Positions 1 through 64,000 are shown, numbered from the stretch's first letter. The stretch: 64,000 nucleotides of DNA from Bacilli bacterium (GCA_045226015.1 JBGVBY010000013.1:28908-92907); one strand, 5' to 3'. Notes: generated from the letters alone by a model not told the origin. A program made the numbers and translations.

Positions 1-476
1 TGTCCAAAGAATTCGATATTTCTTCTTTAGAAGAAGATAAAGATGGATTCGTTGAAGCTGGACGTGCGGTTGTTCATAAAGATTACCGTGATGGAGATGT
101 TGTTACTATCTTATGGAAAGCTTTGTTCTTATACGCGGAAGAATTTAATCTTAGATACATTATCGGTACGGTTTCTCTTCATGGAGTAAGTGACACAGAA
201 GAACGTAGACGTTGCACATCGATGTTAAAAGATAAATTCTTGGACAATAAGTTTAATGTCAAAGCTAAAAAGAATGTCTTTGAATATGGAAATATTGAAG
301 GTGTGTCCATTAACGATCCAAGTGTTCCTTCTTTATTAAAAGGATATCTACTTGTTTTAGGTGGCAAGGTATCTCTTAATGGATATATCGATTATGACTT
401 CAACAGTTCTGATGTTTTTATTGTTGTTGATCTTAAGAGTTTAGACCCTCGAACCAGGAAGTATATTTTGAGATAA
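1..476 (+). CDS. GNAT-family amino-acid N-acyltransferase, OlsB/Acetyltransf_5-like (5' truncated by window edge)
   Basis: Frame is open from position 3: VEAGRAVVHKDYRDGDVVTILWKAL..YIIGTVS and C-terminal PSLLKGYL..G......DYDFNSSDVFIVVD match the OlsB-type pattern GRxxVHxxYRxG...LLW / PxLxKGYL...DxDFNxxD. Confidence 0.65.
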   Translation, partial: SKEFDISSLEEDKDGFVEAGRAVVHKDYRDGDVVTILWKALFLYAEEFNLRYIIGTVSLHGVSDTEERRRCTSMLKDKFLDNKFNVKAKKNVFEYGNIEGVSINDPSVPSLLKGYLLVLGGKVSLNGYIDYDFNSSDVFIVVDLKSLDPRTRKYILR

Positions 477-740
477 CGGATGTTTTATGCAAAAAAAGCA
501 TAAAAGTAATAGTTATCTTTGGATAGAATTAAACAGTGTTAACACTGTTTTTTTGTTGCTTTTTAATGTTTAGTAGATTAGATATCGATGAGCATGCTAA
601 TAATATTCTTAATTCTCATGGATTATGAGAGTCAACTTGTTCCTTTTTGGAACAGTTTAAAATTGCTAAAGCAGTAATAAACCAACCATCGAGAATTCCT
701 TGGTAGTTCAAAGAGAAGTAAGGTCTTGTATTTATGTAAA

Positions 741-768
741 ATAAAACAGTGCATAAGCACTGCTTTTG
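741..768 (-). terminator. Rho-independent terminator, probably the original host tRNA-Gly terminator displaced by integration
   Basis: CAGTGC-ATAA-GCACTG hairpin at 747-762, followed on the minus strand by TTTTATTTT, just beyond the duplicated tRNA 3' end. Confidence 0.7.
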
Positions 769-775
769 CTATCAT

Positions 776-792
776 ATGGAGCAGGTGACGGG
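776..792 (-). repeat. att core (integrase-proximal copy of tRNA-Gly 3' end)
   Basis: ATGGAGCAGGTGACGGG at 776-792 vs ATGGAGCAGGCGACGGG at 47988-48004: 16/17 identical. Confidence 0.9.
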
Positions 793-803
793 TTCTTTGA
801 AGT

Positions 804-913
804 GCATTTTATAGCATTTTATCACATTTCAAATTGACTGGTATATCATATCAAAATGATATATGGTGAAATGACTTTTCACCGCTTTTCACCTAATTTC
901 GACTTTTTTCACT
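804..913. promoter_or_regulatory. Candidate integrase arm-type / Xis binding repeats
   Basis: Tandem short direct repeats between att core and integrase stop: CATTTTAT x2 and CTTTTCACC at 875-883 and 885-893. Confidence 0.35.
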
Positions 914-923
914 TTTTTAGTGC

Positions 924-2069
924 TCACGCTTTTAGTCTTTTAAGACTGCGGTTCTTACGACCACCAAGCACTCCAATCATAGCGGTCTCACGTGAGTTTA
1001 ATACGTGTGAGTATGTATCGAGTGTCATTTGTGTGCTTGAGTGCCCAAGCCTGTTAGATATGACCTTGACATCTTCCATAGTTTCGACAGTCTCAACGAG
1101 CCAACTCGCGTTGGAATGGCGCATACCGTGTGGCGTGATTTTAGGTACACCTGCAAGCGCAGCATACTTGTACATTGCATCACGTATCGCGTGGCGTGAA
1201 GTCGGTTTCTTACCACCGAAAATGAAATCGTCATCGTGCCCGTGCATGATATTTTTTAATTCTAGTAATAACTCTGTAGTCTCTTCTGTAAGTCTATTAT
1301 GGCGAATAGAGGAACAAGTCTTAGGAGTTTCGATAATCCAAGTGCCTTGACCAGTGCCCTCGACCACTTGCTGACAAATGAAGATAGTTTGCTTATCGGC
1401 ATCAAAATGTTTCCACATCAGACCTTGTAGTTCTCCAATACGACATCCAAGTTCTCCAAAGAGGATGAAGAGAGGATACCAAATCTTATCCGTTGGAATC
1501 ACATCAATGAATCGTTCGTATTCTTCACGAGTCCAGACTTCCTTTTCTTTCTTTTGCACGATATTCTCGCGTAAGTGCTTGAGCACAACATCACATATCT
1601 GGTACGTAGGTGCATCCACATATAGGTGTTTATATGCATAAGCAAGCACATCCTTAAAGCGTGTGATAACTTTGTTTTTGCGCTTAACGGAAATAGTGGA
1701 ATCGTTAACAAAACTGTTGTACCAGTCGGTAATCTTATCTTTAACAAAGACATCTTCAATTAACAGTCTTCCAAATCGTGGTAAAAGATACTTGGAATAC
1801 ACACTGGAATCAGCTCTTAAAGTTTGTAGCTTAACAGTCGTGGATCGGTCTTTCTCAACCTCGGCGATCAAATCCCTGAAGAATATCACCTGGCAATGTT
1901 TCGTATGTGCCTTAATCCACTCCTGGATAGCACGCTCAAAATCAGCATCAGCCTCGCGCTTGCTTGCATAACCACGTATAGTCACGGACTTGATTTCGTC
2001 GTTCACTCTGACTTTGGTATGAATATACCAAGTACCTCTTGCCTCATCTTTGTAAATACACCTTCTCAT
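924..2069 (-). CDS. int: Tyrosine recombinase / phage integrase
   Basis: N-terminal arm-binding-like segment (GYASKREA), catalytic motifs GCRIGEL, HGMRHS, LGHSS, TYSH; adjacent to att. Confidence 0.95.
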   Translation of the reverse strand: MRRCIYKDEARGTWYIHTKVRVNDEIKSVTIRGYASKREADADFERAIQEWIKAHTKHCQVIFFRDLIAEVEKDRSTTVKLQTLRADSSVYSKYLLPRFGRLLIEDVFVKDKITDWYNSFVNDSTISVKRKNKVITRFKDVLAYAYKHLYVDAPTYQICDVVLKHLRENIVQKKEKEVWTREEYERFIDVIPTDKIWYPLFILFGELGCRIGELQGLMWKHFDADKQTIFICQQVVEGTGQGTWIIETPKTCSSIRHNRLTEETTELLLELKNIMHGHDDDFIFGGKKPTSRHAIRDAMYKYAALAGVPKITPHGMRHSNASWLVETVETMEDVKVISNRLGHSSTQMTLDTYSHVLNSRETAMIGVLGGRKNRSLKRLKA

Positions 2070-2206
2070 CTTGTAATCCTCCTAAATGTTTGATATAATC
2101 AAAAAGGTTTTGAAAAAAGTTAGTCGTTCTAAATACTTTCCAAAAACCGCTGAGCCAATAAGAATTGCGGTCTTACTGGCTCTCTTTTTTTTACTAGCGC
2201 GGTCAA

Positions 2207-2545
2207 CTAGCGGTCAATGAAGTAGTCTTTAATGAATGTTCTGACACGTTCAAGGTCGGCGTTATCTAATGTTTCACACATTTCAACGATTTCTTTAATA
2301 ATGCCATCGAATGTTGGTTCATATCGCTCCATATCGCAGTCATATCCTATTAACCAAACCTCATTTACTCGAAGATATCGAGCAAGTTTTATGATGGTTT
2401 GTTGTTTCGGGTCGTAATCGCCTTTAAGATAATGTGAGATTTGCGATGGCGATATGCCTGTACGCTCGGTAATGTCGCGAGCACGTACGTTCCTTATATT
2501 CATTATTTCTTTAAGACGTTCAGCGAATGTTGCAACAACTTCCAT
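2207..2545 (-). CDS. cI-like XRE HTH repressor
   Basis: FAERLKEIM..RDITERTGISPSQISHYLKGDYDP..IIKLARYL HTH; start refined to ATG 2545 behind AGGAG; divergent from cro-like gene. Confidence 0.85.
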   Translation of the reverse strand: MEVVATFAERLKEIMNIRNVRARDITERTGISPSQISHYLKGDYDPKQQTIIKLARYLRVNEVWLIGYDCDMERYEPTFDGIIKEIVEMCETLDNADLERVRTFIKDYFIDR

Positions 2546-2610
2546 TATTTTCTCCTTTCTTTTTGACCTGCTCCAATTATATCGCGAAATATCGTAAAAG
2601 CAAAGCAATT

Positions 2611-2686
2611 TTAATCTTTTCACAAAAAAACATTTTACTTTTCACAAAATCGTTATATACTAATAGCAGAGTTGGGAAAACCCAAA
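2611..2686. promoter_or_regulatory. Lysis/lysogeny switch region with operator-like repeats
   Basis: Palindrome TTGGG-AAAA-CCCAA at 2672-2685, near-copy AGTTGGGAAAACTCAAA at 2950-2966, and two TTGTGAAAAG copies on the minus strand (2611-2648); TATACT -10-like box at 2656-2661. Confidence 0.55.
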
Positions 2687-2709
2687 TTATATAATGAAAG
2701 GAGAAGCCG

Positions 2710-2970
2710 ATGAAAACAGAGAAAAAAAGAGCTTCAATGATGTTCGACAATCGTGTTTTGAGAGGTCACATTACTACTTCTTGTGGCTCAATTAAAGAGT
2801 TCGCAAAGCGTTTTGGCATCACAGAACAAGCAATGCAATTAAAAGTTGCGTGCAAGTCACGTTGGACAAGAGAAGATGTTATTAAAGCAGCGTCTATTCT
2901 TGGACTTACTGATGCTTACGAGATTTGGCGTACTTTTTTTTCGGTTGAAAGTTGGGAAAACTCAAAATGA
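2710..2970 (+). CDS. Cro-like HTH protein (DUF739-like)
   Basis: FDNRVLRGHI...SIKEFAKRFGI......K.....WTREDVIKAASILGL......FF pattern; first gene of rightward operon. Confidence 0.7.
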   Translation: MKTEKKRASMMFDNRVLRGHITTSCGSIKEFAKRFGITEQAMQLKVACKSRWTREDVIKAASILGLTDAYEIWRTFFSVESWENSK

Positions 2971-3218
2971 CAATCGAAAGAAGAGAGGAATTATTAACCA
3001 AACCTCACTGGGATTATCACGACATCTCTGAATATCTTGGTTGTGGAGTGACTAAAGCAATCCAAATTAAGAATCAAGCACTCAGGGAATTCGGTGGATC
3101 AATCCGCTACCTCTCTCAATATGTGACAGTTGACTCAGTGATGAATTGTATTGGAACGACACGCGAACGAGAAATCGAAATGATCCGCAAAATCAAAAGC
3201 GATGAAAGCGAGGCATAA
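2967..3218 (+). CDS. Small DNA-binding protein, excisionase-like
   Basis: DISEYLGCGVTKAIQI HTH-like segment; position after cro. Confidence 0.4.
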   Translation: MTIERREELLTKPHWDYHDISEYLGCGVTKAIQIKNQALREFGGSIRYLSQYVTVDSVMNCIGTTREREIEMIRKIKSDESEA

Positions 3219-3905
3219 ATGGACAAAACCACTGGAATAAAAAAGTGTGTAAGTCATGAAGACTGGCTTTCTAAAAGAACAATCGGCGGTAGTGATGCAT
3301 CGGTCATCCTTGATGAAAATCCATACCGCAACAAACAACAACTCTATAGAGAGTTAAAGGGAATTGAGACCTCTAAAGATATCTCTGACAAACCCTATGT
3401 CTTATTTGGCAAACGAGCAGAAGAACATATCCGTGCACTCTTTGCGCTTAAGTACGTAGATGACTACGAGGTTATTGACCCTCCGACACTTGAAAAAGAC
3501 GGATTCATTGAACTCCTCTTCCGAGAAGACAAACCATATTTGACTGCTACACTCGATGGCAGGCTCGTGGATAAGCACTCAGGCAAGAAAGGATTTATTG
3601 AAGTCAAGACCGCTGATGTCATTAAGTCTAGTGCTAAAGAAAAGTGGACTGATGGTGTTCCGGACAATTACTACGACCAAATCACTCACTACTTTGTAGT
3701 TGATAGGTCAGTAGAGTTCTGCATCCTAGTCGCGTTATTAAGTTATCGCACCAAAGACGGAGATGATAGAGCAACATTACGTGCTTACTTATTCACTCGT
3801 GAGTTATGTGAACACGATATTGAGAATCTCGAAAATGCTGAAACGGACTTTTGGGAAAACAACGTTATGAAAGGTGTGGAACCACCTTTAAGAATTGGAA
3901 TATAG
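3219..3905 (+). CDS. YqaJ-like viral recombinase exonuclease
   Basis: WLSKRTIGGSDAS..LDENPY, G...E, ATLDG, IEVKT, YYDQ motifs of lambda-exonuclease family. Confidence 0.9.
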   Translation: MDKTTGIKKCVSHEDWLSKRTIGGSDASVILDENPYRNKQQLYRELKGIETSKDISDKPYVLFGKRAEEHIRALFALKYVDDYEVIDPPTLEKDGFIELLFREDKPYLTATLDGRLVDKHSGKKGFIEVKTADVIKSSAKEKWTDGVPDNYYDQITHYFVVDRSVEFCILVALLSYRTKDGDDRATLRAYLFTRELCEHDIENLENAETDFWENNVMKGVEPPLRIGI

Positions 3906-3915
3906 GAGGACTGCT

Positions 3916-4722
3916 ATGGCAGAAGAAAAACAATTCTTACCAGACATAGTTGATATAAATCAACCTGGTATTAAATTCGAAATTAAAAACTTCGATGAAA
4001 TCAAAACAGCGCTTACTGAATTACTCGCTCAATATAAAGGATTCAAGCTCACTGACAATTACGGTGAAGCTAAAGACTTAAGAGCAAGACTCAATAACGC
4101 TTCCAAAGCATTCAATGCTAAGAAAATCGCGGTTAAGAAAGCGTATATGGAACCATACGAATATGGCGAAGCGCAAATCAAAGAGTTGATCGCGATGATT
4201 GATGAAGTCTCTTCAGAGATTGATGTCCAAATCAAAGAGTACGAAGAGAATATGAAGAAGAAGAAGAAGGAAGATATTGAAGAACTCTTCAAAACCTTCG
4301 ATAACCCAAGACACATTCCTCTTGAAAAACTCTTCAATGACAAGTGGCTAAACGCTGGCACAAGCGCTAAAGCAATCGAAAAGGAAATCACAGCCTTCTT
4401 CGAAAAAGTGGAATCTGATATCTCCAACATCGAAACACTTGTTGCCGATGAAGATAGAAGAGCAATGACTGTCAAACTCTATGTTGAATATCTCGATATG
4501 GGTAAGGCAATCACTGAAGAAAAACGTGTGTATGAACTCACTCATGCACCTAAACCTGAGCCAACTCCTGCTCCTGCACCAGTAGAGGCGGAACCTGCTC
4601 AAGCACCTACGGAAGAGGTTGAAGAATTTTATCTCACAATCCGTGGAACTAAAACTCAATTATTAGGGGTTAGAGACTACCTCAAATCAAAAGGTCTCGA
4701 CTTCAAGTTTGAAAGGAAATAA
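3916..4722 (+). CDS. DUF1351-like coiled-coil phage protein
   Basis: FEIKNFDEIK..AKDLRARLNNASK...KAYMEPY..E..IKE pattern; typical position between yqaJ and recT. Confidence 0.6.
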   Translation: MAEEKQFLPDIVDINQPGIKFEIKNFDEIKTALTELLAQYKGFKLTDNYGEAKDLRARLNNASKAFNAKKIAVKKAYMEPYEYGEAQIKELIAMIDEVSSEIDVQIKEYEENMKKKKKEDIEELFKTFDNPRHIPLEKLFNDKWLNAGTSAKAIEKEITAFFEKVESDISNIETLVADEDRRAMTVKLYVEYLDMGKAITEEKRVYELTHAPKPEPTPAPAPVEAEPAQAPTEEVEEFYLTIRGTKTQLLGVRDYLKSKGLDFKFERK

Positions 4723-4724
4723 AC

Positions 4725-5624
4725 ATGGCACTAACACCTACCACTGGAAACATTAAAGCTCCAGTAAAAGTTAATGGAAAGCAAGAATCCGTGAGCGCCT
4801 ACCTTAATGGCAAAATCGGAAGTGCATTAGTTTCTAATGCTATTAGTGATAAGAACAAAGCATCACGCTTTATCACATCACTCATCACATTATGCAGTAT
4901 GAATCCAGACTTGCAAGAATGCGACCGTGCAACACTTGTAAGCGCTGCGCTCAATGCCGAGACACTCGGATTACCACTCAACAATCAAATGGGATTCGGT
5001 TATGTCTTACCATACAAAGATAAGAAAAATAACCGTACAGTGGCACAATTCCAAGTCGGCTGGAGAGGAATTATCCAATTGATGATTCGTTCCGGTCAAA
5101 TGAAGAAGATCCACGTTATCGAAGTTAGAGAAGGTGAACTCGTTAAATTCAATCCAATTCTCAATGACTTTGAATTCAGTTATCTCTCCAACGAAGAAGA
5201 AAGAGCAAAAGCGCCAGTTATTGGTTATTACTGTTTCTTCGAAACCACAAACGGTTATGTCCAAGAACTCTACTGGACAAGAGAGAAAATGGAACTTCAC
5301 GCGAAGACATACTCTCCTGGCTATGCAAGCGACCTCGCAAAAGGCACTGCATACACATTCTGGTCTAAAGACTTTGATGGAATGGCTAAGAAAACAATGC
5401 TTAAGCAAATCTCCAAGTTTGCTCCAATGTCAGTCGACTTAGTTAGAGCTATCGAATCTGACCAAGCAGTCATTAACGAAGACGGAACTTATGACTACGT
5501 TGACGGAAATGACAATGCTGATGTTCTCAATGTTGATGAGGACGGAGTTGTTGAGGCGAAGGTTGAACCTAAAGTAGAAGAATCTACTAAAGAAGATGAC
5601 CTCGCAGCAGAACTCAATAAATAG
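4725..5624 (+). CDS. recT: RecT/Bet-family single-strand annealing protein
   Basis: LGLPLNNQMGFGYVLPY, AQFQVGWRGIIQL..RSG, W...FDGMAKKTMLK motifs. Confidence 0.9.
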   Translation: MALTPTTGNIKAPVKVNGKQESVSAYLNGKIGSALVSNAISDKNKASRFITSLITLCSMNPDLQECDRATLVSAALNAETLGLPLNNQMGFGYVLPYKDKKNNRTVAQFQVGWRGIIQLMIRSGQMKKIHVIEVREGELVKFNPILNDFEFSYLSNEEERAKAPVIGYYCFFETTNGYVQELYWTREKMELHAKTYSPGYASDLAKGTAYTFWSKDFDGMAKKTMLKQISKFAPMSVDLVRAIESDQAVINEDGTYDYVDGNDNADVLNVDEDGVVEAKVEPKVEESTKEDDLAAELNK

Positions 5625-5746
5625 GTCTCAACAATAAGTGACGTAAGATAGCGCATTTCTTACCCTCCTGTTGCTGAATACATTAGCCAAGTGAGGCGAT
5701 AACACTTGTAAATAAACACCAATGCCATTTGGCGGAAAGGAAAAAT

Positions 5747-6145
5747 ATGGCAAACAGAAGATTATTCTCACGAACAGTTGCTCGCTCTGATGCATTCCTG
5801 GACATGCCTCTAACTACTCAAGCACTCTACTTCCACTTAGGACTAGAAGCTGATGATGACGGATTCTGTTCAGCACCAAAGACAATCGCAAGACTTATCG
5901 GAGCCAATCAAAACGATTACGACTTATTAGTGGCTAAAGGATTCTTAATCCAATTCGATGATGGCGTTGTTGTCATTAAACACTGGTTGATAAATAACAC
6001 CGTTAGAAAAGACCGTTATAAACCAACTGAATATCTCGAACATAAGAAAGACCTCTATGTGAAAGATAACCAAGCATACACACTTGATCCAGAAAAAGGT
6101 CACAAACTCATCGAACAAAATGTAGTTGATGATGACCCATTCTAG
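5747..6145 (+). CDS. Phage replisome organiser, N-terminal domain only
   Basis: MANRRLFSRTV..SDAFLDMPLTTQALYFHLG..ADDDGF..., IKHWLINNTVRKDRYKPT signature. Confidence 0.85.
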   Translation: MANRRLFSRTVARSDAFLDMPLTTQALYFHLGLEADDDGFCSAPKTIARLIGANQNDYDLLVAKGFLIQFDDGVVVIKHWLINNTVRKDRYKPTEYLEHKKDLYVKDNQAYTLDPEKGHKLIEQNVVDDDPF

Positions 6146-6148
6146 TGT

Positions 6149-6240
6149 TGGTTGCCAAATGGTATACCAATGGTTGCCAAATGGTAAACCCAAGTTAAGT
6201 TAAGTAAAGATAAGTTAAGTGAACGTAAGTGAAGTTAAGT
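6149..6240. repeat. Putative phage replication origin (iterons plus AT-rich repeats)
   Basis: 16-bp direct repeat TGGTTGCCAAATGGTA at 6149-6164 and 6171-6186, followed by repeated AAGTT/AAGTG units. Confidence 0.7.
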
Positions 6241-6359
6241 TATCTATAAATAACATAATTATCTAAATATTCATTGTCAGTCAAAATGAAGAACCCGTAC
6301 ATACGTGTATTAGTAGTTCTAGTCATATATAAGTCTGATGATTACATAGAAAGGAAGTT

Positions 6360-6935
6360 ATGGAACTCAAACAAGAATATACATACTTATCCAAAACTGT
6401 CATCGACATCATAAATGGACTGATTAAGGACTTGACTGACTTTGGCGAAGACAAATTCCTTAATTGGTTAATTGAAAAAAATATTGAAAGCAAGAATAAT
6501 CCTTCGGCTTATGTAAGGTCTTGTTTCAAAAAAGAGCTTGAGTCAGGAAGATTCAAAACTGATGAAGAAGAGTTAAGTGATACAGAAAACATATGTCTAT
6601 CAATGCAACCGTTCTATAACGCTATGCATGACATAGGCATTAAAGAGTTAGGTGATTCTACATTCTTTGCAGAAGAAGCCAACCTGTACGTACTCAAGCA
6701 CAAGATTCTCCCGATTGATGAATTAAGGGAATTGAATCACAAAATAGTCCAATACATGAAAGAAATGGACAATCCTCAAGCTGAAGACTACTGCAAATTA
6801 TTCCGTAAGTCTAAAGCACTGAGAGACAAAGTTGACTGGGAAGAAGTTGATCGCCTAGCCGACAAAGACAAAAAAGAATGGGAAGAACTGATGAAGTTCT
6901 TTGAAGAAAGAGAGGTAAACCCTTATGAAGATTGA
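6360..6935 (+). CDS. Hypothetical phage protein (possibly replication-associated)
   Basis: 191-aa ORF with RBS directly after the putative origin. Confidence 0.55.
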   Translation: MELKQEYTYLSKTVIDIINGLIKDLTDFGEDKFLNWLIEKNIESKNNPSAYVRSCFKKELESGRFKTDEEELSDTENICLSMQPFYNAMHDIGIKELGDSTFFAEEANLYVLKHKILPIDELRELNHKIVQYMKEMDNPQAEDYCKLFRKSKALRDKVDWEEVDRLADKDKKEWEELMKFFEEREVNPYED

Positions 6936-7095
6936 AGCAATTATCTTAATTATCGTTGTTGGAGTGTTGTTCATATTAGCACTCACATATTCAATCATCG
7001 TATCCGTTCAAATCCATAACGCGAAGAAACGCGCTGAACAAGAATTAGAACAAATGGACTTCTCACAACCAATCAAAGTCGAAAGAGAAGAATAA
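6925..7095 (+). CDS. Small single-pass membrane protein (56 aa, not in ORF track)
   Basis: MKIEAIILIIVVGVLFILALTYSIIVSVQIHNAKKRAEQELEQMDFSQPIKVEREE; fills gap in operon, preceded by GAGG. Confidence 0.6.
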   Translation: MKIEAIILIIVVGVLFILALTYSIIVSVQIHNAKKRAEQELEQMDFSQPIKVEREE

Positions 7096-7126
7096 CCGCC
7101 GCAATCGGTTGAAAGGAACGACTAAC

Positions 7127-7762
7127 ATGGCAGAAGAAGAAAAGAAAGCCACCGAGGTAGAAGAACAACCTTCTGAACTTACACCTCGTCAGTGGTGGCT
7201 ATACCGCTTAATAAAGGCGTGTAGCGAACAAGACAAAAAGTTATCAATCAAGGAAATTGTTGAATATCAAAGCAGGTACTTTGAAGCCAAGAAGTTAACT
7301 TATAGTGACCTCTACCAATTCAAAGAAACTGAAGGCAATCACTCAAATTGCCCTGCGATATACGATGATGTCCACACAATAAACGAATGTGACCGAATAG
7401 ATAAGATTGTTTGTTTCAAGAATAACCAATTCTATATCGGCACTGAGCGCGAGAACATTGAATATCACAATAAGTTGATGCACAACGTATGCCGCGACTC
7501 ACACAAATGCAAAATCATTAGAGACAAAATCTCTGAAGATGGTCAAATGAAACTCTTTACATACGACCTAGTTGAGGTTGAAAAATCCAAAGGTCGCGAC
7601 TATCACGAGGCATTCATTAAAAACGAATCAATGATTAAAGAAATTGAGAAGCTCGAAAAGATGGTTGAAGACCTTAAACAAAAATTAACGCTCCAAAAGA
7701 ACGAATCCAAAATGTGGAAAGAGCGTTATGAATACCTGAAAGGTGGTGCGAACAATGGCTAA
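7127..7762 (+). CDS. Hypothetical protein, possible N-terminal winged helix and C-terminal coiled coil
   Basis: LTPRQWWLYRLIK...LSIKEIVEY; heptad C-terminus. Confidence 0.5.
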   Translation: MAEEEKKATEVEEQPSELTPRQWWLYRLIKACSEQDKKLSIKEIVEYQSRYFEAKKLTYSDLYQFKETEGNHSNCPAIYDDVHTINECDRIDKIVCFKNNQFYIGTERENIEYHNKLMHNVCRDSHKCKIIRDKISEDGQMKLFTYDLVEVEKSKGRDYHEAFIKNESMIKEIEKLEKMVEDLKQKLTLQKNESKMWKERYEYLKGGANNG

Positions 7763-7928
7763 TTTCAAATCAAATGACCGAGTTCTTGTCACCTTAATAG
7801 ATAAAGACGGAAAAGTTATTGAGAAACGACTTGTCAAAATGTCAATGATCAAGGTTGCATCATTATTCGATATCAAAAGCAACTTAGATCACGGAGACAA
7901 AATCATAGTGGAAAGCGAGGAACTATAA
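7755..7928 (+). CDS. Small hypothetical phage protein
   Basis: Operonic ORF with AGGTGG RBS. Confidence 0.5.
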   Translation: MANFKSNDRVLVTLIDKDGKVIEKRLVKMSMIKVASLFDIKSNLDHGDKIIVESEEL

Positions 7929-7929
7929 A

Positions 7930-8493
7930 ATGGCTGAAATCAAATTAGACCTGAATATGGATCCAGTTGAAAGACTGACAAAAGAAATTGAAGTTGAAAC
8001 TGATTCCATCTCAATTAGAATCGGACAATTCTTACTTGAAAAGTTCGCGTCTGATGAATCACTCAAGAACGCATACCTAGAGCGCAAAGTCACGCTTGCT
8101 GATGTAAGCAAGTATGTGTACACAAGAGCAGAAGATAAAGCTAAAGATTCCTCTAACTCAAGTGCTATTGCAATTAGCGATGAAGAAGTATTCGGATGGG
8201 TTATCCACTTTGTACAAGACGGTGAAGATAAAGATGTTGAAGCACTTAGAACTGGTGCTAACTCAATTACCTTAACCAAAGAAGAAGAGGCTGACCTTAG
8301 AGCAAAGGCTATGGAAGAGTTCAAACAAAAAGAACTAGAACGTCTTGAAGAAGAAAGACTCGCTAAAGAGAGAGCTGAAAAAGAAGCTGCTGAAAAAGCG
8401 GAGAAGGCTCGACTTAAAAAAATCGAAGAAGAGGAACGTAAGAGAAAGGAGAGCGGACAAATCAGTTTGTTCGACGACTTCAATGAAGAGTAA
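7930..8493 (+). CDS. PcfK-like / AcrIIA9-related family protein
   Basis: FLLEKFASDESLKNAY..KVTLADVSKYV..AIAISDEEVFGWVIHF and C-terminal GQISLFD; upstream of PcfJ-like gene. Confidence 0.6.
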   Translation: MAEIKLDLNMDPVERLTKEIEVETDSISIRIGQFLLEKFASDESLKNAYLERKVTLADVSKYVYTRAEDKAKDSSNSSAIAISDEEVFGWVIHFVQDGEDKDVEALRTGANSITLTKEEEADLRAKAMEEFKQKELERLEEERLAKERAEKEAAEKAEKARLKKIEEEERKRKESGQISLFDDFNEE

Positions 8494-9766
8494 TAACATT
8501 TACGACTTTGTCAGTCATCTCCAAAGAGCGTCAAGAACTATTTATGTCAGAACGTTAGATGTCGATGACGAAGAAGGCATTGAGATTACTACTTGGGCAG
8601 TTCGATTCAATAAGAAAGATGCTGAACCTAAATTCAAGAAAGCATTTATTCAAAGCGAAACTCGAACTCGAATGAATAGTGACTTCTACTTTGCTCCTCA
8701 ATGTGGCTGGCGAGTTATCTGGGAAAGAAAATACAGCGCTTATTTTGGTGAAGTTCATCCAGAAGATACTCTTTACGAAGGCGATTACAAAGTGCCACAT
8801 CCGTGGTGTGAATACCTATTCGACATAGATAACGTTCACGAGTTGATTCCAGAAACTAAATACTTCAAAGACTTGCCTTTAGAAAGTTTGATCGAATTCA
8901 TCCAAAAGTGGAGAAAGAACAAAGAAATCGAATTCATTTATAAAAATGACAAGACTCAACACCTTTGGAGCGATACTCGAATCTTCAAGCTCACTAAGGA
9001 AAAGCAAAAGAAAGTTCTTCCTTTGCTCAAGCAGGGATACTCGCTCAATGATGCTCTCGGAATCCTTAAATATGGTTCAGAGCAAGCGATGATATTTCAA
9101 AGAAAGTGCCAAGAAACTAAAAAAGTGCTTAAGAAACACAAATTCTCGAAAGAACTCGTTGAAGATATCACTCGCTACTTAATTAAACAATCAGCTGATG
9201 TTTGGACTTATGAAGACTATCTCAACGATTGCAAATACTTCAAACGAAGATTAACTGCTCGTGGTTGCCTATTTCCAAGAGATTTCAAATCCGCTCACGA
9301 TAATCTAGCTCGAATGGTTAGAGAAGAAGAACGCTTGAAATGGGAAAGACAAGAGGCAAAACGCGAAGCCCACGAACAAATGATCCTCGGAAAGTTTGAA
9401 AAGAAATCGTTGGAACTCGCGAATCTATTAAAAGACTTCCTGGGAATTAGTAAAGAGAATCTAACAATCTTTCTTCCAATGACTAAAAAAGACCTAATTG
9501 ACATAGGTGAAAAGTTAGAAATCTGTGTTGGTGGTGCTGGTTACGACTTAAAAGTTATTAACGGAACTTCCATCATCATTGCAGTTTATATGGATGACCA
9601 ACCGCTTGAATGCTGTGAATTAAGGCATAAAAGAGGTGGTGGTCTCCGAATAGAACAATTACGTGGTGCCAATAACCAAGACAGTGAAAGGCATCAAGAG
9701 TGCAAAGAATTAGTAGACACATTCATTCACGCTTACTCAAGCACTCAAACAATGGCACGAGCCTAG
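8483..9766 (+). CDS. PcfJ-like domain protein
   Basis: YEDYLNDC...LFPRDFKSAHD...P....DL..IGEKLEICVG..Y...Q.RGANN pattern. Confidence 0.75.
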   Translation: MKSNNIYDFVSHLQRASRTIYVRTLDVDDEEGIEITTWAVRFNKKDAEPKFKKAFIQSETRTRMNSDFYFAPQCGWRVIWERKYSAYFGEVHPEDTLYEGDYKVPHPWCEYLFDIDNVHELIPETKYFKDLPLESLIEFIQKWRKNKEIEFIYKNDKTQHLWSDTRIFKLTKEKQKKVLPLLKQGYSLNDALGILKYGSEQAMIFQRKCQETKKVLKKHKFSKELVEDITRYLIKQSADVWTYEDYLNDCKYFKRRLTARGCLFPRDFKSAHDNLARMVREEERLKWERQEAKREAHEQMILGKFEKKSLELANLLKDFLGISKENLTIFLPMTKKDLIDIGEKLEICVGGAGYDLKVINGTSIIIAVYMDDQPLECCELRHKRGGGLRIEQLRGANNQDSERHQECKELVDTFIHAYSSTQTMARA

Positions 9767-9779
9767 AAAGGAGCCAATT

Positions 9780-10442
9780 ATGGCAGAAAAATTAACAATC
9801 AAAATGGTTAACACGAAAGTTGACCAACTAGCAAGTAAGGTATCTGAACTCGCAGTTGCGATGAGAGGATATCTTGATGCAAAAGCACAAAACAAAGAAG
9901 CAAAAGAAAATCCAACAAAACCAGTTCCAAGAGACTTCACAAAGCCTGAATGGAGAACATTCCATTTCAAAGATGGCGATAAAGAAGTGGCTTGCGCTGA
10001 TGAAAACGGAGTCTTGGTGTTCCGTGATGCAATATTTGAAGCACCATTTGATGACAAAGACGATTGGAGAAAGTGCACAAACGTTTATGAAAACTGCACA
10101 TTAAAGAAACTCCTTGAAGAATGGTATGAGAAGAATGCTCCACAGGTCTTAAAGGACAATTACACGGTTGACCTATTAAATGACTACGAGATATTCGATC
10201 CTGACCAAATGTCTGAAGAATATAGAGTTGGAAAACAACTTGCTATGTTCAAAGACTGGCATAACCGCATTAAAGGTCTCGTTGGCGAAAGATACTCTAC
10301 TTGGTGGTGGACTAAGACCGCCTATCGTGGCGACGTCTCCTATGCGATCAGTGTCCACACGTCAGGTACCCGTTCCAACAGCTACGCCGACCCCTCTTAT
10401 GGCGTCGTCCCCTGCTTGAGACCAATTGAGCGCAGCGAGTAA
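9780..10442 (+). CDS. Second (remote) DGR target protein, C-terminal DUF6273/C-type-lectin-like domain
   Basis: C-terminal WWWTKTA...SYGVVPCL parallels the tail target WWLRTA...SYGVVPAC; 3' end carries VR2. Confidence 0.85.
   Translation: MAEKLTIKMVNTKVDQLASKVSELAVAMRGYLDAKAQNKEAKENPTKPVPRDFTKPEWRTFHFKDGDKEVACADENGVLVFRDAIFEAPFDDKDDWRKCTNVYENCTLKKLLEEWYEKNAPQVLKDNYTVDLLNDYEIFDPDQMSEEYRVGKQLAMFKDWHNRIKGLVGERYSTWWWTKTAYRGDVSYAISVHTSGTRSNSYADPSYGVVPCLRPIERSE
10317..10418 (+). repeat. DGR variable repeat VR2
   Basis: 102-nt ungapped match to TR (25305-25406, minus strand): 18 mismatches, 17 at TR adenines. Confidence 0.95.
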
Positions 10443-10444
10443 TT

Positions 10445-10460
10445 ACAATCGATAGATTGT
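10445..10460 (+). other. DGR-type hairpin downstream of VR2
   Basis: ACAATC-GATA-GATTGT, 2 nt after stop codon; same loop as the hairpins after VR1. Confidence 0.75.
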
Positions 10461-10469
10461 CGGACATTT

Positions 10470-10670
10470 ATGTCATTCGTAGGTGGTCTCAGTCATCTAA
10501 AGGAAGATGACAAACAAGAAATACTTTCCGAGATTAAATTCTTTCTTTCAAGCAAAGGATTTATCGATGGAATAGCACTATATGAAAGATTCGAAAGTGT
10601 ACTTGGAACTAAAGGCGAATTATCCGCGGAGGAGATTCGCCAGTTCCGAGAGAATAGGAGAAGAAGATGA
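10470..10670 (+). CDS. Hypothetical phage protein
   Basis: 66-aa operonic ORF. Confidence 0.5.
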   Translation: MSFVGGLSHLKEDDKQEILSEIKFFLSSKGFIDGIALYERFESVLGTKGELSAEEIRQFRENRRRR

Positions 10671-10957
10671 AAAACTACATTCACTTAGATGGTCAAGACA
10701 TTGATTTGGACATCATTAGTTCAACCCAAGACTTAGACAAAATCACAGATGCTTGTATTCGTATTATGGGTGCTGTGCTTGCTATAGGCACAAGCGGCAT
10801 CAAAGAAGACAACAAACGTGTTGAGTTCATTATGAATCAAGCTGGCAAAATTGGCGGTGGTATGGCGAGACAATCATTAACGATTATCGCTAACGAAAAG
10901 GCTTTGAGTGAAGAACCAAAGCCAGAAGAAGTAGTTGAGGACAACGCAAATGCTTAA
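10667..10957 (+). CDS. Hypothetical phage protein
   Basis: 96-aa ORF, ATGA overlap with upstream gene. Confidence 0.55.
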   Translation: MKNYIHLDGQDIDLDIISSTQDLDKITDACIRIMGAVLAIGTSGIKEDNKRVEFIMNQAGKIGGGMARQSLTIIANEKALSEEPKPEEVVEDNANA

Positions 10958-11357
10958 CAACTACACCATAACAATTGGTTTTATGCTCAAAGAACCTGAG
11001 CTTGAAGAAAACGAGAGTAAAGAGAAAGTCTGCATCTTCTCTCTTGTCACTCAAGATCACGGAAAAACTAAAGAAGTTCCGTGTATGGCGACCGGTAAGA
11101 CATGCGACACATTGCTTGTATACGGTCAAAAAGGCTCGTTTTGGGCTGTTGGAGGCATTTTCTATGAGTTTGTGGCTGATAACTCAAAAAAGAAAAAAAC
11201 AACGCTCAAATGCCTTGAAATTGAATTACTGAAAAAACCGGAAGTTCCTGGCATTGGCATTGAAGAATTCGTTGGTAAGTATGCACCTAAAGAAATTATC
11301 AAGCGCGCAAGAGAAAGAAGAGAAAAGAACAATGCTACTGAAAAAACAAGTTCTTGA
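10950..11357 (+). CDS. Divergent single-stranded DNA-binding (OB-fold) protein
   Basis: N..ITIGFM.KEPEL...FSL....EVPCMATGK.CD.L..Y.QKGS..AV.G resembles SSB strand order. Confidence 0.55.
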   Translation: MLNNYTITIGFMLKEPELEENESKEKVCIFSLVTQDHGKTKEVPCMATGKTCDTLLVYGQKGSFWAVGGIFYEFVADNSKKKKTTLKCLEIELLKKPEVPGIGIEEFVGKYAPKEIIKRARERREKNNATEKTSS

Positions 11358-11526
11358 TGGCGTTGCGCTATCTTCAGAAGAAATCAACGAAATGATGGAA
11401 ATGCTTAAAGAAGGCAAATACTACTTCTATGAAGTTCTCGAATACTACGGAATTAGTTATTACGAGTTCAAATGTTATAAGAAAGTCTACGAAGGGAAGG
11501 ACAAATTATATGAAAACATCAATTAA
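11332..11526 (+). CDS. Small hypothetical protein
   Basis: Operonic ORF, start refined to ATG 11332. Confidence 0.45.
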   Translation: MLLKKQVLDGVALSSEEINEMMEMLKEGKYYFYEVLEYYGISYYEFKCYKKVYEGKDKLYENIN

Positions 11527-11983
11527 ATTCACAATTCCAGGCGAACCATTTGGAAAGCAAAACCTTAGACCTAAAATCGTTTGTGGACATGCTAGAGCAT
11601 ACTCACCTAAAGAAAACAATATGTATATGGATCGCATTATTGGAATCTTAAACCAAAACATGGTATTCACTGAACCATTTATCTTTCCTAAAGGAACATC
11701 GGTGGCAATTACAATAACTGCCTTCTTCAAAATTCCTGATGGTAATTACAAGTATTACAAGAGTGAAAAACGTTCGCGTTATAACCAAGAAGGACAAGAT
11801 ATGCTTGCTGGAAAGATTAGACCAACCAAAAAACCTGATTGTGACAATATCAGTAAAGTCATATGCGATGCCATCTCTCATCAAGGTCGTGTTTGGTACG
11901 ACGACAACCAAGTTGTTGTTGACCTAATTATGAAATACTATGACACGAATCCACGAGTGGAAGTCATGATCGAGGAAATCTGA
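11510..11983 (+). CDS. rusA: RusA-family Holliday junction resolvase
   Basis: FTIPGEPFGKQ..RP, KPDCDNISKVICDAI, YDDNQVV, PRVEV motifs. Confidence 0.9.
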   Translation: MKTSIKFTIPGEPFGKQNLRPKIVCGHARAYSPKENNMYMDRIIGILNQNMVFTEPFIFPKGTSVAITITAFFKIPDGNYKYYKSEKRSRYNQEGQDMLAGKIRPTKKPDCDNISKVICDAISHQGRVWYDDNQVVVDLIMKYYDTNPRVEVMIEEI

Positions 11984-11984
11984 T

Positions 11985-12392
11985 ATGCAAAAGTGGATAG
12001 GTGTAGGGAAGATTGATGGCGAGCCAATGAAAGTCCAATATGGCAATCAAGAATGTTTGTTAATTTGGATTTGTTGCCCTCGCAGTTGGTCTCCAAAGAA
12101 TGAAGATAACATTCCGGTTATGTTCATCGGCAAACGAAAAAAAGCGCTTGAGCAAGCAGGCATAGATAAGTTCGATGGCACTCTTGTGTATGTGATTGGT
12201 GAAATCAGCTCACGAATCAAAATCATCGAACCGAAAGCAGTTAGCATTGGAGTTTGCGTATTCGCTACTTCAATCACATTCTGGGATACAAAGAGTATCT
12301 TGGATAAAACTAAATGTAGAGTAAATAACGAAGTCATATTTGACACATCCGGCATGGAAGAAATAGAGGTGATGATTGATGAAAAAGTTTAG
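11985..12392 (+). CDS. Second divergent SSB-like OB-fold protein
   Basis: MQKWIGVGKIDGEP.....NIPVMFIGK......G..VYVIGEI.SR...V.A.SI.F. Confidence 0.45.
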   Translation: MQKWIGVGKIDGEPMKVQYGNQECLLIWICCPRSWSPKNEDNIPVMFIGKRKKALEQAGIDKFDGTLVYVIGEISSRIKIIEPKAVSIGVCVFATSITFWDTKSILDKTKCRVNNEVIFDTSGMEEIEVMIDEKV

Positions 12393-12888
12393 TGAAATTG
12401 AAAAAGACTATAAGGCAAAACAGTTGAAATGGAAGACTCATATCCGTTTAGAACAAAACAAGTTCAAACGATTCTGGATGTGGGTGTGGTTCTTAATCGC
12501 ATTCCCATTCGTGTGGCTCTTCTATAACTGCCGAGATTGGCGAAGTCTGGTTTGTATCCTCGTCTCGTTTCTCCTATGGTCAGCAAGTGTATGGATTTGG
12601 TACCTATTAGCAGTTTTAACTGGCTGGAATACTGATACTGCAAAGTGGTTCATCGGTATCGGTAGTGCAGTTTGGATTTGGTGGGTAAGCCCAGTTGGTA
12701 GTCCATTCATCCTATTAGTTACGATCACTGCGATTGGAATAAAAGCATTATTCAACAAAATTAAAGAAAAACGACAAAAGAAACAACTTTTGCGAGAAAA
12801 TGCTAAAAAATGTCCATACAAAATTGAAGAAGATGAATTACCTGATTACAACCCAGAGTATATTCCAAAAGAGTGGAGAGAAAAGTAA
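12376..12888 (+). CDS. Membrane protein (about 3 hydrophobic segments)
   Basis: Trp-rich hydrophobic stretches. Confidence 0.6.
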   Translation: MMKKFSEIEKDYKAKQLKWKTHIRLEQNKFKRFWMWVWFLIAFPFVWLFYNCRDWRSLVCILVSFLLWSASVWIWYLLAVLTGWNTDTAKWFIGIGSAVWIWWVSPVGSPFILLVTITAIGIKALFNKIKEKRQKKQLLRENAKKCPYKIEEDELPDYNPEYIPKEWREK

Positions 12889-13061
12889 TGACTTGCCCGT
12901 GTAAAGACTGCTCCAAAAGAACCTCTGACTGCCACGGAAAATGTGCCGGTTATCAAGAGTGGTCAAAGTTAAATGAAGAAGCTCGCAACAAACGGAATGA
13001 AGCAAGTTTATCCGCTTATCTATCAAGACCGAAATATCGCAAACGAAGGAGAATAAGATGA
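12888..13061 (+). CDS. Small Cys-rich phage protein
   Basis: CPCKDC....DCHGKCAGYQEW. Confidence 0.6.
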   Translation: MTCPCKDCSKRTSDCHGKCAGYQEWSKLNEEARNKRNEASLSAYLSRPKYRKRRRIR

Positions 13062-13453
13062 ACAAAGATGGTAAACCGACCGATGTTCGAGATTACATTT
13101 CTCGCTACATTGAATTTCAAGAGCTGACAATTAGTGCTCAAGCTGAACTTGATGCATTGATTGCTGAGCAACAACATTTGATTCCAGCAATGGATCGTGT
13201 GAAAACCGCTGAATTAGAAGTGCGCATCACAAATGCTCGTACTTACTTAAGCAGGTTAAAAAAGATTATTAGTGACTGGGGTGATGCCTTAGCGGCTCTC
13301 GGTCAAACTTATAACAAAACAGAGTATGAAATGTTCAACATTCTGATTATCAAAGGCATACCGCCAAAGAAGACAAAGTGGGCATTACAAACCTGTTACA
13401 ACTTCCGCGCTAAAGTTTTTAAGGACATCGCGAGATTGGAGAAGAAAGAATGA
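13058..13453 (+). CDS. Hypothetical protein, possibly late-gene activator
   Basis: Helical N-terminus, HTH-like C-terminus, near end of early operon; assignment weak. Confidence 0.35.
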   Translation: MNKDGKPTDVRDYISRYIEFQELTISAQAELDALIAEQQHLIPAMDRVKTAELEVRITNARTYLSRLKKIISDWGDALAALGQTYNKTEYEMFNILIIKGIPPKKTKWALQTCYNFRAKVFKDIARLEKKE

Positions 13454-13815
13454 AATCGTTAGAAGAAATTAAAAAGATTATCAATTTGCAAATCATCCGT
13501 GAAGGCGAAGATGGATTCCACGCCATTTGGACTGACCCAGTGACTAGATATAGATATTCAATCATTCTGTCTTGGGGTGGTGGTTGGGAGCACTTCTCTA
13601 TCAATCCAATTAGCAAAAATAAAACTCCAGAGTGGGAGTTCATGTGCAAGATGAAAGAAATGTTCTTTAGAGATGATGAAGCGTGTGTTGAATATCATCC
13701 TAAGAAAGAAGATTATGTTGATCAATTGCATCATTGTCTTCATATCTGGAGACCAATTGATGAACCATTACCAGTACCGCCACCAATCTTTGTTGGAATA
13801 GGCAGAAAGGAATAA
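13450..13815 (+). CDS. Conserved phage protein of unknown function
   Basis: GWEHFSI....KTPEWEFMCKMKEMFF..DEACVEYHPKKEDYV..H.HCLHIWRP motif common in phages. Confidence 0.7.
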   Translation: MKSLEEIKKIINLQIIREGEDGFHAIWTDPVTRYRYSIILSWGGGWEHFSINPISKNKTPEWEFMCKMKEMFFRDDEACVEYHPKKEDYVDQLHHCLHIWRPIDEPLPVPPPIFVGIGRKE

Positions 13816-13817
13816 TT

Positions 13818-14144
13818 ATGAGCACACCTAAAATTGACTTAAAACAAGTTGTTGAAAAATGTGAAGGTTGTCTTAAACCCATCACAGTGAAAGAGGTGAC
13901 TGAAATAGCACAAGGAAGTTTATCTCTTCTCTATAATCAAGGAACAATCCTTAAAAGAGTTGAAAAGACTATTGGAGAACAAGACTGGAACATTCTCGTA
14001 ACAAGTGTACTAGGCACGTTCTTGAGCTCTCTATATGCTTCCACCGAATTAAACGGTGACTTAGGAAAAGCTGCTAAGTTTGGACAAGATATCGGCGCTA
14101 GTGGAATGGCTGTAAAAAGAGGAAATAAAGATGAAAATTCATAA
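13818..14144 (+). CDS. Hypothetical phage protein
   Basis: 108-aa operonic ORF. Confidence 0.55.
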   Translation: MSTPKIDLKQVVEKCEGCLKPITVKEVTEIAQGSLSLLYNQGTILKRVEKTIGEQDWNILVTSVLGTFLSSLYASTELNGDLGKAAKFGQDIGASGMAVKRGNKDENS

Positions 14145-14367
14145 TTGGCACACTCTTGCAGTATTAAGTAATCTTGCGTTCTTCGTAATGATGGTCGTGT
14201 TCCTCTTCGTGACTCAAAGAGACTTTGCTGAATATGACTATAGTGATTATCTACTTGTTCTATTGATAAGAGAAGGAATCATCTTACTTGTTCAAATTGG
14301 TTGGAACTTGCTCTTATATGCAATACCAAGATTCTTCTTACATCCTGAAAACAAAGAACCGAAATAA
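14131..14367 (+). CDS. Small two-pass membrane protein
   Basis: Two hydrophobic segments; last gene of early operon. Confidence 0.55.
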   Translation: MKIHNWHTLAVLSNLAFFVMMVVFLFVTQRDFAEYDYSDYLLVLLIREGIILLVQIGWNLLLYAIPRFFLHPENKEPK

Positions 14368-14394
14368 AAGGAAGGCATTAAGCCTTCTTTTTTT
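14367..14394. terminator. Bidirectional terminator between converging early and late operons
   Basis: GAAGGC-ATTAA-GCCTTC (14371-14387) with T7 downstream and A-rich upstream. Confidence 0.8.
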
Positions 14395-14400
14395 CCGTTC

Positions 14401-14571
14401 TTATTTACGTTTTCTAAGCAGTACGTTACCAGCTTCACCCCAACCAGCCATAACGATTATCCATAGAAATGGAATTGCGATGTATGTCTGACTTTTGAGG
14501 AAAACAAATGTTAACCATATGCCTAGTGCGAGTAATATGCCTGCTACAAGTATGAATCCAAATGCTTTCAT
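14401..14571 (-). CDS. Small two-TM protein with basic C-terminus, holin-like (56 aa, not in ORF track)
   Basis: MKAFGFILVAGILLALGIWLTFVFLKSQTYIAIPFLWIIVMAGWGEAGNVLLRKRK; last gene of late operon. Confidence 0.55.
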   Translation of the reverse strand: MKAFGFILVAGILLALGIWLTFVFLKSQTYIAIPFLWIIVMAGWGEAGNVLLRKRK

Positions 14572-14575
14572 AATC

Positions 14576-17500
14576 TTATAATATCATATCAATTTCTTCA
14601 TCAGTTAAGCCTTTATTCTTTAACCAACGAGTGAGCACTTGAATCTTATCTTTTCCGATATTCCATCCAGCAAGACGGTAAATAAGGTTTTTGATTTGTG
14701 GAGATACTCTCAAGTGAGTGACATATTTGACCGCATCTTCCTTATTAGTAAATGCTTTGACATTGAAGTAGTAGACATAGAATTCATCGTAACTAATACC
14801 GGCTTTGTTATAACATTGAGCCTTTGCATAGACTTTTTTGTTATAGATACGTAAAGCGGATTCAGCACCGAGAACTTCACGATAAACTTCTCTTTGAATG
14901 ACTGCCGCGTTCTCTTCATCGATAGTGTAGTTCTTAAGAGCTTCACCAATCTTCTTACAATTTTCAACTGCTTGCTTATATGCAGCGTTAATCATAACTT
15001 GAATGACACGAGATTCATCGTGTTTTTCTTTTGCTGACTTATCTGGATTATCATCAATCTCTTTGATTTGTTTACGTAAGTCCGCAATCTCATTATTACA
15101 AGTGTTGAGATAACTTGCTTGAATAGTAGCAATCGCGTCACCATCGGTCTTGTCATAAAGGATTTGTTCGCGATAATCGTAGAAGTCTTTAGAATATCTA
15201 CTCTTTTCGACTGGATCAATGAGATATTGGTCTTTAACGATTCTCTCTAATTTGTACCAACTTGCTTCATCAGAAGTTAATGGTAAGAGAATATCACCGA
15301 TAATACCTGTGTATTGGTCTAAAACATATTCAACTTTAAGTGGTGAGATTCCAAATACTTTACCAATGAAACGAGAGATATAAGATGTATCTTTTTCGTA
15401 TTGTTCTGTTGGTCTTGTGTTATCCCATTTAGAAGAAACGATTTGACCACCGTACCAAGTTCTATTTTTGGTAGCATCATCAATGGCTTGGAAGAATCCA
15501 AGAGAGATGCCGGTTCCAGAAATAGGAGAATTGGCTTCTAATAAGGCATATTTAAGCGCTTCTTCCATTGCGTTAGTATTTCCTTTAGCAGTATCAAATG
15601 CGCCTGTTACGATAGCGTTAAACGCACTAATGACACGACCTTTAGGAATACGGATGAATTGTTCACCAACTTTGATTAGGTAGTAGTTGTTCTTAATGCT
15701 TTGGTTGAGTGATTTATAGTCTTCATCATCCCAATAAAGCAATTCGTTGAGTAATTGAGTACCAATACCAAGAATTAACATCTTTAAGATAAGTTCAGCC
15801 CATTCTTTAGCACTCTTTGGAGCAATGAATGTTCTCATCATCTTTGTGAAACCTTGAATGTTGGCGTTCAAGAACAAACCAAATGTGTTATTGATTTGTC
15901 TTCCAACTGTACCAGAACGAGAGAAGTTCAATGTGATTTCGTGAGCTTCATAGACACCACGAGTCATAATTTGCTTGTTAGACATGCTATTTAGCCCTTT
16001 AGCACGTTCTTTATAGAGTTTATTAGTTGTGGCTAGGTATTGAGCATAACGTGTCGCTACTTCGATGATTTCATTAACACGCTCAATTGCTTTCCACGGC
16101 TTGACAACATATTCTAACCCTGAACTCATCTTCTTCTTATCGGTATAGATTTCAGTTGAAGTCATAACTGATGTTCCGATACCGCCACTAGCAACGAATG
16201 CTTGATATTTGGCATCGTTAGTAATAATGCTCTTATATGCTTGTGGAAGATTTCTTAAAACACTGGTCATACCAGTTGGAGAATAGAATGATGCATCCCA
16301 TAAGTCACGGATAGCGTTTCTTAATCCGAAGAAAGGATTGTAAGTGGTTAACAAGTTCTTTACAACCTTTTGTGCTTTAGCAATGAATTTCATTCCAGGA
16401 ATGTTAAGAAGAGTGTCATTATAAACACCAGCTAAGGCTTGTAAACCTTCCATTACATTGGCGTTAACCAAATAACTATGTGATTCGCCACCTTCATAAT
16501 ATGTAACCACTTGTCCATCAAGTGCTGGTCTAGTGAGATAATAAGTCATACTAGAATCAGTTGATCGTGGTAATTCTTCTTTCTTTAATTCTTCAGAAAC
16601 AACGTATTCATTGAGTTCACCATAACTTTTGCTTGCGTTAATCAATGTTTTAATTAACTCGTTCATAGCAACTTTTTGATGAATCTTGACTGTTTGCATT
16701 TGCATTGAATCAAACATATCTTTGATGACTAAATCACTGCCTTTAGCAAGTCTTAGTGTGCTTGATTGCATAGACATTGAAATACCAGCAGTTGGATTGA
16801 TAATCATTTCTCTATATGTTGGGACATAGTGAGAATAGTATTTTTTCATCCATTCATACGCTGACTTACTGAGATAACCACCTTCATATTGCATTCTTAA
16901 AAGTTCACGATTGTATTTCCAAACTTCTTCTCTCATATCCTTAAACATTGGATAATCAGCATCAATTTGTTCTAATCGAGCGTTAATATCTTCAGCATTG
17001 AGAAGTCTTAAATACTTTTTGACTTCGTTAAAGGTATCTAAAGCCTCTCCTGTAAGTTCTACGCTTCTTTCCATAGCAGTCTTGTGTGTCAACTCATTTA
17101 CAGTTGCTTCGTCCATACAGACGCCTTTTTCGATTGCTTCGGAAAGTAGTGGGAAATGTTCGCTAATCTTAACTAATAAGTCCGCTGGCATAGTTCTTGT
17201 TTCTAACCATTTGCCAAAGACTGTTTTTCTTTCTTTAGGCTCACTCTTTGAGAACTTTTCAATATCTTCGATAGATACTAAATCAGTGCCTAAAGAAGCA
17301 TTTAATCTATCCATTTCAACGTATAAAGCAAGAGATTCATAGAAATGACTCATTCCTTCTTCTAACTTTATTCCGTTGTCCTTAAAATACTTGTTTAATT
17401 CATCAACAATACCGTTTTTGCCGTTATAAAGACCTTTGGTATAGAATTCAACTTTATTTTCTTCAACACTTCTAGAGAAACCGTTTTGAGCAACGCTATT

Positions 17501-19807
17501 AGCGATGGAACTTGCCATTCTAATTTCTTCGGTTTTTTGCATTGCTTCACGTTGACTATAACCGAACTTTCTTAAAGCGTTTTCAATAGCCGCGGCACTG
17601 TTGGATAATTTGACCGCCAGTGTTTCAGTTTGATATGAAATGTTTTGTAACCAAGAAGCAGTGGACTTGATTGACGCTTTTCCGACACGAATCTTTTTTG
17701 TTAAAACTGGTTCTTCCATTGTTCTAACAAGAGCACCCATTTCTTCTTCAAACACTTCCATTGGATTAACCGTTTCAGTTGGGAGCATTGGTTCTGGCTC
17801 AATTGCTTCACCTTCAGTAACTTCTTCAACTGGAGTTAAAGCGCTGTCCATGGTGTCAGCAATCTTTCTTAAATTATCAATTTTAGATAATGCGCCTGGC
17901 TTACTTCTGAAATAAGCAGCTAATCTATTTGCCATAGCAGTTTGTTTTGCTAATTGAGTAGCTTCATCTAAGGATAATCCGTTTTGGACTTGATAAATCT
18001 TGATGTATTTATCGACTTCCATTTTGAAAGATTCATCCATTGTGACAAGTTTATCGGCAACAGCCATAATGTCACTATAGATTTCACCATTTGCTGTTTT
18101 AATTAACTCTAAAGAGTTAAGAGCAGTTGCTTCTGCAACGCTGTTTTCACCGACAACAACGAGTTTACCTTCACCATCATAGAATGACTTGACTTCGCCG
18201 TTTTCAACGTAGTCCATAATCTCGGTATTGTTTTTAATTGCAGTATTAACATCTTCGATATTGTTAATTTCAATATTCAAATCTTCAGCAACTTCTTGAA
18301 CTTTGCTTTCAACCTTTTTCTCATATTCAGCCTTTAAGTCATCACCAGTGATTCCATTTGATTCTAATTCAGCAAGCAAATTATCTTGTGCTTTCATATA
18401 AGCCTCATTGGCTTTGAATGCTTTTTGAATAGCACCCTCTAGCTTTGTTCTTTGTGCTTCACTTAAATCTGGATTAGTTCTAACTTGTTCTAAAGCAAGA
18501 TCAATGTTAGTTTTCTCGCTAATATCAATCTCTTCCATCTCAACGATTTTTGAGAATGTGCTATTAAGTCTTTTCGCAGCCTTGGTTAAGTCATCTTTTG
18601 CATCAGCATATTCAGAGTACGCTAAAGCACCTTTTTGACCGACTTGTTTGCCGTTAATAGTGGTCTTACCTAATTTGTAGTATTTTGTACCTTCACCAAC
18701 GGCACCGAGAATACCACCAACAACGAATGATTGAGCTAAACCAGCCCAGAATTCGCCACTAGCATATTCTCCACCTAAATCTAAATCATAATCATATGAA
18801 ATTTTCTTTAATAAAGGATTGGCGACATCTGATAATACTTCTTCGAAACCTTCAGATAAGAAACCAGCAACCATTTTACCGCCTAATGAAGATGTGAATT
18901 TCTTGACTGCTGCGTTTTTTAATGCCGCCTTTCCGATAACACCGGATGCAACGTCAGTACCAATACCACCAAGTAATTCAGTACCAGCTTCAACAGCACC
19001 GGTTAACAAACCATATAAAGTAGCTTGATGGAGATTAGCACCTTCATTTAATGCTTCTTCTGCGCCTTTACCTGCAGCACCTGTAGCCATTACACCTAAC
19101 GAGAGTGCTTGAGCACCCTTTGCGGTTAAGCCTGCGCCTTCGCCTATGCCAGCAGTCACATACATACCGACAAGTTGACCGGCACCTTCAGCAATGCCTA
19201 ATACAGCATCACCAAACCATCCAGCATCTTTTTCTAAAACATCATGACCATAAGCGTATTTTTCTCTCCACGCTGTAATTTCTTCTGATGTAGCACCCCA
19301 TTGACCTAAACCTAATGAAGACCACGCTTGACCCATGTCAGCCCAGTATTCATCTCCATATTCAACGGCATTGCCAATCATTTTGCCAATACCCCAAGGA
19401 GTGAAGTTAGCAAATGTTTCTGTGAAGTTAGCAAGGTTGCCTGCCATATCAATTGAAACAAAGTCTTCTGCCCATTGGGTATCAGCACCAAACCAAGAAC
19501 CGATATCACCGGCAATAGTGACGCCTAAATCGATAATACCTTCAAACATTGACACAAAGCCTCTACCAAAGGCATTAGCGATGTTATCGATTGTTCCAAA
19601 GATGTCATCCCACCAAGAACGTGATTGTTGTTGTTCTTGTTCTAAGGAATCTTCGTACTCAGTATCGTTACCATATGTAGAGATATCAATACCAGCACGA
19701 GAAAGAGCTCGTGCATCACCAAGAGTTAAAGTGGTGGTGCTACCGAGCGGTGTTTTTCTCATTTGTGCTAAAAATTCAGCAGTAGATAAAATGTCTTTTT
19801 CAGCCAT
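14576..19807 (-). CDS. Large internal virion / DNA-ejection-type protein with C-terminal LPD38-like domain
   Basis: 1743 aa; Gly/Ala-rich hydrophobic helices near N-terminus; C-terminal YLIKVGEQFIRIPKG..ISP..NRTWYGGQIV..SPLKVEYVLDQYTG pattern; position after tail genes as in podoviruses. Confidence 0.6.
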   Translation of the reverse strand: MAEKDILSTAEFLAQMRKTPLGSTTTLTLGDARALSRAGIDISTYGNDTEYEDSLEQEQQQSRSWWDDIFGTIDNIANAFGRGFVSMFEGIIDLGVTIAGDIGSWFGADTQWAEDFVSIDMAGNLANFTETFANFTPWGIGKMIGNAVEYGDEYWADMGQAWSSLGLGQWGATSEEITAWREKYAYGHDVLEKDAGWFGDAVLGIAEGAGQLVGMYVTAGIGEGAGLTAKGAQALSLGVMATGAAGKGAEEALNEGANLHQATLYGLLTGAVEAGTELLGGIGTDVASGVIGKAALKNAAVKKFTSSLGGKMVAGFLSEGFEEVLSDVANPLLKKISYDYDLDLGGEYASGEFWAGLAQSFVVGGILGAVGEGTKYYKLGKTTINGKQVGQKGALAYSEYADAKDDLTKAAKRLNSTFSKIVEMEEIDISEKTNIDLALEQVRTNPDLSEAQRTKLEGAIQKAFKANEAYMKAQDNLLAELESNGITGDDLKAEYEKKVESKVQEVAEDLNIEINNIEDVNTAIKNNTEIMDYVENGEVKSFYDGEGKLVVVGENSVAEATALNSLELIKTANGEIYSDIMAVADKLVTMDESFKMEVDKYIKIYQVQNGLSLDEATQLAKQTAMANRLAAYFRSKPGALSKIDNLRKIADTMDSALTPVEEVTEGEAIEPEPMLPTETVNPMEVFEEEMGALVRTMEEPVLTKKIRVGKASIKSTASWLQNISYQTETLAVKLSNSAAAIENALRKFGYSQREAMQKTEEIRMASSIANSVAQNGFSRSVEENKVEFYTKGLYNGKNGIVDELNKYFKDNGIKLEEGMSHFYESLALYVEMDRLNASLGTDLVSIEDIEKFSKSEPKERKTVFGKWLETRTMPADLLVKISEHFPLLSEAIEKGVCMDEATVNELTHKTAMERSVELTGEALDTFNEVKKYLRLLNAEDINARLEQIDADYPMFKDMREEVWKYNRELLRMQYEGGYLSKSAYEWMKKYYSHYVPTYREMIINPTAGISMSMQSSTLRLAKGSDLVIKDMFDSMQMQTVKIHQKVAMNELIKTLINASKSYGELNEYVVSEELKKEELPRSTDSSMTYYLTRPALDGQVVTYYEGGESHSYLVNANVMEGLQALAGVYNDTLLNIPGMKFIAKAQKVVKNLLTTYNPFFGLRNAIRDLWDASFYSPTGMTSVLRNLPQAYKSIITNDAKYQAFVASGGIGTSVMTSTEIYTDKKKMSSGLEYVVKPWKAIERVNEIIEVATRYAQYLATTNKLYKERAKGLNSMSNKQIMTRGVYEAHEITLNFSRSGTVGRQINNTFGLFLNANIQGFTKMMRTFIAPKSAKEWAELILKMLILGIGTQLLNELLYWDDEDYKSLNQSIKNNYYLIKVGEQFIRIPKGRVISAFNAIVTGAFDTAKGNTNAMEEALKYALLEANSPISGTGISLGFFQAIDDATKNRTWYGGQIVSSKWDNTRPTEQYEKDTSYISRFIGKVFGISPLKVEYVLDQYTGIIGDILLPLTSDEASWYKLERIVKDQYLIDPVEKSRYSKDFYDYREQILYDKTDGDAIATIQASYLNTCNNEIADLRKQIKEIDDNPDKSAKEKHDESRVIQVMINAAYKQAVENCKKIGEALKNYTIDEENAAVIQREVYREVLGAESALRIYNKKVYAKAQCYNKAGISYDEFYVYYFNVKAFTNKEDAVKYVTHLRVSPQIKNLIYRLAGWNIGKDKIQVLTRWLKNKGLTDEEIDMIL

Positions 19808-19866
19808 AATACTTAATTTTTGTTAAAATTTTTAACGATTTTCGATATTTAAGACGCGAAATTCGT

Positions 19867-20703
19867 CTATATTGAAATTTTTGGTCTTCTATTACCAACT
19901 AATGCGTTGTCGATGTAGAAGAGTTTTCCGTTATAGTACATAAGGTATTTTTGACCGACTTGTACTAAATCGCCATTCTTAGCACTGGTATAGAAGTTTT
20001 GAAGTTCATCCTTGTATTTTTGTGAACTACCAGTACCACGTTCGATCTCAATTTGATTTAATTCATATTTAACATCTTTGTTATTTAAGATGTCTTTGTA
20101 TCCAATACCATTACTGAGACCGACGGTTTCGTTAATCTTGTCAGCCCATTGACTATCAGCGTTAGCAAGATATCCACTGTATGAAGAGTAGTAGTAATCA
20201 AACATCTTCTTTTGGTCATCAGTGAAACTGTCATAGTATTCAGACTTGAGATAATCTAAATCTTCTACTGATGTGGCTTCTTGCATCATAGTCATTGCTG
20301 CTTGCCATCTATCGGTCTTTTGAGCTTCTTCATCAGCAACTCTCTGTGAAGCAATATCCATTAAGTTTGCTTGATGTGTTTCATCTGCACCCATAATGGC
20401 TCTATTGTAAGCACCAGCAATACCTGCTCTAGTGGATTCAGCCATACCTTGTCCAGAGAAACCAGCGTTAGCTAAAGAATTACCAACGTACTTTTGAGCT
20501 TGGTCTCTTGCAACAGATGCTTGAATCTTGCTAGAAAGCATATCCTTGTAGGATGTGTACTCAAGTGCATCGTACTTATCGCCACTGGTTAAACCATTAC
20601 TGGAACCTGTGCCACCTCCACTTGGATTACTTTCTGGACTGTTTGCTCCAATTGAATCGCCGAATGTTTTGACCCATTGATCTTTATTTGTCTGTACCGC
20701 CAT
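19867..20703 (-). CDS. Putative internal virion (ejection) protein
   Basis: Gly/Ser/Ala/Gln-rich low complexity (NAGFSGQGMAESTRAGI) directly upstream of the large ejection-type gene. Confidence 0.45.
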   Translation of the reverse strand: MAVQTNKDQWVKTFGDSIGANSPESNPSGGGTGSSNGLTSGDKYDALEYTSYKDMLSSKIQASVARDQAQKYVGNSLANAGFSGQGMAESTRAGIAGAYNRAIMGADETHQANLMDIASQRVADEEAQKTDRWQAAMTMMQEATSVEDLDYLKSEYYDSFTDDQKKMFDYYYSSYSGYLANADSQWADKINETVGLSNGIGYKDILNNKDVKYELNQIEIERGTGSSQKYKDELQNFYTSAKNGDLVQVGQKYLMYYNGKLFYIDNALVGNRRPKISI

Positions 20704-21823
20704 ATTCAATTTCCTCCTTATGATTTTCGATTAGTAGATTATTATCCTCTCCACTTGAGGGATCTATTACTTCAGGGACGATGACTTTTGCAGCCTCTTC
20801 CTCTTCTCTTCTATGAGCTTCTTCGATTCTTTCCTTATAAGTCTCTTGATAAGATTTAGGAATGAACTCTTTTAAGTCATAGTATTTGTTATATTCGTTA
20901 ATAACGCGGATTTTATCGCCAAGCCATTTATATAAGAAGTTGACGTTGGTTGAACCGGCAAAGCCACCGCTAATAAATCCGAATGTGGCACTTCCGATTC
21001 TGAAGATAAAATTCCATAATGCTTCAGCGGTTCCAACACCTTCGTTAATTTCAGTAACGAGAAGTGATGCTAATGTGATATAGATAATTCCACTGATGCC
21101 TTTTGCGATGAATGAACGTCTCATCGCTTTAATTCTTTCTCTATCAGTTGCTGGAGCAATTTCAAGAGATTCTAAGTTAGCACTTTTATTTCTATCCGCA
21201 GTGGTGTAGTACGCTGCAGTTTCGGCTTCAACTGTAACTGAGCCGTTTAAGACTTCTTCAACATAGAAGGCTAATGTGTCTCTAATTGCTGGAATCAAGA
21301 TTTCGGTTCCATCTTTTAGTTTTCTAACAATGTCTTCACCAACTTTTCCTGTTGGTTTTTCACCTTCTTTTAATCCACTGATAATTGGAATGTCAGTCTC
21401 GATAGCATAATCAACGATGATTTCGGCTTCCATACGTGACATACCGTGTTTAGTAAGATGTTTAATTTTCTTTTCTCTTACTTGCTTTTCGGCATACCAG
21501 GAGATGAATTGATCGAAGAATACAATTCTTCCGACTTCGACAAGTGTCTTGACTAGGCTATTGAAGAGTTCTCTTCTTTTGTTGTATTTGCCATCTTCTT
21601 TAGCTTTTAAGGTTTCATCAATTGCAATGAATCCTAGAACCATCATCACTAATGCTAATGCGTTATTGAAGATTGCTCTGGTTGCCCATTTGTTTGGATC
21701 AAAGTTGTTTGGAGAGAATACTAAGTTCCATACCCAAGAGCCGATAATGATGAATATAACCATCAATACGCCAATGGCGACGAAACCCATTTTAAGGATA
21801 TATTCAGGTTTCTTATTCTTCAT
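20684..21823 (-). CDS. Multi-pass membrane protein (2 TM - soluble domain - 2 TM)
   Basis: Hydrophobic segments at about aa 13-33, 52-70, 245-260, 270-290. Confidence 0.65.
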   Translation of the reverse strand: MKNKKPEYILKMGFVAIGVLMVIFIIIGSWVWNLVFSPNNFDPNKWATRAIFNNALALVMMVLGFIAIDETLKAKEDGKYNKRRELFNSLVKTLVEVGRIVFFDQFISWYAEKQVREKKIKHLTKHGMSRMEAEIIVDYAIETDIPIISGLKEGEKPTGKVGEDIVRKLKDGTEILIPAIRDTLAFYVEEVLNGSVTVEAETAAYYTTADRNKSANLESLEIAPATDRERIKAMRRSFIAKGISGIIYITLASLLVTEINEGVGTAEALWNFIFRIGSATFGFISGGFAGSTNVNFLYKWLGDKIRVINEYNKYYDLKEFIPKSYQETYKERIEEAHRREEEEAAKVIVPEVIDPSSGEDNNLLIENHKEEIEYGGTDK

Positions 21824-22085
21824 CTTCTCTCACCGCCTTTATTTTTTTATAAATGGATATAATCCAAAGGGCTAATACTGCTCCAGTAAGTAGAACTAGA
21901 GCGAACATACATGCCCAAGAAGATTTGAACCAAGCAATAACTGCTTCCCATCCTTCTGTAGCAACGTAGTAAGTAATCATTATGATTACAGCGACTAATG
22001 CTACTGTGAGAAGAATTTTAATTGTGGACATAACGGTCTTACTGATGTTGCCGTTTTTCTTCTTAAACTTATTTTTAGGTTTCAT
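21813..22085 (-). CDS. Two-pass membrane protein
   Basis: Basic N-terminus, two hydrophobic segments. Confidence 0.65.
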   Translation of the reverse strand: MKPKNKFKKKNGNISKTVMSTIKILLTVALVAVIIMITYYVATEGWEAVIAWFKSSWACMFALVLLTGAVLALWIISIYKKIKAVREDEE

Positions 22086-22636
22086 ACAATGTCAGCCTTT
22101 TCTTCTTTTCTGCGACGCTCTTCTTCTTTAACTTTACGTTCTTTTTCAGCAGCTTCTTTAGCATCTAACTCATCTCTAGCGTCGCGGTATAAGACTTGTT
22201 TTCTTCGCATTTCTTGAGTTAAACCGACATCTAATCCATAAGCTGCTGCCGCTCCTGCAAATTCACAACCTAGAATGAGAACTAAGTCATCAACAATTAC
22301 TTTGCAGAAATAGGCGAGTGCAAATGCCATACCAACGCCTAACACATAAGTTAACATAGTGGCTTTCTTCTCAACCTTTTCTTGATGTTTTGCTTTCTTA
22401 TACATCAAGACCGCTGATACAACGAGAGCAAGAATACAGCCAATAGTTAATCTAACAGATTCGTGAGTGTTCTCTACGAAGTCGAAGTATTCATTCCACT
22501 TAGCGCCAAACACTGCAACGATAGGAGTGATAATAGCCGCCCATTCACCGCCCTGACATGCCCAATAAGCATTGCGGTAGTATTTTCTAGGGCATCTAGT
22601 TTTAAGAGGTTCTTTTTTTGGTTTTTTGTTTGCCAT
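22082..22636 (-). CDS. Multi-pass membrane protein with charged C-terminal coiled coil
   Basis: 3-4 hydrophobic segments; GGAGGT RBS before ATG 22636. Confidence 0.65.
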   Translation of the reverse strand: MANKKPKKEPLKTRCPRKYYRNAYWACQGGEWAAIITPIVAVFGAKWNEYFDFVENTHESVRLTIGCILALVVSAVLMYKKAKHQEKVEKKATMLTYVLGVGMAFALAYFCKVIVDDLVLILGCEFAGAAAAYGLDVGLTQEMRRKQVLYRDARDELDAKEAAEKERKVKEEERRRKEEKADIV

Positions 22637-22647
22637 ATGCATACCTC

Positions 22648-23295
22648 CTATTTACTTGGTTTTTGCAAATATTTTTTGAATGTTTCTTCGCTAATACCAA
22701 GAGATGTTAACACTGCTGATTGAGAGAAAATTGTCATCAATAATTCTTTCATTTCTTTATTTTCAGCCGTGATTTGATCGTTCTTTTCACAAACTTCATT
22801 TAATTTCTGCTCGGTTAATTCGAGTGATTTAGATAATGTGCCCATAGTAGAAATCGCTTTGTTGTAATTTTCGTTTGTGATTTCGTAATCTTTTTTCAAC
22901 TTTTCAGCAAGTTCCTTGTTATCATCAACAATTCTTCTTGCTAGGGAAACTTCACCAATTGCTTTTTTGATGTTGCTTCTATTCAAAAGTGAAGGAACAA
23001 GAGAAACAACAACACCAATGACAGCACCTAATAGCGTGCCTAATGTTGTTCCAAAGATTTGGGTATCTCTGATTTCCTTGTATTTTGCATTTAATTCATC
23101 AAGAAGTTTTTGAATTTCATCTTGAGTTGGGTCTGTCGAACCCTCTTCAATGGTTTCAGCAGCTTGTTCACCTTCAGCGTAAACTACTGCAATTTGGCTG
23201 TCATATGAGTGATACATTGACATACCCGCGCACATGCCTAAGCCAGCACTAGCAAGCAGGCAGACGCCTATGAGTCCTAATGTTTTTTTCTTCAT
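22648..23295 (-). CDS. Signal-peptide/membrane-anchored coiled-coil protein
   Basis: MKKKTLGLIGVCLLASAGLG signal-like N-terminus, internal TM (GTTLGTLLGAVIGVVVSLV), heptad C-terminus. Confidence 0.6.
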   Translation of the reverse strand: MKKKTLGLIGVCLLASAGLGMCAGMSMYHSYDSQIAVVYAEGEQAAETIEEGSTDPTQDEIQKLLDELNAKYKEIRDTQIFGTTLGTLLGAVIGVVVSLVPSLLNRSNIKKAIGEVSLARRIVDDNKELAEKLKKDYEITNENYNKAISTMGTLSKSLELTEQKLNEVCEKNDQITAENKEMKELLMTIFSQSAVLTSLGISEETFKKYLQKPSK

Positions 23296-23900
23296 AAGAT
23301 TTCTCCTTTCAACTTATTAAAGTAATCTCTGAACATGGTTTTTGAATATTTAAGGTCATGTGCCTTTTGCAGTATCTTTAACTGCTTTTGAGTTAATTTG
23401 TGAGATTTATTCTCACATTTGAAGTAGAAGAGTAAGAAATTCCATAACCTCTTTTCTTCCATTGGGTACCAACCATACTTTTTGCTATCTTCAACATAAT
23501 TGAAGAAACATCGGTCATAGTTCTCTAATACCCTTTTGGCAACGTATTTGTCTTTGACAACATCGTGCCTTACAAAGTTCCTATCGCTTCCATAAACGAC
23601 TTTCATATCAGGTGATTCAGTAACGAAGTAGATCATCTTTTTATATTTAATGATGTCGTTCCATTCTTTTAACGTGTAGAACACACACTCCACGATATGT
23701 CCGTCAATGTCGAATTGCCTGGATGCATCCGCATTTTCATTCTTACTTCTTACAATGACTTTGAAGTCTATGTCTCCATAATCCTTAAGATATAGAGAAC
23801 TACCTTCTTGCAAGACACAAATGATTGAATGTAGTGGATATCCGATGGCACTTAGATTCGCGAGAAGCTCGGAGACGAACATATTAGTTATGTTCTTCAT
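23292..23900 (-). CDS. Putative Pol-beta-superfamily nucleotidyltransferase
   Basis: hGS-x(8)-DxD signature CVLQEGSSLYLKDYGDIDFKVIV plus a later beta-strand acidic residue (IVECVF). Confidence 0.6.
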   Translation of the reverse strand: MKNITNMFVSELLANLSAIGYPLHSIICVLQEGSSLYLKDYGDIDFKVIVRSKNENADASRQFDIDGHIVECVFYTLKEWNDIIKYKKMIYFVTESPDMKVVYGSDRNFVRHDVVKDKYVAKRVLENYDRCFFNYVEDSKKYGWYPMEEKRLWNFLLFYFKCENKSHKLTQKQLKILQKAHDLKYSKTMFRDYFNKLKGEIL

Positions 23901-24135
23901 TTACCTTTGCCTTAGCAGATTCAACGGCATTATTCCATTCAACGAATTCTGGTAAATCGCAGCCCATATGAGCAAGTGATTTTCTGATAATGGCAATTTC
24001 TTGTGTTAAGGTGTATTCCTTACGGATTTCACCAACGATAGCGATATCGTGTGGATTAACATCAGCGACTTTGCTCGCTGCGTCTCTTGCATCGTCAAGA
24101 GCTCTTTGATTTGGATTCTTTTTAATTAGTGACAT
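23884..24135 (-). CDS. Small tail-associated phage protein
   Basis: IRKEYTLTQEIAIIR.....EFVEWNNAVESAK resembles a family commonly found next to tail fibre genes. Confidence 0.5.
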   Translation of the reverse strand: MSLIKKNPNQRALDDARDAASKVADVNPHDIAIVGEIRKEYTLTQEIAIIRKSLAHMGCDLPEFVEWNNAVESAKAKVNEEHN

Positions 24136-25156
24136 ACCGTAATCTCCTTTCATAGTATTGGTATATTCGCTTTATCAAGTTGTAGTTATTACCTTTCTTG
24201 ATATGAGATATGTAACAGTCGACACATTGCTGAATTTTGGCAAGTGTCATTCTAGGATTTGAGATTTGCTTTTTAATTCTGCGCTTTGCTCTTTGGACAC
24301 TGGCTCTTTGAGCAGTCATTATGATTTTGCCTGTCTTGGAGTAGTGGTAACTGAATCCTAGAAACTTAGATGGTTGAGAGAGTTTAGCAATAAATGTTTT
24401 GTTCTTGTTGATTTTGAGACCTAATTTGTCGAGTTCTTCTTCAATGAACTTTAAGAGGTTGACCAGATGTTCTTTGCTGTGATGAATGATTTTGATGTCA
24501 TCCATGTATCGAATGTAGTATTTGATATGCCAACGTTCCTTGATGGCGTGATCTAAGTCGTTTAGCATTGATAACTCAATTAACTGAGATATTTGACTGC
24601 CAAGACCGATTCCTTCATCGCCTTTGAAACTGTCTATGATTTCAAACACTCTTTCTCTAGCCCAGTCATCACCGATTAGTTTTCCGATTTGTCTTTTGGC
24701 AATTTCGTGTTTAGTGCTACCAAAGAAATTTTTAATATCCAGTGATAGAACATATCCGTTTGCTTGATGATGTCGGAAAAACTTAATGAGATGGACTTTG
24801 AATCTTCTTCTAGCAAAATCTGTTCCTTTGCCTCTTTGACAAGCGCAATTGTCGTAGATGAAGTGTCTAACGACTTCTTTTGTTAGATAGTTATCGCAAA
24901 GTGACCTCTGGAATACTCTATCTTTTAATCTAGTTGCGACTATGTCTCTTACTTTAGGTTCTCTAACTTGGAATGTGATGTATCGGTCTATTTTATAGGT
25001 TCCGTTCATCAAAGAGTTGGATAATGCATATATGTTTTGGCAGCGATTCTTGTTATATCCAATAACGCTGTCTTTCCACATTACATTGTGATTACAATGA
25101 TTTAATGCTCTGTTCAATGCCTTATAAGAACATACAAGTTCTTTAATAGATGTCAT
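24122..25156 (-). CDS. DGR reverse transcriptase
   Basis: KVRDIVATRLKDRVFQ, NCACQRGKG, LDIKNFF, GIGLGSQISQ, YIRYMDD, FLG motifs; 344 aa with no maturase/endonuclease domain; TR and avd upstream. Confidence 0.95.
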   Translation of the reverse strand: MTSIKELVCSYKALNRALNHCNHNVMWKDSVIGYNKNRCQNIYALSNSLMNGTYKIDRYITFQVREPKVRDIVATRLKDRVFQRSLCDNYLTKEVVRHFIYDNCACQRGKGTDFARRRFKVHLIKFFRHHQANGYVLSLDIKNFFGSTKHEIAKRQIGKLIGDDWARERVFEIIDSFKGDEGIGLGSQISQLIELSMLNDLDHAIKERWHIKYYIRYMDDIKIIHHSKEHLVNLLKFIEEELDKLGLKINKNKTFIAKLSQPSKFLGFSYHYSKTGKIIMTAQRASVQRAKRRIKKQISNPRMTLAKIQQCVDCYISHIKKGNNYNLIKRIYQYYERRLRYVTN

Positions 25157-25304
25157 TGTTAATAGTGATAATTGTCATTGTCAGTTGGGCAAATCACATC
25201 AATGCACTTATTCTCCTAAATTAGGATTGGTCAATGACTCCTTGTGTAATTGTTTGGTCTTGATTTCTGTCATATAGACTTACTTTTAACAAATGGGTAT
25301 TAAA

Positions 25305-25406
25305 CAATCAGGGGACGACGCCATTAGAGTTGTTAGCGTTGTTGTTGTTACGGTTACCTGACGTGTTGACATTGATCGCATTGTTGACGTTGCCACGATT
25401 GGCGGT
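25305..25406 (-). ncRNA. DGR template repeat (TR)
   Basis: ACC GCC AAT CGT GGC AAC GTC AAC AAT ... AAC AAC AAC AAC GCT AAC AAC TCT AAT GGC GTC GTC CCC TGA TTG; 14 AAY codons; lies between avd and RT. Confidence 0.95.
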
Positions 25407-25415
25407 AAACAGTCA

Positions 25416-25832
25416 TTAACCATATCTTTTACTGTCGTTTTCAATCCAATTCTTCAAATCAGATTGAGCGGCAAGTATTAGACCTATCCAAGTTTTATGC
25501 TTTTTATCATTGATAGTTCCAAAGGTTTTATAAGCTACATCAATTAGAGTTAACATATTATGAGTTTCTGCGTACGCGAGTTTTTGAAACTTTCTACGTA
25601 ATTCGTAGTCACTTTTCTTAAACTCTTCTTTCACGTAAACAGAATTCGCTTTAATAGCGTTGGATAACATATTCATAGAACTATCGAGTATCTTTTGAGC
25701 AATTAACCAACGATATCTTTTAGGAATTACTTTCTCATTTGTGACTGCTTTAATGGTATAGGCATTTAGTTTGGTAACCGAAGTCCACCAAGCCATTTTA
25801 GTTTCGCCTCTTTCACTTTCAACGACTGACAT
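25416..25832 (-). CDS. avd: DGR accessory variability determinant (Avd-like four-helix bundle)
   Basis: 138 aa basic helical protein, IPKRYRWLIAQKI...AIKAN...R...Q..A...W...I pattern, between target and TR. Confidence 0.85.
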   Translation of the reverse strand: MSVVESERGETKMAWWTSVTKLNAYTIKAVTNEKVIPKRYRWLIAQKILDSSMNMLSNAIKANSVYVKEEFKKSDYELRRKFQKLAYAETHNMLTLIDVAYKTFGTINDKKHKTWIGLILAAQSDLKNWIENDSKRYG

Positions 25833-25868
25833 TCAGTGCATTATCTCTCCTTTCTTCTAAGATTTTTT

Positions 25869-25910
25869 ACACTCTATCGAGTGTTATTTATCAAACTACC
25901 TATCGGTAGT
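25869..25910 (-). other. Two tandem GATA-loop hairpins downstream of VR1
   Basis: Minus strand ACTACC-GATA-GGTAGT (25895-25910) and ACACTC-GATA-GAGTGT (25869-25884). Confidence 0.8.
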
Positions 25911-25917
25911 AATGATT

Positions 25918-27243
25918 TTATTCTTCAGCAGAATCTGCTGAGATGACACAAGCGGGGACGACGCCATAAGAGCCGTTAGCGCCGTAGTAGTAACGGGTAC
26001 CTGACGGGACGACATAGACCGCATAGTGGACGTGGCCACGAAAGGCGGTTCTCAACCACCAATAGCCGTAACTTGACCCAACAATTTTCTTACGAAGATT
26101 GTTTTGGTCAGTGCTATTGTCACTAGCGCTTAATCCGTTTGTAAATAAGGCAAGCCTTGTATCGCTTTCATCCGCGTCTGTAGAGAAGTTAACGTCCTTA
26201 CTACAAAGTAGGAAGAATTTATCGGTGAAATTATGTGCGCCTGTATTTCCGTAAGTGCCATTTGTGTTATCTTTCCAAACCTTATTTTCGGTGGATAAGA
26301 TATCTAAGAATGCTGGATCAATACCGTGCATAAATGGAACGCCAGCGTGGTTGCTTGGTCTTAAATCCCATTTAGTTTGTGGACTCCACCAGCCTGAACC
26401 GGTACCATTGAGATATTGTCTAATTGCGGATTCCATATAGTTATTGGAACCGTAAGAGACTCTATCGTTATGATTCTCACAACCAGAAGCGGTTAAGTCG
26501 CCATCACAATCAGTTACATCAGCAACGATTGCTAATCCGCTTTCAACGGATGCTCTATCTGCGCCATAGGTGGTAACAGTCACGCTTGTAGAAAGAGTGG
26601 TGTTGCTTGGTTTAGCACAATAGAATGGTTGAGTTGCGGTGAATGATAATGTGGAAGAGATTTTGTATTTACCTGCTGGTAATTGGCTTCCATCAGCTGC
26701 AGCCCATTTTGCTTCTTGAGCATCAAATTGCATTGAGATGAATGCATCGTGCATAACAAGTGTTAACTTGTCATTTTCAACGTGGGCGATATCGAACACT
26801 AATTCACTTGCGCTTTCGTGAACGGTAATGGTGTCATCAACACTTGGTGTTCCAGTAACAACAATGCCATATTCACTTAAAGTAACGAGTGCTCCGTGAT
26901 TGTCTTTCCAACCATCAGCGGTGTAGGTAAACACATAATCAATGTTTCCTGCTTCGTGTTCTTTTTCTAAGAATGTGGCTTCTGTGAACGCGATTGATAA
27001 ATCGTTGTTGCTTGGAGTGACAAGAATTGAATTTTCTTTTTCAACTGTGATTTGATCACCGACATCGAAGTAACTCTTGCCTTTGCCAGCATTAAGAATT
27101 TCCTTAATTCTCGCGAATGTCATAACACTTCCGTTGAAATCAAGATTCAAACCCATTAAAGCATTGGCAAGTGTTGCTCTTAGTTTCGCCTGTTCTTCTT
27201 TGTAGACTTTTGCGCCTAACATTTCCTTAAAAATTTCAGACAT
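25918..27243 (-). CDS. Primary DGR target: tail/receptor-binding protein with C-terminal DUF6273/C-type-lectin-like domain
   Basis: YGSNNYMESAIRQYLN...KFFLL...WWLRTA...GVVPACVI; in tail module; VR1 at 3' end. Confidence 0.85.
   Translation of the reverse strand: MSEIFKEMLGAKVYKEEQAKLRATLANALMGLNLDFNGSVMTFARIKEILNAGKGKSYFDVGDQITVEKENSILVTPSNNDLSIAFTEATFLEKEHEAGNIDYVFTYTADGWKDNHGALVTLSEYGIVVTGTPSVDDTITVHESASELVFDIAHVENDKLTLVMHDAFISMQFDAQEAKWAAADGSQLPAGKYKISSTLSFTATQPFYCAKPSNTTLSTSVTVTTYGADRASVESGLAIVADVTDCDGDLTASGCENHNDRVSYGSNNYMESAIRQYLNGTGSGWWSPQTKWDLRPSNHAGVPFMHGIDPAFLDILSTENKVWKDNTNGTYGNTGAHNFTDKFFLLCSKDVNFSTDADESDTRLALFTNGLSASDNSTDQNNLRKKIVGSSYGYWWLRTAFRGHVHYAVYVVPSGTRYYYGANGSYGVVPACVISADSAEE
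25954..26049 (-). repeat. DGR variable repeat VR1
   Basis: 96-nt ungapped match to TR with 19 mismatches, all at TR adenines. Confidence 0.97.
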
Positions 27244-27261
27244 AATTTAGTTCTCCTTTCT

Positions 27262-28332
27262 TTATTCAACTTCAGTTATGTCAGTTACTGCGAGCCAGAC
27301 ACCTTCGCCTCTAACAACGATTCTCCAGTCATAGACTTTCGATTCGTCCATATCGGTAATAGTGTTAACACCAGTAATTCCTGCTATTTTGTTTTCTGCC
27401 ATTGTTTGTGCCTCTGCTTTGGTATAGACATCAGAAGCATTTGCTTTGGTGTCTACTGCGTCTTTTAAGACCTTACCTTGTTTAGCACTCAATGGTTTAT
27501 TTGTAATCTCGGATGTGAGATTATCGATGATGTCACTAACACTGACTTTGCTAGTGGTAATTCCATCAATGAGAGATTTGTTATTTTTGATGTAAGTAAC
27601 GATTTCTTGGACAGTGTCTAAGTCAGTATCATTACTTGCAATTAACGCGAGAATTGTCGCAATTTTTGCATCTAACACCTTACCTTGATTAGCGGATAAT
27701 GGCTTTGTGGTGGAGGTATCATTTAAGGCATCTACGATATTTGCAATCTTGATATAAGTTTGGTCAATGATTGCTCCGTTTTGGTCTTTAGCAGCCTTAC
27801 CACAAGTTGTGTCACCATTTTTGATTTTAAGAATCTCATTATTGGTTAACGCTAATTCCGCTTTAGTGGCATAAGTTGTCTTGATTACGTTTCCGTCACC
27901 ATCTCTTAATGCTTTATAGGCTGAGATAGTTCCGTTGATGATATCACTTCTTAAGGTTGCGATATTTGCGTTGATCGTGACAATTGCCGCTTGAATGGTA
28001 GAGATGCTAGTTCCTTGCGTAGTAGTTAATGTTTGTAATGCCTGGACTTGTGACATCAATCTTGAGTAGTTGAGTGTGTCAGTCTCAAGAGTCAATACTC
28101 TAGCTGCTAAAGCAGTTAATGCTTGGTCTAACGACACGATGTCAGCTTCTAAGGTATCATTATCACTAGCGTGTTTTTGTCTTATTGCTTCGATTAAATC
28201 GTGTAAGAAGTAGAGACCTTCATAGAACTTCTTTTTGATAGTTTCAGAGTCTAGTTTTGCTTCTGATGTATTGTCAGGCAAAGACTTAGGCGTAATGAGG
28301 TCTAGTTGAGCTCTTTCTTGTTCAAATGTCAT
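27262..28332 (-). CDS. Tail fibre / fibre-adaptor protein
   Basis: Coiled coil plus two copies of D.L......KPLSA.QGKVL tail-fibre repeat. Confidence 0.65.
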   Translation of the reverse strand: MTFEQERAQLDLITPKSLPDNTSEAKLDSETIKKKFYEGLYFLHDLIEAIRQKHASDNDTLEADIVSLDQALTALAARVLTLETDTLNYSRLMSQVQALQTLTTTQGTSISTIQAAIVTINANIATLRSDIINGTISAYKALRDGDGNVIKTTYATKAELALTNNEILKIKNGDTTCGKAAKDQNGAIIDQTYIKIANIVDALNDTSTTKPLSANQGKVLDAKIATILALIASNDTDLDTVQEIVTYIKNNKSLIDGITTSKVSVSDIIDNLTSEITNKPLSAKQGKVLKDAVDTKANASDVYTKAEAQTMAENKIAGITGVNTITDMDESKVYDWRIVVRGEGVWLAVTDITEVE

Positions 28333-28333
28333 A

Positions 28334-31300
28334 TTACTTCACTCCTTTCATAAGCAAACTATATGAGTAGATAATATCGAGCTTGGATAAGACCATTCTT
28401 GTTCCTTCATCGTTAGAGAAGATGAATCTCATAAACCCGACTTTACTAATGTTTTTATAGCGGTTGTAAATATGTGGTAACAAGTCGTTGGAGAAGTGGA
28501 TTTTTTCGAAGTTGAGACCTTCAAATGATAATTGTCTTGCGCCACCAACTTCTTTAACTGCAACTTTGAATCCAGCGTATGCACGGCTCGCTATATAACC
28601 GACGTTCATCATTGATGCGATTTGGCTATCGTTAATGATTGACCACATATGAATTGTTTTTTGGTATAAGTCATGACCGAAGTTGAATGGTTTTGTTACG
28701 AAGAATGAATTGACATTCACCTTTTCGGTAATGACACCTTGATATGTGCCTGTTCTACCTTTGTAATAGATAAGGTCGAGTGGCATCATAACAGTTTCGT
28801 TGTTAACGCTCTTTAGAGGTAATCCAACTTTGAATTTCTTACCGCCACCAGCAGCATCAGCAACATCCATAATGTATGCATTTCTAACTGCATTGACTCT
28901 AAATGACATTCTTAATGAGATAACACCTGTTAGGTTGACTTCGTTTTCGAATTCATCAAGGATTTTGAATCTATAATCGAATGCTTGTGAAGTTGGAACT
29001 CTCTTGAGCTTGTATTTTGTATCATCTCTTACTTCGGTAATTGTCTTTGTGATGTTATCGAAGAAAACAACTTTGTAACTGTAGAAGAGAAGAGATGTGT
29101 CGACCATTCTTTCGTAATCAATCTCGCCTTGAGCGGTGTATGGCTTAATAACGATTTCGTTATTGATACCATCAATGACACCAGCGTAAGCAGTTTGATC
29201 GAATGATACTAATCCGTTTGCTATTGCGTTTTCTCTAGTTGCTTTATCAATGAATAAGCCCATATTTGCATATACTTGGCTATCTTCAGTAATATCGCCT
29301 GTAATAGCAGAGATTTTATTTAATAGATGGAATTCATTACCGGCTTTGACTTTATCGGCGTATGTTTGTGAAACAACGATTTCATCGGTATTTGCATCAA
29401 TGCTTAGTGTTGTACCACCGAGACCGACATAAGTTCTTGGCTTATCTTTTCTTTCAATTGATGAATCTTCCATAAATCTGGAGATATTTCCTTGTTTATC
29501 AGAGAAGTATAATTCATCATCAATTTCGAAGAAGTAGTAGGCATCAATGTTGTCACAGAAATACCACTCATATTCGCTATTTTCATCGCGGAGAGTGTAT
29601 TCACCGACATATAAGCCTTCATCAGTTCTTACGAGTAATTTCTCTTTATACTGAGAGATAATCGTATAATCTAAATCATTATTCTTTAGTAACTTATTAT
29701 TGATATGTGAAGATACGTCATATGTGTATTTCGCATTGTTATAAGTTGTTTCTTTAGAGGTAATAGCCTTTAATCCGTTTTTGGTAAGCACTAAGGTTTC
29801 TCCAACAAAGTTGATAATTGAATATGGAGAGATAGCACCTGAGCCACCATTTGGATTAACTTCGAAGCAAGGATATGCTTCTTCGGCAAGTTCACCTTCA
29901 CTGACAAGATTTCCATCGTAACTTGAGGCATTAACTAATTGTTGCTGTCTTGTATAGATGGTTGCTTCGTGATTTGCTTTGCCTTTGAAGACTAATAATG
30001 TTCCATCACGGTAGATGTCATATCCTTTGACTGGAGAATTTTCACTACCATATTTGCAGTAGTCCAAGTCAGAGAAGTATGTTAGGTCTCTATCTTCTTC
30101 AGTATCGTAGTTCTCAACTTGAGAAGAATTGACTTGTGAAGAGTGCCAGTCCATATTTGGATAGTCTTTGTTACCACTGATGAACAATCTCTTGTTATAG
30201 ATGATTCCGAAATGGCATTTGTTGATTCTATCGGCATACCCAGGAACGTGATGAGGGAATTTAGCAATAATGTTGCCATCTCCATCGATTGGATTCACTG
30301 GATCATCCCATAAGACTAATCCGCCGTTTTCAATGGTCGAGCCATCGACTTCACTTGTTGCACCGAGTTTGATATAACCAATGCAGTCTCCATTGGCATT
30401 ATTGCCTGTGTAGACATTTAATCCGTATGTTGAGTGTTCTTGGTTATTGTCAACTGAGATAAGGTTTCTATGGAATAATGGAAGTTGTGTAGTTGGTGAG
30501 AACTCAATAGTCGCCTCTTCATGTGTGACACTAGCAACGTTAAACGCTACTCTATATGGATTTTCTTCAACAATACCGCTGTCATAAGGCATTGAGATGA
30601 TAATTGAGTATTCTTGTGTTTTAACAACACCTTGAGATGTGTAAGAAACTAAGACATTTAATCTTCCACCTGACCTTAATAAAGTTCCTAGTGGTGGATT
30701 ACTTGTTTCAAACCCAGCAACATCCATCCATTCGGTGTCTTTGAATAATGCCTGGACTGTTAATCCTTTAGCATTAAAGATATCTCCAACACGATAATTG
30801 TATGGATCTTGTTCAGAATCGAATTTTAATCTAATATCAACCAACTCTAAGTTTGGTGTAACCGCGATCGATAATGTCTCGGAACAGCTTTCGTTTGCAT
30901 CATATGGGTTAACCGCTTGAATTGTGACTGATTTAACACCTAAATTAGTGGATGCGAAGCTCACTTCGTTGTTTCCGTTTAAGGCTAATTCAGTAGTGAT
31001 ATTTGGAGCGGTGAATGTAACTTGTTCTTCGTATCCATTTTCAAACACACCATAGACAACAAGAGGAGTAATAGAGAATACTGTTCCATTAGTAACAGAT
31101 GTATTTAATAAAGAAGTATCTAGTCTTAATGAGACCATTGATGGAGCAGCAATTGTGATGCTGTAAGTTGCAGTTTGAGTAACACCGCCTTCGGTATAAA
31201 CAACTGTAACTGTCTTTGTTCCATCGTTGTCATCAGTAAATGCGACGGATTTATAAGCATCATAGTCAGTGGTGAATCCACTTGTTAAAACGCCTTCATA

Positions 31301-34300
31301 ACCATCGTTATAAGTAGTTTCTATGATAAGTCCTTCAGTAGTGAATTTATCACCATATAAGAAGGATGTTTTATGTGTAGATGCCACTCTAATTGAAATG
31401 CCAGTTAAGGCTCTTGCGACGACAGTTAAAGTACCGACTTCGCAAGTCTTAGTAACGCCTTCGTATGTATAAGCAACAATAAGTTTCTTTCCATTATCTG
31501 AAGTAGAAACTGCTGCTGTATAGTATTTTTCATCAGTATTGATGTAGACTTTGCATTCAGTTAACGCTAAGTCTCTATTACTTAAAGTTCTATTAAAAAC
31601 TGCACTAACAACTAAATCTGCTAAATCAAGTGATTGACCTTCAACGTATGAAAGCATTGCGCTTAAATCGTCTGGATCAGTTGATTCGACATTGATAGAT
31701 GCTAATGTGATAGCATTTGCAGTTAAAGTGACACTGGATGTTTTTTCTTGTCTAGAAACACCAACACCCATTTCGTATCTTGCAGTAATAGTGTTATTTC
31801 CTGTGATAAGGACTTGACCATCGCTGATATTAAAGACTGCATCAGAACTGACGTCACTAGTTGCTGGATAGTTGCTATCGTTTTCATCAGTAGATTTCAT
31901 TGTCTTTGTAACACTTAAATTCTCTAATGCGATAGTGTCACCAGCGTATAATGTTCCGCTGTAATAAGAAGCATCTAATGAAATTGAATCTAAATAGATA
32001 CAATGAATCGTAAATGTTGAGTATTTGGTTTCTCCACCAAAAGACATTCCAACGGTAACGTTTTCAACTTTGCTTGTGATAGTAAGCGAATCAAGACTTA
32101 AAGCAAGGTCATATGTAGTGCCACTGATAGTGACTTTATTACCAGTTGCAATTGTGAGTTCGTATTCATCTTCATCATTGAATGTAACTGTAAGTGAATG
32201 ACCGGCTAAAGTGAATTGACTACCATAGTTAACAGCGACTTTACTAACATCTAAAACAACTGATGCAAGAGCCTTAACTGTGACTGTTAAGTAGTTTTGC
32301 TTTGTGACACCAGCTTCGGTATATGAGAACCAAACATCATGAGTTAAACCATCATTGTTGTCTGGAGTCATTGCTGTATGACCAGTAATTGTGACTTTAG
32401 AAATATCATCGACGTTTACTGAACCTGCTTCATCATTTTCGCCATCGTGTGTGTAGAAACGTTTGATTGTGAGTTGAGTTAAATCTAAATCTTGACCTCT
32501 GTTGAATTTATTTGGACTTCTTGAACTTAAAATAGAAATGCCGTGCAAGATAGAAACTCTCACAGTATATGTAGCAGTCTTGCCACCAAATGAGACTGTG
32601 ACAGTGTTATCACCCATATCATCTTTAGTCCATTTAGAACCAACCTCTTTAACTCTTTCACCATCATCTAAAACGCAGATGTCATATAAACCTCTAGCGA
32701 TTGTTTTATTTCCGCCATATTCGTATGATGCAGTGACTGTAATATGGTTATTTTCGTTAATATAATCAGTGAAATCTTCACCGGCTCTAGTCCAACGTAA
32801 AAGACCAGTTGAACTACCAGCATTAACACTAATTGAATTTAATTTATCGTATTTTGCGGTTAAAGTAGCTTCATCTTCAATAATGTCGCTATTATAAGCA
32901 ACTTCTAAATCTTCTCCGTTTGTTTCAACAATAATAGAGAAATTACTAGAAACTGCTGTGATATCTTCGCCAAAGACTTGACCATCTAAAGAGGTGGAGA
33001 AGTCTACCTCTTTATTTGTTAAACCAGAGTGCATTGTTGCTTTAACAACGATGCCAGCAGCTGAGAATACTGATCCTTCAACGAATGTATCATTCCAACC
33101 GCTTAAATCAACGCTTGTGATTTCATCTGGATAGTCTTCAACAACTGAAATATTATAAGTTGTACTGACTGTATCACCAATAGTAGCGGTGACTGTGACA
33201 GCGTGTGTGCCAATTTCCATATTGTCTGGAGCACTAACACTATATTCGCTTGCGTTTAAGGCTCTTTCGCTACCATCAGACATATGAGCTGTGACAATTA
33301 AACCACCAGCTGAGAATGTTGGAGCAGAACCTGAATAAACGAATTCTGTTTTATAGTTTGAACAAGTAATGGAATCGAGTGTAATAACCTCGACTTCATA
33401 TGTTTGAGTGATTGTATTTCCTTTATGAGTAACACTGACACTAACCTCGTATGTTCCTTTTTTACCGCGATTGACATTAGATGTATCAACATTAACAGCA
33501 AAATCAGAATTACCAGCTAAAGGAATCTCAGTTTCTTGAGTAGTAGTGGTTGTAACAAAGATTTTTAATCCAGTTGTAAGACTACCGGTACTACCTTTTA
33601 AGAACTTCGTGATTTCGCTTGGAACATATAAACGAACATTGGAAATACCATTGACAGTGACATTATATGTCGCGGTTTGACCACGATATTTAACAGTGAC
33701 TGTTTTAGTTCCAATAGTAGTTAAATCAGGCTCAACGATTTCAATTTTGTTGGATGGAACTGAGTATGTGCCTGCTTCACCATAGTCAGCAGTTACTGTT
33801 AATCCACTAGAAGAGAATGATTCATTAGTGTTATAGACAGTTTTATATGTACCACCTAAAGAGATACTTTGAGCATCTCTAACAATCTTAGTAACTGTAA
33901 CAGTCTTGGTTAAAGTGGTATTTGCATCTCGTGCAGTAAATGTCCAAGTGTTATTTCCTAATTCTTTTGGTTGTGAAGTCCAAGTGAAGTTAGCGCTTGT
34001 GGCTGAAACAGTGGTTTCTGATCCATCTGAGTATTTGAAAGTAACTTGAGTAGGAATTGCTGCATCCGGCTCAATTAAATATTTATAGTAAACTTTGGAA
34101 TTTTCAGTTGCGATTCCAGAAGCATAATCTAAGACAGTAATGTTATAACTTGTGGATTTTCCACCATAGGAAATATTGACTGTTTTAGTACCTGGAGTAG
34201 ATGTGCTAGGTGCAGTAAATTGGGCATCTGCTGTAACATCATATGTTCCACCTTCATTTCCACCGAATAATGAATGATAATACCAATGTGAATATACTCT

Positions 34301-35047
34301 AACATTAGTTTTATCTAATGTTTCATTCATATAGTATGTGTGTTTTGCTGTTCCATGTGTTGCGGTAATTGAGTTTAAGGTTAATGGATAAATGTAAACA
34401 TTTCCTAATTCAAAAGAAACAGTTTTTTCAGTCCAAATTGCTGGCGAACCAACTCCGGCACCGGGTCTCGATTCATCAGAATAAACAATCTCTACATATA
34501 TTCTGTGATACCCACCCTCGTAATATATTCTGCTATTTTCGGACTCAACTTTTGTACTCCCAACTTTAACATCAGTTGTACCTCCATAATATCCACTCTG
34601 TTTATATGTATGGTTTTTTGTTGCATTGAATGGAATTGTTAAATCACAGTATACTACCAGATTTCTCGCCTCAATCTCTGCATAATTATATGTTGTACTA
34701 GATCCATAATATCCACTTACTTGATTATAGAAATCAATGGTTCTAACTATTAAATTATCAATATAAATTTTTAACTTATATAATCTGACAGTTTTTGTTG
34801 TGTTTACACCAAATCCACCATTCATTTTTGATTGAGCAACTAATGAATCTGCAAGTGTTAATTCTAAAGACAGTTCATCAAGCGAAACTTGGTATCTTCC
34901 ACTGCTTGGTATACTTGCTTCCTCACAATTTCCGTATGCTAAAGCAGTATAATCTCTCAATGTTCCAGTAAGGCGAGCTTTGAGTGCATTGTTAGATTTC
35001 CAAGTACCAATTGAAACTAAATCAGAAGACCATGTAGAATCAGACAT
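28334..35047 (-). CDS. Giant tail protein: about 14 Ig-like repeats fused to C-terminal part of tail nozzle/stabilisation protein
   Basis: Repeats of type L.SI....Y.T.F..G..F...GL.V.A.Y.DG...G.KTVTV.Y.G....Y.ITV at about 30600-34390; C-terminal INKC..G..YNKRLFISGNKDYPN..WHS...YFSDL..GSE..P..G..L.VFK; start refined to ATG 35047 behind AAGGTG. Confidence 0.75.
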   Translation of the reverse strand: MSDSTWSSDLVSIGTWKSNNALKARLTGTLRDYTALAYGNCEEASIPSSGRYQVSLDELSLELTLADSLVAQSKMNGGFGVNTTKTVRLYKLKIYIDNLIVRTIDFYNQVSGYYGSSTTYNYAEIEARNLVVYCDLTIPFNATKNHTYKQSGYYGGTTDVKVGSTKVESENSRIYYEGGYHRIYVEIVYSDESRPGAGVGSPAIWTEKTVSFELGNVYIYPLTLNSITATHGTAKHTYYMNETLDKTNVRVYSHWYYHSLFGGNEGGTYDVTADAQFTAPSTSTPGTKTVNISYGGKSTSYNITVLDYASGIATENSKVYYKYLIEPDAAIPTQVTFKYSDGSETTVSATSANFTWTSQPKELGNNTWTFTARDANTTLTKTVTVTKIVRDAQSISLGGTYKTVYNTNESFSSSGLTVTADYGEAGTYSVPSNKIEIVEPDLTTIGTKTVTVKYRGQTATYNVTVNGISNVRLYVPSEITKFLKGSTGSLTTGLKIFVTTTTTQETEIPLAGNSDFAVNVDTSNVNRGKKGTYEVSVSVTHKGNTITQTYEVEVITLDSITCSNYKTEFVYSGSAPTFSAGGLIVTAHMSDGSERALNASEYSVSAPDNMEIGTHAVTVTATIGDTVSTTYNISVVEDYPDEITSVDLSGWNDTFVEGSVFSAAGIVVKATMHSGLTNKEVDFSTSLDGQVFGEDITAVSSNFSIIVETNGEDLEVAYNSDIIEDEATLTAKYDKLNSISVNAGSSTGLLRWTRAGEDFTDYINENNHITVTASYEYGGNKTIARGLYDICVLDDGERVKEVGSKWTKDDMGDNTVTVSFGGKTATYTVRVSILHGISILSSRSPNKFNRGQDLDLTQLTIKRFYTHDGENDEAGSVNVDDISKVTITGHTAMTPDNNDGLTHDVWFSYTEAGVTKQNYLTVTVKALASVVLDVSKVAVNYGSQFTLAGHSLTVTFNDEDEYELTIATGNKVTISGTTYDLALSLDSLTITSKVENVTVGMSFGGETKYSTFTIHCIYLDSISLDASYYSGTLYAGDTIALENLSVTKTMKSTDENDSNYPATSDVSSDAVFNISDGQVLITGNNTITARYEMGVGVSRQEKTSSVTLTANAITLASINVESTDPDDLSAMLSYVEGQSLDLADLVVSAVFNRTLSNRDLALTECKVYINTDEKYYTAAVSTSDNGKKLIVAYTYEGVTKTCEVGTLTVVARALTGISIRVASTHKTSFLYGDKFTTEGLIIETTYNDGYEGVLTSGFTTDYDAYKSVAFTDDNDGTKTVTVVYTEGGVTQTATYSITIAAPSMVSLRLDTSLLNTSVTNGTVFSITPLVVYGVFENGYEEQVTFTAPNITTELALNGNNEVSFASTNLGVKSVTIQAVNPYDANESCSETLSIAVTPNLELVDIRLKFDSEQDPYNYRVGDIFNAKGLTVQALFKDTEWMDVAGFETSNPPLGTLLRSGGRLNVLVSYTSQGVVKTQEYSIIISMPYDSGIVEENPYRVAFNVASVTHEEATIEFSPTTQLPLFHRNLISVDNNQEHSTYGLNVYTGNNANGDCIGYIKLGATSEVDGSTIENGGLVLWDDPVNPIDGDGNIIAKFPHHVPGYADRINKCHFGIIYNKRLFISGNKDYPNMDWHSSQVNSSQVENYDTEEDRDLTYFSDLDYCKYGSENSPVKGYDIYRDGTLLVFKGKANHEATIYTRQQQLVNASSYDGNLVSEGELAEEAYPCFEVNPNGGSGAISPYSIINFVGETLVLTKNGLKAITSKETTYNNAKYTYDVSSHINNKLLKNNDLDYTIISQYKEKLLVRTDEGLYVGEYTLRDENSEYEWYFCDNIDAYYFFEIDDELYFSDKQGNISRFMEDSSIERKDKPRTYVGLGGTTLSIDANTDEIVVSQTYADKVKAGNEFHLLNKISAITGDITEDSQVYANMGLFIDKATRENAIANGLVSFDQTAYAGVIDGINNEIVIKPYTAQGEIDYERMVDTSLLFYSYKVVFFDNITKTITEVRDDTKYKLKRVPTSQAFDYRFKILDEFENEVNLTGVISLRMSFRVNAVRNAYIMDVADAAGGGKKFKVGLPLKSVNNETVMMPLDLIYYKGRTGTYQGVITEKVNVNSFFVTKPFNFGHDLYQKTIHMWSIINDSQIASMMNVGYIASRAYAGFKVAVKEVGGARQLSFEGLNFEKIHFSNDLLPHIYNRYKNISKVGFMRFIFSNDEGTRMVLSKLDIIYSYSLLMKGVK

Positions 35048-35048
35048 A

Positions 35049-35795
35049 CTATGCACCCACCTTTCTTAAAGAACTAATTACAATTTCCATATTATTTAAG
35101 TCAGACAAAGTCTTTGGTTTGATGGATGTATCGAAATCCCATTCCCAAAAGCGTGTAGTTCTGACATCAACGCCATTATCAATATATGTGCCACTAACGA
35201 GTTTGTTCTTTCTCCATTGAGTCATTAAATTGACATCGTCATAAGCACTAACTAGGTTGGTTGGAGCATCTTTATAAGTGACACCGATAGAAGTAGTTGG
35301 AATATAGGTATAATCACTATCTTCAACCTCTACGAGTTCATAACTAGGAGCAATTCTTAACATTAAGTATTTGTTGCCACCTAAAATATAGAGCCTTTTT
35401 CCGCTTGCTCTCATAAGTGATCGGTAATCTTCTAATTCATAAGTGCTAATCTTAATGAAATAGGCATCTAAGAATGAATATTCTTTACCGATTTTGAATC
35501 CTTCGTATAAGAACTTTCCAATATGGAAAATGTGATGCTCATAGCCATCTTCTGCCTCGAATTTGATGTAGCTGTTAACTCTACCTTCAACTTTAGCGAT
35601 TTGCTCCCAAGCATCACGAGTTTGGTTAATTCCATCTTTGAAGATAATATTCAAAATATCTCTAGCGTTATTGTTGGCAAGATTAGTTTCCGCTTCTTGA
35701 TAGTCAACACCGGCAAAAGAGCCAGTAGTGAATGTCTTTCTACTGGAAAGGTTTTGATTCGCTAATGTGATTTTGAACTTATCCTTATTTGCCAT
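35049..35795 (-). CDS. N-terminal part of tail nozzle/stabilisation protein (P22 gp10/T7 gp12-like role)
   Basis: FAGVDY...RD..N...G..TR...IFHIG..LY...KRLYILGG..Y...YIPTT.I..YDDVNLM..RKN pattern; follows adaptor gene. Confidence 0.6.
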   Translation of the reverse strand: MANKDKFKITLANQNLSSRKTFTTGSFAGVDYQEAETNLANNNARDILNIIFKDGINQTRDAWEQIAKVEGRVNSYIKFEAEDGYEHHIFHIGKFLYEGFKIGKEYSFLDAYFIKISTYELEDYRSLMRASGKRLYILGGNKYLMLRIAPSYELVEVEDSDYTYIPTTSIGVTYKDAPTNLVSAYDDVNLMTQWRKNKLVSGTYIDNGVDVRTTRFWEWDFDTSIKPKTLSDLNNMEIVISSLRKVGA

Positions 35796-35804
35796 AACAA
35801 TTAC

Positions 35805-36431
35805 CTAGAGTTTGTATTTAGCGCGAGTTTCGGATTGATAGACGATAGTTTGTCTTTGATCAACCTCGTTCACGAATTGTTCGAAGTAGTTGAGATAGCG
35901 TTTACATCTATCTGGATCAACATCTTCCCAAAGTTCAGATTTGACAAAATAGTTAATGTAATTACAAAGTTCATCGGTTAATCCATATTTGCTTTCGAGG
36001 TCATCTTCGCTGTCGATGTCAGTCTCGGTGAAGTTTGGAATCTTTCTTTCGTATGCAATATGAATAGTGGAGTTAAGACCATATCCTAAATAGAGCATAT
36101 TTTGTCCAACAACTGACCAACCAATCCAATATGGTTTACCGTCACGCATAATGAAAACTGAACGGATTTTTCTAATATCTTTGATAGAAGAGATATCATA
36201 GATATCCTTTGTTTCATCAGCGGTTAAAGTTGTATGTTTCAATTCAATTTTTCCCGCAGTAATTAAACGAGAAATTGCTTTATTGATAGAAATGAACACA
36301 TTATTGATTTCAGCGGTGTAATCTGGATTCTCGATGAGAGTTCCATCACGTAAAAATTCCACTTTCAAATTAGTGTCATCGTTATGTAGAGTTTCTTTCA
36401 AACAATTGATTACTAAGTCAGCGAATCTCAT
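35805..36431 (-). CDS. Head-tail adaptor / tail tubular protein A-like
   Basis: About 208 aa, INKAISRL, downstream of capsid gene in podoviral order; start refined to ATG 36431. Confidence 0.55.
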   Translation of the reverse strand: MRFADLVINCLKETLHNDDTNLKVEFLRDGTLIENPDYTAEINNVFISINKAISRLITAGKIELKHTTLTADETKDIYDISSIKDIRKIRSVFIMRDGKPYWIGWSVVGQNMLYLGYGLNSTIHIAYERKIPNFTETDIDSEDDLESKYGLTDELCNYINYFVKSELWEDVDPDRCKRYLNYFEQFVNEVDQRQTIVYQSETRAKYKL

Positions 36432-36554
36432 AATTTGTCCTTTCTTTAATTTTTGGTATATTCGGCGCTTCGTATAGGAATTGCACCTATAAGGCGGTGA
36501 CGTGCCTCTCTTAGAGCGAAGCATGTATGCCGTACATTACATACGGCAGGGTTA

Positions 36555-36788
36555 TTATTTGAAAGAATCTTCTAATTCTTTCATACGTTTTCTGTATTCG
36601 TCTTTTGCTTTTTTGGCTTCAACAATCCAATTGTTGACAACTTCAGCAACATTTGCTGGAACCATAGTTGGTTCATCAACAGGAATTGCATAATCAACGC
36701 CATTAACGGTAACAACTTTCATTTGTTCCCATTCGTTTAGAGCATCAGCAGGAATAGTTACGCTAACGTATTTTTCTTTTTCTGCCAT
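36555..36788 (-). CDS. Small capsid-associated protein
   Basis: V.VTIP.....VTVNGVDYAIP...MVP..VAEV motif common downstream of this capsid type. Confidence 0.5.
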   Translation of the reverse strand: MAEKEKYVSVTIPADALNEWEQMKVVTVNGVDYAIPVDEPTMVPANVAEVVNNWIVEAKKAKDEYRKRMKELEDSFK

Positions 36789-36875
36789 TAGTTTTGCCAC
36801 CTTTCTTTTTTAAGGATTGGGGTTGATTAAGGCTCAACCCCTTAAGCCTATTGGAATCAACTTATAGTCCTAAGA

Positions 36876-38126
36876 CTAGTCAGAGACTGCGTTAGCAGCA
36901 ACGAGTGTAACTGCAGAAGCGCTCTTCTTGACTTGGACAAAGATAGTTGCATCTGCTGCTGTACCTTGGACGATATCAACACCAACGAATGATCCAGTTG
37001 TCCAAACTGTTGAAGCTAAGTGGTAACCACTACCTGCTTTAGCAGTGACTTTGAGTAATGCGCCAGGAGCAACATTACCAATCACTTCGATTTCAGCAAT
37101 GTTTGTACCTTTTGTTAAGGTTGGAGTGATTAAACCAGATGCGCTGCGGTAATCAGTTCTTGAAGCATCAGTAACTGGGCTACCAACTGCGGAACCATAA
37201 CACTCATATCTAACGAGAGCTTCGTCTCTTAACACTCTGGTAGCAAAGCCATCGTGTTTCCAAGCGAGAGAGCCACGTTGATTTAATGGGTCACTGGAAC
37301 CTGAGGAACCAGGTGCCTTATAGATGATATCGAATCCGCCAGCGGCATCTTCACCATCAATGGCAACAGCACCAAACGCTTCTTTACCAAATGCTAAGCA
37401 GCAGTGGACGTTTGTGCTTGGGTTTGGACACTCGTTAGAAACGATGAAACGGAATCCGCCATAAGCGCCAATTTCGCCTTTTTCGATTTTAACTGTGTCT
37501 CTGTATTTTTCGATGTCGGTTAAGGATCCACTAGATGTATCACCACGGACATCAGCTTCGATTTCTGGTGGAATTACAAATCTGTAATAACCATCTTCGA
37601 ATGGTTCAACGCCTCTACGTTTGAAGTATGCTTTGATTTGATTCACATCGGAGAGATGGAAATTGTAAGTAGCGCTGGACAAACCTGCTCTGTTTACTGC
37701 ACCATTAGCATATTTAACGTTTAATCCGTTGAAGATTTTTTGGCATAATAAGCCTCTCATTCTATTTCTAGCGTTCTTACCAAGTAATTTGCCAGAGATA
37801 GCGAGTTGCTTATCAAGACCGTATTTAAGCATCTTGTCGGTTAATGGAACAAAGTTACCTTCTTGGTAAGCCTTGACCATGAAATCGACTAAGGAATACT
37901 TAAGACCAGCAGGTGTAACACCTTCAATCAAGTGATCTGTGGTGTCTGGGAGATCTTTATACATTCTCCAAGAGTATTCATCACTTGTTGGGTCGTAATT
38001 AACTTTTTCTGCGTGTTTGAAGAAGACATCTTCTTTTAATTCGTCTAATTCATACATCACAACTTTTTGTGTGAACTCTTTTTGTTCTTGTGAAAGTTCA
38101 CTGGATGTCATTTTGACTTCGTTCAT
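36876..38126 (-). CDS. Major capsid protein, N4-gp56-like family, with C-terminal extra beta domain
   Basis: FFKHAE.......R.Y..L......LIEGVTP.G, GEIG.YGGFRFIVS, G.SDPLNQRGS..WK motifs. Confidence 0.85.
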   Translation of the reverse strand: MNEVKMTSSELSQEQKEFTQKVVMYELDELKEDVFFKHAEKVNYDPTSDEYSWRMYKDLPDTTDHLIEGVTPAGLKYSLVDFMVKAYQEGNFVPLTDKMLKYGLDKQLAISGKLLGKNARNRMRGLLCQKIFNGLNVKYANGAVNRAGLSSATYNFHLSDVNQIKAYFKRRGVEPFEDGYYRFVIPPEIEADVRGDTSSGSLTDIEKYRDTVKIEKGEIGAYGGFRFIVSNECPNPSTNVHCCLAFGKEAFGAVAIDGEDAAGGFDIIYKAPGSSGSSDPLNQRGSLAWKHDGFATRVLRDEALVRYECYGSAVGSPVTDASRTDYRSASGLITPTLTKGTNIAEIEVIGNVAPGALLKVTAKAGSGYHLASTVWTTGSFVGVDIVQGTAADATIFVQVKKSASAVTLVAANAVSD

Positions 38127-38143
38127 GATTTAGTCCTTCTTTC

Positions 38144-38938
38144 TTATGAGATTTTTATTTTCCCTTTGGACACTCCATCATAGTATTGAGCGAATTCTTC
38201 GTTAGTCATCTCTGATATCTTCTTATGAGGAACTTCACGTTCATCATTAGATGCACTACCAGGATTTGAGATTTTTTTAGCAGCTTCTTTCTTACCTTCG
38301 GTTCCTTTTGGATATGCGCTATCAAACTTAGCAATAATTGTCTTTAGAGGAACTGAACCTAGTAAGCCTTCAGCGAACGCTTGGAATTTTGGATCTTTCC
38401 AATATCCCTGCAGCTCTTCCTGTGTATGACCTTCATCAAGATAGTCTTTGACTTCTTGGTCTGCTCTATCACGGTCTTTCTGTTCTTGAGTCTTATTTCT
38501 CTCAAGTTCTTCAACCTTCTTAGCAGCAAGTTCACGTCTTACTTTCTCGATTTCAAGAGGATTTTTTGGGTCTAGTCCACGCGAATTAACTTCGTCTTGG
38601 AGTTCATAGAACTCATAGTCCTCATCGGTCTCTATAGGAGCATTGTCACTATAAGGGTTTTTTCCACCGACAGACTTGATACGAGCACGTTTATAGCCTT
38701 CAGCATCGCCTGCAGCCTTAGCTTTGGCAACGTCACGTTCATGTCTAATTTTAGCGAACTTGGCATCTTCTTCTTTGGACTGAGTCTCGTCAGGTTTATC
38801 TGAGTCTACAACATCAGTTGAAGTGCCTTCAGTTTTGCCCTCTTCTTTAGGTGAATTAGAAGAGTCGACAGTGTCTTCAGCAGGTTTAGAAGTTTCTTCT
38901 TTACCTTCTTCAACAACATTAGTTTCTTTTGTTTCCAT
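38144..38938 (-). CDS. Capsid scaffolding protein
   Basis: Acidic disordered N-terminus, helical core, C-terminal ISEMTNEEFAQY; between portal and capsid. Confidence 0.75.
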   Translation of the reverse strand: METKETNVVEEGKEETSKPAEDTVDSSNSPKEEGKTEGTSTDVVDSDKPDETQSKEEDAKFAKIRHERDVAKAKAAGDAEGYKRARIKSVGGKNPYSDNAPIETDEDYEFYELQDEVNSRGLDPKNPLEIEKVRRELAAKKVEELERNKTQEQKDRDRADQEVKDYLDEGHTQEELQGYWKDPKFQAFAEGLLGSVPLKTIIAKFDSAYPKGTEGKKEAAKKISNPGSASNDEREVPHKKISEMTNEEFAQYYDGVSKGKIKIS

Positions 38939-39044
38939 TTTTGTCCTTTCTAGACCACTACAATGGTAGTGACTCCACATTTACGCTGCGTGGGTGCGAA
39001 TTTTATTAAACTCAATTAGTTCAAGATTTTTGAACAAATGAGGT

Positions 39045-41156
39045 TTAATCCTTTTTAGACATTTCTTCTGCGGAAGGTAGTCCAGAACCACCTTGTCCCT
39101 CTTTGAGACGTTTAATTTCTTCATCTCTATTGGTGACCATTTCTTTAGCGGCTCCCAGAGATTCATTGAAGGATTTACGCATACTTTGATTGACTGCTTC
39201 TTTTTGAGCGGCAAGCGCTTCGAGTTGTTTAACTCTAGATAATGCCATTTGAAGCATTCCGGTCATTTCTTGAATTTGTTGTTTTAATTGGAAATTCTCG
39301 GATTTTCTTTGTTTAGCAATTAAGACACGGATATCTGCTTTCTTGGATTCAGACATGAGTGGATTTAAGTTCAACCACATTTCGAATGAATCTGGAGACA
39401 TCTTTTCATAACCACCATTTAAGAAGAGGTTATTGATTAAGTCAGTGTCGATAATTTCACTGTACTTAGTGCCTTTGCCTGGCTCACAAATGATATCGAA
39501 GATGTGACCTCTAAGTTCTTCTTCAGGATTGATCTTCCTACGTTGAACTTTGGTTGGCTCACCTTTTCTCTTTGCAGCCTCTTTAGCTGGGATTTGAGTA
39601 CCATCCTCAAGAGTAATTGGTTCATCAGAATTTAGAGCTTCTTTATAGGCTTCTTGTTCTTCTTGGTACTCTGCATCAGTTAACTCATATAAGTAGTAAC
39701 TTTCAGGATAGTAGTGTTTGTAGAATTGAAGTCTGATTTCCGCACAGTCGACTAAGAATCTCCAGTAACGGTTTTGTAATACTTCAATACGTTTATTTCT
39801 TTGTTCTTCTAAGATTTGTAACGCATACGCGGTAACATCTTTTAAGTTAGAAGAAGAATCAACGAGTTCATTGGTTCCGGTAATCATCTTTGTAATATCA
39901 ATGATAGATGTCACATAATTCATTACTTGACCATTTAATTGGTTGCCTTCGAGACGCTTGATACCAAAGTTATTTCCTGGAGTGTAATCCACGAAGATTC
40001 CACCAGGTGCTCCAGTCCAAGTTTGTCCGTTAGCAGCGCCTTCTTTCATAATAATGGTTGCCCAAGCTGTATCTTGAATCTCTTTAGCGACCATTGAGAT
40101 TATGAAGTTGATAATCTTTTGATTATCTTGGATGTTTTCAATCACTGAACGCCCATATAAGCACTTTCTACGAGGAATGAGAGATAACGCGGCAATTGGA
40201 TATAAAGAGAATTTCTCTTTTTCTTCAGTGTGTTTCTCTTCGCTTGAATCTTCTAAGTCTTCATCTTGGAAGGTTGGAACTTCAGGATCGAGTTCGTATA
40301 TTTCAATATCATCAGGTGAATATCCATTTTTCTCGGCTTCATCTTTGATTTTGAGTTTCTTTTCAGTAAGGTTTGGATTTAATGAAATTGGATCACAGAG
40401 TTGAACAGTTCTAGTTGAACGAGTCCAATAGACTTCTCCTTCGATTCTAAAGAAACGAGTAAGAACGGAACAAAGTCCGCTATCCATTAAATCTTTATCT
40501 GTATCATATTTTTCTTTATTAGATGTATAGTCGTCAGGAACGATGAGAGAGATGATTTTGTCATAATCTTTCATGTTTTTAGATACTGTTGCTCTAACAG
40601 CCTTGACTTCCATTCTCTTTTCAAAACCAACCCATTTTTGTTTTTGAATAGAGTCTAATCTAGGATTAGCACATCTAAAATCTTCTAAAGCGATAACATC
40701 TAGTGCCATTGAGCCTTTTTGTTTGCCTCTAATAGTGGTGACGTCATCACTCCAGTAGTGGTATAAAAAGCCAGTTGCACCAACCAGTGAATCTCTAACA
40801 ACGTCATCGCAGTATTGATTCATCTTGATAGATTTTTGTACATATTCATCAAATTTCTTTAATCCATCAGTTGACATATTTTTGTCAAAACAAGTGAAAT
40901 TCAATGTGACTGTGGTGCCTAAGATGGTCGCGTGTTGAGAATCAACAACCCAACCACAAATGTTTTCTGTTGCGCGCGGCATATCATCATCAAAATTTTG
41001 AGTTTGACGACCTTCGTACATCGCCCACCATTCAGGGATACAGGCTGAAAAACCTTTGTTCTCCATGTAGTTTTGATGTTTTTCAAAAAGAATCGCATCA
41101 ATCGATTTTTGATTTTCAATACTCTTAGTTGGAACTGGTTTTTTAGTATTGCTCAT
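39045..41156 (-). CDS. Portal protein (podoviral type)
   Basis: 703 aa, WWAMYEGRQ, between terminase and scaffold, C-terminal coiled coil. Confidence 0.8.
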   Translation of the reverse strand: MSNTKKPVPTKSIENQKSIDAILFEKHQNYMENKGFSACIPEWWAMYEGRQTQNFDDDMPRATENICGWVVDSQHATILGTTVTLNFTCFDKNMSTDGLKKFDEYVQKSIKMNQYCDDVVRDSLVGATGFLYHYWSDDVTTIRGKQKGSMALDVIALEDFRCANPRLDSIQKQKWVGFEKRMEVKAVRATVSKNMKDYDKIISLIVPDDYTSNKEKYDTDKDLMDSGLCSVLTRFFRIEGEVYWTRSTRTVQLCDPISLNPNLTEKKLKIKDEAEKNGYSPDDIEIYELDPEVPTFQDEDLEDSSEEKHTEEKEKFSLYPIAALSLIPRRKCLYGRSVIENIQDNQKIINFIISMVAKEIQDTAWATIIMKEGAANGQTWTGAPGGIFVDYTPGNNFGIKRLEGNQLNGQVMNYVTSIIDITKMITGTNELVDSSSNLKDVTAYALQILEEQRNKRIEVLQNRYWRFLVDCAEIRLQFYKHYYPESYYLYELTDAEYQEEQEAYKEALNSDEPITLEDGTQIPAKEAAKRKGEPTKVQRRKINPEEELRGHIFDIICEPGKGTKYSEIIDTDLINNLFLNGGYEKMSPDSFEMWLNLNPLMSESKKADIRVLIAKQRKSENFQLKQQIQEMTGMLQMALSRVKQLEALAAQKEAVNQSMRKSFNESLGAAKEMVTNRDEEIKRLKEGQGGSGLPSAEEMSKKD

Positions 41157-41475
41157 TTATGTGACTCCCTTGGAAAAGATACGCTTCCATATTCTTTTTG
41201 ACGTTGGTCTGATTTTTAACCACTTCGTTATGGATATTGACCGCAATTTGATTAAGTTCTTTCTTAATTTCTTTGCGCATTTCTTCCTTAAATCCTTCAA
41301 ACGAAGCTTTTAAGTCGGAAATTTCTGATTTTAATTCAGCATTTTCGCTCTTTAAGTTGTCAAAAATGCCTTGAATTTCATCTATTTTTAGTCCAGCAAG
41401 TTCGCACATATGGAAAAATTCATTTAATTTTTTCTCATCTTTTCGCGAAATTACGATATGATTGACTTTTTCCAT
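41143..41475 (-). CDS. Hypothetical coiled-coil protein
   Basis: 110 aa, overlaps flanking genes in operon. Confidence 0.55.
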   Translation of the reverse strand: MEKVNHIVISRKDEKKLNEFFHMCELAGLKIDEIQGIFDNLKSENAELKSEISDLKASFEGFKEEMRKEIKKELNQIAVNIHNEVVKNQTNVKKNMEAYLFQGSHINEQY

Positions 41476-43238
41476 AAGCTTCCTTTCTTCTGAACTGGTT
41501 TATCAGTTCTAAGTTGCCAAGGCAATTCTGCTTGTTTAGCAACTTCTCTATTAACAGAGGTTGTTTGCTGATTAGTAGCGGCAGCAGTGTGAGCCATTGC
41601 AAGCGCCATAACCTTATCATCGTGGCACCCTTGAATCGCACCCATTATGTAGTGTCCGGTTTTTCCTATATCAAGAACCACATAAGTGAGCATTTCTTGA
41701 AGAGTTCCTTTATCAACAATTTCTTCCGGTTTTTCCCTAAACAAAGCCTTTACGCCGTTGATCATATCTTCTTTGTTAGAGCCTTGAGTGGAAATACCAT
41801 ACTTAGTAAGGACATCTTCTTCATATCCTTGTTGGTCTTGACCAACGAAGATTTTTCTATACCCACATTTAGCAAGTGTTTTGTTAGTGGATTGTCCACG
41901 GTTGTTTTCAACCGCTATTAACGCTGTGTTGTAGTAAGTCCCTAAGCAGTACATATAGAGCCCAAGTTCATCAGGATCCATATTTTGCTTAGAGAACACT
42001 GCAACTTGTTTTCGGCATTTTCCGTCATGTCTAATAACTTGCCCACAGTTACTGTCTTCTCCGTGAATGCTTGAAGGGTCGACTCCAAGCACATATGGAT
42101 ATCCAGGGAATGGCTCTTCATAGATAATGACGTCTCCGCCTGGGTCACTGATGAATTTAATATCACTAACCGTTATTCTCCTGTTATCAGGACTAACAAC
42201 CGATTTATATTCAAAGTGACCACGCTTTTTGTAAGTCTCTCTTTCGACTTCTTCAATCCTCTTTTGGACTTTCATCGCATTGAAGACCGAATATCCAGTA
42301 GTGAGGAACGCCTCATCTGGATAGGTAGGATTTTCTTGATGGAACATCTCTAAACCCATTGAATCAATTTGTGCTCTTCTCCACATTAGTCCTTCTACGG
42401 TCATTCCATCCGCCTCGTACTCTTTGAGTAAGGCTACTTCATCACCATAATCACCGAATCTTTGTAATTCTTCCCCGTGATATGGCATCTTATACTTATC
42501 ATTTCGATACCACGGCTCAAACCAGCCTTTTAGAGAAGAACTCTTACCGCTATAAGCGTTAATAAACAAATCTCGGTAGAAGTTCATACCTTTTGCGGTG
42601 CTTTCGATAAAAAGCATCGCATCCGGAGAGAGAGGAACAGCGGAGTTCAAAGACGCCATCGCCTCTTGTTGCTTTTTCCACATTGCGAACTCAGATGCAT
42701 GCGCCGCCCTGAGAGTGGCACCTCTAGCTAAGTCATCACTAACCGTTTCGACAGAAACCGTCGATTCATTAGTAGTGGAGAGCATATTGCCTTTACGTCC
42801 AACCGCTTGAGTTGGTTTTATCTCATCTGGAAGATGATCATAGAACCTTTGATACATTTCGAAGATTCTCTTCGTGTGATCATCCTTATCCGAGATAACT
42901 AGCGATTCTCTATAAGGACTATAAATAGTCATTGTGAAGATAATCGCGGCAATAAGGGTTGAAAACCCGATTTGTCTAGCTTTCAGCACTATGTACCTAA
43001 TTGGTCGATAATGCTTCCAGTCATCCTCTATTTGAAGATAAAACTTCAATTGCTGAGGATTCAGATGGAATTTTATAAGTGGTGTGTCCTCAATTTCTCC
43101 ATCTAGGATCTCCGTCATCAAATTTTTTGGCTTTGGTCTGATGTAGAGAAAGTTCTCTATAAAATCGAGGACTCTAATTTCGTGTGGCTTGCCTAACGAG
43201 TCAGGCACCATCACCGAGAAATTTCTACTCTTTTCCAT
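41451..43238 (-). CDS. terL: Terminase large subunit
   Basis: Walker A VLKARQIGFST, Walker B AAHASEFA, FIESTAKG, nuclease YVLGVDP and HDDKVMALAMA. Confidence 0.95.
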   Translation of the reverse strand: MEKSRNFSVMVPDSLGKPHEIRVLDFIENFLYIRPKPKNLMTEILDGEIEDTPLIKFHLNPQQLKFYLQIEDDWKHYRPIRYIVLKARQIGFSTLIAAIIFTMTIYSPYRESLVISDKDDHTKRIFEMYQRFYDHLPDEIKPTQAVGRKGNMLSTTNESTVSVETVSDDLARGATLRAAHASEFAMWKKQQEAMASLNSAVPLSPDAMLFIESTAKGMNFYRDLFINAYSGKSSSLKGWFEPWYRNDKYKMPYHGEELQRFGDYGDEVALLKEYEADGMTVEGLMWRRAQIDSMGLEMFHQENPTYPDEAFLTTGYSVFNAMKVQKRIEEVERETYKKRGHFEYKSVVSPDNRRITVSDIKFISDPGGDVIIYEEPFPGYPYVLGVDPSSIHGEDSNCGQVIRHDGKCRKQVAVFSKQNMDPDELGLYMYCLGTYYNTALIAVENNRGQSTNKTLAKCGYRKIFVGQDQQGYEEDVLTKYGISTQGSNKEDMINGVKALFREKPEEIVDKGTLQEMLTYVVLDIGKTGHYIMGAIQGCHDDKVMALAMAHTAAATNQQTTSVNREVAKQAELPWQLRTDKPVQKKGSLWKKSIIS

Positions 43239-43587
43239 CTTCCGGCTTTATAGAAAGAGACTCGAGGAACTTGTCGATAGGTTTACCGCCAGATTTCACA
43301 TCAATTTCTTTAGGTGCCGCTAATCCTGCCAACTCATACAACGCTTTCGTATTTTGAGGAGAAGGATTCGCCATAACATAAGCCGCAGTCTTCATATCAA
43401 TAATGTCCTTCGCCGAAAGCTCAAGCCCATCCTCAGTGTGGAACGTCCCAGTTAGTAATTTCGCTAACCCAGTACGCGCCGCCTCTGGATCATACTTCGA
43501 ATTCTTCGACTTAGAAGCATTAAGAAAAACCTGCTTCTCAGATTCAGGCATCAAATCAATAAAGATGTTATCCGCAGTTCTTTTCAT
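43225..43587 (-). CDS. Probable terminase small subunit
   Basis: 120-aa ORF directly upstream of and overlapping terL. Confidence 0.55.
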   Translation of the reverse strand: MKRTADNIFIDLMPESEKQVFLNASKSKNSKYDPEAARTGLAKLLTGTFHTEDGLELSAKDIIDMKTAAYVMANPSPQNTKALYELAGLAAPKEIDVKSGGKPIDKFLESLSIKPEDGKE

Positions 43588-44485
43588 ACACGTCCTCACC
43601 AATAAAATACACAGGTGTATAGAAAACTAATCTACCGAAACCATACTTAATCTACCTATCTAATACCAAAAACCAATGAAACAGGTTGTTTTTTCCAAAA
43701 TTTTATTTTCACGAAAACACTTTTGACACACTCACACACCCCTGAAATATATAGAAAAAGGAATCCCGTGAGCGAAAAAGAATGAAATGAAACCCTGCGA
43801 AAAGGGTCTAAAAACTGGGATGAGGGGGAATGAGCCGTGATTATATATACACGCACCCCTGGGTAAAAAGGGGTCTAGGGAGGGGGTACTTTGCCACTAG
43901 CATTCACAACAAATAGGTAGTCCTAAAGGACTAAAACCCCTGTTAATAGTTTCTACAAACTGCTCCAATCTTGCTCTTACCTTATAGGTAAATATATCAC
44001 TCTTTGTTGCTCATTTCTTGCTTGTGAGACTGTTATAGCTGCTGCTTTGGGGTTGAGATAACGATCTTGATTGTTTGAAACGCTGTGAAAAATGGGGTCA
44101 CATACTTAAGTGCATTATGCTTAAATATGATGCGCTTTTCACCCCATTTCGCTCTCTCTTGGTGTTTTCTTGGATTTCTTGCTACTAGTTGCCACTCTCT
44201 TGGTATATATAACATTCAAATCAATTAAACATTTTATGTTTATTCCAAAGAATAAGACACTTACCTACTAATACGTAGACGACATGCTTGAGCACGCAGG
44301 AAAAAAGGTCGGTGTCAACAACTTTCTTAATTGCCCTGATAACAATTTATTTAAGCATCAAAGATGCTGAAAAAAATTATTATGCTTTAATGTGCTTAAG
44401 CAGGAAGAAAGGCGTAATGCACGATTTTTTCGCTGTACATTGTAGGTGTCGAAACGGGGCAGAACCCCAAAGGAGAAAACCGACA

Positions 44486-45697
44486 ATGAAAAATTACGTA
44501 GTAATTGCAACGCTAGACGAAGACATGAATGTCTTTGCAACATTCCACAACACCAGCACTATGGATGTCCTAACAAAGTTAGGTTTCGCTGGTAATTTAT
44601 CAACAGCCACATTGTGGGATGGAACATCCCCAATGGCATATGGCACTCTCTACTATATAGAGAGCGATGTCGAAAGCGACCTTGAAACCACAATGAGAAC
44701 CCTTGGGTTCCGTAGATGTGATGCTTGCGGTGCTTGGGTCACACCACAAGACAAACGTACTGGAGCAAGCACTTGGGATGGTCGCATTAGACTTTGCCCA
44801 ACTTGCTTAGCAAGAGAAGAGCAAAACGCCAACAATTCTAAAAGAATTACCTTAGGTTCCTACCACTCAACACGTTCATTCAAAGTCTGGAACGAAGATG
44901 GCACATTAAGTGACATCTTAGCTGATGGACAATACCTTGGTATTGAAATGGAAGTCAACGGAAGAGATGTGTCTATTAGAAATAGACAATTCAAGGCAAC
45001 CGACGAGTTCTACGCTATAGCAAACCCTCGCTCACGTAAACAAGTGTTTCACTGCGAAGAAGATTGCACGGTGAAAGCAGAGTTCATTAGCAACTGTTTC
45101 ACTAAAAACTCTTTCAGAGCTTTTAACTGGGACATTTTAACCGAACAAACCAAAAAGATGGGCAACGATGAAAAATACCCAACCGTAGGTTTCCACATCC
45201 ACCTTTCCAAGACACTTCTTGGAACAGACCAAAGAGAACAAGCACTCAATTTCTTGAAATTGCAATACGTTCTCAACAAATACGAGAGTGACTTTTTCAA
45301 AGTCAGTGGTCGTAATTCTCGTAGCGAAATGAGTTATTGTGGGTTCTGGTCTTTAGACCAAATCGAAACACTCAAGAACCGTGTGTTAGCGAGCGATTCC
45401 GATGCCTGGTATTGCATGCCAAGTTCTCACAGCTACGCTCTCATTAGTTCAGGTCGCACCATTGAATTGAGAATTTGCCATTCTACGAATGACAGCGAAA
45501 GAATTAGACACACTTTAGAACTCGTTTGGAACTTAGTCGAGAACATTAAAAATGTTCGTTGGGAAAAATTATGGTGCTTAAGCCGTTTATTCAAACTAGT
45601 TCCTAGTGAAACTATGAACTACTGGAGAAATAAGGGTGCCTTCCTTAACACAATGGCAGCCGATACTCGCGGAATGAGTATCCAGGCTTCCTGCTAG
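44486..45697 (+). CDS. Putative amidoligase (COOH-NH2 ligase type 2) with Zn ribbon
   Basis: CDACG..CPTC, YLGIEMEV, EEDCTV..EFIS, TVGFHIHLS, TIELRI motifs; start refined to ATG 44486 behind AAGGAG. Confidence 0.75.
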   Translation: MKNYVVIATLDEDMNVFATFHNTSTMDVLTKLGFAGNLSTATLWDGTSPMAYGTLYYIESDVESDLETTMRTLGFRRCDACGAWVTPQDKRTGASTWDGRIRLCPTCLAREEQNANNSKRITLGSYHSTRSFKVWNEDGTLSDILADGQYLGIEMEVNGRDVSIRNRQFKATDEFYAIANPRSRKQVFHCEEDCTVKAEFISNCFTKNSFRAFNWDILTEQTKKMGNDEKYPTVGFHIHLSKTLLGTDQREQALNFLKLQYVLNKYESDFFKVSGRNSRSEMSYCGFWSLDQIETLKNRVLASDSDAWYCMPSSHSYALISSGRTIELRICHSTNDSERIRHTLELVWNLVENIKNVRWEKLWCLSRLFKLVPSETMNYWRNKGAFLNTMAADTRGMSIQASC

Positions 45698-45728
45698 AGC
45701 ACTCAAGCACGATCGGAGGTATATGACA

Positions 45729-46412
45729 ATGTGTATCGCAGTATTCAAACCAGCAGGGCAAAAAGCCCCAAGTTGGGAAACTCTTAAGCAATGCTTTAAG
45801 AGAAATCCAGATGGCGCAGGATTTATGGTCGCTATCAACGACATAGTCGTTATCCGCAAAGGATTTATGCACTACAAAGATTTCGAGAAAGCTTATAAAA
45901 GCTTCTTCAACGGTCTTCAAGACAAAGACTATTCTATAGTCTATCACTTCAGAATTGGCACTCAAGGTGGCAACGTTCCAGAACTCACTCACCCATATCC
46001 ACTCACTCGTGATTATGCAGAAATGCGTAAACTCGAAAGCGAATGCGAAATAGGTGTAGCACACAATGGGATAATATCCCTGACAAGTGACCACCGTGTG
46101 ACATCACGAAATGACAGTATGACATTTATCAGCGAATATCTTGTAGATATTATCCACGGAAATCATTATTGGTCTAAGAAACCTGAAAAAGTACGCTTAG
46201 TCAATAGACTACTTGGCAACGGATATCCAAACAAACTTGCTGTTTTATCCAAAACTGGTTTCTGTGCCTTAATAGGCAACTGGATTAAAGACAACGGCAT
46301 CTATTACTCGAATACGAGTTATGTGATACCTGATACACCTAAACGCTCAAGCACTCACAAAGTATCCACGATGACACTTGAGCAAATGACACTCTTGGGT
46401 ATGTTCGAATAG
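45729..46412 (+). CDS. Class II (Ntn) glutamine amidotransferase
   Basis: Met-Cys start with GGAGGT at 8 nt; NPDGAG, HFRIGTQG, THPY, AHNGI, DS motifs. Confidence 0.85.
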   Translation: MCIAVFKPAGQKAPSWETLKQCFKRNPDGAGFMVAINDIVVIRKGFMHYKDFEKAYKSFFNGLQDKDYSIVYHFRIGTQGGNVPELTHPYPLTRDYAEMRKLESECEIGVAHNGIISLTSDHRVTSRNDSMTFISEYLVDIIHGNHYWSKKPEKVRLVNRLLGNGYPNKLAVLSKTGFCALIGNWIKDNGIYYSNTSYVIPDTPKRSSTHKVSTMTLEQMTLLGMFE

Positions 46413-46459
46413 GGCATACCTGAAAAAGAAAAATTAAATAAAAAGAAATGGAGATAATT

Positions 46460-46756
46460 ATGAATTACACAGAAACACTTGCTTTAGCAAAAGCACAAAA
46501 CATTGATATCAGCAAACTCGCAATCGCATACGAAGTCGAGTGCTGTTACGCAGAAGGTGTTAAAACACCTAGGTTCGAAGACATCTGCAACGCAGTTTAT
46601 AACCTATGGTTAAAGACTGAACATATAGAAATCAACACTTTAGTGTTAGCACTTAAAGATGGTATCGAAAATCAAGGTTGCACATTAGATGATGTGCTCG
46701 CATATGGCGAGAGTTGGGACATGGTCATAGACCTCGCTTGCCAATGCACATACTAG
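46460..46756 (+). CDS. Small acidic hypothetical protein
   Basis: Own RBS; cassette gene. Confidence 0.6.
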   Translation: MNYTETLALAKAQNIDISKLAIAYEVECCYAEGVKTPRFEDICNAVYNLWLKTEHIEINTLVLALKDGIENQGCTLDDVLAYGESWDMVIDLACQCTY

Positions 46757-46768
46757 GAGGAACTCAAC

Positions 46769-47032
46769 ATGTTGGAACTTACAAAATCACAAAAGGCTGA
46801 CATAGTCGCCTGGGCTCTCAACTTCGGTTGGAACGACTACTTCGATAGTTGTGTATGGGTACCACACCTACATAAGTACAAATACGTTTGTGCTCAAGCA
46901 GACCACACATACTACCTATCGCAAAAGCAACTCGCTCACGATTTCGATAACACATTCACAAGCGATGAACGTGAGCAATTCACATCAGATTACTTTAACT
47001 ACCAAAACGAACTTAAGAAAAGAGGAATTTAA
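46769..47032 (+). CDS. Small hypothetical protein
   Basis: AGGAGG RBS; aromatic-rich. Confidence 0.6.
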   Translation: MLELTKSQKADIVAWALNFGWNDYFDSCVWVPHLHKYKYVCAQADHTYYLSQKQLAHDFDNTFTSDEREQFTSDYFNYQNELKKRGI

Positions 47033-47034
47033 CA

Positions 47035-47427
47035 ATGTTAACCGCAAGACAAATTTTATTAACACTCAACGCCAAATTTAATGGAAATTGGGACAAAATC
47101 TATCACGCAATCGTAAATAAATGCGATGCACCTACTCAAGCAGACTATGATATGTACGCAAAAGATGGGAACTTTGACAATTTAATTACTATCATTGATA
47201 GTGATTATCCAGCAGCCAGGAGAAACACTTACAAGCCTGCATTCGTCATCAAGCGTGACGCTCTCACATATGGCGTGTTCTATCACTATGGTGATACAGG
47301 CGAAGAAGATTTATGTATGGTGTTCGCAACGGAAGCTGAAGCCAAATCTCAAGCTCGACTGTTCGACAATCACGTACCTAGCGACTGTGCAGAACAAGGC
47401 GATTATTATTACGCAAAGGCAATTTAG
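47035..47427 (+). CDS. Protein with N-terminus resembling DprA/Smf N-terminal region, no Rossmann core
   Basis: ILL.L..KF.GNWDKIY.AI....LITIIDSDYP......YKPAFVI. Confidence 0.55.
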   Translation: MLTARQILLTLNAKFNGNWDKIYHAIVNKCDAPTQADYDMYAKDGNFDNLITIIDSDYPAARRNTYKPAFVIKRDALTYGVFYHYGDTGEEDLCMVFATEAEAKSQARLFDNHVPSDCAEQGDYYYAKAI

Positions 47428-47436
47428 GAGACAAAT

Positions 47437-47568
47437 ATGGAACGATTAACTATTCGAGAACAACTCAAATTCTACATCCAGTGGTGTTTAGACAACCACT
47501 TGGAACCACAAAATGCGCATAACTTGGTCGCATACATCCAAGAAATACGCTTGAGCACTCAAGCATAG
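47437..47568 (+). CDS. Small hypothetical protein (43 aa, not in ORF track)
   Basis: AGGAG RBS; MERLTIREQLKFYIQWCLDNHLEPQNAHNLVAYIQEIRLSTQA. Confidence 0.5.
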   Translation: MERLTIREQLKFYIQWCLDNHLEPQNAHNLVAYIQEIRLSTQA

Positions 47569-47579
47569 GAGACACACAT

Positions 47580-47828
47580 ATGACACGCTATTACATTATT
47601 GACCTCATCGCAGAGGATGAAGATGAATACATCTGGGAAACAGATGAAAATGACTTTTATGACCAAATGGAAGATAACTACCAAATTGCCAATGATGAAG
47701 GCGATAGAGTGCCTGACCACGAGCAAATGATGAAGGCATACGCTAGCGAAGGAAATCACGAAGAGGCGTTCAACGCATTTAGTTTCCTCAAGTTAACGGA
47801 TATGACACCTCAAGAGTGGGGTTATTGA
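47580..47828 (+). CDS. Very acidic small protein (23 D/E, 4 K/R in 82 aa)
   Basis: AGGAG RBS; composition counted from translation. Confidence 0.6.
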   Translation: MTRYYIIDLIAEDEDEYIWETDENDFYDQMEDNYQIANDEGDRVPDHEQMMKAYASEGNHEEAFNAFSFLKLTDMTPQEWGY

Positions 47829-47870
47829 TATACACAAGTATATACGTAAGTAGTATGTGCTTAAGCAGAG

Positions 47871-47899
47871 GCGATCGATTAAATTCGGTTGCTTTTTTT
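47871..47899 (+). terminator. Terminator of the accessory cassette
   Basis: GCGATCGA-TTAAAT-TCGGTTGC stem (G-U pairs) followed by T7. Confidence 0.7.
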
Positions 47900-47953
47900 A
47901 TTGAAATCGACCAATTTTCGCTCATTTTTAGCCCACAGGCACTTGAAAACAAT

Positions 47954-47978
47954 AAAAAACCCAGATATAATCTGGGTT
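47954..47978 (-). terminator. Phage-supplied terminator downstream of tRNA-Gly
   Basis: AACCCAGAT-ATA-ATCTGGGTT hairpin with U-tract on minus strand, 10 nt past the CCA end. Confidence 0.7.
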
Positions 47979-47987
47979 AGTGTTTAG

Positions 47988-48004
47988 ATGGAGCAGGCGA
48001 CGGG
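47988..48004 (-). repeat. att core within tRNA-Gly 3' end
   Basis: Matches 776-792 at 16/17 positions. Confidence 0.9.
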
Positions 48005-48062
48005 AATCGAACCCGCGTAATCAGCTTGGAAGGCTGATGCTCTACCATTAAACTACACCTGC
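47989..48062 (-). tRNA. tRNA-Gly (TCC)
   Basis: 74 nt cloverleaf GCAGGTG...TCAGC-CTTCCAA-GCTGA...GGTTCGATTCC..CGCCTGC-TCCA with encoded CCA. Confidence 0.97.
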
Positions 48063-48112
48063 ATATTTCAGCGAATGTTATTTTATAACACTCGCCTATA
48101 AATTATCAAATA

Positions 48113-48418
48113 TTATTTCTTACAAAATGCAATTAGTTGATCTTTTCTTTGATAACCCATGGTTTTGTTAACAACTTTACCACCGGAAATAAAGAATAAG
48201 GTTGGAATAGCTTGAACCCCATATTCCATAGCGAGTTCAGGAGCTTCATCAGTGTCAACTTTAACAATTTGAACAGGGAAGCCATCTCTATCAAGTTCTT
48301 CTAAGACAGGTGAAAGCATCTTACATGGTCCGCACCAGGTAGCAAAGAAATCGAGTAAGACGTCTCCACTTTTGATGAGTTCTAATAACTCTTCTTTATT
48401 TTCAACGTGTTTAATCAT
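48113..48418 (-). CDS. trxA: Thioredoxin
   Basis: DFFATWCGPCKM active site. Confidence 0.95.
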   Translation of the reverse strand: MIKHVENKEELLELIKSGDVLLDFFATWCGPCKMLSPVLEELDRDGFPVQIVKVDTDEAPELAMEYGVQAIPTLFFISGGKVVNKTMGYQRKDQLIAFCKK

Positions 48419-48419
48419 T

Positions 48420-49328
48420 TTATAGTCCTCCGGTTAATGATACATAGATGATAGCGAGTATCACTATGTGAAGTGGATAATATAGATAGCAGCTATATTT
48501 AAACCACGCTTTATTATATCCACGTTTTCCGTTATAGAGCAAAAGAAACGCTCCAGAAAGTATTGCCATGAGTTGGATAGAAGCAACTCTAACATTTATA
48601 AACGCTCCATTAGGCCATAAATACCAACAAGCATAATAAACAAACCCAGAAACGACTAATGAACAGGCAGCGATAATGTTAACAAGGATTTGGTAATTGT
48701 TATCCATAATCCAAATTTCTTTATCCATTCCAGTTTTACTTTCGGTGTATTTGATATAGAGATCCGCTAGTGTGCGAGCGTAATAGAATCCTACACCTAA
48801 TAAAATAGCAAACCAGTCATACCTCATTGTTAAGAAGCACGGGAACCAATATATCTGAATAGTAGTGGATGTTTCTATACCTTTAACCACAAAAGAAGTA
48901 ATAGATAAAGTTAACGATAGTAGGATAACTAATAACTTGCGTTTATCCTCTTGTCTTAATGCCCAAATAACTATAGAGCACATAAGTAAGTCTAAGAAGG
49001 CATTTCCACTTCTAAGTAGACTTACCGCGTATCTACGCAATGACGAATATTCAAGTACGATGTATACAATAGAAATCGCTAGGGCAAATATTGATAACCT
49101 TAATGCGTATTTTTTATAGCTTCTCGTATATATAACTCCTTCAACAATCATAAAGATGAATAAAGGGAGAGATAGTCTACCAATCATTCTAAAATATTCA
49201 GATAGTTGAAGTAGTTTTAAATCGCCATCAGAAGTCATTTCTAAAAGTAGACCTACGTGATCTATGGTCATTGTGATTAGAGCGATAATTTTCAGCCAAA
49301 ACGAAGATAAAATGTTAAATCTCTTCAT
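48420..49328 (-). CDS. TraX-family membrane protein
   Basis: LKIIALITMTIDH, GRLSLPLFIFMIVEG, YNGKRG, Y.YYPLH motifs. Confidence 0.8.
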   Translation of the reverse strand: MKRFNILSSFWLKIIALITMTIDHVGLLLEMTSDGDLKLLQLSEYFRMIGRLSLPLFIFMIVEGVIYTRSYKKYALRLSIFALAISIVYIVLEYSSLRRYAVSLLRSGNAFLDLLMCSIVIWALRQEDKRKLLVILLSLTLSITSFVVKGIETSTTIQIYWFPCFLTMRYDWFAILLGVGFYYARTLADLYIKYTESKTGMDKEIWIMDNNYQILVNIIAACSLVVSGFVYYACWYLWPNGAFINVRVASIQLMAILSGAFLLLYNGKRGYNKAWFKYSCYLYYPLHIVILAIIYVSLTGGL

Positions 49329-49331
49329 ATT

Positions 49332-50081
49332 TTACCTTAAATAAAATGGAGTGATTGAAGTAATAACAACGAATAAATTGTTAGTGATATGAGCGCTCAT
49401 GGAACCAACAAAACCAAGTTTATAATACGCAAAAGTAAGCATAAATCCGCTTGCTAAATATGCTGGCAAATTGATGAATTCGTCAGCGATATGTGCGGAA
49501 GAAATGTCAAAGTGAGCAAAGGCAAAAACAACCGTAGTAAGAGCGAATGCTAGATATTTATTCACCTTATTTAATAAAGAGAAAATTCCTACTCTATATG
49601 TAAGCTCCTCACATATTGGACCAGCCATTCCAATTATAAAGATAGATGCTACTGGATATGTGTTAATAATGTTTTGAGCAGCCAACTCATTTTCATTAAT
49701 ATTAAATTGATAAAATAGGTTAACTATACCAGTGTATGTCATAGTAACACCCAAGATTGCAAAACCCATCAAACCACCATAGATATAAGACTGATATTTT
49801 TTGAAGTCGTTCTTTGATTTAGGAATATCAAAAGCAGCGATGGTAAACATGACTGCAAATAAGATTGAATATGTGATTAAAACTGTTTTTGCATTGTCTT
49901 CTTGCTGGTTAATAAAATAGACAATTAAAGCTGCGATAAGAGAAATAATCATCAAACCAGCTGTGCCAAAAGAAGCAAAGAACACCTTCTTCCATATAGG
50001 AGCTTGGTACGCGTTCTGTGTGTTTAATACTTGTTCGCTTTGTTCGTCTTTATTAACGAAACTTTCATCTTTATTTAACAT
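49332..50081 (-). CDS. CPBP (CAAX/Abi) intramembrane metalloprotease
   Basis: GPICEELTYR, FAFAH, AHITNN motifs. Confidence 0.85.
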   Translation of the reverse strand: MLNKDESFVNKDEQSEQVLNTQNAYQAPIWKKVFFASFGTAGLMIISLIAALIVYFINQQEDNAKTVLITYSILFAVMFTIAAFDIPKSKNDFKKYQSYIYGGLMGFAILGVTMTYTGIVNLFYQFNINENELAAQNIINTYPVASIFIIGMAGPICEELTYRVGIFSLLNKVNKYLAFALTTVVFAFAHFDISSAHIADEFINLPAYLASGFMLTFAYYKLGFVGSMSAHITNNLFVVITSITPFYLR

Positions 50082-50149
50082 TGTCTTTATTTTCCGTAAG
50101 AAAAATAATACACTAAAAACAAGATTATTGATAGTCTTAAAGCCGTACT

Positions 50150-50533
50150 ATGAACGAATTTACAGTCAGAGAAGAAGTTTTTGAACTAACAGAAATGATG
50201 AAGTCAAAATTTACTGCCTTTATCATTCCGTGTAAATCAGTCGATGACTTTAAAGTTAGACACGAGCAAATTCGTAAAGCTAATCCAAAGGCAAAACATG
50301 TTGTTTATGCCTATAGGATTGGAACAAATAGTAAATCTACTGACGATCAAGAACCTAAAGGTACAGCAGGTAGACCTCTACTCGAACTTCTTACTAAGAA
50401 GAACATGAACAACACTGCGATTATCGTAGTGAGATATTATGGAGGAGTTCAACTCGGTGCTGGAAGGTTACTTAGAACATACGTCAATAGTGCGGTGAAC
50501 GCTTTTAATAAGGCTGAATTAATTGAGTTATAG
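50150..50533 (+). CDS. YigZ/IMPACT family protein (N-terminal domain)
   Basis: KSKF, H..YAYR, DDQEPKGTAG.P, VVRYYGGVQLGAGRLLRTY. Confidence 0.9.
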   Translation: MNEFTVREEVFELTEMMKSKFTAFIIPCKSVDDFKVRHEQIRKANPKAKHVVYAYRIGTNSKSTDDQEPKGTAGRPLLELLTKKNMNNTAIIVVRYYGGVQLGAGRLLRTYVNSAVNAFNKAELIEL

Positions 50534-50543
50534 GAGATAAATT

Positions 50544-51362
50544 ATGGCAAGTTGTGATCATAACTGTGAGAGTTGTTCTCAAAACGGAAATTGCTCTTCA
50601 CAAATCGAAAAAGCAAAAATGAATGATCGTAGTCACGTTAAAAAGGTGGTCGCGGTTCTTTCTGGTAAAGGTGGAGTTGGTAAATCATTTATTACCTCTT
50701 ATCTTGCTGTTTCTTTGAGAAGAAAAGGATATAAAGTTGGTGTTTTAGACGCGGATGTTACTGGTCCTAGTATTCCTAAAGCTTTTGGAATCAAAGAAAA
50801 AGCGATGGGGGATGAAGGACTTATTTACCCAATCGACACCAGAAGTGGAATCAAAATCATGTCTGCTAACTGTTTACTTGAAGATGACAGTGAACCAATT
50901 ATTTGGAGAGGTGTCCTTTTAGGAAACTTAGTTAAACAATTCTATGAAGATGTCCTTTGGGAAGAGCTTGACTACTTATTGATTGATATGCCACCAGGAA
51001 CTGGTGATATTGCGTTAACAACTTTCCAAATGATTCCTATCGATGATTTAATCATCGTTACATCTCCTCAAGACCTTGTTTCTTTAGTAGTTACTAAAGC
51101 TATCAAGATGGCGAGAATGATGAACATTAATGTTCTTGGAGTTGTGGAGAACATGTCATATTTAAAATGTCCAAAGTGTGAAGAAAAGATCCCTGTCTTT
51201 GGAGAATCACACTTAGATGAATTTGCAAAGAAGATGGATTTCAAAGTTATTGGTAAACTTCCAATTGTCTCTAATAACGCTACTAAAGTAGATAATGGAG
51301 AAATTGAAAGCGTTGATATCCCAGAATTTGAATCCATTACTAAGGCAGTGATAGGAGAATAA
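50544..51362 (+). CDS. mrp: Mrp/NBP35 (ApbC) Fe-S cluster carrier ATPase
   Basis: N-terminal Cys cluster, SGKGGVGKS, DADVTGPS, DMPPGTGD, ENMS..CP.C. Confidence 0.9.
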   Translation: MASCDHNCESCSQNGNCSSQIEKAKMNDRSHVKKVVAVLSGKGGVGKSFITSYLAVSLRRKGYKVGVLDADVTGPSIPKAFGIKEKAMGDEGLIYPIDTRSGIKIMSANCLLEDDSEPIIWRGVLLGNLVKQFYEDVLWEELDYLLIDMPPGTGDIALTTFQMIPIDDLIIVTSPQDLVSLVVTKAIKMARMMNINVLGVVENMSYLKCPKCEEKIPVFGESHLDEFAKKMDFKVIGKLPIVSNNATKVDNGEIESVDIPEFESITKAVIGE

Positions 51363-51364
51363 TT

Positions 51365-52627
51365 ATGGAAGAATTTTCTAATAGAAGAGCAAAATTATTT
51401 GAATCTATACCAACTAATTCTGTGGTATTAGTTTTTTCTGGTGTTTCTAAGATTAGAAGCGAAGATAGTTTTTATCCATTCTTCTCCAATCGTAACTTCT
51501 TTTACCTCACTGGAATTAATCAAGAAGGTTCTATTTTGATGCTTGTTAAATGCGCTGGAGAGAAAAAGACTTATCTTTTCCTTCAAGAGCACAACGAACT
51601 CAAAGAACGTTGGACCGGAAAAAGAATAAGCTATGAAGATGCAAGAGTTATTTCTAATATCGATAACGTTTATAGTATTGAGACATTTAACTCTATGCTC
51701 GAAATGGCGTTAGCCAAAGACAATAACATCTATGGCAAGATTGAGAACTTATTCCTCGATTTATCTGATGAAATTAAAATCAAGACGAACTGCTCTACTC
51801 AAACATATTCAAAAGAACTTGAGAGCAGTTACCCACACTTAAATATTCAAAATATTTATCCATATATTGTTGAACTCAGAATGGTGAAATCACCATATGA
51901 AATCAGTCAACTTGAAGATGCGATTAATGCGACTAGTAGTGGTATTAATGACTTACTTTTACATTTAGAAGTTGGTATGAGTGAACACGAACTCAGTGAT
52001 CGCTTTGAATATTATGGAAGAACTCATAACCGCAAAGAACTCGCTTTTGAAACTATATGTGCAGTTGGTAAAGATGCGACAATTATGCATCATCCAATAT
52101 GTCAACAAACCGGAGTTATTGGTCGCAACGACTTAATCCTCTTTGACTTAGGTTATCAAACTAATGGTTATAATGCGGATATTTCTCGTACTTATCCAAT
52201 AAGTGGAGAATTTAATGATTTCCAAAGGAAAGTATATGAAGCTGTTTTAAATTGTAACAAGCTCATCATTAACACCGCTAAACCTGGGTTAAAGATCAAT
52301 GACTTACAAGAATTAACCCTTAAGACTCTTAAGAGTGAATGCCTTAGACTTGGACTTCTCAAGGAAGAAGATGATATCAAGAAATATTATATTCATAATG
52401 TTTCTCACTTCTTAGGACTCGACACTCATGACGTTGGTAATCGTGAAAGGCTCCTAGAGGCAGGAAATGTAATCACTGTTGAACCAGGATTATATTTTGT
52501 TGATGAAGGAGTTGGAGTAAGAATTGAAGACGATGTCTTAATCACTGAAACTGGCGCTAGATGTTTATCTAAAGGCATCAAAAAAGAGATTAATGATATC
52601 GAGAGAATGATGAAGACTCGTAGATAA
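51365..52627 (+). CDS. pepP: Xaa-Pro aminopeptidase (M24B)
   Basis: NFFYLTG, D.G....GY.ADISRT.P, H..SHFLGLDTHDVG, TVEPGLY, GVRIEDD. Confidence 0.9.
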   Translation: MEEFSNRRAKLFESIPTNSVVLVFSGVSKIRSEDSFYPFFSNRNFFYLTGINQEGSILMLVKCAGEKKTYLFLQEHNELKERWTGKRISYEDARVISNIDNVYSIETFNSMLEMALAKDNNIYGKIENLFLDLSDEIKIKTNCSTQTYSKELESSYPHLNIQNIYPYIVELRMVKSPYEISQLEDAINATSSGINDLLLHLEVGMSEHELSDRFEYYGRTHNRKELAFETICAVGKDATIMHHPICQQTGVIGRNDLILFDLGYQTNGYNADISRTYPISGEFNDFQRKVYEAVLNCNKLIINTAKPGLKINDLQELTLKTLKSECLRLGLLKEEDDIKKYYIHNVSHFLGLDTHDVGNRERLLEAGNVITVEPGLYFVDEGVGVRIEDDVLITETGARCLSKGIKKEINDIERMMKTRR

Positions 52628-52638
52628 CGGAGAAGAGA

Positions 52639-54114
52639 ATGGAAAAATATATTTTGTCAATCGATCAAGGCACAACTTCTACTAGAGCCACTCTTATTAA
52701 TAAGAAGGGTGAAGTTGTGAACATGACTCAAGAAGAAGTGGTGTGTTTATTTCCTCATTCTGGTTGGGTAGAAACAGACGCTTTAAACATCTGGGTCAGT
52801 GTTATTAACGTTGTTAATGAACTTTTAGTTAAACAAAACATTACTTGGGACAGCATCGATTCCATTGGAATCACTAACCAAAGAGAAACCGCGGTTGTCT
52901 GGGATAAAAAGACAGGTATGCCTATATGTAACGCCATTGTGTGGCAATCACGTCAATCCGCGGATATATGTGATCGATACGAAGACAAAAAAGAATTTAT
53001 CCATAAGAAAACTGGTTTATTAATAAACCCATACTTCTCTGCTTCTAAAATAAGATTTATCTTAGAGAACAATAAAGACGCTCAAGAAAGAGCAGAAAAA
53101 GGTGAACTCCTATTTGGTACGATTGATTCATGGATTATTTTCCGTATGACCAAAGGCAAAGTTCACGCTACTGATGCATCTAACGCTAGTAGAACAATGC
53201 TATTAAACATTGAAACCCTTAAATGGGATGAAGAATTATGTAAGTTATTCAACGTTCCAATGAAGATGCTACCTAAGGTACTCCCATCTTCTTATGACTA
53301 TGGAGCTGCGACTTTCTTTAACAAAGACGTTCATATTCATGGAGTCGCTGGAGATCAACAAAGCGCATTATTTGGACAAGCATGTTTTGAAGATGGCGAA
53401 AGTAAAAACACTTATGGCACTGGATGCTTCATGCTTATGAATATTGGAGATAGACTTACTTTCTCAGAAAGCGGATTATTAACAACGGTTGCTTGGAAAG
53501 TTGGTAATAAAGTTACCTATGCTTTAGAAGGTTCGGTATTTATTGGAGGAGCGGTTGTTCAATGGTTAAGAGATAAAATGAAACTCTTAGTCCATTCTAG
53601 TGATAGTGAAGCTCTTGCTTTAGATTGTCGAGACACTCACGGAGTGTATATTGTTCCTGCCTTTGTTGGCTTAGGAACACCTTATTGGGATGATGATGCG
53701 CGTGGAGCGGTGTTTGGTTTAACAAGAAACACTGATAATCGTCACTTCGTTAGAGCAGCCTTAGAGTCAATCGCCTATCAATGTAAAGATGTCTTTGAAG
53801 TGATGAAGAAAGAAACCGGTTTATCTATCTCAACTTTAAAAGTTGATGGAGGAGCAACCGCAAATAATTTCTTGATGCAATTCCAAGCCGATATCTTAAA
53901 CACTAAAATTGATTTACCAGAATGTTTACAAACTACTGCTTTAGGTGCTGCATTTTTAGCAGGCTTATCTAGCGGTTATTATAAAAATCTTGATCACATT
54001 AAGAGCATTCATCACTGTCAAAAACTCTTTGAACCAAAGATGAAAGAAGAAGAATCAAAGAAACTTTATGACGGTTGGAAAAAGGCTGTTGAAGTGACAA
54101 GAATGTTTAAATAA
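52639..54114 (+). CDS. glpK: Glycerol kinase
   Basis: DQGTTSTRA, GITNQRET, GDQQSALFG, KNTYGTGCF, YALEGS, GAPY-like GTPYWD. Confidence 0.95.
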   Translation: MEKYILSIDQGTTSTRATLINKKGEVVNMTQEEVVCLFPHSGWVETDALNIWVSVINVVNELLVKQNITWDSIDSIGITNQRETAVVWDKKTGMPICNAIVWQSRQSADICDRYEDKKEFIHKKTGLLINPYFSASKIRFILENNKDAQERAEKGELLFGTIDSWIIFRMTKGKVHATDASNASRTMLLNIETLKWDEELCKLFNVPMKMLPKVLPSSYDYGAATFFNKDVHIHGVAGDQQSALFGQACFEDGESKNTYGTGCFMLMNIGDRLTFSESGLLTTVAWKVGNKVTYALEGSVFIGGAVVQWLRDKMKLLVHSSDSEALALDCRDTHGVYIVPAFVGLGTPYWDDDARGAVFGLTRNTDNRHFVRAALESIAYQCKDVFEVMKKETGLSISTLKVDGGATANNFLMQFQADILNTKIDLPECLQTTALGAAFLAGLSSGYYKNLDHIKSIHHCQKLFEPKMKEEESKKLYDGWKKAVEVTRMFK

Positions 54115-54201
54115 ATAAACGAAATAATTTAAAGAAAAATAACAAATAGGGATAATATCCCTATTTGATTTTTTATACTCTTTAGTAATATAATATTTGA
54201 T

Positions 54202-56505
54202 ATGAAATACGTTTTAGCACCTCATTCATATCACTTGTCTTTACTCACCTATTTAAGGAAAGATGATCCTTTTTTAGATTTGAAATTATTCTCTAAAGAA
54301 GAACTCAATAAATATGTCCATTATAGTGTTAGTGAAGAAGCTTTAATTTATCTTATTAAAAAGTATCATTACACATATGAAGAGGCCAAAGCATATATTG
54401 AGGACCTTGTTTATGTTAATGAAGGAACTGATAATAAGACCAAGTTCCTCTTATCCTTAAAAAATGAACTTTTAGATAACAATTTATTGATAGCTCCAAT
54501 AGGGTTCACTAAGAAGAGCGATGAGATTGATATCTATGGTTATAGTGACCAAGATTCTGAACTTTTATTTATTTTAAAGTCCTTAGGATTAACACCAAAT
54601 TATATATCTAATAACGCAATTAATAAGGAAGAGACAATCAATTACTTTGAACGTATCGAAGAGGAAACATATTTTGTTCTAAACGAGATAGCAGCCTTAT
54701 TAGATAAAGGTATATCTATTAAAGATATTTATATCTTAAACAGGAACAAAGAATACAATTACTATTTGAATAAATTTGCACCTAGATTTGGATACAAACT
54801 CAACATTAATAGTGGCGCGAACTTTTATTCTTTAGGGGCTGTTAAAGAATTCTTAAAGATTTATAAAAGTAGTAGTGACTTAGCAGAATCGTTAGAAGCT
54901 CTTAAAGAATTGCTAAAGGATGATCCTCTATATTTAGATATTGAGGGAATTGTTCGTGATTCTTCTATTAGTGAGTTTTCTTTTGAAGAGCAACTTGATT
55001 ACCTTGTTAATAAGTTTAAAGAAAAAGAAGTTCCTATTAAGAAATTTGATAATGCGGTTAAAGTGATTAATAACCCGACGTTCTTAATGGGAAAATATGT
55101 TTTTGTCATTGGCTTTGCTCAAGGAGTTTATCCTCGTTCATATAAGGATGATAGATTCTTAAATAATTTTGAACTATCATCAATAAATAGGTTAAACGCG
55201 AAAGATAAAACAAAGCTTGATGATTCTCAATTAAATGTCTTCTTCAATAGTGATAATTCCTTTGTATTTACCTTCTCAAATCATAGTCTAACCTCTAACT
55301 ATTATCCTTCTCCGATTGCTAAAAGAAGAGAGATGACAGAGGCAAAGCCAAAACTAGCAGATTTTTTCTATTCTGATGACGTAATTAAGCTCATTTATTC
55401 TGACTTAAAAGACCTCAACCATTTCTATAAAGAAGAGCCTGAAAACTATAAAAAACTTAATGGAGTAGTAGATGTCAATTACAATAGCTACTCTAACTCT
55501 TATCAATATAAAGCAAGAGTGTTCGATCACTCCTCTAAAATTAAGCTCTCAACTTCCTCACTTGAACTTTGTTCGATTTGTCCATTTAAATATTATCTTG
55601 ACCGCGTTCTTAAAGTAGATGAAGACGATGAAACTTACTTTATTGATGTTGGTAATCTCGCTCATCATTTGTTTGAACATATGAGAGAAGAAAATTTTGA
55701 TTTTGACAGAGATTTTGATGAAAATACAAAAGATTTAACGTTAAAACCAAGTCAAAAGTATATTTTAAATCACAACATCAGAGGTCAGATTAAAACTGCG
55801 ATTGATGCGATTAAGAAAAGAGAACATTATTATCTAAACCCGACTATCTATAACGAGTTACGAGTTAAATATAATATTGATAATAATACTTTTATTGATG
55901 GAGTGATAGATAACTTAGTAACTATTGATAAAACTCACTTCATCTGTGTGGATTATAAAACTGGAAACACCAAGTTTGATGACTCTAAATTAAAGTATGG
56001 TTTATCCACTCAATTACCTACCTATTCATTGCTTGTTTCTAGCGATGAAAGATTTAAAGATTTATCTATCGCTGGATTATATATCAATAACGTCTTAACC
56101 ACCAAGATTCAGATTGAGCAAAAAGAGGACGAATTAATCCCAAGCTACCTTAAACTTAACGGCAAGACAATCGCTGATTTAGATACCGCTATTAAACTAG
56201 ATTCAACCTTAGGAGATTCTAAGAGTTCTTTTATCAATGGACTCACGGTTAAAAAAGATGGATGTAGTTTAAGAGATTCATCAAGTTTAGTGAGTAAAGA
56301 AACATTTGATGAATATAAAACCATTACCTTAAATTTGTTTAAAGAGATGAATAACAACCTTCGTAATAATAACTTTGATATTCATCCATATTATAAAAAT
56401 GAAAGAGATAATGGCTGCCAATATTGCCCATATAAAGACATATGTTATGTTAGAAAAGACCAATTTAAGTTGATTGATCAAGAGGACAAAGAAGACGATG
56501 AGTAA
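54202..56505 (+). CDS. AddB-like subunit with PD-(D/E)xK nuclease and Fe-S Cys motifs
   Basis: CPFKYY, G..AH, GVID....VDYKTG, Q...Y, C.YCPYKDIC; overlaps addA. Confidence 0.75.
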   Translation: MKYVLAPHSYHLSLLTYLRKDDPFLDLKLFSKEELNKYVHYSVSEEALIYLIKKYHYTYEEAKAYIEDLVYVNEGTDNKTKFLLSLKNELLDNNLLIAPIGFTKKSDEIDIYGYSDQDSELLFILKSLGLTPNYISNNAINKEETINYFERIEEETYFVLNEIAALLDKGISIKDIYILNRNKEYNYYLNKFAPRFGYKLNINSGANFYSLGAVKEFLKIYKSSSDLAESLEALKELLKDDPLYLDIEGIVRDSSISEFSFEEQLDYLVNKFKEKEVPIKKFDNAVKVINNPTFLMGKYVFVIGFAQGVYPRSYKDDRFLNNFELSSINRLNAKDKTKLDDSQLNVFFNSDNSFVFTFSNHSLTSNYYPSPIAKRREMTEAKPKLADFFYSDDVIKLIYSDLKDLNHFYKEEPENYKKLNGVVDVNYNSYSNSYQYKARVFDHSSKIKLSTSSLELCSICPFKYYLDRVLKVDEDDETYFIDVGNLAHHLFEHMREENFDFDRDFDENTKDLTLKPSQKYILNHNIRGQIKTAIDAIKKREHYYLNPTIYNELRVKYNIDNNTFIDGVIDNLVTIDKTHFICVDYKTGNTKFDDSKLKYGLSTQLPTYSLLVSSDERFKDLSIAGLYINNVLTTKIQIEQKEDELIPSYLKLNGKTIADLDTAIKLDSTLGDSKSSFINGLTVKKDGCSLRDSSSLVSKETFDEYKTITLNLFKEMNNNLRNNNFDIHPYYKNERDNGCQYCPYKDICYVRKDQFKLIDQEDKEDDE

Positions 56506-59500
56506 GATGGATTTTTCTCCTAAACAAGAAGAAGCAATCTCCGCTAGTGGAAGTAATTATCTTATTTCTGCTGGAGCAGGAAGCGGTAAAACCGCTGTTT
56601 TAACTGAACGCATTTATCGTTTAGCAAAAGAAGATAAAAGTTTAGATCATTTCCTTGTCCTTACATTCACCAACTTAGCGGCCGCTGAAATGAAAGACCG
56701 CGTTAGAAAGAAACTTCTTGAAGATGAAGAAACACTTTACCTAGCTAGTGAAGTCGATAACGCTCATATTGAGACCTTTGATTCATTCTCTTTATATTTA
56801 GTGAAGAAGTATTTTTATCTTTTAGGCATATCGAAAGATATCTCAATCGTAGATAACTCCATTCTTTCTATTAAACGTAAGAAATTCTTATCGGACATCT
56901 TTGAAGAAAGATTTGCTAATGAAGATGAGAAATTCCTTAAGCTCATTGATAACTACGCAACTAAAAACACTGATGTGATTAATGATTTTATCATTAATAT
57001 ACTTGAATTAGGAGACAAGAAAGCTGATAATTATGCATTCTTTAGTCATCTAAGAAACGATTTCTATTCCAAGGAAGTTGTTGATTCCTCTATTAAGAAA
57101 TTAATCGATGAGAAAAAGAGGGATATTAGTTTTGTGATTAATAAATCATATGAACTCGAAGACGCTGAAGACGTTGATCAAATCCTTGAACAACTTTCAC
57201 CTTTGTTAGAAATAAGTGATTATGACGAGTTATATAACGCTCTTAAAGAGAGTTTCCCTAGAAAGAAGAGTAAAGATGCGACTGATGGAGAATACCGTGA
57301 CAAGATAGCGGGCTACTATAACAAGTATGTAAAGATTACTAAAGATAATGATTTTGGTAATAGAGAAGAAATTACAAATCACTATTTAGAACTTAAACCA
57401 TATATTGAAGTGATTTTTGATATCGTTATTGAAGTTGAGAAACGTTTAGATGCCTTCAAAAAAGAATATAACGCTTATTCCTTTGGAGATATCTCAAGGT
57501 TCGTCTTAAAACTACTTAATAATAAAGATATCAAAGAAGAGATATCTAATTCTTTTAAATACATCATGGTGGATGAATATCAAGACACTAACGATATTCA
57601 AGAGACGGTTATTTCTTTAATCAGCAAAAATAATGTCTACATGGTGGGAGATGTTAAACAATCTATATATAGATTTAGAGGCGCAGATTGTCATATCTTC
57701 CAAGAAAAATATGAATCATATAAGAAAGAAATAGGTGGAAAAGAAATCGACCTTAATACTTCATATCGTTCTAGAGAAGAAGTAGTGGATTTCATTAACG
57801 ACTTGTTCTCCCAAATCTTTACAAAAGAAAATAACGCGATTGATTATTCAAACGGTCATAAATTTGGCTTTGGTAGAAGCGCATATAACATTAATAAACC
57901 TGACTGCTCATATAAACCTGAAATCTATAGATTTACCTATGAAAAATCTCAAGAAGTAGTGGAAAAAGAATGTGAAATTATCATTCGTGACATTAAGCAA
58001 AAGATTCATGATCATTACCAAGTCTATAACGGTAAGGAACATCATAATTGTTCATATAAAGACTTTGCTATCATTGTTGATAGAAGTGGAGCGTTTGATA
58101 CATATCGAAGAATGTTCTCAGAGGCTAATATACCTTTGAACGTTCAAGACAAAGAAACCCTCTTTAAGAGTGATATCATCTCTGTTGTTAAAAACTTGAT
58201 TAAGATGCTTTACTATTCTTTGAATAGCGATTACGGAAGTAACTATAAACACGCCTATTTAAGCGTGGCCCGTAGTTTCTTATTTGAATATCACGACGAT
58301 GATTTATATGACATCTATCAAAACAAAGCGTTCTTAAATGAAAGATTCGCTCAACAAATTGAATTAATCAAAGAGAAGTTAAGATTTGCTTCTTTAAAAG
58401 ATATCTTCTTAACCTTATATGAAGAATTCGATATATATTCATCTATTAGCAAGATTACTCAATACTATGCAAACGCACATAAATTGGAACAACTTATTAC
58501 CATCGCTGAAATGATGGATACTTTAAATTACACTTTAGAAGATCTAGTTGAATACTTTGATGACCTAAGTGAACTAGATGTAGATATCGATTATCGTGAC
58601 AGCAATATCATTGAAGATTCAGTAACACTAATTAACATTCATAAGTCCAAAGGACTTGAATATGGAATCGTGTATTATCCAGGTTTATCAAAAGCATTCA
58701 ATCAATCAGAAACTCAGACATGTTTCCTAATTAGTGATACATATGGACCAATTATTCCAAGCGTAGATTCTGATAAGTCCTCTTTAATCATTCATTTAAT
58801 TAGAGATGATTTATCAAAAGCAGACTTTGAAGAGAAACTCAGATTGCTTTATGTTGCTTTGACTAGAGCTAAGGAAAAGATTATTTTGGTCAGTGCAGAA
58901 AAAGAAAGTAAATCTAAATTCAAAAAAGCATCAAACAGTAAATGCATGAATGACATCTTAAAACTCACGGACGCTTTTGATAAATATAGTAGCGAATATT
59001 CCACTGAAGATGTTGAGTTAAATTTACCTAAGAGTAAAGATGAAAAAGTTAATAAGATAACTCTAAAACAAGTGAATGTTACTTCTAAAGAAGTAATAAA
59101 ACTAAGAGCGAGTAAAGAACTCGAAGAAGATATCGATGAGTCCGTCCTCGATTTTGGTTCTCATTTACATGCTTATTTAGAGAATGTGGATTTAGATAAT
59201 AGATCAACAGAATATATACAAGATATGCGCATGAGAAGATATGTTAATAATGTTATAAATTCTCCTTTATTTAAGGGAATCCACAATAAGGATGTCAGGC
59301 ATGAGTTCCCGTTCTATGATGAAGATAGTGGAGTTCAAGGATATATTGACGCACTCATAATCAAAGATGACGAGGTTAACATTATCGACTTCAAACTCAA
59401 GCACATTGATGATGAAGAATATGATAAACAGCTAAGAACCTACAAGTCTTACATTAAAAAGATTACAAATAAGCCGATTAAGATGTTCCTCTTAGCGGCA

Positions 59501-59536
59501 ATAACTGGAGAAATTAGGGAGGTTAAAGATGAGTAA
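56498..59536 (+). CDS. addA: AddA-like UvrD helicase-nuclease
   Basis: AGAGSGKT, LTFTNLAAAEMK, VDEYQD, GDVKQSIYRFR, IHKSKGLE, LYVALTRA, GYID..IIDFK. Confidence 0.85.
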   Translation: MSKMDFSPKQEEAISASGSNYLISAGAGSGKTAVLTERIYRLAKEDKSLDHFLVLTFTNLAAAEMKDRVRKKLLEDEETLYLASEVDNAHIETFDSFSLYLVKKYFYLLGISKDISIVDNSILSIKRKKFLSDIFEERFANEDEKFLKLIDNYATKNTDVINDFIINILELGDKKADNYAFFSHLRNDFYSKEVVDSSIKKLIDEKKRDISFVINKSYELEDAEDVDQILEQLSPLLEISDYDELYNALKESFPRKKSKDATDGEYRDKIAGYYNKYVKITKDNDFGNREEITNHYLELKPYIEVIFDIVIEVEKRLDAFKKEYNAYSFGDISRFVLKLLNNKDIKEEISNSFKYIMVDEYQDTNDIQETVISLISKNNVYMVGDVKQSIYRFRGADCHIFQEKYESYKKEIGGKEIDLNTSYRSREEVVDFINDLFSQIFTKENNAIDYSNGHKFGFGRSAYNINKPDCSYKPEIYRFTYEKSQEVVEKECEIIIRDIKQKIHDHYQVYNGKEHHNCSYKDFAIIVDRSGAFDTYRRMFSEANIPLNVQDKETLFKSDIISVVKNLIKMLYYSLNSDYGSNYKHAYLSVARSFLFEYHDDDLYDIYQNKAFLNERFAQQIELIKEKLRFASLKDIFLTLYEEFDIYSSISKITQYYANAHKLEQLITIAEMMDTLNYTLEDLVEYFDDLSELDVDIDYRDSNIIEDSVTLINIHKSKGLEYGIVYYPGLSKAFNQSETQTCFLISDTYGPIIPSVDSDKSSLIIHLIRDDLSKADFEEKLRLLYVALTRAKEKIILVSAEKESKSKFKKASNSKCMNDILKLTDAFDKYSSEYSTEDVELNLPKSKDEKVNKITLKQVNVTSKEVIKLRASKELEEDIDESVLDFGSHLHAYLENVDLDNRSTEYIQDMRMRRYVNNVINSPLFKGIHNKDVRHEFPFYDEDSGVQGYIDALIIKDDEVNIIDFKLKHIDDEEYDKQLRTYKSYIKKITNKPIKMFLLAAITGEIREVKDE

Positions 59537-60629
59537 GAAATTAAGTGTTAATGAATTCAAAGAAATCATTATTAAAGCAGAACCAAATCAAGAAAAGAAT
59601 GTCGATTATCTCTATGAGATATATGAAGAAACTTATGAAGGCATAAAAGAGATTAACGAGATTCCTAATGTTCCAAGCAATCTTGAGATCAATTCATATG
59701 ATCTTTCTTTCTTTGTTCTTGGAGAATTTACGTATTCCACTAGTGGGATGAACGAAGATTCATTAAACAAATTTAAGGGAAATCAAAACATCAAAGAAAC
59801 AATGATAAACGTCGTTGCGGACAAATACCTTTCCTTATCTTTATACAATCATCACGAAATTAAACTCACTAATAGTTACTTACCTCCAATTTCATCAATG
59901 GAACTTTATGTAAATTTGATGTCAAATATCGTTAATAGTTATCACCGTAACGATCCTAAAAATACATTAATTGTGGACCTTTTAACCAAGAGCCTATCAA
60001 TTGCAAGATGCTCCCTAAAATTACTATGTGATGGATATGAAACTGAAGCGATGTCCATGTGGAGAACTTTGCACGAATGTGAAGCAATTCTAATTATATT
60101 AGAAAAGTATGGAGACACGGCGATTAATTCGTACCTCAAACACATGGAATATGGACTTGTTTATAAAGATGCGTTGAAGGATAAAGAAAAGCAAGCAACT
60201 TTGTTTGCCCAAATAAAATCTGAAATGGCGGATCATGAACTCAAAAGTAAAGATATGAAAAAGTTTATCGAATACGGTTGGATGTATGCGATTGAGGATT
60301 ATAAAACCATCCCTGAATTCAAACTAAACTTTAGAGATGGATTAGAGAAACTTGCTGGATTACATGCTTATAGTGATGTTTATATGATGAGTAGCGAAAT
60401 TCTTCATAGCACCCCAATCCTCATCTATAGTAACAAGCGATACTTCTATTACTTAACACTTATAAATCTATATGAATCTTTCTTTAGGATTGAAAGTGTC
60501 TTTAAAAATCTCTTCTTCTCAAGAGTGAATCCGGAAGGAAAGAATAAATATCTCGAAATGAGAAATTTATATCTTTCACAATTAAAAAGTATTCATGATA
60601 GAGAGTCATTTAGTTTTAAAAGAAAATAG
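59529..60629 (+). CDS. DUF5677-like hypothetical protein
   Basis: WRTLHE and Y..SSEILHS motifs; helical. Confidence 0.45.
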   Translation: MSKKLSVNEFKEIIIKAEPNQEKNVDYLYEIYEETYEGIKEINEIPNVPSNLEINSYDLSFFVLGEFTYSTSGMNEDSLNKFKGNQNIKETMINVVADKYLSLSLYNHHEIKLTNSYLPPISSMELYVNLMSNIVNSYHRNDPKNTLIVDLLTKSLSIARCSLKLLCDGYETEAMSMWRTLHECEAILIILEKYGDTAINSYLKHMEYGLVYKDALKDKEKQATLFAQIKSEMADHELKSKDMKKFIEYGWMYAIEDYKTIPEFKLNFRDGLEKLAGLHAYSDVYMMSSEILHSTPILIYSNKRYFYYLTLINLYESFFRIESVFKNLFFSRVNPEGKNKYLEMRNLYLSQLKSIHDRESFSFKRK

Positions 60630-60757
60630 TTATTAATATATTTATATATATTACATTTTATTCAGATTGTTCCTATTTTTATCAAGGAACATTATAGGAG
60701 CAAAATAATTAGTAATTTTAATTATTTCTCACTATAATAGAGAGCGAGGATTTAGCT

Positions 60758-61501
60758 ATGATTACATTTGATCAATATCTTGCAAATGAAGCACTTAACT
60801 GGACAGAGAATGGATGGCCTGTTGGAAATTTAATTCTTTGTTTAACCGCTTTAGTGCTTACAGTTATTCTCGTCGGTATTGTTGGTATCGAAAGAGAATG
60901 GAGAGGACGTAGCGCTGGACTTAGAACCCACTTATTAGTTGGTATCGGTTCCTGTGTTGTCATGATTATCTCAATTTATGGATTCCCAATGGGTGTCGGT
61001 AATCGTGATGTTGCTCGTTTGGCCGCTCAAGTTGTTACTGGTGTCGGTTTCTTAGGCGCTGGAGTTATCATGCATCGTGAAAACGGTGTTAAGGGCTTAA
61101 CTACTGCTGGAACTATCTGGGCTGCAATGACTATTGGTATTGCCTGTGGCTCGTTTAACTTCATCTTAGCCACTGTTGGTACTCTTCTTATTACTGTTGT
61201 ATTGGTCTTATTTAAGAAAATTGAAGCTAAAATCGGTAAGAGAAATCCAACTTTAGTGTTAGAAGCTCCTGCAAATGAACCAGTCTTAGAAAGAATCCTT
61301 ACTGTTTCTAAAGAATTTGATTGCACAATCCATGGAGTTTCCACTTCATTAAAAGGTGAAGGTGATTCAAAACGATTAGAAATCACATTCCAAGTTGTCT
61401 TTGAAAGCAATGGTGGAGAGAACCGCTTAATTGAATATATCTCTAAGTTAGAGAGCGAAACTAAAGCGGTTAACATTCACCAATTAAACGCTCATAAATA
61501 A
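60758..61501 (+). CDS. MgtC/SapB family protein
   Basis: GIEREWRGRSAGLRTH, R.AAQVVTGVGFLGAG.I, GLTTAGTIW. Confidence 0.9.
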   Translation: MITFDQYLANEALNWTENGWPVGNLILCLTALVLTVILVGIVGIEREWRGRSAGLRTHLLVGIGSCVVMIISIYGFPMGVGNRDVARLAAQVVTGVGFLGAGVIMHRENGVKGLTTAGTIWAAMTIGIACGSFNFILATVGTLLITVVLVLFKKIEAKIGKRNPTLVLEAPANEPVLERILTVSKEFDCTIHGVSTSLKGEGDSKRLEITFQVVFESNGGENRLIEYISKLESETKAVNIHQLNAHK

Positions 61502-61557
61502 TTTAATAAGGAAAAATAAAAGGAACCATCAAGGTTCCTTGTTTTTTGTTTGTGATA

Positions 61558-63198
61558 TTACACGTCAGCGTAACAAGATCCACCGATGAATTCTCTAAGA
61601 ATAGAATTGCATGGTACCCATTGATCTGGCATATCATCGAAGAATTTGAGCATTCTGATGAGTCTTTCAGCTACTGGGAAGTATGGATTTTCTTGCTCAA
61701 TAGCACTTAATAGTGGCATTGCGTATTTCTTCATAACTGATAATTCTTCAGGTAAGAAGGAATTGAATACGTAGTTAGCGCCTTCTTGAGTTCTATAAAT
61801 CCACTTGAATTCACCTTTACGAACGCTGGCCCACATGGACATGGTTTCAAGAGCGCTTGAACCTCTGAATTGATAGTCACGAACGATTCTTCTTAATAAT
61901 CTTAAGTCAGTTAAGCTGAGTGGGTTGTGGTTATCAATATTGATTTGTCCTTGAGGAGCAATGAAGATTTTGAATTTTTGGTGTTGTGGAATGGATTCGG
62001 TCATTCTGTCATTAAGAGCGTGGATACCTTCAATAATGATTGGTTGGTTATCTGGAACTCTAAGAGTTCTACCTTTTACTCTATGACCGACTTTGAAGTC
62101 GAATTTTGGTAAGTCGACTGTTTCTCCAGCAACGAGGTCTGCCATATTCTTGTTGAATAAATCAACATCTAAGGCATCGACTGCTTCTAAGTCAGGATTA
62201 CCATCTTCATCTTTTGGTGCTTGATCTCTTGGTAAGTAGTAGTCATCCATAGAAATTCTAATTGGATCAATACCACGGGATAAGAGTTCAATTCTTAATC
62301 TGTTTGCGAATGTGGTTTTACCGCTACTAGATGGACCAGCGATACAAATTAAACGAATGTTGTCTTTGTCACTTTCGATTAATTCACCGAGTTCACATAA
62401 TTGACGGTTGTGACGTTGTTCACCTAAAGTGATGACATCGATATCGCCATCTTTTTCAATACGATGGTTGATGTTAACGATGCTATCGAAACGGGTTGCG
62501 ACACCCCATTCATAGGCTTTCTTGAGTGTTTTACCGAATGTTGGGGAATCTTCGAAATCTGGGATTTCTCCACCCATCTCTTCACGAGGATATTGGATGA
62601 TAACACCTGGATGGAAATATCTAATTTTCCATTTTTTGATATATCCGGTTGATGGAACCATACGGTTATACATGTAGTTCTTGTATCCATCACAATCATA
62701 CAAGTGACATGTTTTTTCTGGACGGTATTCTAAGATTTCTAATTTATCTTCGAACCCTTCCTTCTTTAAGACTTTTTTAGCTTCTTCTTTAGAAACGATT
62801 GATCTCACTAGAGGATAATCCGCTGCAACAATCTTATTCATTTCTTCTTCAAGTTCTTTAACAAACGCGGTGTTTGCAACAAAACCTGGAGTAAGGATTT
62901 GCATAAAGACTGCTCTAGATACGTTATAGGAGAATCTCACACTGACTTTTGGTTGAATTCTGCTCATTGCCATAGCAACTAAGAATCTAAGTGATGCTTC
63001 ATATGTTTGTTTAGCGTCACGATCTTTATTGGTTAATGCAACGACAGAAGAATCTTTGTCTAAAACATAAGTGAGTTCTCTGACACGATTGTTAACATAG
63101 GCACAGACGATTGATTTGTCTGGACCAACAACGTCAAGGACAGAAATTGGCTTATCATAAGTCTTTTTTTCGCCATTAAAAGTAATGTTAAATGACAT
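61558..63198 (-). CDS. Nucleoside (uridine) kinase-like protein with N-terminal TGS/ThrRS-like domains
   Basis: IAGPSSSGKTT, SMDDYY, IIEGIHAL, RLLRRIVRD, LREFIGGS. Confidence 0.85.
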   Translation of the reverse strand: MSFNITFNGEKKTYDKPISVLDVVGPDKSIVCAYVNNRVRELTYVLDKDSSVVALTNKDRDAKQTYEASLRFLVAMAMSRIQPKVSVRFSYNVSRAVFMQILTPGFVANTAFVKELEEEMNKIVAADYPLVRSIVSKEEAKKVLKKEGFEDKLEILEYRPEKTCHLYDCDGYKNYMYNRMVPSTGYIKKWKIRYFHPGVIIQYPREEMGGEIPDFEDSPTFGKTLKKAYEWGVATRFDSIVNINHRIEKDGDIDVITLGEQRHNRQLCELGELIESDKDNIRLICIAGPSSSGKTTFANRLRIELLSRGIDPIRISMDDYYLPRDQAPKDEDGNPDLEAVDALDVDLFNKNMADLVAGETVDLPKFDFKVGHRVKGRTLRVPDNQPIIIEGIHALNDRMTESIPQHQKFKIFIAPQGQINIDNHNPLSLTDLRLLRRIVRDYQFRGSSALETMSMWASVRKGEFKWIYRTQEGANYVFNSFLPEELSVMKKYAMPLLSAIEQENPYFPVAERLIRMLKFFDDMPDQWVPCNSILREFIGGSCYADV

Positions 63199-63366
63199 AA
63201 CTGTTCTCCTTATCTTTACGAATGCATAGATATTGTATTAAAAGTAGCGTATTTATTCAATGAAATTGTGTGTACGCTGGTGATATATGCGATATTTTCG
63301 ATTTATATTGAATATTATATTATTAATAAGATAATATTAGAGTTGGAAATTAGGAGAAGTATTTAT

Positions 63367-64000
63367 ATGAAAAACATGGTTTATATTCAATCAGGTGGAC
63401 CAACCTCTGTTATCAACACATCTCTTTATGGTGCGATTAAAGAGGCAAAATTACATCGTGATCAAATCGATCACATCTATGGTTCACTTAACGGTATTGA
63501 AGGAATGATTGATGATCGCTTAATTGATATCGATCAAGAAAGTGATGAACAAATCGAATTATTACTTCAAACACCAGGTAGTATCTTAGGTACAACAAGA
63601 AGAAAATTACCAAAAGACGTTCATGATCCAATCTATATGAAAATCGTCGACACAATGAAGAAAAGAGACATCAAATATGTCTTCGTCAATGGTGGCAACG
63701 ATTCCATGGATACATGTAACAAGTTATCTATTCTTTGTAATGAACTCAAACTCGATGTCAGAGTCATCGGAGTTCCAAAAACAATCGATAACGATTTAGC
63801 GTGTACTGACCACTCTTTAGGTTTCCCAAGTGCCGCTAAATTTGTCATCAACACAATCAACGCTTTAAGCATGGACGCTAACTGCTTCAAAGTTGGTAAA
63901 GTCCACGTCGTTGAAATCATGGGTAGAAACGCTGGTTGGCTTACTGCTGCTAGTGACTTACTCCCAGAACAAACTAGACCTCACTTAATCTATATCCCAG
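63367..64000 (+). CDS. pfkA: 6-phosphofructokinase (3' truncated by window edge)
   Basis: MKNMVYIQSGGPTSVIN, PGSILGTTR, NGGNDSMDT, PKTIDND, EIMGRNAGWL. Confidence 0.9.
   Translation, partial: MKNMVYIQSGGPTSVINTSLYGAIKEAKLHRDQIDHIYGSLNGIEGMIDDRLIDIDQESDEQIELLLQTPGSILGTTRRKLPKDVHDPIYMKIVDTMKKRDIKYVFVNGGNDSMDTCNKLSILCNELKLDVRVIGVPKTIDNDLACTDHSLGFPSAAKFVINTINALSMDANCFKVGKVHVVEIMGRNAGWLTAASDLLPEQTRPHLIYIP

What the first reader, a model, noticed from the sequence alone, without database searches (positions are those of the whole stretch)
47035..47427. Phage-encoded DprA N-terminal mimic
Seen: the first ~72 aa (ILLTLNAKFNGNWDKIYHAI...LITIIDSDYP.....YKPAFVI) closely follow the N-terminal pattern I recall for DprA/Smf in Mollicutes- and Erysipelotrichia-like Bacilli (ILLYF.LKY.GDWDKIY.AL...ITI.D..YP..L..IYKPPFVL). 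The ssDNA-binding Rossmann core is absent and replaced by an unrelated ~55-aa tail. Inference: a captured host fragment could act as a dominant-negative or decoy of DprA, blocking transformation-driven prophage curing, RecA loading or a DprA-based defence. It also hints at the host lineage.
Basis: partly seen in the sequence, partly recalled or inferred. Interest (0 to 1): 0.62.

Follow-up and report, generated by a model that had tools for sequence, protein, structure and literature searches.

The report
Phage stand-alone DprA N-terminal module
A prophage gene encodes only the first ~72 residues of the bacterial DNA-uptake protein DprA plus an unrelated tail; it belongs to an undescribed, selectively maintained family of phage proteins that may let phages interfere with DprA-dependent transformation.

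Summary
ORF 47035-47427 (+, 130 aa) is a real gene 560 nt from attR of a 47-kb prophage integrated in tRNA-Gly. Residues 1-72 are homologous to the N-terminal module of Bacilli/Mollicutes-type DprA (hhalign 98.9%, E 1e-17; family profile 99.7%, E 7e-27). The alignment stops exactly at residue 72. The Rossmann/SLOG core is absent and the 58-aa tail has no detectable relatives.

It is not a one-off fragment. An exhaustive HMMER scan found ~55 distinct short proteins (67-200 aa) with the same module, cut at the same 'PPFV' boundary and carrying absent or unrelated tails. Every context examined was phage- or mobile-element-like. Comparison with a 96.6%-identical contig gives dN/dS 0.027, with module and tail both constrained.

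It was not captured from the present host: 29% identity to the host's DprA against 45-52% to phage-borne relatives. Phages carry a graded series (intact DprA, degenerate-core DprA-like, internally deleted forms, module only), which suggests reductive evolution of a phage-borne dprA.

The function is untested. The ssDNA, RecA and dimerisation surfaces are missing, so classical dominant-negative heterodimerisation is unlikely. A decoy for whatever binds DprA's N-terminal module is my leading inference (about 35-40%).

The parts
47035..47427 (+). Gene for the 130-aa stand-alone DprA-N protein (stop codon included)
   Evidence: ORF list and sequence. dN/dS 0.027 against the 96.6%-identical contig L039, 16 synonymous to 2 nonsynonymous changes, p 7e-10.
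47035..47250 (+). Residues 1-72: DprA N-terminal module. It has three helices (the SAM-position subdomain), then strand beta1 (ITIID), the DYP loop and the start of beta2 (KPAFVI).
   Evidence: hhalign 98.9%, E 1.3e-17, to DprA 4-73. Family profile against DprA profile: 99.7%, E 7e-27. AF2 pLDDT 92-98. Same secondary-structure order as the host DprA model. Per-column conservation correlates with cellular DprA, rho 0.72.
47251..47424 (+). Residues 73-130: lineage-specific tail, predicted beta-beta-alpha at lower confidence, with no detectable homologues
   Evidence: The DprA alignment stops at residue 72. Tails of family members are mutually unrelated. pLDDT is 52-83. The tail is still constrained: 6 synonymous to 0 nonsynonymous changes, p 8e-5.
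47021..47026 (+). Shine-Dalgarno-like AGAGGA, 8 nt before the ATG. The stop codon of the upstream gene ends at 47032.
   Evidence: Read directly from the sequence.
44288..47828 (+). Accessory cassette of seven tightly packed + strand genes, transcribed divergently from the terminase operon. It contains an amidoligase-like gene, a 229-aa gene, three small ORFs flanking the DprA-N gene, and a final 82-aa ORF.
   Evidence: ORF list. Pfam and PHROG hits. Only the DprA-N gene is shared with the equivalent cassettes of other phages.
47867..47896 (+). Terminator-like hairpin with a T-run after the last cassette gene
   Evidence: Consensus scan. This is a pattern match only.
47988..48004 (.). attR core (ATGGAGCAGGCGACGGG), overlapping the 3' end of tRNA-Gly(TCC) at 47989-48062 (-)
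   Evidence: ARAGORN. It is a 16/17-nt direct repeat of 776-792.
776..792 (.). attL core (ATGGAGCAGGTGACGGG), next to the integrase gene at 924-2069 (-)
   Evidence: Repeat search. Phage_integrase Pfam hit.
36876..43238 (-). Prophage packaging and head genes (major head protein, portal, large terminase) that establish the phage context
   Evidence: PHROG hits phrog_1357, phrog_156 and phrog_2.

Best explanation
What is shown: the ORF is a functional accessory gene of a temperate phage. It encodes a stand-alone copy of the N-terminal module of Bacilli/Mollicutes-type DprA. That module is the SAM-position three-helix subdomain plus the first strand, the YP loop and the start of the second strand of the DprA fold. 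It is followed by a lineage-specific tail. The gene belongs to a previously unnamed family of short phage proteins that all end their DprA similarity at the same 'PPFV' boundary.

What is inferred about origin: the family probably arose by reductive evolution of phage-borne DprA-like genes, through core degeneration, internal deletion and truncation. It was not captured from the current host.

What is inferred about mechanism: the protein keeps every invariant residue of the module but lacks the GSR, SGxAxGxD and FPxRNR ssDNA-binding core and the C-terminal dimerisation and RecA-contact region. It therefore cannot load RecA or pair with DprA in the usual tail-to-tail way. Most likely it occupies whatever partner normally binds the N-terminal module of DprA. 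Candidates are a regulator (as with ComE~P in pneumococcus), a component of the uptake/translocation complex, or DNA. That would uncouple host DprA from the partner and dampen DprA-dependent processing of incoming ssDNA, and so reduce transformation-mediated deletion of the prophage.

My odds: identity and functionality about 0.95; phage-borne origin about 0.7; decoy mechanism about 0.35-0.4.
For: Homology. The module is predicted confidently and matches the host DprA secondary structure. The host DprA model superposes on pneumococcal DprA 3UQZ over 266 columns but on SAM-less H. pylori DprA over ~216, which places the module as the SAM-equivalent subdomain plus beta1-beta2.

Family: 127 hits at E<=1e-3 in 1.84 billion representatives. 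About 55 are short proteins without the DprA continuation.

Phage context of short members:
- L012/L013: TerL phrog_2 and portal phrog_156, as in the window, with the gene in the same divergent cassette.
- L009-L011: portal and major head protein; protein P0125 is identical on 24 contigs.
- L014/L015.
- IMG/VR viral contigs L025 and L028.

Selection: dN/dS 0.027, with module and tail each significant. The same columns are conserved as in cellular DprA, rho 0.72. Module invariants are kept at 7-8 of 8 in nearly all the relatives tabulated, while core motifs decay.

Origin:
- The closest full-length relatives, P0126 and P0127, sit in phage-like contexts.
- P0200 is 90% identical to the MGE-borne DprA-like P0283 through residue 69 and then diverges.
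- P0157 is a module-DUF3846-like fusion, while P0126 is followed by a separate DUF3846 gene.
- Intact, degenerate and module-only forms all occur on viral contigs.

Plausibility of a target: the host has one DprA, RecA and a ComEC-like gene.

Literature: MGEs are selected to block transformation ('chromosomal curing'), and one pneumococcal prophage suppresses competence by raising DprA levels (PMC12637031; PMC11472951).
Against: - No interaction or phenotype was tested, and the partner of the DprA N-terminal module in these bacteria is unknown.
- The host lacks CoiA, its ComEC match is weak (27.8 bits, cut-off 23), and whether it is naturally transformable is unknown.
- Foldseek found no significant structural neighbour for the ORF model, so the structural argument rests on predicted secondary structure.
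- Retention of the module alongside a decayed core also occurs in a chromosomal Mollicutes DprA. The module may therefore have a positive function of its own that phages simply use rather than block.
- The module includes two strands that in full DprA belong to the Rossmann sheet, so its free-standing surface may differ from that in DprA.
Confidence: 0.4

Rival explanations
1. Positive adaptor for phage DNA metabolism. In both DprA and phage DprA-like proteins the module is a docking domain for SSB, RecA, a RecT/YqaJ-type recombinase or the DNA entry machinery. The stand-alone form then recruits or regulates that partner for the phage's own replication, recombination or genome entry, rather than inhibiting the host.
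For: Phages carry full-length DprA, proposed to act as an extra ssDNA-binding or recombination protein (PMC7824862; intact-core DprA on viral contig L024). This prophage and L012 both encode RecT-type recombination modules. The module is retained when the core decays, even in a chromosomal Mollicutes copy, which suggests an autonomous activity.
Against: The gene lies in a variable accessory cassette next to att and the terminase, not in the recombination module. Many members are bare ~75-aa modules with nothing to recruit a partner to. No co-variation with RecT was tested.
Confidence: 0.25
2. Small nucleic-acid-binding protein or regulator. The three-helix plus beta-hairpin module binds DNA by itself, in a SAM/HhH-like or winged-helix-like way. 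It would act as a phage transcriptional or DNA-structure regulator unrelated to the DprA pathway.
For: The best (non-significant) Foldseek neighbours of the ORF model are winged-helix DNA binders: Fur, Lrp/AsnC, MarR and RTP. The conserved basic residues R5, K29 and K63 are shared by the family and by DprA.
Against: All of those fold matches have E >= 0.3 and TM about 0.2. No HTH profile matches. In the literature the ssDNA-binding motifs of DprA map to the Rossmann core, not to the N-terminal domain (PMC9769556; PMC12961424).
Confidence: 0.15
3. Counter-defence against DprA-like immune proteins. The module binds or mimics the N-terminal domain of defence antitoxins such as ShosA or PsyrA to disarm those systems.
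For: ShosA and PsyrA are DprA-like and carry a SAM domain (PMC12961424). The host DprA scores on the PADLOC ShosA/PsyrA models through general family similarity.
Against: The host genome (95% complete) has a single DprA-like gene, located between rnhB and topA with no PRTase toxin partner. The ORF and the short member P0125 have no PADLOC hit. Neutralising an antitoxin would trigger rather than prevent abortive infection.
Confidence: 0.05
4. Non-functional remnant: a pseudogene-like stump left by decay of a phage dprA gene, or a fragment recently captured from the present host.
For: At least one family member (P0200) looks like a recent truncation of an MGE-borne DprA-like gene. The tails are unrelated between members.
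Against: dN/dS is 0.027, with the tail itself at 6 synonymous to 0 nonsynonymous changes. The gene has an intact start and ribosome-binding site in a packed operon. Dozens of diverged members (25-52% identity to the ORF) keep the same invariant residues. There are no frameshifted core remnants. Identity to the host's own DprA is only 29%.
Confidence: 0.03

Closest known systems
DprA/Smf recombination-mediator protein (Pfam PF02481 DNA_processg_A; structures 3UQZ S. pneumoniae, 3MAJ R. palustris, 4LJK H. pylori)
   Same: Residues 1-72 are homologous and colinear with the N-terminal ~73 residues of Bacilli/Mollicutes-type DprA. They keep its invariant residues (G17, W19, T52, D55, Y58-P59, P68, F70-V71) and its predicted secondary structure.
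   Different: The ORF has no Rossmann/SLOG core, no GSR, SGxAxGxD or FPxRNR motifs, and no C-terminal dimerisation or RecA-contact region. It gets no PF02481 hit, is 130 aa rather than ~260, and is phage-encoded.
Phage-borne full-length DprA / DprA-like proteins (phrog_4299, phrog_30500, phrog_768 'DprA-like DNA recombination-mediator protein'; DprA of jumbo phages, PMC7824862)
   Same: They are the closest sequence relatives of the ORF's module (P0126 49% and P0127 45% identity). They sit in similar phage accessory regions and are the probable ancestors.
   Different: They retain a Rossmann-size body, intact or degenerate. The ORF and its family retain only the module. Neither the ORF nor the three short relatives scanned (P0122, P0123, P0125) matched any DprA-like PHROG.
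SAM domain of pneumococcal DprA as competence shut-off element, and prophage manipulation of DprA levels (Kwun et al. 2025, PMC12637031)
   Same: Both concern the non-recombination, regulatory side of DprA, and both show prophages exploiting DprA to suppress transformation. The first three helices of the module occupy the SAM position.
   Different: No sequence similarity to the pneumococcal SAM region is detectable: the profile alignment to 3UQZ starts only at the beta1 region. The pneumococcal prophage raises host DprA rather than encoding a piece of it. No ComE-type partner was sought in this host.
Other MGE-encoded inhibitors of natural transformation: the C. jejuni prophage and V. cholerae ICE DNases, the Legionella plasmid sRNA RocRp, and insertions into com genes
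   Same: They share the proposed selective logic, that a mobile element protects itself from chromosomal curing (PMC11472951; PMC12637031).
   Different: Those act by degrading DNA, silencing mRNAs or disrupting genes. A protein fragment that mimics part of DprA has not been described in the papers found.
ShosA / PsyrA DprA-like antitoxins of anti-phage systems (PDB 8ZVA, 9VZO)
   Same: They belong to the same superfamily as DprA and have a SAM plus DprA-fold architecture.
   Different: They are full-length, need ssDNA binding, dimerisation and RecA binding, and are encoded with a PRTase toxin. The ORF has none of these features and no PADLOC hit.

Membership tests
DprA/Smf (PF02481 DNA_processg_A) | Scores above the Pfam gathering threshold on the DNA_processg_A model | tested here: not met
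   No Pfam hit even at E<=10. The host DprA scores 216.7 bits.
DprA/Smf (PF02481 DNA_processg_A) | Rossmann/SLOG core with the ssDNA-binding motifs (G-S/T-R loop, SGxAxGxD, FPxRNR) | tested here: not met
   Alignment to the DprA profile ends at residue 72. No core remnant in any frame of 46400-47990.
DprA/Smf (PF02481 DNA_processg_A) | C-terminal dimerisation and RecA-interaction surface | tested here: not met
   The region is absent, because the protein ends 58 residues after the module with an unrelated tail. Residue locations are taken from the literature (PMC9769556).
DprA/Smf (PF02481 DNA_processg_A) | N-terminal module (helical subdomain plus beta1, YP loop, beta2) homologous to DprA | tested here: met
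   hhalign 98.9%, E 1.3e-17. Family against family: 99.7%, E 7e-27. Whole-genome and 60-relative searches.
Stand-alone DprA-N phage proteins (unnamed family defined here) | A ~70-aa module ending at the P-P-F-V boundary with no DprA continuation (no FYYGD...VVGSR) | tested here: met
   Motif classification of 127 hits. The ORF continues IKRDALTYG... after KPAFV.
Stand-alone DprA-N phage proteins (unnamed family defined here) | Encoded in phage or mobile-element genomes | tested here: met
   Window prophage with att sites, integrase, TerL, portal and major head protein. Other members lie in L009-L015, L025 and L028. Only about 8 of ~55 members had their context examined.
Stand-alone DprA-N phage proteins (unnamed family defined here) | Maintained by purifying selection | tested here: met
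   dN/dS 0.027 for the window gene against L039. Conservation profile shared across 42 members. Tested by dN/dS for this member only.
SAM (sterile alpha motif) domain, as assigned to the DprA N-termini in 3UQZ and 3MAJ | Five-helix SAM fold | tested here: inconclusive
   The ORF model has three helices before beta1. Foldseek lists 3UQZ only at rank 7, E 1.8. The host DprA model aligns with 3UQZ over its full length. The sequence profile does not reach the 3UQZ SAM region.
ShosA / PsyrA defence antitoxins | PADLOC model match and an adjacent PRTase or RecQ-PRTase toxin | tested here: not met
   No PADLOC hit for the ORF or its cassette neighbours.
Transformation inhibitor (functional class) | Reduces transformation frequency or binds a competence protein | not testable with these tools
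   Needs experiments or complex prediction. Only single-chain prediction was available.

The most novel reading that the evidence does not exclude
Phages of small-genome Bacilli, Erysipelotrichia-like bacteria and Mollicutes carry a widespread family of protein inhibitors of the recombination mediator DprA. These would be miniaturised DprA N-terminal modules that titrate DprA's partner and so block natural transformation, protecting prophages from chromosomal curing. This would be the first protein mimic aimed at DprA. It would also assign a separable function to the DprA N-terminal domain outside streptococci.
Probability: 0.3. Interest if true: 0.8.

Novelty: new variant of a known kind. Interest (0 to 1): 0.62.

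Why it matters
DprA is the near-universal loader of RecA on transforming DNA, yet outside the pneumococcal competence shut-off the role of its N-terminal domain is poorly defined. Here that domain, and only that domain, has been repeatedly kept by phages as a free-standing, strongly constrained protein while the DNA-binding core is discarded. This says the module has a function of its own. It also supplies a natural minimal construct with which to find its partner.

If the partner belongs to the transformation pathway, these proteins would be a new class of weapon in the documented conflict between mobile elements and natural transformation. So far that conflict is known to involve DNases, small RNAs, gene disruption and altered DprA levels.

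The family has no Pfam, NCBIfam, PHROG or PADLOC model, so it is currently invisible to annotation.

Tried and rejected
- **Profile libraries on the ORF.** Pfam, NCBIfam and PADLOC gave no hit, and PHROGs gave only a non-significant one (phrog_9656, E 0.2). The homology became visible only through pairwise, genome-wide and profile-profile comparison.
- **PDB sequence search with the ORF.** Only a chance match to a viral L protein.
- **Foldseek of the ORF model against PDB and BFVD.** Nothing significant. The winged-helix-like top hits are too weak to use.
- **tblastn against INPHARED phages.** No match.
- **The search for related loci.** The ORF found no relatives in viral, genome or metagenome contigs. 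A degenerate DNA pattern did work.
- **The word-indexed homologue search with the family profile.** It was swamped by ~227-aa DprA-like proteins.
- **Hypothesis: a degenerate core marks phage-borne copies.** Rejected, because P0210 (1 of 14 core residues) is chromosomal in a Mollicute.
- **Hypothesis: the tail is a diverged or frameshifted piece of the DprA core.** No support. BLAST's 'FYHYGD/FYYGD' match is not backed by the profile.
- **Hypothesis: the tails form a second conserved domain.** Rejected, since only one pair of tails is related.
- **Hypothesis: the cassette is conserved as a unit.** Rejected, since only the DprA-N gene is shared.
- **Tree of the module, to count independent truncations.** Unresolved (71 columns, 2 well-supported branches). 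It shows only that short forms cluster more than chance.

Full report
**1. The observation**

The ORF exists as described: 47035..47427 on the + strand, 130 aa, ATG start. An AGAGGA ribosome-binding site lies 8 nt upstream, and the stop codon of the preceding gene ends 2 nt before the ATG.

No curated library recognises the protein. Pfam and NCBIfam gave nothing, PHROGs gave only a non-significant match (E 0.2), and PADLOC gave nothing.

The claimed resemblance to DprA is nevertheless real.
- The host assembly (1.17 Mb, 22 contigs, 95% complete) has one DprA gene, on another contig (L001:1369-2169). It sits in the classical GTPase-rnhB-dprA-topA arrangement.
- BLASTP of the ORF against this DprA gives 31.6 bits, E 2e-6, colinear over ORF 16-87 and DprA 20-79.
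- A six-frame search of the whole host genome with the ORF finds the DprA N-terminus as its only non-self hit.
- Against a profile of 60 DprAs of the host's relatives (A1), the ORF scores 98.9% probability, E 1.3e-17. It aligns residues 1-72 to DprA 4-73 and stops there.
- In 60 related genomes the ORF hits exactly one locus in each of 41, and two loci in one more. Every hit lies in a 251-299-aa frame, consistent with the resident DprA, and nearly all end at query residue ~72.

The Rossmann core is absent, and no frameshifted remnant of it exists in 46400-47990.

**2. What the module corresponds to**

AlphaFold2 predicts residues 1-75 with pLDDT 92-98. The elements are H4-14, H19-28, H35-44, E50-52, H60-63 and E71-73. 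The tail is weaker (pLDDT 52-83) and reads beta-beta-alpha.

The host DprA model (pLDDT 95.5) begins with the same six elements and then continues into the Rossmann fold. It superposes on pneumococcal DprA 3UQZ over 266 columns (TM 0.80). On SAM-less H. pylori DprA it superposes over only ~216 columns. The sequence profile aligns to H. pylori DprA from its residue 12 onwards, at the 'YP..L....PP.L' segment.

So the phage module is the SAM-position helical subdomain plus strand beta1, the YP loop and the start of beta2 of the DprA fold. It is cut before beta3 and the GSR ssDNA-binding loop. Motif positions follow PMC9769556.

Foldseek with the ORF model itself found nothing significant in PDB or BFVD. 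The case for homology therefore rests on sequence profiles.

**3. Genomic setting**

The window holds a ~47.2-kb prophage. Its ends are a 16/17-nt direct repeat of the 3' end of tRNA-Gly(TCC): attL at 776-792 and attR at 47988-48004.

Its genes, in order:
- integrase (924-2069, -)
- CI-like repressor
- YqaJ, DUF1351 and RecT
- a PcfJ-like gene
- a long minus-strand structural block with major head protein, portal and large terminase

The ORF is the fifth of seven tightly packed genes in a + strand cassette (44288-47828). The cassette is transcribed divergently from the terminase operon and ends in a terminator-like hairpin (47867-47896), about 90 nt before attR.

To the right lie ordinary host genes: thioredoxin, TraX-like and a CAAX protease.

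**4. It belongs to a family**

An exhaustive phmmer scan of 1.84 billion cluster representatives gave 127 hits at E<=1e-3, all matching ORF residues ~1-72.

Fifty-one are 215-282-aa DprA-type proteins matched at their N-terminus. About 55 are short proteins of 67-201 aa. These carry the module and then either stop within a few residues (for example ...KPPFVIKKER, 73 aa...KPPFVIKRSKQA, 77 aa) or continue into diverse tails. In contrast, DprA fragments continue 'FVLFYYGD.SLL..VVGSR'.

A profile of 43 short proteins matches the DprA profile at 99.7% probability, E 7e-27, over DprA 3-79 only. The tails are mutually unrelated, except for one pair.

Per-column conservation in the short family tracks that in cellular DprA (Spearman 0.72, p 3e-12). 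The same residues are fixed in both: R5, G17, W19, Y23, K29, T52, D55, Y58-P59, K63 and P68-P-F-V.

**5. The family is phage-borne**

Every context I could retrieve is phage- or MGE-like.
- **P0157** (201 aa) lies in a phage with TerL phrog_2 and portal phrog_156, as in the window. Its gene is in the equivalent divergent cassette. TerL and portal are only 33% and 27% identical to the window's, and no other cassette gene is shared.
- **P0125** (77 aa) is identical on 24 contigs of up to 61 kb that carry portal and major-head genes.
- **P0123** lies among dozens of small ORFs with a GP88-family gene.
- **P0137** needs TGA=W.
- **P0200** lies between PcfJ-like genes.

One narrow degenerate DNA pattern found six IMG/VR viral contigs of 47-131 kb. 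One has an intact-core DprA, three have full-size proteins with a degenerate core, and two have module-only genes.

**6. It is under selection**

A metagenomic contig (L039) is 96.6% identical over 1222 nt and has the same gene order. Within the ORF there are 16 synonymous and 2 nonsynonymous differences.
- Whole ORF: dN/dS 0.027, binomial p 7e-10.
- Module: 10 synonymous to 2 nonsynonymous, p 4e-6.
- Tail: 6 synonymous to 0 nonsynonymous, p 8e-5.

**7. Origin**

The module is only 29% identical to the present host's DprA. It is up to 48% identical to DprAs of other families in the same order and 45-52% identical to relatives in phages.

The closest full-size relatives, P0126 and P0127, lie in phage-like gene arrays. 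P0283, a 231-aa DprA-like protein, lies next to a PcfJ gene on a 144-kb contig. P0200 is 90% identical to P0283 through residue 69 and then diverges abruptly. That is a recent truncation at the same boundary.

P0126 is followed by a separate DUF3846 gene, whereas P0157 is a fusion of the module to a DUF3846-like tail. This suggests deletion of the core.

A census of invariant residues shows the eight module invariants kept at 7-8 of 8 in nearly all relatives, while the 14 core-motif residues score 0-7 in most. There are also 170-212-aa forms that have lost the middle of the core.

I first took core decay to be a phage signature, but that is wrong. P0210 (1 of 14) is chromosomal in a TGA=W Mollicute, at the rnhB-ssb-dprA position.

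A tree of the 71 alignable columns is unresolved. It shows only that short forms cluster more than chance (15 label changes against 34 expected). The number of independent truncations remains open.

**8. Mechanism**

What is shown:
- The protein keeps the DprA N-module.
- It lacks the ssDNA-binding core.
- It lacks the region that the literature assigns to dimerisation and RecA contact (PMC9769556; the same requirements hold for ShosA, PMC12961424).

It follows that the protein cannot act as a recombination mediator. It also cannot poison DprA through the canonical tail-to-tail dimer.

What is inferred: the most economical role for a free, strongly conserved copy of a docking-type domain is competition for that domain's partner. 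The host has DprA, RecA and a ComEC-like gene but no CoiA. Its transformability is unknown.

The evolutionary logic has precedent. Transformation can delete prophages. MGEs counter it with DNases, sRNAs and insertions into com genes. One pneumococcal prophage suppresses competence by raising DprA, which also represses competence (PMC11472951; PMC12637031; PMC12378983).

No paper I could find describes a phage-encoded DprA fragment.

Two rivals remain open: a positive adaptor role in phage DNA metabolism, and a DNA-binding regulator. The ShosA/PsyrA counter-defence idea and the pseudogene idea are disfavoured.

**9. Verdict**

Relative to known systems this is a new variant of a known kind. It is a derivative of the DprA family that none of the four profile libraries searched here recognises.

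Earlier notes of this scan on the same prophage agree on the phage context and on the amidoligase/GATase pair at the head of the cassette. Notes from other genomes describe the opposite truncation, core-only 'mini-DprA' proteins. I used none of these notes as evidence.

Noticed in passing
window 44288-46412: The cassette that holds the DprA-N gene starts with an Amidoligase_2-like protein (E 6.7e-4, below the Pfam cut-off; phrog_16683). It is followed by a 229-aa protein beginning M-T-M-C-I-A, which looks like an N-terminal-cysteine amidotransferase by eye (phrog_25883, function unknown). The true start of the first gene may be the ATG near 44483 rather than the TTG at 44288.
   Followed up: partly
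L023 9001-9741 (CP012357.1, TGA=W): A chromosomal Mollicutes DprA at the canonical RNase HII-SSB-DprA position keeps most (7 of 8) of the N-module invariants but only 1 of 14 Rossmann-core motif residues. In that lineage the cellular protein itself may have lost ssDNA binding while retaining the module.
   Followed up: partly
proteins P0129, P0163, P0170, P0172, P0191, P0211, P0230, P0231 (170-212 aa): These are intermediate forms. They have the N-module plus the C-terminal end of DprA ('PTS.PS.NN.LIKEGA.L.DS'), with the middle of the Rossmann core deleted. Their contexts were not examined.
   Followed up: no
L019 9001-10141 and L012 10001-10606: A 250-aa phage DprA-like gene is immediately followed by a DUF3846 gene. 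In another phage the DprA N-module is fused to a DUF3846-like tail (Pfam weak; phrog_34491). This suggests a functional link, or a deletion that fused the two genes.
   Followed up: partly
window 8345-9766; L018 4244-6622; L005 22-1515 and 2786-3895: PcfJ-like genes recur near DprA-like and DprA-N genes, both in this prophage and in two other elements.
   Followed up: no
L019 12288-13790: A Cpn60/GroEL-family chaperonin gene lies in the phage-like contig that carries the DprA-like protein P0126.
   Followed up: no
window 43602-44288: A non-coding stretch of about 690 nt (up to ~880 nt if the first cassette gene starts near 44483) separates the divergent terminase operon from the accessory cassette. 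It may hold divergent promoters or the packaging site. The promoter scan was no better than shuffled sequence.
   Followed up: no
host genome G000 (C3:42255-42698; whole genome): The ComEC-like match is weak (27.8 bits, cut-off 23) and no CoiA was found, although DprA and RecA are intact. Whether this 1.17-Mb organism is transformable is unclear.
   Followed up: partly
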